Shown here: positions 1 to 31,800 of the stretch, one piece after another
How the letters are laid out: every line of letters starts with the position of its first letter
How positions within the stretch are numbered: position 1 is the first letter of the stretch
IMG/VR virus record: IMGVR_UViG_3300027886_000011
Location: 1-31,800 of that record
Direction: 5' to 3' (one strand)
DNA from: a virus
Lineage: Duplodnaviria; Caudoviricetes
DNA length: 31,800 bases
The notes under the pieces: model-generated
Told to the model about the DNA's origin: nothing
Database searches by the model: none
Seen by the model: only the letters and a program-made list of their open reading frames with translations
Made by a program: the position numbers and the translations under genes

Positions 1-201
1 GTTTTCATCTTTATGCCCCGTTGACGTAGCGAACCAACTTCGGATCGATGCGGCAATCAAACCTGCATTGAGAGCCTCATCGAATGTGTCGTAAGCGCGT
101 GCAGACACATCGTGAATGAGTGTGAACCGTGCGCCACGGGTATCGATCCGATAACCGTGTTCCTTGAGAAGTGCGTACTGATGATCTCTGTCTCTGTCCA
201 T
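1..201 (-). CDS. Hypothetical early protein, runs off the window edge (MDRDRDHQYALLKEHGYRID...)
   Basis: Read by hand: ATG at 201, GAGGAAGG RBS just upstream, open frame to position 1, directly downstream of a consensus promoter. Confidence 0.7.
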   Translation of the reverse strand, partial: MDRDRDHQYALLKEHGYRIDTRGARFTLIHDVSARAYDTFDEALNAGLIAASIRSWFATSTGHKDEN

Positions 202-230
202 AATGAATCCTTCCTCGATGTGCCGTGCAA

Positions 231-259
231 ATTATACCATGAATCACTCAGCTTGTCAA
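231..259 (-). promoter_or_regulatory. sigma70-type promoter TTGACA-17-TATAAT with extended -10 TG
   Basis: Reverse complement reads TTGACA agctgagtgattcatgg TATAAT. Confidence 0.85.
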
Positions 260-322
260 TAGGCAGAATTTACACGATGGTATGTAAATATTACCCTGTT
301 TACCTGTTCACCCGATGAACAG

Positions 323-595
323 CTAACCTCCATGCGTCGTCTTGACCTTTGTGATCCATCCTTCCTTTGCTGTATAAACGATAGTTCCGAGAGGACATTC
401 TTCCATCCCGTTACCATGAATGACTCCGTATTCGAGAACTACCAGGTGCGCGTCTGCGACGACACGCGCCCACTGCTTATCCGTGTTCATCGTCGACCAA
501 TCTTCAAGGGCCGCACGGATTTCTAATGTTCGACGCTTCTCTCTATCCTGAATAACCGCAGTCATCACACGCAACCTCATTCCATGTAGACCCAC
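323..595 (-). CDS. Hypothetical protein (start codon uncertain)
   Basis: ORF collinear with the leftward gene cluster. Confidence 0.55.
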   Translation of the reverse strand: MGLHGMRLRVMTAVIQDREKRRTLEIRAALEDWSTMNTDKQWARVVADAHLVVLEYGVIHGNGMEECPLGTIVYTAKEGWITKVKTTHGG

Positions 596-974
596 ATTGT
601 GGGCAAATCGACTTTCTACTCTTGACTTTTACTTCGGTTCGTCGGTTCGTTTTCTTCGGTTCGTCGAATATCTTGTGCCATGATCCTTGGGTCAGATATT
701 GCCTTATTTTGTCCTCTGACCAGTTGTCGATCTTTGCAAGTTGTCTGATCCACCATTCTCTCGACAAGGAGCGCACAAACTCGTATCTGGAGCAACAGAC
801 ATAACCTTGTATGCCTAGACTCCAATCAATCTTACGATTCATTAGAGTCACGTCATCTGCGTATGGCACAACGTTAATCAGCGCACCAGTTTTGTGACAG
901 TCCCCTTGACAACATTTATTGCTGTGGCGCGCACTGCGCTCGTTGTCGAATGCCTCACACTTCAGGATATACAT
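543..974 (-). CDS. Cys-rich hypothetical protein with C-terminal double CxxC zinc ribbon
   Basis: Ends CPQCGSTWNEVACDDCGYSG; ATG at 974 follows the upstream stop directly. Confidence 0.7.
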   Translation of the reverse strand: MYILKCEAFDNERSARHSNKCCQGDCHKTGALINVVPYADDVTLMNRKIDWSLGIQGYVCCSRYEFVRSLSREWWIRQLAKIDNWSEDKIRQYLTQGSWHKIFDEPKKTNRRTEVKVKSRKSICPQCGSTWNEVACDDCGYSG

Positions 975-976
975 GA

Positions 977-1399
977 TTAGCCTGTATGTCCACAACTATC
1001 GCAGATAACTTGATTCCACCGACTATCGCAATTGGGACAATGCTTGTCTTTCCAAGCACGTCTTCTTCGCCAAGTGCTCTTACCTTTGTCGGTGTGCTCT
1101 TTGTGACTTCTGATTGCTATTTCGAAGTCCGATTTCTTTAGCTCTCCGAGCCAGGGACTGAGTAGCTCATAAACCTTCTCAATCTCAACGATCTTGCTGG
1201 TCCGCAGAGCATAGATTTCTCTCGTCCCATGCATCTTATAAATCTTTCCAATACCAGTCGCGGCTTGGAAGCGATACAGGAGCGGAGAGAACTTTTGCTG
1301 AATTGACAATTGGATCAGGCGCGCACCATCAATGTTATAATACTTGATGCAACCCTCACCATCAAAGAAACCAGCGCACCAAGCTAGTTCCTCTGACAT
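977..1399 (-). CDS. Single-motif LAGLIDADG homing endonuclease-like protein with C-terminal zinc ribbon
   Basis: ELAWCAGFFDGEGCI is a LAGLIDADG helix, followed by LSIQQK...LLYRFQAATGIGKI; ends CPNC...CDSCG. Confidence 0.85.
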   Translation of the reverse strand: MSEELAWCAGFFDGEGCIKYYNIDGARLIQLSIQQKFSPLLYRFQAATGIGKIYKMHGTREIYALRTSKIVEIEKVYELLSPWLGELKKSDFEIAIRSHKEHTDKGKSTWRRRRAWKDKHCPNCDSRWNQVICDSCGHTG

Positions 1400-1902
1400 T
1401 ACTTTCCTTTCATACCTTGAATGAGCTTGACTGCCATCTCACGAGTCTGACCTGCAGCGACCAGTTTGTTGACCAGATTCTCGAATGCTTGTGATCCAGC
1501 GTCACCGACGATCACGGGCTTAGCTTCTCTTGGCTTACCTGTCTTGATTGTTCCATCTGAATTCATCGCGGGCCGCGCCTTGGCCCGATACTTTTTATCA
1601 GCGACTCTCAGAGCTTCGCGCTGCTCAGTGGTAGCTTGCTCAGCCCACTCATCATCGACATCCATCGTGGCCTGTAGTTGAGTCTGCAGAATCTTAATGT
1701 GATCTTCGATGTCTGCAATGTGGAATTTCACCTGTTCCGGTGTCATATCCGACACCTTGAGTGAATTGTATTTGTCAATATATGCCCTTTTCAGACGATC
1801 CTGAATTGGGCTGTCACTGACCGGAACCTCAATCTCGGTTGACTTCGGTTCGTCGCTGTTCATCGAGTGAACAGCTAACTCTTGATCATTATCGTTCGTC
1901 AC
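1399..1902 (-). CDS. Hypothetical protein with coiled-coil segment
   Basis: 167-aa ORF overlapping both neighbours; AAAGGAA RBS for the next gene at its end. Confidence 0.7.
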   Translation of the reverse strand: MTNDNDQELAVHSMNSDEPKSTEIEVPVSDSPIQDRLKRAYIDKYNSLKVSDMTPEQVKFHIADIEDHIKILQTQLQATMDVDDEWAEQATTEQREALRVADKKYRAKARPAMNSDGTIKTGKPREAKPVIVGDAGSQAFENLVNKLVAAGQTREMAVKLIQGMKGK

Positions 1903-2366
1903 TTTGCCTCCGCTGCAATCTGATCAATACTTCGGTTCGCTGACCAGAACTTCTCTGTATGGAATAGTAGCTCGTCAAGAATCATGGTGAAACGCGCACC
2001 ATGATCTGACCTGCCAAACTTCAGAAACTCTACGACGTGCGCGTATTCATGAATTACGATACCCGCGCGTAGACGACCGTATGGCTTATTTGGGTCGGTC
2101 ATTGGCGTGATTGGGAGACTCATATAGCCTCTACCATGCTTGATACCGCCCCAACCACGAGCGGCTGTCATGCCTACTCGTGGACGTCGGAGTCTGACCT
2201 TGGGGATCTGAACAGTACTTTCCGGAAATGCGTGATTGTGCATTACGGCGACTAGCAAGTATGCCATCGAAGCGTCGCACGAGGTTCTATGTGCGGCGCG
2301 CAACCTTGCAGGGTTCATTGTCTGCCGCGATACTATGTCGTATTCACCGGGGATAATTTTGGACAT
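1899..2366 (-). CDS. SprT-like zinc metalloprotease-domain protein
   Basis: IVIHEYAHVVEF...SDHGARF: HExxH plus the downstream HGxxF motif of SprT-like proteins. Confidence 0.7.
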   Translation of the reverse strand: MSKIIPGEYDIVSRQTMNPARLRAAHRTSCDASMAYLLVAVMHNHAFPESTVQIPKVRLRRPRVGMTAARGWGGIKHGRGYMSLPITPMTDPNKPYGRLRAGIVIHEYAHVVEFLKFGRSDHGARFTMILDELLFHTEKFWSANRSIDQIAAEAK

Positions 2367-2658
2367 ATGATCTCAATTTCACTTCGTAATTGTCACTCAA
2401 TCTGTAAACGTCCGACGTTTGTTTCACAATACGCTCGAATCTCAATATTGCGAGAGCTTTGTCCGCGTCGAAACTCGGAATGCCCTGATAGTCCTGAAGT
2501 TTCTGCAGTATTTTACGTCTGCTTAACTCTTGACCGCTTGACTCCGACAAAAATCTCACAATAAGTAATTCGACGTTTGGCATGGGTTTGAGCCAATATG
2601 CTTTTCTCTTGTGTTTCACGTATGCTTCTAGTTCACGTCTAGTGCATTTCACCGTCAT
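2344..2658 (-). CDS. Putative winged-helix DNA-binding protein
   Basis: IVRFLSE..GQELSRRKILQKL...DADKALAILRFERIVKQTSDVYRL fits three helices plus a wing hairpin. Confidence 0.5.
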   Translation of the reverse strand: MTVKCTRRELEAYVKHKRKAYWLKPMPNVELLIVRFLSESSGQELSRRKILQKLQDYQGIPSFDADKALAILRFERIVKQTSDVYRLSDNYEVKLRSYVQNYPR

Positions 2659-2690
2659 GAATAGTGTGTAACTTTTACACTATTCGCCTG

Positions 2691-2986
2691 TAAGTGCTTT
2701 ACTTGCAAGCACTTAGCGGCATATACGGCATTATACCATACCCCCCTGCCAATGTCAACCCCCCTAGCCGTTCATCGGTTGAACGGCTGTATCGGTTAGG
2801 GTTAAAATATAAAAAAAAAAATAAAAAAAGAAAAGACACACATATAGTGGCCTTGCAAAACAAGCCCCCCCCCACTAAGCCGCTAAGTGCTTGCGCTGCA
2901 ATGGTTTAGCGCCATATCGCGCACGCAATCCTAACTAGACAAACACTAGACAGACACTTGAAACAAACGAGAAACAAACGAGAAAC
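2691..2986. repeat. Origin-like non-coding segment: 16-bp inverted repeat, A-tract, C-tracts, 11-bp direct repeats
   Basis: gcaagcacttagcggc (2705-2720) vs gccgctaagtgcttgc (2879-2894); A-run ~2804-2836; actagacaaac/actagacagac and gaaacaaacga x2.5 (2934-2986). Confidence 0.6.
2730..2758 (-). promoter_or_regulatory. sigma70-type promoter TTGACA-17-TATAAT
   Basis: TTGACA ttggcaggggggtatgg TATAAT on the minus strand, upstream of the 2658 gene. Confidence 0.85.
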
Positions 2987-3067
2987 GTACTCTCGCTGCA
3001 TTTTAGTGCATTGAGAGTCTTTGCCGCTATGTCAAGGTTCGATTGACGTAAACCCTCACATTGAGGC

Positions 3068-3102
3068 AAAAAATATCGGGGAGTTTGCTGTCCTCCCCGA
3101 AT
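3068..3102 (-). terminator. Rho-independent terminator of the 3117-3599 gene
   Basis: Minus strand: tcggggag-loop-ctccccga followed by tatttttt. Confidence 0.75.
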
Positions 3103-3116
3103 AGGCCGTCTGCGGC

Positions 3117-3599
3117 CTACATCCCCATCGCGTTGATGCGCTTGAGTGCTTCCTCCTCCGAGATGTTGAACGCCTTTGCGAGCGACTTCGCCGCGGCCTG
3201 CTTGGCCTTGTCCGGTCCCTCAACCAAGACCGCGAGGCGCTGACTCTCGCGATTCTTCACACCGAGATCGTTGCCGTAGAAAAAGTCCTTGACCCAGCAC
3301 GGCCCGTCGAAATCGGAAATGTCGTTTCCGTCCTTGTCCGTTTCCTTTTTCCACGTTGTCTCGACCGGCTGCAACGCAACCACTGCGACGCCCGTGGTTG
3401 GCTTCAGGCGGAGATACTGCTTGGAATACATCTTGCCGTCGACCTTGCGCTTGCTGACCGTGATGTCGGCCACGATCTCACCAGCCTTGATCAAGCGCTG
3501 AACTTCCTCGGACTCTTTCGCGATCTCCGTTGCCAGATCCAGCTCACCGCCCATCAGGGTGACAACTTCCTCAGCCTTTTCCGCGCGCATTTTCTTCAT
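3117..3599 (-). CDS. Hypothetical early protein (160 aa)
   Basis: Own promoter, AGGTAGGA RBS and terminator; visibly GC-rich third codon positions. Confidence 0.8.
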   Translation of the reverse strand: MKKMRAEKAEEVVTLMGGELDLATEIAKESEEVQRLIKAGEIVADITVSKRKVDGKMYSKQYLRLKPTTGVAVVALQPVETTWKKETDKDGNDISDFDGPCWVKDFFYGNDLGVKNRESQRLAVLVEGPDKAKQAAAKSLAKAFNISEEEALKRINAMGM

Positions 3600-3655
3600 T
3601 GTGTAATTCCTACCTTGTGCCCTGTCGGGCGTTTACCGTTTCCTGCTACCTTTTA

Positions 3656-3683
3656 AGTATAGCACCTTTTCAGGGTTTGTCAA
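3656..3683 (-). promoter_or_regulatory. sigma70-type promoter TTGACA-16-TATACT
   Basis: TTGACA aaccctgaaaaggtgc TATACT with extended -10 TG. Confidence 0.7.
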
Positions 3684-3748
3684 GGGGCACGTTGAACTTT
3701 TTTTTTCGCTTGCTGGCTGTTCAACCCTAGCCCGTTTTCCATTCCTGT

Positions 3749-3776
3749 ATTATAGCATACTGGAATGGAATGTCAA
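3749..3776 (-). promoter_or_regulatory. sigma70-type promoter TTGACA-16-TATAAT
   Basis: TTGACA ttccattccagtatgc TATAAT. Confidence 0.75.
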
Positions 3777-3853
3777 GCCTTGCGCTTACCGTGCATATGG
3801 CCCATCGCATAGGCGATCATAGAGAACCATGCGATCCATGATACACAGAACAT
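3773..3853 (-). CDS. 26-aa hydrophobic micro-protein MFCVSWIAWFSMIAYAMGHMHGKRKA
   Basis: GAGAGG RBS and ATG just downstream of promoter 3871-3899. Confidence 0.45.
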   Translation of the reverse strand: MFCVSWIAWFSMIAYAMGHMHGKRKA

Positions 3854-3870
3854 CTCTTACCTCTCAGACA

Positions 3871-3899
3871 ATGATACCACATGGCGCGCGCCCTGTCAA
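3871..3899 (-). promoter_or_regulatory. sigma70-type promoter TTGACA-17-TATCAT
   Basis: TTGACA gggcgcgcgccatgtgg TATCAT. Confidence 0.7.
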
Positions 3900-4012
3900 G
3901 TATGTAGTCTTTACACTACTCTCAGGCGCGCGCCACCACGTAGAAGCATAGACACAGCCCACCTACCTAGCTTGCGGTATTGCTTGCGTGTCAATGTGAT
4001 GAACATAGACAC

Positions 4013-4041
4013 ATGATACCATGTATATATATTTTTGTCAA
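4013..4041 (-). promoter_or_regulatory. sigma70-type promoter TTGACA-17-TATCAT
   Basis: TTGACA aaaatatatatacatgg TATCAT. Confidence 0.7.
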
Positions 4042-4398
4042 GTGCCCTATTTTTTATAGGGCTGACGCCCTATGCTCACGGTCGTCGTTTGCTCTCCTCC
4101 CCCTGTCGGGGGAGTATGTCCCGCTCCGCGGGTCCCATTTCCCCCTGCGGGGGAAGGCTAGTCATCACACGTCTTTTTGTGCTGCTTATAAAAAGGGTCC
4201 CATATTAGACGGGTCCCATATAGATAATACGATACGACAGACATACTAGCTGTTCACTCGGTGAACGGCATGTAAAAATTACACACCGCCTACGATTCGT
4301 TTTAAGGCTCGATCTTGGCGAAAACGAAGTGAACTGCGTTTCTGAAAAGATCGAGCCTTAGAAGCGATCCTAGTGCGTTCTAGGGGCACTGTAGGCTA

Positions 4399-4428
4399 TT
4401 GACATCTTTACCCGTGTTGAGCCATACT
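4399..4428 (+). promoter_or_regulatory. Rightward promoter TTGACA-18-CATACT for the packaging/structural operon
   Basis: Perfect -35 and near-consensus -10, about 50 nt before the ATG at 4479 (AGGA RBS). Confidence 0.55.
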
Positions 4429-4478
4429 ATGCACGGCGGCAGCCACGTCAAACCGACATAGCTCAGCAGGACCATCCT

Positions 4479-5135
4479 ATGTTTATCTCCGAGGAAGAAT
4501 CTGATCGACGGAGAAATTCAACTGATAACTTGCTGCATCGATTAGGTCGGCTTCGTCCACAAGTACCTGCGCCACCTGTCTCGCAAGTGGACATTGCCCT
4601 GGATGACGCTGCGGAATGCCCAACCGATCCCTCAGAAGATGATGCGGTTCGCTTGGCAATTCTCGCGGGTCGAAGACACCTCAAGACCTCTGATCAACGC
4701 GGGGGTCGGTATCCTCAACAGGGCAATGTCCCTCCAATCTTTAGAGCCTTGGCAGGTTCTGCTGCAAAGCTCGGAACTACTGCTGCGACTGCTAAAGCTT
4801 GGGGAATGAACCCGACGATGGTTCATCACTACAAGCACGGCCGCACCTCTCAAGACAAAGAATCACCTGGTCTAGCCGAAGCAGTAGATCATAACACCCT
4901 CCTCATAAGATCCCAGGTTCTTGATGTTCTGAACGAAACTGTAGGTCTGATTACTACAGAGAAACTTGAGAACCAAAACGCGCGCGAGTTGTCGATGATA
5001 GCTCGTAACCTTTCAGGCATTCTCGCTTCGACGAAGCCAACTGTTATAACTCCTCCTGCTAACAATGCTCAAGTAATAGTCTTTGCTCCAGAGCAGGAGA
5101 AAGAGACACATTACGAGACTATAGAAATCGGTTGA
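4479..5135 (+). CDS. Probable terminase small subunit / HTH protein
   Basis: HTH-like TAATAKAWGMNPTMVHHYKHG, helical middle, C-terminal beta tail (AQVIVFAP); first gene of the packaging operon. Confidence 0.45.
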   Translation: MFISEEESDRRRNSTDNLLHRLGRLRPQVPAPPVSQVDIALDDAAECPTDPSEDDAVRLAILAGRRHLKTSDQRGGRYPQQGNVPPIFRALAGSAAKLGTTAATAKAWGMNPTMVHHYKHGRTSQDKESPGLAEAVDHNTLLIRSQVLDVLNETVGLITTEKLENQNARELSMIARNLSGILASTKPTVITPPANNAQVIVFAPEQEKETHYETIEIG

Positions 5136-5163
5136 TCGACGAACCGAAGTAAAGGTGTGATTC

Positions 5164-5721
5164 ATGCAAGGTTATGTTCGTAAGATATTTCTAGATAAAG
5201 GATTCGCGTTCATCGAAGGCTCAGACCAAAGGGACTACTTTTGTCACTGGTCTAAAATCCTTCGATCCTCTGTGCCTTTCAGAAATATGAAAGAGGGAGA
5301 TAAAGTTAGCTTTACATATGAGGAAGGTGACCAAGGTCCGAAAGCGATGAACGTGCTAATCATTAGAGAGGATCCAAATGGCAGAACCGACACCAACGAC
5401 CTCAGACAAGGACGCGAATCGACCGTCGGGGGAACAGAGGGAGGGTTATGTACCGGGAACGGCGACAAAAGTTCCTCTGAACCCGCACGGAGTAGAGAAT
5501 CTTCCTCCGGAACCGGAACCTCGAATCAAGGACCCGGCTTCAACAATCTCGGTCAATACAGCGACCTCCTTCGGAGGGACGACGCCGCTCAGTCCAGGAG
5601 CGGGTCGCACGATGAAGCAAGTGATCGACCTTGCCCGGCAGACCGAGCAGAGGAGAGACACAAAGAAGGAGATCTTCATCAATCTGTCGACGCCACTGAA
5701 CATCAAGACCAAACACGGTGA
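5164..5721 (+). CDS. Cold-shock domain protein (CSD in first ~69 aa) with long overlapping tail
   Basis: KGFAFI (RNP1), DYFCHWS (RNP2), EGDKVSF...GPKAMNV. Confidence 0.85.
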   Translation: MQGYVRKIFLDKGFAFIEGSDQRDYFCHWSKILRSSVPFRNMKEGDKVSFTYEEGDQGPKAMNVLIIREDPNGRTDTNDLRQGRESTVGGTEGGLCTGNGDKSSSEPARSRESSSGTGTSNQGPGFNNLGQYSDLLRRDDAAQSRSGSHDEASDRPCPADRAEERHKEGDLHQSVDATEHQDQTR

Positions 5722-6436
5722 AGTCCAGGCAGGTCCTGGTGATATCGTGATGCGCGTCGGAGGTCATCACGCCGTTTTTACGCAGGACGCTTTCGAAGAA
5801 CTCGGCGATTTCGACTTCAGTGCAGGGAACTACGATACACTCCTGCGAGAAACTCTGAAGCGTGGCGTTATTGCCCGTCGTCTCGATGACGGAAACCATC
5901 TGCCCCTCACTCCAGAGCAGGAAGCCGAAGCCGACGCAAACATCGAGAAGGAAGTCGCGCGCGCCAGAGAGGCTAGAGAAACTGAACGGGCGCGCAAACA
6001 GAAGCTCGTTGAGGCGTTCTCGAAACAGGGCAGAGAGGGCGAAGGTGCAGGAGTAACGGTCGCACAGGTCTGGAACGTCGTAGATTCCAGTGAGGGTCCA
6101 CCCACGGCGACCCCAAGTGAAACTGCGACACTAGTTCCCCAGGCCATCCCCATCGAAGTTGTCGACGCTGGAGGTGAGGCGCCCCCTCCCGAGGGAGTGG
6201 ACGCGACAGGAGCGACAGCAGGAAGTCCTGGCTCTTTCACTCCGAGCGGCGCAACACCAGCGGCAGACCTCGCAGGTCTCAGCGCCTGTATAGCCAGCCC
6301 GACGACTCCGTGGACTGAAGGTCAGCACGTCATTCTCGGCGACGGCAGCCACGCATACTGGGACGGAACGGCCTGGTTAGCAGGCGACGCTCCAGCACCG
6401 ATCGGTCGAAGCGCAGTTCCATCAAGTCGACGATAA
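5378..6436 (+). CDS. Hypothetical 352-aa protein with Pro/Thr-rich linker and Trp-rich C-terminal module
   Basis: GAGAGGA RBS; C-terminus ASPTTPWTEGQHVILGDGSHAYWDGTAW. Confidence 0.75.
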   Translation: MAEPTPTTSDKDANRPSGEQREGYVPGTATKVPLNPHGVENLPPEPEPRIKDPASTISVNTATSFGGTTPLSPGAGRTMKQVIDLARQTEQRRDTKKEIFINLSTPLNIKTKHGEVQAGPGDIVMRVGGHHAVFTQDAFEELGDFDFSAGNYDTLLRETLKRGVIARRLDDGNHLPLTPEQEAEADANIEKEVARAREARETERARKQKLVEAFSKQGREGEGAGVTVAQVWNVVDSSEGPPTATPSETATLVPQAIPIEVVDAGGEAPPPEGVDATGATAGSPGSFTPSGATPAADLAGLSACIASPTTPWTEGQHVILGDGSHAYWDGTAWLAGDAPAPIGRSAVPSSRR

Positions 6437-6473
6437 CGACGAACCGAAGTAGAAGTAAAGGGCGTGGGAGTAA

Positions 6474-6508
6474 AAAAGGGGGGTGGGAGTTGAAGCTCCC
6501 ACCTTCTT
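6474..6508 (+). terminator. GC-rich hairpin, possible weak or bidirectional terminator
   Basis: ggtgggagt-tgaa-gctcccacc followed by ttctt and preceded by an A-run. Confidence 0.45.
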
Positions 6509-6520
6509 ATAGGAGAAGTC

Positions 6521-6784
6521 ATGTATCCTCCAGATGACGGGGCGCCCCCGAGAGGGCGTGGACAAAACCTAACCCCAGGAGTTCCCAGAGGTCCAATGCC
6601 TGGGAGAGGTCCAATGCCTGGTATGGGCGCGCCACAGGGTCTAGGTGCAGGTGTGCCTCGAATGCCAATGGGAGCGCCCCCGATGGCAGGTCCGCCGATG
6701 GGACCTCCCCCGATGGCTCCTCAAGGTCCAGATCCAGTTATGCTAGAGAGGATGAGACAACAGCGTCCTCCGCGACTTTACTAA
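6521..6784 (+). CDS. Pro/Gly/Met-rich low-complexity protein
   Basis: AGGAG RBS; PRGPMPG repeats. Confidence 0.65.
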   Translation: MYPPDDGAPPRGRGQNLTPGVPRGPMPGRGPMPGMGAPQGLGAGVPRMPMGAPPMAGPPMGPPPMAPQGPDPVMLERMRQQRPPRLY

Positions 6785-6785
6785 C

Positions 6786-6932
6786 ATGCCTGCCAAGTCT
6801 GCTAAGCAGTATCGTTTCATGCAGGCAGCCGCGCACGGTGGACTAAAGGGTCCTCAGAAGATCGACCCTTCTGTTGCAAAGGAGTTTGTCGATAAGACTC
6901 CTCCAAAGAAAAGAAAACTGTGGAGTAAGTAA
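6786..6932 (+). CDS. 48-aa basic phage protein MPAKSAKQYRFMQAAAHGG...
   Basis: Read by hand; fills the gap exactly and overlaps the next gene (TAATG); resembles small MPxKSxxQxRxM proteins found near phage head genes. Confidence 0.75.
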   Translation: MPAKSAKQYRFMQAAAHGGLKGPQKIDPSVAKEFVDKTPPKKRKLWSK

Positions 6933-7153
6933 TGCCGACGTACAGCATTCCGGCTGGTGTGCCAACCCAGATTCTGCAGAACGTGATATACGCGCTCCCT
7001 GCTAGAGCATGCTATCTGTTCTCTGAACCTGCGTGTGAGATTGGTCAAACTCTGACAGGTCCATGGGCGGCACCTGTAGCGAATGTCCCAGTTGTAGCAT
7101 GTTTCATTCGTTGTACGACTGGTGCGGCTCTGGTGACAGCTAAGCTCCTGTAA
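6932..7153 (+). CDS. Hypothetical 73-aa protein
   Basis: Translationally coupled ORF. Confidence 0.7.
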   Translation: MPTYSIPAGVPTQILQNVIYALPARACYLFSEPACEIGQTLTGPWAAPVANVPVVACFIRCTTGAALVTAKLL

Positions 7154-7186
7154 CTAAGAACCGAAGTAAAGTGAAGTAAAGTTTAG

Positions 7187-8863
7187 ATGCCTTTTCAGTT
7201 AGTAGATGGTAATAAAGTCTGGGAGCCTAACAAAAGGCAGACAGACTTCATCAAGATTCCCGACTCGATTTTCGAGGCGATGTATGGCGGAGCAGCAGGA
7301 GGGGGTAAATCAGAAATCCTCTTAATGCTTCCCATTGTTAGAGGTTGGTATCAGAATGCAGTCTTCAAAGGAATCATATTCAGGCGCACCTTCCCAGAGT
7401 TGGAAGAATCGCTTATCCCCAGATCGAGAGACATCTACCCACTTTTCGGAGCTACCTACAACGACACAAAACATCGCTGGACATTTCCGTCGGGAGCCTG
7501 GATTCAGTTCAGCTATATGCTGCGCGCTGAAGATGCTAGATCCCACGACACCGCGGAATACAATTACATAGGATTCGATGAACTCACGGCGTTTGAGGAA
7601 TTCCAGTATGTCTTCCTTACGTCAAGATGTAGAACTTCGGATTCTTCTCTACCTGCAATCGTTCGCGGTGCTACTAACCCTGGTAACGTCGGTCATGCTT
7701 GGGTTCGTCGTCGCTTTGTCGAACCTGCTAGAGCAGGATACACCAAGATCTTTGACAGAGCAGCCAAAAGCTACAGAATCTTCATCCCCGCCAAGCTGAC
7801 AGACAATCAGTTCTTGATGCAGGCGGACCCTAACTATATCAACAGACTCCAATTACTACCACTTGCGGAACGTAAGGCTAAGCTCGAAGGTGACTGGTGG
7901 ACCTTCACCGGTCAGGTATTCGACGAATATCGGTTCGAGCACTTCGCGGGTGAGCCACAAAACGCGCTCCATCTCATTGATCCATTTCCAATTCCAGCTT
8001 ATTGGCCTCGGATTGTAGGAATTGATTGGGGTCATGCAGCGATGACTTGGATAGGTTGGGCGGCCGTTGCGCCTAACGGACAAGCATTCATTTACCGTCA
8101 ATACGGCCAGAAAAACCGAAAGATTGTTGACTGGGCTAGCGATTTTGTTCGTATCTCCCAAGAAGAAATCATAGATTCTGTAGTGATCGACCCGTCCGCT
8201 AAGCGTCGGGAAGGGGATTTGAAAAGCATTCTCCAACAATTCTCAGATGTATTGAATCCTCCTAATCTAGAACAGAGGTTCAAGATACAGTTAGCAGATA
8301 ACGATCGCATCAGTGGTAAAATGCTGATGCATGAATACCTGAGATGGCAGCCAAAACCACCTCGTATCGTACCGAAAGAGGGCTATTCGATTGAGACCGG
8401 TGCGCGTATCTTCAGAATCTACGGAGAAAAGGCATATAAAGAATATGCCTCGATGTTCGAGCCGGAAAAGCCGGAAACGAATCTCCCGAAGCTCCAGATT
8501 TTCAAGAATTCGCGCATGTACGTGGACAAGAATCTTGGAGCGCTCGAAGATGTTCTCCCGCTCTGCATCTATGACGACACCCGGATGGAAGACGTCATGG
8601 AATTCGATGGTGATGACCCGTATGATGGATGTCGCTATCTCGTAAAAGAGATACATCGCTGGGTCGAGCAGAGCATTACAGTAAGTGAAGATCGAGAGAA
8701 GCTCAATGCAGTCCTTGAATTTCTCCAGAACACGGGAGATATGACCGGCTTCTACAGAAAAATGGAGAAGCTGGAACGAGATAAGAAACATAGTGAGCGT
8801 CCAGTCAAACTATTCCATAAAAGACCGAGAAGGTCAAGATATCCATACTATGTAGCCCACTAA
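7187..8863 (+). CDS. terL: Terminase large subunit
   Basis: Walker A GGAAGGGKS, Walker B IGFDE, coupling motif ATNPG, nuclease GIDWG and C-terminal DDPYDG. Confidence 0.95.
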   Translation: MPFQLVDGNKVWEPNKRQTDFIKIPDSIFEAMYGGAAGGGKSEILLMLPIVRGWYQNAVFKGIIFRRTFPELEESLIPRSRDIYPLFGATYNDTKHRWTFPSGAWIQFSYMLRAEDARSHDTAEYNYIGFDELTAFEEFQYVFLTSRCRTSDSSLPAIVRGATNPGNVGHAWVRRRFVEPARAGYTKIFDRAAKSYRIFIPAKLTDNQFLMQADPNYINRLQLLPLAERKAKLEGDWWTFTGQVFDEYRFEHFAGEPQNALHLIDPFPIPAYWPRIVGIDWGHAAMTWIGWAAVAPNGQAFIYRQYGQKNRKIVDWASDFVRISQEEIIDSVVIDPSAKRREGDLKSILQQFSDVLNPPNLEQRFKIQLADNDRISGKMLMHEYLRWQPKPPRIVPKEGYSIETGARIFRIYGEKAYKEYASMFEPEKPETNLPKLQIFKNSRMYVDKNLGALEDVLPLCIYDDTRMEDVMEFDGDDPYDGCRYLVKEIHRWVEQSITVSEDREKLNAVLEFLQNTGDMTGFYRKMEKLERDKKHSERPVKLFHKRPRRSRYPYYVAH

Positions 8864-8876
8864 CAGGAGATTGACG

Positions 8877-9035
8877 ATGCTACTTATTCTCCTCGTTCTG
8901 CTGATTCTCCTCGTGTTTACTGGTCCCTGGTATCCTTACAGTCGAAGTTGGGGTTATGCGCCAAGTGGACTGATAACTGTCATTCTAATCATTCTGATTC
9001 TGTATTTTCTCCTTGGTGGTCGTGGGAGGCTCTAA
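8877..9035 (+). CDS. DUF3309-like small membrane protein (52 aa)
   Basis: Read by hand: AGGAG RBS; MLLILLVLLILLVFTGPWYPYSRSWGYAPSGLITVILIILILYFLLGGRGRL carries the PxxPYSRxWGYxPSG signature between two TM helices. Confidence 0.8.
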   Translation: MLLILLVLLILLVFTGPWYPYSRSWGYAPSGLITVILIILILYFLLGGRGRL

Positions 9036-9036
9036 C

Positions 9037-9396
9037 TTGATTGATTGGTTTAAGAGTCTTTTTGTCCATACATATACTCTGCCTCAACCTTGCGCGGGTT
9101 GCATGGCTCGACAGGCGCACATCGAGGACTTGCAAAACCTTCTCAAGTCTGAGCGAGAAAGTTATGCAAGTCTACTTGCGATTGTAGTACCAACGAGCCG
9201 AAGTCAACCTACTGAGCAGGTCACCGAAGCCGAACTGAAGCCATTGAGGAATAATCTCTCGATATCTCAGCTCAGAAGAATAGCAGAACAGAGAGAACGT
9301 GAGCAGCATCCCAATGCTAACAAGGAATATTGGGAGCGCGTGCAGGCCGACTACGACAAGGCAGGAAAACTTCCTACTGTTGAAGTAAATGGCTGA
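9037..9396 (+). CDS. Hypothetical protein (CxxC plus coiled coil)
   Basis: GGGAGG RBS before TTG at 9037; overlaps the next start. Confidence 0.65.
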   Translation: MIDWFKSLFVHTYTLPQPCAGCMARQAHIEDLQNLLKSERESYASLLAIVVPTSRSQPTEQVTEAELKPLRNNLSISQLRRIAEQREREQHPNANKEYWERVQADYDKAGKLPTVEVNG

Positions 9397-12300
9397 AGAC
9401 TACGAAGGATTATACGGTCGCGCTCTCCGTGCGCTTACAGGCGTGCGTGACTGGTACTCTGAGCAAACCGATCCTAATCGTCCTCGCAAACGTGGTGCTG
9501 TCGACGTTAATCTTCCTGTAGCGCCACCTGTAGAAAAACCTTGGTATGAGAAGATTACTTCTCCCCTAGAGCTCGCAGAACAGATTGGTAGAAAGTCTGT
9601 TGAGCCAGTTAAGGCACAGGTTAAATCCGCTGGGGGTAAACTCGCAGGTGCTCTCGGTGCAACCTCGGAGAGTTCAGGGCGCGCGTTTGGCGCGGCATTA
9701 GACGTATTCGATCCAAGAAATACAGGTTCTGAAAAGAAGCCTGTGTCAGATATCGCTTGGGAAGGTCTGAAAGGTGTCAGATCAGGATATGAAGCTGGGT
9801 TAGGAGCTACTTCTGCGTCACAAGAATTCACGAAGCGCGCCTCAGAAGAGACATTGAGAGGCGCTAATCCTGTACAACGTGGAATGCTAGGTCTTGGTCT
9901 TGACGTAGTAACTGATCCAACCAATCTAGTTCCAGAGAAGTATCTTGCCACTGGCGCTGGTGCTCTGCTAGGTGCAGGAGACATTGCTCAGACAGCTTGG
10001 CTTACTCCTAGTCTCTGGAAGAAAGCTCGTGGTGTTGAGGGTTTCTCGCATAACCTGAATTACGCTAGTGACGCTGAAAAGATTCTTCAAACTGGCTTTG
10101 GAGTACATTCTGGTGAAGATGTACTTGAGCGTATGGGTCATGCAGGCTATTACACCCCTGCTCAGGCTAAGACAGCTCGTGCATCAGGCCAAGCTCCAAA
10201 AGGTCTTTCCAACCAGAGCTATTCCTACGATCCACAATTACCCATAGACTTTCCAGAGACTACTAAAGTTTTAGATGTCCGGATGGCCCCTGTGCCTCGT
10301 GAGGATATCGATGTAATTCTTTCTAGGCTTGATCCAGTTCAAGATAAGAATTATATAGAGTCCATCGAAAAGGCATGGGAAGCTCAGCGTCCTTATGCTG
10401 AAGCAGTACCACATGCGGACGTCAGGTCAGGTAAGATTAAGCCTGAAGTTCTCGCAAAACATTACAAGACTCTGAATGCAGATCCGGTAGCGAGAAAAGC
10501 TATTGAAGATCTCAATTCCCTACTAACTTATCCTAGTCATAGCGATGTGGGAGGATATGTAGGTCAAGTTCATGGTATAGGTGGTGTGCCTGGAAAGACA
10601 GGGACATCTGCACTCAATCATCCAAGTATGCCGATGGAGTATGGTGCGATCCACTATAGTGACTATGTGGCTGGTCATGGTTATGATAAACAGGGATCGA
10701 TAGCATTTGATCCCAGACAAACTCTAGTTGCTCCCCCAGGAACTACTCTAGATCCTAAAAAGACTCCTTGGCAACCAATGGGACTTGCTCCAGCAGGCAC
10801 GCCCAAGGGAGATTATGGGTCATCATACTTCAAAGGAGTTATACCATCAGATGCTCCAGGTGGAGTATCAGCTCCACTTCCAGGACAGGCTCCTAGCGCT
10901 CCTGTAGTGCAACCACCGACGCCATCTCCAGCGATTGAAGCTCAACAATGGGTAGAACAGAATGTCGAGCCGCCAAAGAATTATCCTCCAGGTGGCCCTG
11001 CATTCATGGGTAAGCCTATCTCAGTATATGAGCAAGGAACTCTCAAAGAGCTAGAAGCTGCTGGCAGACCTCTAGATGCATTACAGACTGAAAAGCTCAA
11101 GGCTGTAAAGCTTTATGAGTCTGGTCAGGCTCCTGATAGCTCAATTATTCCGGACGCCGCAGATCTAAATCGCCCAGCTACAATGGGGCAGCACTGGAAT
11201 GATGTGCAGAGTATTTTCGAGGAGGCACCAGGATTTGATGCGGAGGGATTCATTAACTGGAATAAAGGAAATCCTGATCTGACTCCAGCACAACTTCATG
11301 CGAATGCAATTGACGAACTAGAGCAGGCTGGATTTACTGAGGCAGCTAATGATCTTAAACAGTTGTGGGACACTAAGGTTAAGGCTGAATCTCCTTATAC
11401 GCCAAGCACTCATCCTGCACTTGCTGATTTTATAGACGATGTTGAGCCAGTTGTAGAAAAGGTAGATGTGTTTGATCCTGGAAGTGGGAAGTCCTTTGGA
11501 ACTTTCGACTCACAGGCTCAAGCGGATGCCTTCATAAACTCGCATCCTCAAAGACAATTTCTAGACTCTGCTCCTCATGATCCCCTGTACATGGCAGGAG
11601 AGACTGAATTCCCGTCAACGGTACAATATGAAAACCTAGATGTTGCTGGGGAGAATTTCGACGCACTCATGAAGGGTGCTACGAGGCAACCTGCTCCAGG
11701 ACCGAAACTTATCAAGAAACCCGAGTTGCCCCCTGCTCTGCCTGAGGGATTTGGAGGCTTTGACGATATTCCTGAGCCTGCTGCTCTTAGCCCGATGGGT
11801 AAAGAATCCATCGGAGTTCTAGATGCTGAAGGTAGTCTAGATTATCTGAGGAATACCTATCCAGAAGTTGCAGAGAACTTTGCTAAGCACAGTGGGACAG
11901 AGATGGGTAGCATCGAGTCCCATACAAAGGATGTGCTTAAACAATGGAAGACTCAATTAGCTCCAGAAGAACTTGCAGACATCTCCAATCGTTTTGGGAC
12001 AGATGTAAATGCCTTGCTGAATGTGGCGCTCCCACTGCATGACATTGGAAAGCCTGGTGCTCTGGCTGCTGGTGACAAAACCATGCAGCACGCGCACACC
12101 ATTCCTATAATGCAGGACGTTCTAGCAAAGGAAGGTTTTGACGAAAGAGAGATTGCTCTTGCTACAGAGCTTTTCAATCATGACATGATTGGTTCTCTTC
12201 TGCAAGGGTCGAGTAAGCTCACTCCACAAGGAGTCGCAGATCAGATCGCAAAGAAAGCTGACAAGCTCAGCATGAATCCTTCTGATTTTGCTAAGCTGCA

Positions 12301-13189
12301 ACTTGCTTTCTTTCAGGCAGATGCTTCATCGTATCCTTTTGTCACGCAATACATGAAGCAACAGCCAAATGGTGGCTGGATATCAGGTAGCCCTAAAGTT
12401 AAACCTATTGAAGATTTGATTGCAGGACCTAGTGCTGTTAAGAGCGCGCCAGCGACTGTCGAGACAAATTATACGCTCAAGGTTCCTGAAGATGAAGCCA
12501 TCGACATGCTCGGTGGCACAAAGAATAAAGCAATCTATACCAAGGGTGGTCAGGACTATTTGTTCAAGGAAGCTAATCCACCTTACTTCGCAGATCAAGA
12601 GGTAAGTGCAAATAAGATTTCTAATCTGTCAGGCTTGCATCCTATTAAGATAGAAAAGAGCACGATGGGTGGTAAGCCTGGGACGATGCAAGCTGCTGTA
12701 GGAAACAGTTTCAACTGGCCTACGCTCAAGGAAGTTGATCCTAAAACACTCACTGCTGAGGAGCTTCGAGACATAATCAGAAATCATCCTGTAGACTGGC
12801 TTACAGGAAACATGGATGCTCACGGTGGTCAGTTCCTAAAGACTCCGAATGGTATCGTGGAGGTCGATCGGGGGCGCGCCTTTAAGAGCTATGGAGGTAA
12901 TAAGTTAGATGAAGATTTCAATCCTACAGGTGGACTTGGCTACGAGGATCAGTTATACAACGTCATAGTAAAAGAGTACAAGAAGGGTAATCTACCACAG
13001 CTAACTGAGGGAGATATTAAGACTGCTCTTGATCAAACGATTTTCAAAATGGAACAGAATCATGGTCCTATTATGCAAGAGATTTATAGGGGCCTAGATC
13101 GTAGTAATCAAACAAGTCTTTATACTGTTGCAAATAAGCGAATGCTGAATCTACGAACTGACATGTTTAAGTTCTGGTCTAAGAAATGA
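9389..13189 (+). CDS. Large polyvalent protein: ART-like, HD phosphohydrolase and HipA/PI4K-like kinase domains
   Basis: SH...AEKILQTGF...GHAGYYT...YGAIHY...IAFDPRQ (ART-like); HT...LHDIGK...H...HD...D (HD); LGG...YLFKE...E...DWLTGNMDAHGGQF...VDRG (kinase). Confidence 0.7.
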   Translation: MAEDYEGLYGRALRALTGVRDWYSEQTDPNRPRKRGAVDVNLPVAPPVEKPWYEKITSPLELAEQIGRKSVEPVKAQVKSAGGKLAGALGATSESSGRAFGAALDVFDPRNTGSEKKPVSDIAWEGLKGVRSGYEAGLGATSASQEFTKRASEETLRGANPVQRGMLGLGLDVVTDPTNLVPEKYLATGAGALLGAGDIAQTAWLTPSLWKKARGVEGFSHNLNYASDAEKILQTGFGVHSGEDVLERMGHAGYYTPAQAKTARASGQAPKGLSNQSYSYDPQLPIDFPETTKVLDVRMAPVPREDIDVILSRLDPVQDKNYIESIEKAWEAQRPYAEAVPHADVRSGKIKPEVLAKHYKTLNADPVARKAIEDLNSLLTYPSHSDVGGYVGQVHGIGGVPGKTGTSALNHPSMPMEYGAIHYSDYVAGHGYDKQGSIAFDPRQTLVAPPGTTLDPKKTPWQPMGLAPAGTPKGDYGSSYFKGVIPSDAPGGVSAPLPGQAPSAPVVQPPTPSPAIEAQQWVEQNVEPPKNYPPGGPAFMGKPISVYEQGTLKELEAAGRPLDALQTEKLKAVKLYESGQAPDSSIIPDAADLNRPATMGQHWNDVQSIFEEAPGFDAEGFINWNKGNPDLTPAQLHANAIDELEQAGFTEAANDLKQLWDTKVKAESPYTPSTHPALADFIDDVEPVVEKVDVFDPGSGKSFGTFDSQAQADAFINSHPQRQFLDSAPHDPLYMAGETEFPSTVQYENLDVAGENFDALMKGATRQPAPGPKLIKKPELPPALPEGFGGFDDIPEPAALSPMGKESIGVLDAEGSLDYLRNTYPEVAENFAKHSGTEMGSIESHTKDVLKQWKTQLAPEELADISNRFGTDVNALLNVALPLHDIGKPGALAAGDKTMQHAHTIPIMQDVLAKEGFDEREIALATELFNHDMIGSLLQGSSKLTPQGVADQIAKKADKLSMNPSDFAKLQLAFFQADASSYPFVTQYMKQQPNGGWISGSPKVKPIEDLIAGPSAVKSAPATVETNYTLKVPEDEAIDMLGGTKNKAIYTKGGQDYLFKEANPPYFADQEVSANKISNLSGLHPIKIEKSTMGGKPGTMQAAVGNSFNWPTLKEVDPKTLTAEELRDIIRNHPVDWLTGNMDAHGGQFLKTPNGIVEVDRGRAFKSYGGNKLDEDFNPTGGLGYEDQLYNVIVKEYKKGNLPQLTEGDIKTALDQTIFKMEQNHGPIMQEIYRGLDRSNQTSLYTVANKRMLNLRTDMFKFWSKK

Positions 13190-15693
13190 CAAATAGCGCA
13201 GACCCGGAAGACGAGATCCTCGCAGCTGAGCTGAAGCAAGCTCTCGACTTTATCATTCTCCAGGTAGATTCAAGGGACCAGTTCGCGCGCGATCGAATGA
13301 TGAAGGTCTACAAGCGGAATGAGTTTTTCTGGGAAGGGATGCAAGGTATCTACTTCTCTGAAGTCGCGCACGATTGGCGGTTTATTTCGGAGAACTATGA
13401 TGAGGACTATGACTACGCCGAGGAAGCAGACATCGAAAACAAAATCGTTAACATCTACAAAGCCCACGGCGAAGTTATCATATCTGCAATCTCTCAAGCA
13501 ATACCGGCAACTCGTTTTTATCCCAGCGATGCCGATGAAGCTCAAGACATTTACACTGCTCAGGCTTACACACGCCTCGCTGAACTAATAAGGAAGCATA
13601 ATAAAGCTCCTTTCCTCTTTATGAAGGCTATTGGCCTTCTGTACAATCAGGGCATCATAGCAGCATACACGTTTAACGACCAGAACAGTAAGTATGGTAC
13701 AGAGACCGTACAGCACTTTCGTCAAGGCGTGCTGAAGAATCAGGTGGGATATTGCCCAGAGTGTGGGGAGAACCTAGCTGTTCAGCCGATGAACACCAGG
13801 AACGTCTCTGATTCCCTCGGTGGCGCCCCTCTTGAGGAAATGCCGGTGCCCGAGGGCGCCGAAACTTCGATCGAGAACAGTGCTAATACACAAGTAGAAC
13901 CTCCGACAGAACCACCTCCTGCAGAACTTCTGATGGAAGGTGGACTGCAAGGCATTCCTGATGAGGCAATGATTCCTCCACCTGAAGAAATTGGTCCGGC
14001 GTCTGCACCGGGCCTGATGGAACCTCCTCCACCTAACGCAGAGATCTGTCCCAATTGTGGATCGAACGTAACTCCAATGATCGAGACAGAGGAAGAGCCT
14101 GTTCAGGAACTCGACTGGGAAGAAACTGTAGCAAAGTCTCGTCAGATCATCGAATTGTATGGTGCAACCAATGTCCAGATCATGCCACGAGCTAGGACGC
14201 TTCAGCAGTCTGGTTATCTCATTCTAAATGATGAGCACGATGTCGCTGAGATGCAGGAGAAATTTCCTCATATTGCAGACAAGATCGTTGCTACTGCGGA
14301 TAGCGAACGATACGACAGGTGGGCGCGAACTCCCAGTAACATTGGATCAGATTCGGATGAGGAAGTTTGCACGTGCCGTCAAGTTTGGCTCCGTCCATGG
14401 ATGTTCAATAAGATTGGGAAGCTGGACGATGAGCGCGTGGTGGCACTCAAAGCTCAGTTCCCAAATGGACTACGAGCTATCTACATCAACGACGTCTTAG
14501 CAGAGGTCAATGATGAGGACATGGACGACTACTGGACCGTTTCGGTTGATCCTATACTTGATCGTGTTCATGGACAGCCTTATGCTAATCCTATTGTTCC
14601 TATTCAAGAGATGACTAATGAAGTATTCCAGCTTACCGTCGAAACCATCCGACACGGTATTCCAGAGACATTCGTGGATTCTAGTGTCATTGATCTTCAA
14701 AAGTACAGATCAATGGAGGTTAGCCCTGGGTCTTTATACCCTGTTAAAGCCCCCGTCGGAGGGAATATTGGGGCGGCTTTTTATACCAATCGCGCGGCTC
14801 TTCTATCCAGGGAACATAAAGAATTCCACGACGATCTACAAACTGCTGGTCAGTTTGTACTCGGAACTGTACCGTCCGTCTATGGAGGAACAATGCAAGG
14901 AGGCTCAGACACAGCCTCCGAATACAGCATGAGTCGGGCGCAAGCTCTGCAAAGATTACAGATTATCTACAAAATGATCTCGTTCTTCTGGACAGATGTC
15001 GAGAGCAAAGCTGTAAAAGGCTATGCTAAGAATATGAAGACTGACGAGAAAATCGTCAAACAGCAAGGCAAGAATTCCTTTGTGAATGTGTGGATTCGCA
15101 AAGCAGAGATGAATGGTGAGGTTGGACAGGTCGAGCCAGAACTCAGCGAGCAATTTCCTCTTGCTTGGTCGCAGAAGCGTGACATCATTATGCGTCTGCT
15201 TGAACTGAACAATGAGGCACTCAATGAGGCTCTCTTCCATCCCGAAAATCGTCATACTGTTGCTGATCTTGTTGGCATTACTGAGCTAACAGTCCCGGGT
15301 GACGCAGACAGGAGTAAGCAACTATACGAAATCTATGAACTGCTGCAGGGTCAACCCCAACCTGTCGGGATTAATCCAATGGACGGAACTCCAATCCTGG
15401 AGTCTACTGTTCCTGTTGAGATGGACGTTGACGAGCATACAGTCCATATCGCAGTTATCAAAGAATGGTGCGTTTCTGAAATCGGGATGGATCAGAAGAT
15501 GACCAACCCCGGTGGCTACATGAACGTAGTTGCTCATCTGCAGAATCATGTCATGATGCAAGAACAAGAGATGATGAAACAGATGATGATGCAAGGGGGC
15601 GCGCCACCTCAAGGTCCACAGCAAGGATCGCCACCTAAGGCCAAAGATACAGAAAACATTCCAGCTCCGAAAGGTATAGCAAATGTTCCCTAA
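13186..15693 (+). CDS. Portal protein with split zinc-ribbon insertion
   Basis: Position between TerL and scaffold/capsid, size, portal-like motifs (IVNIYK, HGQPYANPIVPIQEMTN, GSDTASE), Gln/Met/Pro-rich C-terminus. Confidence 0.85.
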   Translation: MTNSADPEDEILAAELKQALDFIILQVDSRDQFARDRMMKVYKRNEFFWEGMQGIYFSEVAHDWRFISENYDEDYDYAEEADIENKIVNIYKAHGEVIISAISQAIPATRFYPSDADEAQDIYTAQAYTRLAELIRKHNKAPFLFMKAIGLLYNQGIIAAYTFNDQNSKYGTETVQHFRQGVLKNQVGYCPECGENLAVQPMNTRNVSDSLGGAPLEEMPVPEGAETSIENSANTQVEPPTEPPPAELLMEGGLQGIPDEAMIPPPEEIGPASAPGLMEPPPPNAEICPNCGSNVTPMIETEEEPVQELDWEETVAKSRQIIELYGATNVQIMPRARTLQQSGYLILNDEHDVAEMQEKFPHIADKIVATADSERYDRWARTPSNIGSDSDEEVCTCRQVWLRPWMFNKIGKLDDERVVALKAQFPNGLRAIYINDVLAEVNDEDMDDYWTVSVDPILDRVHGQPYANPIVPIQEMTNEVFQLTVETIRHGIPETFVDSSVIDLQKYRSMEVSPGSLYPVKAPVGGNIGAAFYTNRAALLSREHKEFHDDLQTAGQFVLGTVPSVYGGTMQGGSDTASEYSMSRAQALQRLQIIYKMISFFWTDVESKAVKGYAKNMKTDEKIVKQQGKNSFVNVWIRKAEMNGEVGQVEPELSEQFPLAWSQKRDIIMRLLELNNEALNEALFHPENRHTVADLVGITELTVPGDADRSKQLYEIYELLQGQPQPVGINPMDGTPILESTVPVEMDVDEHTVHIAVIKEWCVSEIGMDQKMTNPGGYMNVVAHLQNHVMMQEQEMMKQMMMQGGAPPQGPQQGSPPKAKDTENIPAPKGIANVP

Positions 15694-16960
15694 GTTTCAA
15701 TTGTTGTTTGACGATTCTGACGCACTCGGTGGTCCTACTGGGGTATCTGACTCAAAGTCTGACCTTGAAATTCTAAGTGAAGATGACGAACCAGCTGATG
15801 ATGAGGCAGGTGTAACAGAGGAAGAACCTGCTACTACTGAGTCTGATGAGCCTGGAGAAGTCACTTTTGATGAAGAGCCTGTCGAGGAAGAGAAGCCTGA
15901 GGAGAAGATTGTCGCAAAGGAACCTGAGACAGACGACACTGAAGTTCCAGAAGGACAATTACGTTTTAAGGACGTTAAGGCCAAGTTTCCGACTATCTTC
16001 AAGGAATTTCCAAAGCTTGCTGAGTCGATACGCAATGACCGTGCGTATTCTGAGATATTTGCGACACCGGAAGATGCCCGAGATGCCGCTCAACGGGCAA
16101 CCTACTTCAATCGTTTGGAGAACACGATCCTTGGTGGTTCTATCAAGGAGTTGCTTGCTGATGTTGAGCAGGGAAACAAAGATGCCTACAACAAGGTAGT
16201 CAAGGATTTCCTACCAACTGTCAAGTCCAAATCGATGGAATTGTATGCAGAGATAACTCTGCCTGCGGTCAACGATGTTCTCAAGAGTGCTATTCGGGAC
16301 GCGGCTGGAACTGATAACACCAATCTACGAAACGCTGCACTTCATATCGCAAAATACCTTTACGGCAAGCCTGAGATCCCCGACCTCGATGCCAAGAGAG
16401 AGGTGCCCAATGAGGCAGAAGAACGGGTCAAAGCGGAACGGAGCGCGTTCTGGCAAGAAAAAGCCGCCGACTTCACAAACGAATGTTACGGCGAAGGTCG
16501 GGAAGAAGCGATCAAAGAAATCGCGAAAGGGATAGATTCTGATAAAAGTATTTCTCCATTTCTAAAGAAGACCCTGAAAGATTCCATCTTTCAGGAGGTT
16601 GATCAGCTTCTAGCTAAAGATACTCGTCATCTTCGCCAAATGAATGCTCTGTGGCGCAAAGCAGAAGCGACCGGGTTTCCAAAAGAGACACGTAGGGAAA
16701 TCATAAACGCCTACCTACGGGGCGCTAAGTCTCTGATTCCGTCGGTTCGACAGAAGCTCCGCGCTGAGGCAGGCCTTCAGGTCAGTTCAGCAAAACCAAC
16801 AACAACCGAGACTATACAGAAGCGAACTAACATTCCAGCATCAGGTCGTGGCGCTGTCTCCGCCGGTAAAACCCCTTCGGCAAGGGACGTCAATTGGAGC
16901 AAGACCAGCGACCTCGATTTCTTGAATGGCAAGTATACGCCGAAGAGGAAGTCTCAGTAG
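15683..16960 (+). CDS. Capsid scaffolding protein
   Basis: Very acidic disordered N-terminus, helical body, directly upstream of the capsid gene. Confidence 0.7.
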   Translation: MFPKFQLLFDDSDALGGPTGVSDSKSDLEILSEDDEPADDEAGVTEEEPATTESDEPGEVTFDEEPVEEEKPEEKIVAKEPETDDTEVPEGQLRFKDVKAKFPTIFKEFPKLAESIRNDRAYSEIFATPEDARDAAQRATYFNRLENTILGGSIKELLADVEQGNKDAYNKVVKDFLPTVKSKSMELYAEITLPAVNDVLKSAIRDAAGTDNTNLRNAALHIAKYLYGKPEIPDLDAKREVPNEAEERVKAERSAFWQEKAADFTNECYGEGREEAIKEIAKGIDSDKSISPFLKKTLKDSIFQEVDQLLAKDTRHLRQMNALWRKAEATGFPKETRREIINAYLRGAKSLIPSVRQKLRAEAGLQVSSAKPTTTETIQKRTNIPASGRGAVSAGKTPSARDVNWSKTSDLDFLNGKYTPKRKSQ

Positions 16961-16972
16961 GAGTTACCTGTC

Positions 16973-18259
16973 ATGGCAATGGACGAAACACAGGTAGCTG
17001 CCACGGAGTTAGAGAAGGTTCGGACCAAGATCCCCATTCTTTTCGACAAGGAAGATACTTTCTATTCCATGATCGAAAAGGGTGAGGTCGAGCAGATCTC
17101 GAATCGGGATATGAGAATCCCGTTGGAGATTCGGCCCGGTGGACGGTTCGGCCATTTCGATCCCGCAGGCGGCGACCTCGGACGCGGTGAAGGACCGACT
17201 TATGAAAAGGCGGTTATCAACACCGTTCATCTCAGGCACGCAATCGAATGGCACAAAAAGACCGAGTGGGCTACTGACTCAGCTCGTAAGGCTGTTGTCC
17301 AGTCGGTCAAGAAGCTCCTTGCCTCTGGCATGGTCGAGTTCCGTCGAGCGGTTGACGCTCTTGCCGTATCCTCAGACGGCACTGGCGTGCTGGGAACTAT
17401 CTCGGCAGTCTCGACAACTGGAGGTAAGGACACCTACACCTGTGACGTAGATGGCTTCGGTGTGCGCCTGATGCGTCACGGCCAGCTACTTTCGGTGTAC
17501 AACAGTACACTCACCACAAGAAAACCATTCACTGGTGGTGGGTCGATCAATGGTGAGGCTCCCATTGATCTACTTGACTTGCAGAATAAGCAGGTCAGGT
17601 TCAATGGTACTGTTGCTGCTCCGGCAGTCGCTGGTGACAAGCTGGTTGTGTCTGGTCTGGTCAGCACGCCCCCAGTGTCGCTATATGGTGTTCCTTACCA
17701 TATCTCGAACGCCTCAACCGGCTCGTGGCTCGGACTTGACCGAGCTTTGTTCCCGGAGATTCGTGCGAATAGAGTGAATGCGAACGGGACAGCCTTGGCC
17801 CTGCCCTATGCGCGTCTCGCTATGAATAAGATCGGTGACAGGCTCGGTCAAGATCATGGTACGAAGTCCGAAGCATGGATGCATCCTGCTCAGGTCCAGG
17901 CCTATGAAGAGATGGCCCAGGCAGTGATGATGATCAACAAGACTCCTGGCAAACAGGGTGTCGACCTCTACTTCGGTGAGGGCGACAACTTCCAGATTGC
18001 TGGGGTCAGCATCCGCAAGCACTACAGCTGGGACAAGCGACGAATCGATTTCATCGTGCGTTCTGTCTGGGGTCGTGCGGAAATGCATCCAGCGGGTTTC
18101 TACGAGGTCGATGGTCGGAAGATCTTCGAGATTCGTGGAACTTCGGGTGGTGTTGCGACATCGCAGATTTTCTACGTGGTAGGTTCGTTCAACCTCTACG
18201 TAACGAATCCTGCGGTGTGCGCGTATGTCGATAACCTCGCCGTCCCATCAGGTTACTAA
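16973..18259 (+). CDS. Major capsid protein
   Basis: 428 aa, AGGAG RBS, follows portal and scaffold; beta-rich insertion and NLYVTNP C-terminal pattern of HK97-fold coats. Confidence 0.8.
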   Translation: MAMDETQVAATELEKVRTKIPILFDKEDTFYSMIEKGEVEQISNRDMRIPLEIRPGGRFGHFDPAGGDLGRGEGPTYEKAVINTVHLRHAIEWHKKTEWATDSARKAVVQSVKKLLASGMVEFRRAVDALAVSSDGTGVLGTISAVSTTGGKDTYTCDVDGFGVRLMRHGQLLSVYNSTLTTRKPFTGGGSINGEAPIDLLDLQNKQVRFNGTVAAPAVAGDKLVVSGLVSTPPVSLYGVPYHISNASTGSWLGLDRALFPEIRANRVNANGTALALPYARLAMNKIGDRLGQDHGTKSEAWMHPAQVQAYEEMAQAVMMINKTPGKQGVDLYFGEGDNFQIAGVSIRKHYSWDKRRIDFIVRSVWGRAEMHPAGFYEVDGRKIFEIRGTSGGVATSQIFYVVGSFNLYVTNPAVCAYVDNLAVPSGY

Positions 18260-18369
18260 TGAGTGAGCTCTGGCAATCACTTACGATGCCACAAGTAGTG
18301 TTAGTTCTTGGACTACTCTATGCGTGGTTGATATTCGTGATTGTCAGAGCTATCGGAGAAAGTAAATGA
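18259..18369 (+). CDS. 36-aa single-TM protein
   Basis: Read by hand: MSELWQSLTMPQVVLVLGLLYAWLIFVIVRAIGESK, overlapping both neighbours (TAATG, ATGA). Confidence 0.6.
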   Translation: MSELWQSLTMPQVVLVLGLLYAWLIFVIVRAIGESK

Positions 18370-18890
18370 TTGATAAACAAGCTGTAAACCTCATCAACAG
18401 AGAACTCGAACTCAAGTGGGGAAAGAATATGTTTCGACTCGTCTGGGCAAATGACGAGTTTGAAACACGTCATCGTGTGCTTACACTGGTCGATGGTTCT
18501 GGCAATTATACAGGGGAGCGCGAAGAGACGGCGCGCGTCAGGAAGTATTCCTATCTCATGAATCGTTTCGTCTTTGAACGATACTACGGGAATCAACCCT
18601 TCGAGATTCCTCCTGAGGTAAAGGACTGGAATGGTTGGGAGGTTCTCTGGGCGTTTGAGGAAGGTCAAGACCCAAACGTAGAGGTTTGCATGTTCATTAG
18701 TGACGCACTAATGAATGGTGTCAAGAACAGCCTCAAAGATCATTATGACATGGATAAGAAGAAGTTCGATAAAGAGGTCGAAGAAGCCTACGAAATTCTA
18801 GAAAACGAGTCACCATATCTTGCAACGATGCTTCAGAACAAAGAGGCAGTCGTTGTGCCAGAGATGCCAAAGGATAAAAAGGATGCCTAA
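18366..18890 (+). CDS. Hypothetical protein
   Basis: Coupled ORF with GGAG RBS. Confidence 0.75.
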   Translation: MIDKQAVNLINRELELKWGKNMFRLVWANDEFETRHRVLTLVDGSGNYTGEREETARVRKYSYLMNRFVFERYYGNQPFEIPPEVKDWNGWEVLWAFEEGQDPNVEVCMFISDALMNGVKNSLKDHYDMDKKKFDKEVEEAYEILENESPYLATMLQNKEAVVVPEMPKDKKDA

Positions 18891-19533
18891 AGATTTCGCG
18901 ACGACAGCAACGATAGTTAGTCTCTTTCCACTTCCAGTATTCGAGAGGAAGCCTCTTATTCCAAGTATCTATCAGGTTGAAGCTGCTACAGAGGAGCTTC
19001 AGCCCAAGATTCTTAAGGTTGGAGAGGGTATCTTCCATGTCTACCTCGATGAATTTCGAGGGTCAATGACTATCAGAACTCCTGCCATTACAGTGGCGGA
19101 ATCTGTGGTCAGAGATTTCCTCGATGGCCAATACCTCTATAGTGAAGAGGCGCGCCCCGCACTCTGGACAGTCCCAGGGGAATGGACGTTGGAAGAGATT
19201 TTAGAGGATAAAGATCAGAAAGAACGGCTTTATCGAGAGCACTCTCTACAACTCGAATGGTTCAAACGGCTAATCTATATTGCTGATGACGAATGGTCCA
19301 AGCATCATCAGCACAGAATGATCACGGAAGTTCAACGAGTTGCAGCTCGTAGATTGAAATTCAATCGTGAGTGGGCACTTGAGTTCAAGCCAGAGAACAT
19401 CACGGATTGTCCTGGTTGCGGCACTGCAATCAGCAAGAAGATTGCTGTCTGCCGAGAGTGTGGCTGTATTATCAATATGGATATCTACAAGACTCTCCAG
19501 TTTACGGGAGAAGTAAGCCATGTTAGCAAGTGA
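18883..19533 (+). CDS. Hypothetical protein with C-terminal double zinc ribbon
   Basis: CPGCG...CRECG; start moved to MPKDF, which has an AAGGA RBS. Confidence 0.75.
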   Translation: MPKDFATTATIVSLFPLPVFERKPLIPSIYQVEAATEELQPKILKVGEGIFHVYLDEFRGSMTIRTPAITVAESVVRDFLDGQYLYSEEARPALWTVPGEWTLEEILEDKDQKERLYREHSLQLEWFKRLIYIADDEWSKHHQHRMITEVQRVAARRLKFNREWALEFKPENITDCPGCGTAISKKIAVCRECGCIINMDIYKTLQFTGEVSHVSK

Positions 19534-20161
19534 GATTATGGACGAAGCCGCTGCGTTGATGAATGACGCAGGTAAGCTCACCTGGGGTTATCCTCAGTTG
19601 CTCCCATATCTACGTCGTGCATATGGGACGTTAGAGCTTCATCTCTTCCTCAACGGGGTGCGCGCCCTAAAGGAAGTGTCGGCTATCATTCCAGTTACTG
19701 CTATTGATCCAGTTATTGCTCTACCCGCAGATTTTGTTCAGGCTATCTCGATGGAGGAGCGCGCCTTAGGATCGACAGACGCGTTCTACCCAGTGACAGA
19801 ATCAGATTGGGATCAAAGCCTCAAAGCAGATTCCATTATGTACTGGAACTGGAGAGAAGAATCCCTAAAGATTAATCCGCCAAGGATTGATAGAGAAATC
19901 AGACTAAGGTATCGAAAGGGTCTGACAGCTATCCTTGGCGAGAACACCAATATTTCGATTCTACTTTCAAAGCCATATCTCTCTGCAAAGTGCGCGGCCA
20001 ACGCCTCAGCATTCGGAGCGTCCAATGCTGAAAGAGCAAGCATTCTCAACAGCGAGGCAAATACCGAGCTAGCTATGCTCATCAATGCAGAGATAAGAAA
20101 TCAGCAAGGAGTCAAGTTTCGTCGTAGGCCATATGGTGCAAGCAGACGCGCGCGCCGGTAG
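19520..20161 (+). CDS. Head-tail adaptor-like protein
   Basis: Helical N-terminus, LPADF motif, ~210 aa, located between capsid and nozzle-like gene. Confidence 0.65.
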   Translation: MLASEIMDEAAALMNDAGKLTWGYPQLLPYLRRAYGTLELHLFLNGVRALKEVSAIIPVTAIDPVIALPADFVQAISMEERALGSTDAFYPVTESDWDQSLKADSIMYWNWREESLKINPPRIDREIRLRYRKGLTAILGENTNISILLSKPYLSAKCAANASAFGASNAERASILNSEANTELAMLINAEIRNQQGVKFRRRPYGASRRARR

Positions 20162-20203
20162 GTAGTCCAGCCTATCGGAAAGTCCCGTCAACAGGAGGAC
20201 AAA

Positions 20204-20515
20204 ATGATCGCATTCGCACAGACACAGAAAGAACCAGGATTTCGTTCTATGAGAATTCTGGGAACTCTAACATTCTCAGGGAACTACGTTACAGGTGGTG
20301 AAGTCCCTACTGGTCTGGTAAAGCCCCACACTACAAAGAACGCAGTCATGGCTAGCTTCATGAGCAAGGGAGATCACAACTTCAAGTATGATGCTGCAAC
20401 TGGTAAGGTCTTGGTTTATGCCCCAGGTGGCGCGCAACTCGCAGCTGCTGCATATCCTGCGGGTGTGACAACTGACGTTGTGGTAATAGAAGTAGAGTAT
20501 CCCAAGTTCGGCTAA
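20204..20515 (+). CDS. Small virion structural/decoration-like protein
   Basis: AGGAGG RBS; GTLTFSGNYVTGGE beta-rich pattern. Confidence 0.55.
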   Translation: MIAFAQTQKEPGFRSMRILGTLTFSGNYVTGGEVPTGLVKPHTTKNAVMASFMSKGDHNFKYDAATGKVLVYAPGGAQLAAAAYPAGVTTDVVVIEVEYPKFG

Positions 20516-20518
20516 GCC

Positions 20519-22378
20519 ATGATCGAGAATCACGTTCCTATCCCGATACCTGATTTCAATGGCCTCTGGGATCGAGGTCCGGATGAAGCTATTCCGGTCG
20601 ATCACTTCAGGACCGCTCTGAATATACGGTACAAACCGTCAGGATTCTACACTCGGGAGGGTTCTGTCACAGACGTGACGTGTGGTGAGGTCTCGAGATT
20701 TCATGTCTACAAGATTACAGGTCAAGTTTCAAGACTCCTATATCTAATAGGAAACTCAATCTACGATTCAGCAGAACCTGCCAAAGGGCCAATCCTCACG
20801 ATTGGTGGAATGATTGACTTCTCAATGGAGACTTTCTTTGATCGGGCATACATTACTCCACACAATGGGGTAACTGGCATGCCCGGTCAGAGTGTTTATT
20901 ACTACACAGGCGCGGGTGTCGCACAGATTGCAGGAGGTGCGGCTGTTCCTCCTACACCTGGAATGACAGCTGGGGTATCTGGTATTGGATATTTCGACCC
21001 AGGTATTCATGCATTTGCCTGTGGATTTGAGACAGCTACAGGATTCATTACGCAATTTGGTGCATTCTGCCACTGCACAACGGAGGAGGATAAAGGAGTT
21101 CAGCTCACGAACATCCCCATCGGTCCTCCCGGGACTGTGGCGCGCATTCTATTCAGTACAAAGAATGTAGCTGATCCTGCGACAAATACGTTTAACGGGG
21201 ATTACCAGAATGCAGAATGGTTCTTCATCCCAACAGGGAGGATCGCAGATAACACGACAACTACAAAAGAAGGATCTTTCTTCGACGCTGATCTCGTCGA
21301 CCAGGCCGACTATATCCTTGAGCAATTACCCACTATACCTGCCGGGGTTGGGATCACCTCGTACCAAGGAAGCATGGTTGTCTGGGGAGAGGATGCTAAC
21401 CCGGCGACCGTTAGAGTTTCCAAAGCCGGGGAACCAGAGTCTTTTAATGCAGTTGAAGGCTTCGCTCAGGTTGAGCCAACGGTTGGAGGAGGGGTCAGAA
21501 ACTGTGTCGAATTCAGAAGTAGTCTCTATATCCTCAAAGCTACCAGATGCTACGTAACACAAGCCACGAATCAAGAGGCTCTGTTCTGGCAATATCCTCT
21601 TCTTGATGGCTCAGTAGGGACTGAGTGTCATGGAGTAGGAAAGATATTCGAGCGCAACTCTAATACAGTAGACAAATACCTAGTAGCCTCACGTCGAGGT
21701 CTTATGATGTTTACTGGTAATTTCGAGGAAGAGATTAGCTGGAAGGTAAAGGATATCTGGCAAAGAATCACCAAGATTTACTTCCAGAAGATTCAGGTTG
21801 CAATCGATTCAGATAATCAGGTTATCTACATTTCATTACCCTTAGATGGCTCGACTCTTACCAATGCATTGTTGGTGGGTGACTATACCAATGGATTAAA
21901 TGCTAAGAATATCAAGTGGGCTCTTTGGACATTTCCACATTATCCGATATCGATGGGACTTGATAATGATCTTGTATCGAAGGATATCATCTTCAGATAT
22001 GCAACACAGGCTGGAAATATTAGAAGGCTCGATATCACGCAACGTAATGATTATGACACCGCAATAATTACACAGTGGGAGACTGGTGAATTACCTGTCG
22101 ATTCTAAGGGTGAAGTCTTCCATCACGGCGGAGTGCGCCTCAGGGCTACAGGTGTAGGAAATCTTAGATTGACTGTAACGAGTCTCGATGGCGGTCAGGT
22201 TTATAATCTACCTGCTATTCCTCTAACTCTGTTTCCTGGTATCTACCCACTGAGAACCTACAATGCACAGAGTGAAAAGATAACACTTCGAGGAGTAACA
22301 CAGAACGCTGGCGAGTATATGGTTGTCACCAAGATGTGGCTGTTCGTTCGTCAGCTTTGGCTAACGAGGCCTCAGTAA
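20519..22378 (+). CDS. Tail nozzle / DNA stabilisation protein (P22 gp10 / T7 gp12-like)
   Basis: 619 aa, beta-rich; N-terminal DFNGL...ALNI, SKAGEPESF; position after the adaptor. Confidence 0.65.
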   Translation: MIENHVPIPIPDFNGLWDRGPDEAIPVDHFRTALNIRYKPSGFYTREGSVTDVTCGEVSRFHVYKITGQVSRLLYLIGNSIYDSAEPAKGPILTIGGMIDFSMETFFDRAYITPHNGVTGMPGQSVYYYTGAGVAQIAGGAAVPPTPGMTAGVSGIGYFDPGIHAFACGFETATGFITQFGAFCHCTTEEDKGVQLTNIPIGPPGTVARILFSTKNVADPATNTFNGDYQNAEWFFIPTGRIADNTTTTKEGSFFDADLVDQADYILEQLPTIPAGVGITSYQGSMVVWGEDANPATVRVSKAGEPESFNAVEGFAQVEPTVGGGVRNCVEFRSSLYILKATRCYVTQATNQEALFWQYPLLDGSVGTECHGVGKIFERNSNTVDKYLVASRRGLMMFTGNFEEEISWKVKDIWQRITKIYFQKIQVAIDSDNQVIYISLPLDGSTLTNALLVGDYTNGLNAKNIKWALWTFPHYPISMGLDNDLVSKDIIFRYATQAGNIRRLDITQRNDYDTAIITQWETGELPVDSKGEVFHHGGVRLRATGVGNLRLTVTSLDGGQVYNLPAIPLTLFPGIYPLRTYNAQSEKITLRGVTQNAGEYMVVTKMWLFVRQLWLTRPQ

Positions 22379-23805
22379 TGTTGCGCCCTGTCAAACCCCA
22401 GAGGGATGCAAGAATTGATGCCCTTGGAAATGACGAAAGGTCTGTCCTGATTCTTAAGGAGATTCTTCGTGATTTCAACAAGGATGTGCAAGCTGTCTAT
22501 GAAGTTATCCTTCCTATCGAGGCAGCTGTTAGGCCCATTATCACTGGTGGTGGGATAGGCTTATCTCCAGAGCCAACAAACTTTGCAGCTCAGGTAGTTC
22601 TCAATGGTATTCACCTGTCATGGGAAGCTCCCAATGCTGCGGCTCGACTGTATGAGATTCGTAGATCAGGAGATCTAAATTGGAATCTTGCGTCATTTGT
22701 GACGCGCACACCGTCGCTTTCTATACTTCTTGATCCTCTACCTTTTGGTTCATACTTCTTTTTGATTAAGACTATCGATACATTTGGTAATTACTCACCA
22801 AACTTTGCGAGCACAAGTGTCACGATTATATCACCAGGTAAGCCATTCGTGACGGCAGCAGTTATTGATAACAATGTTCTTCTGAACTGGACTACACCTA
22901 CAACTAGTTTCACAATCGACCGCTTTCGTGTGTACCGTAATAATAATCTTTACGGTGCGCTTCGCGCCACGTTTGTGTCAACCTTTGAAACGGTTGCAGG
23001 AGAATATACCTATGGAGTAGAAGCAATTGATATAGCTGGTAATGTAAGTGAGCTAGGAGAGGTTACTACAACTGTCAATACTCCACCGGATTATCAACTA
23101 TTAGATACAAAGGTTAGCGATCTGAATGGCACGATGGAGAATGTTGTACGATCCTCTACACCGAGCTTGATTGCTTGCGTCGATACCAATATAACTTGGG
23201 AACAGCATTTTGTAAATAGATCCTGGAGTACTCCTCAAGATCAGATCAATGCTGGTTATCCAATCTATATTCAGCCTACACTTACAACAGGCTGGTATGA
23301 GGAAGTTATTGATTATGGGATAGAGATTCAGAATACTATCGTTACAGTTACATATCAAATGATACAGATAGTTCCTGAAGTTAGTGTTTTAGTCAAGCTA
23401 TCCTATTCATCAGACAATATCACTTTTACTCCACTTCCACCTGGGCCATCGCAGTTCGTTCCTATCTTTCGTTACCTCAAGATGCGTCTTGAGTTTACAG
23501 GCTCTAGTGATAAGGCTTTAGCTGAATTCACCCTGATGACCACTACACTCGATGTTAAGCGAGAAGTAGATGGTGGTGAGATCATAGCACATGCTACAGA
23601 TGTAGATGGGACTCAAGTATTATTCAATAAAGTATTTAAGGATGTTAATTCTATCACTGCAACATGCGATTCTATCGAGCCAATTGTTATCATTTACGAT
23701 TTCCTGGATATACCTAACCCTGTAGGTTTTAAGGTCTTTGCTCTGGATTCCACAGGTAATCGTGTGACTTATTTAGTTTCTTGGAAGGCTAGGGGTATCG
23801 TCTAA
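22378..23805 (+). CDS. Tail protein with fibronectin type III-like repeats
   Basis: IHLSWEAP...YEIRR...YFFLIKTIDTFGNYS and VLLNWT...YTYGVEAIDIAGNVS; TAATG coupling. Confidence 0.75.
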   Translation: MLRPVKPQRDARIDALGNDERSVLILKEILRDFNKDVQAVYEVILPIEAAVRPIITGGGIGLSPEPTNFAAQVVLNGIHLSWEAPNAAARLYEIRRSGDLNWNLASFVTRTPSLSILLDPLPFGSYFFLIKTIDTFGNYSPNFASTSVTIISPGKPFVTAAVIDNNVLLNWTTPTTSFTIDRFRVYRNNNLYGALRATFVSTFETVAGEYTYGVEAIDIAGNVSELGEVTTTVNTPPDYQLLDTKVSDLNGTMENVVRSSTPSLIACVDTNITWEQHFVNRSWSTPQDQINAGYPIYIQPTLTTGWYEEVIDYGIEIQNTIVTVTYQMIQIVPEVSVLVKLSYSSDNITFTPLPPGPSQFVPIFRYLKMRLEFTGSSDKALAEFTLMTTTLDVKREVDGGEIIAHATDVDGTQVLFNKVFKDVNSITATCDSIEPIVIIYDFLDIPNPVGFKVFALDSTGNRVTYLVSWKARGIV

Positions 23806-24650
23806 TGTGGCAGAGATACAATCAGACTTCTAAGATTTTCGAGAAGTCTGTTGATAATGGAGTAACGTGGGCGCCACTGCCACTTAATGCCTCTATTCTT
23901 ACAGAGGGCACAATACCTAATGTCGCGTACGTAAATGTTTCAAATACCTTTGCACTGAATCAAAACTTTAGTGGGCATATCTATTCTAAAGGTTACATAT
24001 ATCCTGGACGTGCTGATATTGTTGATTCCCAGACTAATTGGTGGCTCGCAAGTCATGCATCTTATGGATTATATTCTAATACTGGTCTATACCTAACTGG
24101 TGGTTTATTGACTGTTGGCAGTGTAACTGTAGAATCTAATATTCAAACCAAAGGACAAATATTTCCTGGTCGAATTGATACAGTTGCTTTACAAAATTCT
24201 TGGTATCTTGGATCACATGGCGCATACGGATTATATAGTAACACTGGATTAGCCTTAAACGGAGCTATTTGGGAACGTGGTCGTTCTACAGCAGTAGGAC
24301 AGCATACTCGTTGGTATCCTTCTATGACTACGGATACTGGTGCTGGTATATCACTATATGACCAGATATGTCATTATTTTCAAATAGGCAAGATGGTCTT
24401 CTGGCAAATCTATGTGAACATGAACATAACAACTGCAACAACTTATGTTCGAGCAAGTCTACCCGCGGGATTGCCAGCAGGCTATAGTACTGGTTCTCGA
24501 ACCTATTGTCAGATACATAACAATGCAGCCTACACACAAGGTATGAGTCAAACGGAGGCAGCCAGCATAGTCTTCTGGCCTATAACTGGGAATTGGAATG
24601 TAGGAAACTGTCTTATTATGCATTGTCAAGGCTGGTACAATCTCGATTAG
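23805..24650 (+). CDS. Tail fibre-like protein with 54-aa internal duplication
   Basis: Duplicated KGxIxPGR...SHxxYGLYSNTGL unit; fibre-type C-terminal domain (YFQIGKMVF...SLP). Confidence 0.65.
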   Translation: MWQRYNQTSKIFEKSVDNGVTWAPLPLNASILTEGTIPNVAYVNVSNTFALNQNFSGHIYSKGYIYPGRADIVDSQTNWWLASHASYGLYSNTGLYLTGGLLTVGSVTVESNIQTKGQIFPGRIDTVALQNSWYLGSHGAYGLYSNTGLALNGAIWERGRSTAVGQHTRWYPSMTTDTGAGISLYDQICHYFQIGKMVFWQIYVNMNITTATTYVRASLPAGLPAGYSTGSRTYCQIHNNAAYTQGMSQTEAASIVFWPITGNWNVGNCLIMHCQGWYNLD

Positions 24651-24662
24651 TGGAGAATACAA

Positions 24663-25025
24663 ATGCCAATGTCAGAAAGTACATTGCAGATGGAACTTGC
24701 AAAAGATCCTGCATTTCTGAATCGACTTAACTATCTAATGCTTCAAACGGCACGAGGGGTTAAAGACGAAGCAAAAGAAACTCCTTATCATCAGAAACGA
24801 ACTTCATATGCTTCTCAAGTTCTAAATAATTCGGCAGCAATGGTAGCACAAGCTGCGTATACTATTGTCGGTGGTGTCAATATTGTTGGTACTGTTGACA
24901 TAACAGACAATGGTGTTATAACTACTGCTGATGATGCAGCTATTTTTAGTCAAGTTGCTACATTTTGGAATATCCTAGCTGGTGTTGATTCAGCAGATGA
25001 TCCAAATCCACCTGCCATTCCATAG
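24663..25025 (+). CDS. Hypothetical tail-associated protein
   Basis: GGAG RBS; lies in the fibre module. Confidence 0.7.
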   Translation: MPMSESTLQMELAKDPAFLNRLNYLMLQTARGVKDEAKETPYHQKRTSYASQVLNNSAAMVAQAAYTIVGGVNIVGTVDITDNGVITTADDAAIFSQVATFWNILAGVDSADDPNPPAIP

Positions 25026-25033
25026 GATTAATA

Positions 25034-25225
25034 ATGTCTGAGACTCCTAAACTTGAAATTACTATCGAAGAATTTTATCAGATCGTGGGGGAGTTAGAAG
25101 TTGTCAGGAGAAAACAAGCATTACAACTCCAACAGCTTTTTAGACAAGTTGACGAAATGTTTGCGGAAATTCAGCGTCTGAGGAATCCAGATGGCGGATT
25201 GGTCGAAGCCGACAATAACAAGTAA
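25034..25225 (+). CDS. Small coiled-coil protein (possible fibre chaperone)
   Basis: AGGA RBS; heptad pattern. Confidence 0.6.
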   Translation: MSETPKLEITIEEFYQIVGELEVVRRKQALQLQQLFRQVDEMFAEIQRLRNPDGGLVEADNNK

Positions 25226-25817
25226 TTACATTATATTCGTTGACGAGATTAAAGCTCGCGACGTTGATGCAATTACTTTACAACGTGTTCCACTGACTGC
25301 TCCTCCGACTGGGGCAATAAAGTTGGTTCGAAGCCCTGTCAAATTCCAGGAGTGGGACGGGACAACTTTTGTTGACCTAGTACTCTCGGTTGCAGGTGGT
25401 GGGACAGGTTCGTCTACTCCTGCAGGCGCGGGATCGGCTCTTGGCTTAGGTACAATGGCATATCAAAATGCCAATGCTATCGCAGTCACTGGAGGGAATC
25501 TTACTAATATTTCCATACATGGCGCATGTAATCATTATAATGGCACTCTCATAATTAATGAAAATCCAAGTCATGGTCTCATTTGCTATGGACCCCCTAA
25601 TACATCTGGGTATGCAGCCTATATTATCAGTTCTGGTGTTGCTGGCGCTGCAACAGGTCTTATTGTACAGGCAGGCTATAATGCGTCGGATTACTCATTT
25701 CAAGTTAGAAATCGAGCTGCAACAATAAGCTCTTTTTTAGTCCGTGGTGATATGGTCGCCGAATTTGGTCATAGACTTGTTATCCCTGTTGGCACAGATC
25801 TCTGGGCGCCTGTATAA
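25191..25817 (+). CDS. Tail fibre-like protein
   Basis: LSVAGGGTG...LGLGTMAYQNANAIAVTGG is a typical fibre-shaft motif. Confidence 0.7.
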   Translation: MADWSKPTITSNYIIFVDEIKARDVDAITLQRVPLTAPPTGAIKLVRSPVKFQEWDGTTFVDLVLSVAGGGTGSSTPAGAGSALGLGTMAYQNANAIAVTGGNLTNISIHGACNHYNGTLIINENPSHGLICYGPPNTSGYAAYIISSGVAGAATGLIVQAGYNASDYSFQVRNRAATISSFLVRGDMVAEFGHRLVIPVGTDLWAPV

Positions 25818-26635
25818 TGGTTAAAAGACCAGGCTCCCTTTGGATTGAAGGTGATAGCCTTCATTACATCGACCAAGGTGGTTATGAGTGGCGAGGTAAT
25901 GGGGAATTCGTTAAATACATAACAGCTAGACCAGGATCAGTTTGGTGTGACTCCTTTAATTTATATTATATAAATCAAGGGGGATATGCACAATTTAGAT
26001 GTCCTGGTGTGATTGTTCACACAGACAATGCCGCTCGCTGGGGATCTATCTGGATTGAAGGTTCTGAATTTCATTTTGAACTCGGACCTTATGATATTTT
26101 ATTCCATGAAGATGTAGCGCATACAGATGGTGGGGGTGCAGCAGGCCATACTGACCATACAGATCAATCTGCTCATATTGATGCGCCTCCTGGGGGTCAT
26201 TTAGATACGATCCATGACGACATTCATAACGATTGGCCTCATGGTGATTCACATACGGATGTTCATACTGATCAGGCTCATTGGGATGATCATGTAGATG
26301 GTGTTCATACGGATGGCCATTACGACCACACGGATGGTGCGCATCAGGACGTCCATGGCGATGACAGCCATTATGATGGTCATACTGACTACCATAGTGA
26401 TAAGTTAGTTCATCACATAGATGAGCATGGTGATGTAATTCATCAAGATACACATTCGGATGTTCCGCATCATGATGATCCTGGTGGTGCTTCACATGGC
26501 GATACTCCACATTCAGACGTTCCAGCAGGCTCACATGGTGATACACCTCACTCTGACGCGCCACACGTAGATCATAGTGATGCAGTTCATAATGATGTTC
26601 CACATCTCGACAATCCAGTATATGTAGGACCATGA
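25817..26635 (+). CDS. His-Xaa-Asp repeat protein; candidate radical SAM substrate
   Basis: Three RxGSxW repeats in residues 1-96, then ~34 HxD motifs; ATGA overlap with the rSAM gene. Confidence 0.85.
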   Translation: MVKRPGSLWIEGDSLHYIDQGGYEWRGNGEFVKYITARPGSVWCDSFNLYYINQGGYAQFRCPGVIVHTDNAARWGSIWIEGSEFHFELGPYDILFHEDVAHTDGGGAAGHTDHTDQSAHIDAPPGGHLDTIHDDIHNDWPHGDSHTDVHTDQAHWDDHVDGVHTDGHYDHTDGAHQDVHGDDSHYDGHTDYHSDKLVHHIDEHGDVIHQDTHSDVPHHDDPGGASHGDTPHSDVPAGSHGDTPHSDAPHVDHSDAVHNDVPHLDNPVYVGP

Positions 26636-27816
26636 GCGTAGAATATCTACCCGTTGGAATTGCGTGTAATATCAAGTGCGGCTATTGCTATCAAGACCCA
26701 ATGCGGGAAGCGGGTAACATCAATGTCCCAAGAGACTGGTCTAAGGCACAGAAACAACTTGATAGACTTGGTCAGAGCTTTGCTGTCTTTGGAGGAGAAC
26801 CGCTTCTTGCTCCTATCAAACATCTCGAAGAGGTATGGAAATTTGGTCTCGAGAGATTTGGGAGCAATGGAATCCAAACCAATGGGTCACTCATTACAGA
26901 CGAACATATTGAGCTCTTCGCCAAATACAGAGTACAAGTAGGTATCTCGATAGATGGTCCAGCTTATATGAATTCGGTTCGATGTGATATTGAACTAACT
27001 ACCAAGACAGAGATTGCAATTATTAAACTCTGTGGTGTTGGCATCATTCCGTCTATCATCTGCACGATCCATCGAGGTAACAATGACCTTCCTCGTCTTT
27101 GCAACTGGTTCGATCATCTTAATAGGTGTGGTATCAGGCATCTTAATCTACACGAGATGGAAATCGATTGTGGAAGACATGACCTCGCCCTCTCCGAAGA
27201 AAGACAAATCGAAACTTACTTAGAACTCTATGAGTGGTCGAAGACAACAAAGATGCAGGTTCTACCCTTTGTTGATATCAAGAAACTTCTTACGGAGGAT
27301 TCTCCTAGTGTAATGTGCGTGTGGAATCATTGCGATCCAATTACAACTGCCGCTGTACAAGGAGTATCTCCAGATGGTGTTATGTCAAATTGTGGTAGAA
27401 CTAACAAGGACGGAGTCAACTGGGTCAAAGCTGACACTCCAGGAATTGAGCGATATCTATCTCTTTACAGAACAGATCAAAAGTACGGTGGTTGTCGGGA
27501 TTGTAAGTACTTCGCTTTCTGCAAAGGTCACTGTCCGGGGACTGCCATCGACGGAGATTGGCGAAACCGAACAGTCAATTGCAGACTCTGGTTCTCGCTC
27601 TTTGAGCGAATAGAATCAGATATGATATCTTCAGGAGCGCGCGTGCTCAGCACTTCTGACAAACAAGGTATTATCGATCATCTGCTTGCAGGTGTTCACC
27701 CGGTGAACAGCCACGGAGATGTTCCTCATGGCGACTCACATGGCGATCATACTGATCACGGTATTCCAGCTACAATTCTAAAGGAGATTCCAGAGTGGGC
27801 GACGTCAAAAAGCTAG
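26632..27816 (+). CDS. Radical SAM/SPASM domain maturase
   Basis: CNIKCGYC (CxxxCxxC), GGEPLL, QTNG, GISIDG; SPASM Cx4Cx19C...Cx2Cx5Cx3Cx15C. Confidence 0.95.
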   Translation: MSVEYLPVGIACNIKCGYCYQDPMREAGNINVPRDWSKAQKQLDRLGQSFAVFGGEPLLAPIKHLEEVWKFGLERFGSNGIQTNGSLITDEHIELFAKYRVQVGISIDGPAYMNSVRCDIELTTKTEIAIIKLCGVGIIPSIICTIHRGNNDLPRLCNWFDHLNRCGIRHLNLHEMEIDCGRHDLALSEERQIETYLELYEWSKTTKMQVLPFVDIKKLLTEDSPSVMCVWNHCDPITTAAVQGVSPDGVMSNCGRTNKDGVNWVKADTPGIERYLSLYRTDQKYGGCRDCKYFAFCKGHCPGTAIDGDWRNRTVNCRLWFSLFERIESDMISSGARVLSTSDKQGIIDHLLAGVHPVNSHGDVPHGDSHGDHTDHGIPATILKEIPEWATSKS

Positions 27817-29138
27817 ATTTTGTAATTCCAGATTTTCTTCGTGTCGTTTGGACTTCAGAAGCTGCGCGAGAATTCTGGCAATCAAAGATTAATGCGCTCT
27901 CAAATCTATGGAAAGGCGTTGAGCTACTTACACTGATCGATAGTTTGAGACCTGGAATCTTACAGAGTGTTGAGCCTTTAGTTCTACCAGAGCTACAACT
28001 TTGGGCACTTAAGCATAATGTACAGATGGCTATTGTAGGTGTTGATGGCGCTACCCAGGGATCTTATGCGAATGCTACTATTCCGTATGAGTCTGGTAAG
28101 CGATTCACCTACCGAGTCTATTTCGGTCTAGAACCAGAGAGATTCCTAGATGCGTGGCGCGCTCAAGACGATATCACTATTGGTCACATGCTTGACTTTC
28201 CTGATTGTTGCGTCAGGTTTTTTCAAAAGCATTGGAAAGAGTCGGGATGGAGAGACTACACAGCTTTAACTTTTGACTCTAGAGACCAAAAGAATGCAGT
28301 CTACAACAATGTGCTACTCCGCCACATTGGGATTAGGGGAGTTTTCCACCTTCCCTGTTCTGTAGACTGCAGAGCTAGCATCAAACGAGGTCAAGAGATC
28401 TTGCAATTAATGGACAATAATAAGCTCAATAGAGAAATGAGTTGGTTGGAAGAGCTACTCTCTATGCCAATGCAGTGGACATCATTGCATGGTATTGCTA
28501 TTGTTGTCACTCCTATTCTAAAGACTATTTATGCAAGTGACGCACTTGCACACAAAGTTACGCTTAACTTACATAGTGATGACTATCCACAGTATGGTGC
28601 AAGTGGCAATCAATTCCCATTTACCAATGTCCTACCACTTAAATTCAACAAACATTGGAATGGGTTTAGGTCCCTTGAAGCCATGCAAACCGCACACGAC
28701 TTTATCGTTTCTATCTTACCTGAGATAAAGGGTAAGGTTCTAGACCTAGGCTGTGGTACAGGCCAACTCCTCAAGGCTATACAAAAGGCGCACCCTAACA
28801 CGTTTCTTTATGGGATAGATTGCGATCCAGCAGCTATAACTAAAGGCGCACAGGGTATCAAGTATTTAGAAATCAACATCTTTGACCACCGAGCATGGGA
28901 GGAAGTTGACCTCACGCTTATTGCAATCCAACGACTGTATGAAGTGCCAGAGTCCAAGGCAATGGCACTTATGGAGGTGATTTACAACTACTCAGATATG
29001 TTACTTCTTTACAGCTACGACGGATGGTTCGATGATGTAGCCAAATTTATCGAGCCCTATTTTGATGTCATGACGACAGCAAACAACCCTGTCGCAAATC
29101 TTAGAGCAGTTCTTTTGAAAGGCAAAGCTCATGTCTAG
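27795..29138 (+). CDS. Cys-motif (DUF483-like) domain fused to class I SAM-dependent methyltransferase
   Basis: GHMLDFPDCCVRFF and FHLPCSVDC; C-terminal KVLDLGCGTG...YGID; GTG start with AAGGAG RBS. Confidence 0.75.
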   Translation: MGDVKKLDFVIPDFLRVVWTSEAAREFWQSKINALSNLWKGVELLTLIDSLRPGILQSVEPLVLPELQLWALKHNVQMAIVGVDGATQGSYANATIPYESGKRFTYRVYFGLEPERFLDAWRAQDDITIGHMLDFPDCCVRFFQKHWKESGWRDYTALTFDSRDQKNAVYNNVLLRHIGIRGVFHLPCSVDCRASIKRGQEILQLMDNNKLNREMSWLEELLSMPMQWTSLHGIAIVVTPILKTIYASDALAHKVTLNLHSDDYPQYGASGNQFPFTNVLPLKFNKHWNGFRSLEAMQTAHDFIVSILPEIKGKVLDLGCGTGQLLKAIQKAHPNTFLYGIDCDPAAITKGAQGIKYLEINIFDHRAWEEVDLTLIAIQRLYEVPESKAMALMEVIYNYSDMLLLYSYDGWFDDVAKFIEPYFDVMTTANNPVANLRAVLLKGKAHV

Positions 29139-29682
29139 TGACGATTACGCGCGGCTGTTCTTTCAGACTATCAACAAGCAGCCAGGTCAGCCTGCTGATG
29201 ATTACGAGAAGGTGCTCGGCGAAAGTGGTATTCCAGCAGGCTATGGTCCAAACATCAAGCCTGATGCGTCTATGCCATTCAATGCAATGACGCAGCAGAT
29301 CGGTAGTGATGGTCGTATCGCAGGTCGCATCTTTCTACCTACTGCGACGCCTGACGAGAACAACTATTACACACATCCGTTCTCACCACTACGTGACGGC
29401 CCAACACTAGGCTCGTTGGTCTGGGAATGGCGCGACCTTGGTGGTCCTCCTGTCGTGACACCTGAAGGTGGAGTTAGCCGAGAAGAAGTTAAGGCCATGA
29501 TCGACGCTGCCTTAGGTAACGTCGTGAAACTCAAGGATAAGATTGCGCTTCGCACCAATTCAGGTCTGCTAGCAGGAATTAAAGGCGGTGGACCAACTGT
29601 CAATGATGCTCCGATCAACTGGATCGGCAAGACAGGCGATGCTCATTCCTGGGAGTCGCTAACCATCGAGAGGGGCGAATGA
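29131..29682 (+). CDS. Hypothetical protein with a C-terminal fascin/beta-trefoil-like repeat
   Basis: KIALRTNSGLLAGIKGGG...HSWESLTI resembles one fascin-like repeat. Confidence 0.55.
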   Translation: MSSDDYARLFFQTINKQPGQPADDYEKVLGESGIPAGYGPNIKPDASMPFNAMTQQIGSDGRIAGRIFLPTATPDENNYYTHPFSPLRDGPTLGSLVWEWRDLGGPPVVTPEGGVSREEVKAMIDAALGNVVKLKDKIALRTNSGLLAGIKGGGPTVNDAPINWIGKTGDAHSWESLTIERGE

Positions 29683-31088
29683 ATCCCGCTACAATTCATG
29701 GCTACTGTGACGAGATCGAAATCCTCCTCCAGAAGATTCGGAATGAGGTTGATGATGTCGATCCAGAAATTCCCACGGATGAGATTGTTGTAAGTGAACC
29801 TGGGGATCTTCAACCGTCATTGACAGCTGGGGGTGCGGTTGCTCTAGCTCCTGACGTAGAATTCATTGGTAGCTACGAGTTTGACACTCCAAGTACATCT
29901 CTGCGTGGTCAGGGTGGGAATAAGATTGTTGGGCAAAACAACCCTGCCCTACGTGTAGGTATCGATATTGACAACATCAGAATCCAAACATTGGAAGGTG
30001 AGTCGAATTATGACAGTGTGATTCGTGTCGGTAAAAACGATACAAATCAAGTAGAAGTCGATCAAGCACCCCACACTGTAGCGATTCATCAAGTGTTTGT
30101 CGAATCCCATCGTGGGAAGCGAGGCATTGAGATCAATGCAGCCAATGTTGAAATCATTGACTGCGAGGTACGGGATGTCTACGCCACTAGCAAACAGGAT
30201 AGTCAAGCTATTGCGATCCTGAATGCTCCTGGTCCTGTTCTTATCTCAGGTGGTTATTTCGAGGCCGCCAGTGAGAATATCATGGTCGGTGGTGACAGCA
30301 TGAAGATTCCAAACTGCCGTCCAACAGGAGTCACCATTAAGGATGCAACCTTCACCAAGCCAATCGCTTGGAAAGGAAATCCTGACATCCCGACCAAGAA
30401 TCTCATTGAATTGAAGGATGGGCATGATGTACATATCCTTCGATGTATCCTGACCCATTCATGGGCTAGTGGACAGGACGGCTATGGCTTCATGTTCACA
30501 CCCAAGAATGGTGGATCACTACGAAATGTGGTGGTCGAGGATTGTGAGATGTCTGAAGTTGGTGCGATAGTTAACATCACTGGTCATGACTTCACATCGG
30601 ACGTGGCTTCGACATTGCCCCGTACGCAGGTGACGTTTCATGGTGGTACCTATCTCACAAACAAGACAGCGATGGGCGGCCCTGGTCGGTTCTGTCTTAT
30701 CACTGAAGGCCCAGAGCGGGTGGTGTTCGATGGATTAACGATTGAACACGAAGGCTCGTCGTTTATCGACTATGCCGACAAAGATTCGTGTGATGTCCTA
30801 TATATCCTGAATAGCACCTGGAACTATGGGTCATACGGCCTGCGAATCGGTGGCGCGAATCATGGTGATAACACAGCAGGGATCATCAAGGATCTTCGGA
30901 TTGAAGATAACACGATCCGGGGCGCGCATTCACAGTTCAGATCTCGCTACCCCAATAACATCTACATCGAGGCAATGAGTGCTAAGCGAGAGCGCGAAAT
31001 AGATTCCAAATATGCTGTGCAGGTAATGGAACGTGAAGTATCAGAAGAACTAAAGCGTTTAAGAGCTAGATTAAAATCCGATGTCTAA
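29679..31088 (+). CDS. Right-handed parallel beta-helix protein (tailspike/depolymerase-like)
   Basis: Repeating coils such as NVEIIDCEV, GVTIKDATF, DVHILRCIL, NVVVEDCEM, DLRIEDNTI. Confidence 0.75.
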   Translation: MNPATIHGYCDEIEILLQKIRNEVDDVDPEIPTDEIVVSEPGDLQPSLTAGGAVALAPDVEFIGSYEFDTPSTSLRGQGGNKIVGQNNPALRVGIDIDNIRIQTLEGESNYDSVIRVGKNDTNQVEVDQAPHTVAIHQVFVESHRGKRGIEINAANVEIIDCEVRDVYATSKQDSQAIAILNAPGPVLISGGYFEAASENIMVGGDSMKIPNCRPTGVTIKDATFTKPIAWKGNPDIPTKNLIELKDGHDVHILRCILTHSWASGQDGYGFMFTPKNGGSLRNVVVEDCEMSEVGAIVNITGHDFTSDVASTLPRTQVTFHGGTYLTNKTAMGGPGRFCLITEGPERVVFDGLTIEHEGSSFIDYADKDSCDVLYILNSTWNYGSYGLRIGGANHGDNTAGIIKDLRIEDNTIRGAHSQFRSRYPNNIYIEAMSAKREREIDSKYAVQVMEREVSEELKRLRARLKSDV

Positions 31089-31473
31089 ACTTGAGTTACG
31101 ATCTTTCCGTTGGTCAGACGTTCCAGAAATCAGTAAGATCTGGGAAGAACATCACTCAGATTTGTACGGTCTGCCCAATAGAAGATCGTCAATAGTCGAT
31201 GCTGTTGTTGAAAACGATGGCAAGATTATAGGGTATGGTCAGGTCAAGCTATTCGCAGAGGCCATGCTCTTTCTCGATAAGTCTGCTCCGCTCCGTGCGC
31301 GCGTTGATGCCTTTAGGATGTTAATCCTTGAGGGATTTCGTGGCACGGAGCAAGCAGGCATACAAGAGATTTACGCTTTCTGTGCTGACCCAAACTTCGC
31401 ACTCATAATGCAGAAACATTTCCGTTTCTTCAAAGCAGATAAGCCCGGTGAGTTGCTCGTAAAGGAGCTATGA
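31081..31473 (+). CDS. GNAT-fold protein preceding the ejection-protein module
   Basis: LRSFRWSDVPEISKIW...VVENDGKIIGYG; same position as P22 gp14 / T7 gp13-like genes. Confidence 0.6.
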   Translation: MSKLELRSFRWSDVPEISKIWEEHHSDLYGLPNRRSSIVDAVVENDGKIIGYGQVKLFAEAMLFLDKSAPLRARVDAFRMLILEGFRGTEQAGIQEIYAFCADPNFALIMQKHFRFFKADKPGELLVKEL

Positions 31474-31800
31474 TGGGCGGCAACAAAAAAGAAGTCAATA
31501 AGCAGCTTACCCAAAATACTGGGTATCAGACACAGTTCGAGAACGAACAGAAGCAAAGGTCTGGCGAGGCTTACGACCGAGCTAACGAGGCCTGGGGTGG
31601 GGCGAATAAGCTCTATCAAGACTTTGCTGCGGGTGGTGGTCAGCAATATCTCGATCAAGCCTACGGTTGGAATCCTACTGCTGGTCAGCCCACTGCCGGA
31701 GGAGGTGGTGGTGGTGGTGGTGGTGGTGGTGGCGGGGAAGCAGATTACGAAGCCTCTTATCGCAAGTTCATGAATGGGGGTGGACTTGACCCTACAAAGT
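31473..31800 (+). CDS. Probable internal virion / DNA ejection protein, truncated by the window end
   Basis: Read by hand: AAGGAG RBS, MGGNKKEVNKQL..., Gly/Gln/Ala-rich with a 13-Gly run; open to the end. Confidence 0.6.
   Translation, partial: MGGNKKEVNKQLTQNTGYQTQFENEQKQRSGEAYDRANEAWGGANKLYQDFAAGGGQQYLDQAYGWNPTAGQPTAGGGGGGGGGGGGGEADYEASYRKFMNGGGLDPTK

Follow-up and report, generated by a model that had tools for sequence, protein, structure and literature searches.

A phage tail-operon cassette with a predicted role in His-to-Asp crosslinking of a fibre-tip-like protein

Described systems closest to the cassette

Radical crosslinking of the RiPP type is known on short bacterial peptides and on one defence protein. 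A search that was thin on subscription journals gave no report of it for a virion. The window analysed here is a stretch of 31,800 nucleotides of a Caudoviricetes virus from soil (IMG/VR record IMGVR_UViG_3300027886_000011), and its tail module holds three genes, which encode a His-x-Asp (HxD) repeat protein, a radical SAM (rSAM)/SPASM enzyme and a DUF483-like protein fused to a methyltransferase.

Triceptides are defined by an aromatic-x-x motif pattern (PMC11499958). The accessible parts of the literature describe His-motif synthases for HAA (HaaB), HNR (YhhB), HTK (HtkB) and HAS (MicB), as well as ChlB/ChlH (PMC11499958, PMC12912966, PMC12636437), and state that HExxH hydroxylases require a pre-formed cyclophane (PMC12636437). 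The present system shares with them the rSAM/SPASM enzyme, the aromatic-x-x motif, the exchange of His with Phe, Tyr or Trp, the HExxH hydroxylase neighbours and, putatively, a single active-site residue that sets the selectivity at position 3. His-x-Asp/Asn is not among the motifs given in those parts of the papers. In addition, this phage carries tens of motifs on a folded carrier, whereas triceptides have one to three on a cleaved peptide, and its phage-encoded enzyme reaches no family cut-off and needs a DUF483-like partner.

In the HXS (HxsABCD) anti-phage system, an rSAM-matured His-x-Ser protein blocks phage DNA entry, and HxsA is modified by +8 Da at one repeat (PMC13128918). Both systems act on a protein rather than a short peptide and combine His-x-X repeats with rSAM maturation aided by a partner protein. 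However, HXS uses two rSAMs that are unrelated at the family level to the enzyme studied here, and it serves in periplasmic host defence with five basic repeats and a single site of the +8 Da change, whereas this phage has 36 acidic repeats and one rSAM in a tail operon. The HxsB model gave 28.3 bits against a cut-off of 370, and the HxD protein had no HxsA match. The original prediction cited HxsA and expected -2 Da per motif; the published HxsA change is +8 Da, unlike a simple -2 Da crosslink.

The gp38 adhesin of the T2/T6/S16 type, which sits on the gp37 fibre tip (PMC12032242), is a further comparison. The likeness would consist of a monomer encoded behind a trimeric fibre, an N-terminal attachment domain and a repeat scaffold with variable segments. 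No sequence or fold kinship was found: PHROG and Pfam gave no gp38 match, no gp38 row appeared in the fold searches with the N-terminal domain (the cap), and glycine-rich motifs were absent. The phage protein differs in its all-beta three-repeat cap and in its His-x-Asp scaffold, where gp38 has polyglycine, and this scaffold is predicted to need an enzyme.

Another close counterpart is an rSAM module of Thermus phages, already in print as Cumys genes 13/12/11 and phiMa genes 29/28/27, for which DNA modification was guessed (PMC11437467). The terms HxD, histidine, RiPP and tail fiber have no match in the main text of that paper in its accessible form. Its three components, an rSAM, a DUF483-domain protein and a third conserved gene, are all present here. 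The enzymes belong to the same family (45% identity) and have the same DUF483-like partner; the third gene encodes the same cap plus His-x-Asp protein (37% identity), in which every His has Asp at +2 (54/54 in Cumys, 53/53 in phiMa). The same fibre-end motif lies upstream and the module has the same position behind the tail genes. The Thermus partner lacks the methyltransferase domain, unlike that of this phage. The original prediction knew of no described phage system of this kind; the gene trio is in print, with no mention there of the repeats or of the function proposed here.

The cassette and its His-x-Asp tract

The HxD protein (25817-26635, 272 aa), the rSAM/SPASM enzyme (26632-27816, 394 aa) and the DUF483-like/methyltransferase protein (27795-29138, 447 aa) are encoded by consecutively overlapping ORFs on the + strand, as originally described. 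The HxD ORF also shares base 25817 with the upstream fibre gene, and the third ORF overlaps a downstream ORF at 29131-29682. The cassette had been placed between fibre and beta-helix genes; a 183-aa ORF intervenes before the beta-helix gene. Both this ORF and the beta-helix gene are variable inserts that only some relatives carry. Upstream, 22336..24650 (+) holds genes for a tail protein of the FN3/host-specificity kind (489 aa) and for another fibre protein (281 aa), matching PHROG 1727 and 31; this second fibre gene is highly variable, judging by its identities to relatives. Compared with a close relative, the enzyme shows 82% identity, as against 50% for the HxD protein and 36-58% for the fibres. 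No protease or exporter was found among the scanned genes of the window, a record with a completeness of 63%. One sigma-70-like site, which ends at 25818 and overlaps the start codon, was dismissed as chance, with 25 such sites against 19.9 expected. No RNA data sets were listed over the cassette region; contigs of two soil DNA runs span it, and one of these runs may be the source of the window.

The HxD protein is acidic, has no signal peptide and contains 39 His and 36 His-x-Asp over the whole ORF; the repeat character noted before is thus real, with a count of 36 in place of about 34. The tract, the predicted rSAM substrate, covers residues 97-265 (26105..26611, +) with 35 triplets. Asp stands at +2 of 35 of its 36 His, and at +1, +3, +4 and +5 of only 2, 4, 0 and 3; 10,000 shuffles averaged 8.0 for the +2 position (sd 2.2, max 17). 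The spacers between triplets vary, mostly from 3 to 9, so that the described pattern of fixed triplets in irregular spacing stands. The tract ends are conserved, the middle is variable, and His or Asp makes up 37% of the residues. Tandem Repeats Finder detected no DNA repeat in the tract, which rules out a DNA-level repeat origin and places the pattern at the protein level.

We surveyed substitutions in 210 non-redundant tracts. His was replaced only by Phe, Tyr or Trp, and Asp only by Asn. Asp or Asn stood at +2 after 34% of Phe, Tyr or Trp residues, against 5.5% after other non-His residues and 6% after Arg, Gln, Leu or Pro, which are one mutation away from His; the frequency was higher after the aromatic residues in 116 of 144 tracts. 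The +2 residue of His was Asp or Asn in 98% of viral and 95% of cellular cases, whereas Glu or Gln accounted for 12 of about 4,900. The middle residue is hardly ever Pro, and variants extend to nearly pure His-x-Asn and Phe-x-Asn arrays. This aromatic-x-Asx pattern matches the aromatic-x-x rule that defines triceptides, and, as for substrates of that class, the motif lies beside an rSAM/SPASM gene. The triceptide part of the original analogy is thus supported at the level of the substrate rule; the enzyme does not belong to the Hxs, XyeB, GrrM or FxsB families (28-39 bits against cut-offs of 310-450).

The maturation enzymes and their neighbourhoods

The rSAM matched Pfam PF04055 with 45.6 bits (cut-off 29.5). 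It has the CxxxCxxC motif (C12/16/19), a GGE motif and auxiliary-cluster cysteines typical of the radical SAM/SPASM superfamily, and its eight SPASM Cys align with those of anaerobic sulfatase maturase (anSME), in agreement with its description as a complete enzyme. Among non-redundant homologues, 10 Cys are kept in 121/121 and C19 in 120/121. An N-terminal RRE is absent. The comparison with curated families that the original prediction had proposed gave no named assignment: the NCBIfam scores (bits/cut-off) were 70.8/425 for AmcB, 55.7/445 for YhhB, 39.3/310 for GrrM/OscB, 36.3/450 for XyeB and 28.4/370 for FxsB, and cellular homologues likewise miss the cut-offs of the named triceptide synthases. 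The nearest named families, though far under cut-off, are the cyclophane enzymes AmcB, DynA and YhhB; the closest solved relative is anSME and the second is ChlB. Judged by these scores, the enzyme is a family without a name.

The enzyme carries a His-x-Asp tail of its own (four triplets, residues 361-375; 27712..27756, +), which had been overlooked. Of the 120 best homologues, 111 have at least two His-x-Asp within their C-terminal 70 residues. Residue 257, which adjoins an auxiliary-cluster Cys, changed from Thr to Ala or Gly in three of four separate Asn-rich lineages; Ala257 is seen in three lineages with Asp only as well, and at one Asn-rich locus one of two paralogues retains Thr257. In HtkB and HaaB the selectivity position is D214 and H204, respectively. 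Since the enzyme tree was a quick one with no bootstrap and took in the best 80 of the 271 cellular matches, we drew no direction of transfer from it.

The DUF483-like domain of the third ORF (27795..28649, +) scored 30.6 bits (cut-off 25) and has four conserved Cys (C138, C139, C188, C192) and a conserved H232, which bears out the predicted fusion of a Cys-motif domain to a class I methyltransferase. It is a near-obligate partner of the rSAM, and the two are fused at 18/80 cellular loci. The domain model matched only 2guk, a protein of unknown function (Z 9.2, rmsd 3.4, 101 aligned, residues 34-152), and weakly NleE (Z 5.2), so no function was drawn; the ESM Atlas gave a 0.75 lead from the model to a DUF483 cluster. 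The class I SAM-dependent methyltransferase domain (28650..29138, +), an optional tailoring enzyme, is fused in 61/76 viral loci. Methylation had been suggested as part of the system, but the domain is absent from Cumys, phiMa and phiLo and is hence dispensable. PIMT-type O-methyltransferases of RiPP pathways form aspartimide. PCMT was not among the Pfam rows of the domain at E 0.01, nor among 60 of its 109 solved-structure matches; the best of the structures listed were plantazolicin methyltransferases, aligned over the SAM-binding core only.

The suggested co-occurrence of HxD genes with rSAM homologues was borne out. Of 76 viral loci, 65 had a His-x-Asp/Asn tract beside the enzyme, as did 69 of the 80 cellular ones (46/50 and 59/70 after 90% dereplication), whereas nine control motifs did so in at most 2 viral and 7 cellular loci, and His-x-Ser/Thr tracts occurred in none of the 156. 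The tract was missing from the available DNA of 11/76 viral and 11/80 cellular loci, some of which are contig ends. The system is not confined to phages: cellular genomes gave 271 enzyme matches, the best 80 of which formed the cellular survey. There, an HExxH protein was found in 20/80 loci (19/19 tested passed TIGR04267), and the recurrent neighbours are peptide-tailoring genes (HExxH, PqqD-like, HprK-like, NTP_transf_5). Bacterial tract carriers include TAT-like and lipoprotein-like proteins; short precursors and leaders of a twin-arginine-like type are found among the cellular versions.

The fibre-tip link, the proposed mechanism and its alternatives

The gene upstream (25191..25817, +) encodes a short tail-fibre-like protein of 208 aa (weak PHROG tail-fibre match, E 0.003) that ends in L-V-I-P-V-G; its P199 and G201 are invariant in 24 homologues. 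It is the predicted docking partner of the cap, residues 1-98 of the HxD protein (25817..26110, +), which has three G-S-x-W-x-E/D repeats, found in an alignment of 34. The cap model is all-beta and pseudo-threefold (AF2 pLDDT 88). Foldseek found no solved fold at E 0.001, and the best solved-fold match (Z 3.9, rmsd 4.6, 91 aligned) is not a clear one; one viral-library fold matched (342 aa, TM 0.84) and is probably the phiMa gene 29 product, which has the same length. The cap family comprises 588 clusters at 50% identity, and 28 of the best 150 bear cargo other than a tract. We predict that the cap is a fibre-tip attachment module with swappable cargo.

The tie between cap and fibre rests on gene linkage and fusions. 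In 80 loci selected by the fibre gene, a cap gene followed 10/10 fibres ending in the motif and 0/70 others; as the nine tract-bearing loci mostly belong to the enzyme-selected set, the independent part is the 70 negatives and phage L179, whose cap bears another cargo and whose complete genome gave no enzyme match (with a control run). The motif was upstream or fused in 39 of 50 cap loci, leaving 11 without it, against 0 of 26 cap-less loci. Elsewhere among phages, post-tape-measure tail proteins or collagen fibres carry the tract as a fusion. This comparative evidence, L179 included, suggests that the substrate has the traits of a virion protein at the fibre tip and agrees with the modified virion protein originally proposed.

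We consider it somewhat probable that the cassette crosslinks His to Asp in a fibre-tip, adhesin-like protein, and the chemistry and virion location are what we infer. It would mature a protein of the virus particle in the style of a RiPP pathway, with the tract as the substrate of the rSAM/SPASM enzyme. The enzyme and its DUF483-like partner would link each His to the beta-carbon of the Asp at +2 and yield per triplet a three-residue cyclophane (-2 Da), as in His-motif triceptides. The monomeric pseudo-threefold cap may bind the three L-V-I-P-V-G C-termini of the trimeric fibre in the manner of a gp38 adhesin. With about 35 staples, a low-complexity His/Asp chain would become a stiff rod that resists proteases, and the variable middle of the rod may contact the host or host matrix; methylation would be optional tailoring. 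Modifying all of these roughly 35 sites in every chain is highly demanding, and we found no direct precedent for it. A wider reading is tentative and falls a little short of probable: in many unrelated phages the receptor-binding fibre tip would become rigid only after a phage enzyme staples dozens of His-x-Asp triplets, and the His-x-Asx array would be a portable, leader-free tag used by phages and bacteria on tail proteins, collagen fibres, exported peptides and giant proteins, and borne by the enzyme itself. The main proposal, if right, adds a class of virion post-translational modification, gives the DUF483-like family a role, corrects the published DNA-modification guess and provides an enzyme for stapling an entire protein at many positions. 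The proposal is directly testable because the cultured Thermus phages phiMa, Cumys and phiLo carry the system.

The same tract and enzyme pair might support another chemistry: a link from His nitrogen to C-beta, a change of +8 Da as in Hxs (desaturation together with a gain of carbon), epimerisation or partial modification. The co-occurrence and co-variation data fit it equally, HxsA offers +8 Da at one repeat, the methyltransferase is fused in most viral loci, and the DUF483-like partner, which has conserved Cys and His and resembles no fold of known function, might act as a further catalyst. We regard it as unlikely, given that Phe, Tyr or Trp in place of His suits an aromatic-carbon link over imidazole-nitrogen chemistry, that HExxH neighbours indicate cyclophanes and that the HxsB score is so low.

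The modified protein might instead be a cell-envelope effector (superinfection exclusion or an HXS-like block of DNA entry) or a released peptide. The HXS precedent and the short precursors and twin-arginine-like leaders of cellular versions favour this, but the phage protein is acidic rather than basic, lacks a signal peptide and a PADLOC match, lies in a late tail operon, is coupled to the fibre-end motif and is fused to tail proteins elsewhere, all of which makes an effector very unlikely. Likewise very unlikely, and marginally less credible than an effector, is an unmodified metal-binding His/Asp array, with enzymes that load metal or act elsewhere. T4-type fibre needles hold HxH iron sites, and the His/Asp content, the fibre-tip location and the TAT-like and lipoprotein-like bacterial carriers would suit such an array. 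However, Glu and Cys do not substitute for the ligands while non-ligating Phe and weakly ligating Asn do, the spacing is irregular, and tract and enzyme come and go as a unit. A stapled tract might still bind metal.

Finally, the DNA modification guessed for Cumys and phiMa has in its favour the published homologues near deazapurine genes in cyanobacteria (PMC11437467) and one cyanobacterial dpd-island locus detected here, which has enzyme, partner and adjoining DpdD and DpdK and lacks a tract over some 10 kb on each side. It is nevertheless most improbable, given that the third Thermus gene encodes the cap and His-x-Asp protein directly after baseplate and fibre genes, that the preQ0 synthesis gene QueC was found in 0/5 complete related phage genomes (control matched in 13/14), that the recurrent cellular neighbours tailor peptides, and that the dpd-island locus itself is flanked by two fibre-like coiled-coil genes.

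Cassette genes and enzyme-tract association

The three cassette genes lie on the plus strand where the original prediction had placed them: the HxD protein at 25817–26635 (272 aa), the rSAM/SPASM enzyme at 26632–27816 (394 aa) and its partner at 27795–29138 (447 aa). Each overlaps the next, and the outer two run into the flanking genes. Covering 31.8 kb, the window is a virus record (63% complete) whose gene content includes terminase, an SU10-type adaptor and tail genes, and soil metagenomes were the DNA runs containing its sequence. The HxD protein contains 36 His-x-Asp triplets. Within its tract (residues 97–265), the claimed near-universal Asp at His+2 was confirmed for 35 of 36 His, compared with 8.0 ± 2.2 (maximum 17) in 10,000 shuffles. 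No tandem repeat was found in the DNA beneath the tract.

The enzyme is a radical SAM protein whose eight SPASM cysteines align with anaerobic sulfatase maturase; the next solved relative was ChlB, a cyclophane synthase. It was rightly read as complete, with 10 of its 11 cysteines present in all 121 non-redundant homologues and the last in 120. It reached none of the NCBIfam cut-offs (score/cut-off: AmcB, 70.8/425; DynA, 68.1/450; YhhB, 55.7/445; GrrM, 39.3/310; XyeB, 36.3/450; HxsB, 28.3/370), and the family is therefore unnamed. Its own C-terminus bears four His-x-Asp triplets, and such a tail was common to 111 of the 120 best homologues in a two-triplet test. As a guess, the tail may be a self-substrate or a docking site.

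We compared 76 viral loci with the best 80 of 271 cellular matches to the enzyme. The co-occurrence check proposed with the original prediction came out in its favour: a His-x-Asp/Asn tract lay within about 6 kb of the enzyme in 65/76 viral and 69/80 cellular loci. Nine control motifs were found near the enzyme in at most 2 viral and 7 cellular loci of these sets. After 90% dereplication, the tract stood beside the enzyme in 46/50 viral and 59/70 cellular loci. The enzyme-tract system is real and widespread. Its cellular carriers included 60–110-aa peptides, twin-arginine-like precursors, 900–1,850-aa proteins and an FAD oxidase. The giant bacterial proteins (880–1,850 aa; loci L120, L121, L130, L138, L143, L150, L157 and L162) have C-terminal His-x-Asp tracts immediately upstream of the enzyme, and family searches matched none of them, save one LamG. 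Hosts include a cultured Cohnella (L162), Aquimarina (L121) and, for L145, Sphingomonas. In locus L082, an entire copy of the module is split into many short frames, probably by sequencing error.

The product of the third cassette gene combines a class I methyltransferase with a DUF483-like domain, in which four Cys and one His are conserved. The DUF483-like domain adjoined the enzyme in 70/76 viral and 77/80 cellular loci (best 80 of 271), and in 18 of these 80 cellular loci both formed one chain. Its model was confident (pLDDT 96), and the sole match, over residues 34–152, was a protein of unknown function. The methyltransferase was fused in 61/76 viral and 30/80 cellular loci (best 80 of 271); it is missing from the Thermus phages Cumys, phiMa and phiLo, and is therefore optional. 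Among the matches listed, its best solved relatives were plantazolicin methyltransferases, with the similarity confined to the SAM-binding core.

Triplet motif and probable chemistry

In 210 non-redundant tracts, Asp or Asn occupied His+2 in 98% of viral and 95% of cellular instances; Glu or Gln did so in 12 of about 4,900, and Pro was almost never the middle residue. Phe, Tyr and Trp took Asp/Asn at +2 in 34%, compared with 5.5% for other residues and 6% for Arg, Gln, Leu and Pro, which are one mutation from His. Besides His, only the aromatics were raised, in the same direction in 116 of 144 tracts. Two cap-family proteins carry variant arrays: Phe-x-Asn in P0251 and mixed Tyr/His-x-Asp in P0154.

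The defining feature of triceptides is a bond from an aromatic residue to C-beta within an aromatic-X2-X3 motif (PMC11499958); for HAA, HNR, HTK and HAS, this bond is known to involve His-C2 (PMC11499958, PMC12912966). The enzyme would join His to the Asp two residues on, placing a triceptide-like crosslink in each triplet. An HExxH protein was present in 20/80 cellular loci (best 80 of 271), and all 19 tested passed the peptide beta-hydroxylase cut-off; this activity is reported to require a pre-formed cyclophane (PMC12636437). Triceptide-like stapling of a fibre-tip protein is the most likely reading, and we favour it slightly. That the enzyme performs some other chemistry on the same fibre-tip protein is rather unlikely. 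Metal binding alone fits worse because it would predict Glu and Cys as substitutes, not Phe. Among known systems, the HXS defence system comes nearest as an rSAM-matured His-x-X repeat protein, but it carries a single +8 Da change and acts in the periplasm (PMC13128918).

Enzyme residue 257 sits in an N-C-G-R-T-N-K motif beside an auxiliary-cluster Cys and is Thr in 77 of 85 Asp-only rows. Four separate viral lineages are rich in His-x-Asn; in three, residue 257 is Ala or Gly, not Thr, and the fourth locus has enzyme paralogues with Thr and Val. Ala was also seen in three Asp-only lineages. The alignment is suggestive, not decisive, that changes at residue 257 track Asn-rich tracts. On a 156-kb viral contig (L053, 6001–11545), two rSAM and two DUF483-like paralogues accompany a cap protein whose tract is nearly pure His-x-Asn (16/17).

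Cap domain and predicted fibre-tip location

Residues 1–98 of the HxD protein (the cap) comprise three G-S-x-W repeats in one predicted all-beta domain, for which fold searches gave no clear solved match. The upstream gene (25191–25817, +; 208 aa, short tail-fibre-like) ends in L-V-I-P-V-G plus a few residues. Among 80 viral loci selected by this fibre gene, all ten fibres with that ending were followed by a cap gene; the other 70 showed no cap, tract or enzyme in the available DNA, which extended at least 2.5 kb downstream in 50. Nine of the ten caps carried tracts, in largely the same loci as the enzyme-selected set. The tenth (L179) carried other cargo, and neither its complete 47.8-kb genome, searched with a control, nor five cap-less relatives gave an enzyme match. 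Among enzyme-selected loci, the fibre motif was upstream or fused in the same chain for 39 of 50 caps (11 lacked it) and occurred in 0/26 cap-less loci.

The cap family forms 588 clusters at 50% identity. The best 150 comprised 96 with tracts, 28 with other cargo and 26 short; one cap-family protein bears a LamG lectin. In loci lacking a cap, the tract was in many cases joined to the C-terminal end of a tail protein encoded after the tape measure, or to collagen fibres. One close relative shows 82–86% identity in the enzyme, partner and nozzle genes, 50% in the HxD protein and 36–58% in the fibres; the tract ends are conserved and its middle is variable. The gp38 adhesin is a monomer with variable loops on a trimeric fibre (PMC12032242). 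The cap-tract protein may share this logic, with predicted binding to the fibre and without a PHROG, Pfam or fold match to gp38. In L061, L068, L072, L078 and L081, a short fibre gene with the L-P-V-G ending is accompanied by a longer paralogue that joins this fibre to cap and tract in one chain, which hints at a 2+1 heterotrimer.

Thermus phages, dpd loci and other window features

In Thermus phages Cumys and phiMa, an rSAM module has been described that also comprises a DUF483 protein and a third gene of unknown function, with DNA modification proposed as its role; the available main text does not mention repeats in the third gene (PMC11437467). Each third gene encodes a cap protein in which every His belongs to a His-x-Asp triplet (54/54 and 53/53), and the preceding gene has the fibre-motif ending. 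No QueC turned up in the five complete related phages searched. In phiLo (L167, 11512–17368), three consecutive cap-less genes of the structural region, after the baseplate genes, contain 55, 101 and 72 His-x-Asp. They would be served in trans by the rSAM/partner pair on the opposite strand. A cyanobacterial enzyme and partner (G061; L252, 9323–13038) lie next to DpdD and DpdK in a deazapurine DNA modification (dpd) island, and roughly 10 kb on either side contained no tract; this locus is an exception to the enzyme-tract rule. It is flanked by two fibre-like coiled-coil genes, one of which bears a His-Asp repeat of heptad spacing in place of His-x-Asp. Another newly identified cyanobacterial locus encodes 40 triplets, with a probable HExxH gene nearby. 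Our literature search found no report of His-Xaa-Asp/rSAM maturation in a phage, virion or tail-fibre role; a variant of a known enzyme class would act here in a role for which this search gave no report.

Between the cassette and a conserved 130-aa gene, 183-aa and 469-aa (beta-helix-like) genes (29131–31088, +) are variable inserts without a match in family searches. A sigma-70-like site at 25789–25818 (+; 11/12 match, -10 box across the stop/start junction) was rejected as a promoter, the total number of such sites not being above shuffles. A 1,266-aa ORF (9389–13189, +) between the terminase and probable portal genes had a weak HD-domain match at residues 863–962 and none in PHROG or PDB. 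Its C-terminal stretch is presumably kinase-like, and a packaged effector is possible. Another ORF (5164–5721, +), with an N-terminus that we take to resemble a cold-shock domain, overlaps a 352-aa ORF (5378–6436) with a weak major-tail-protein match.
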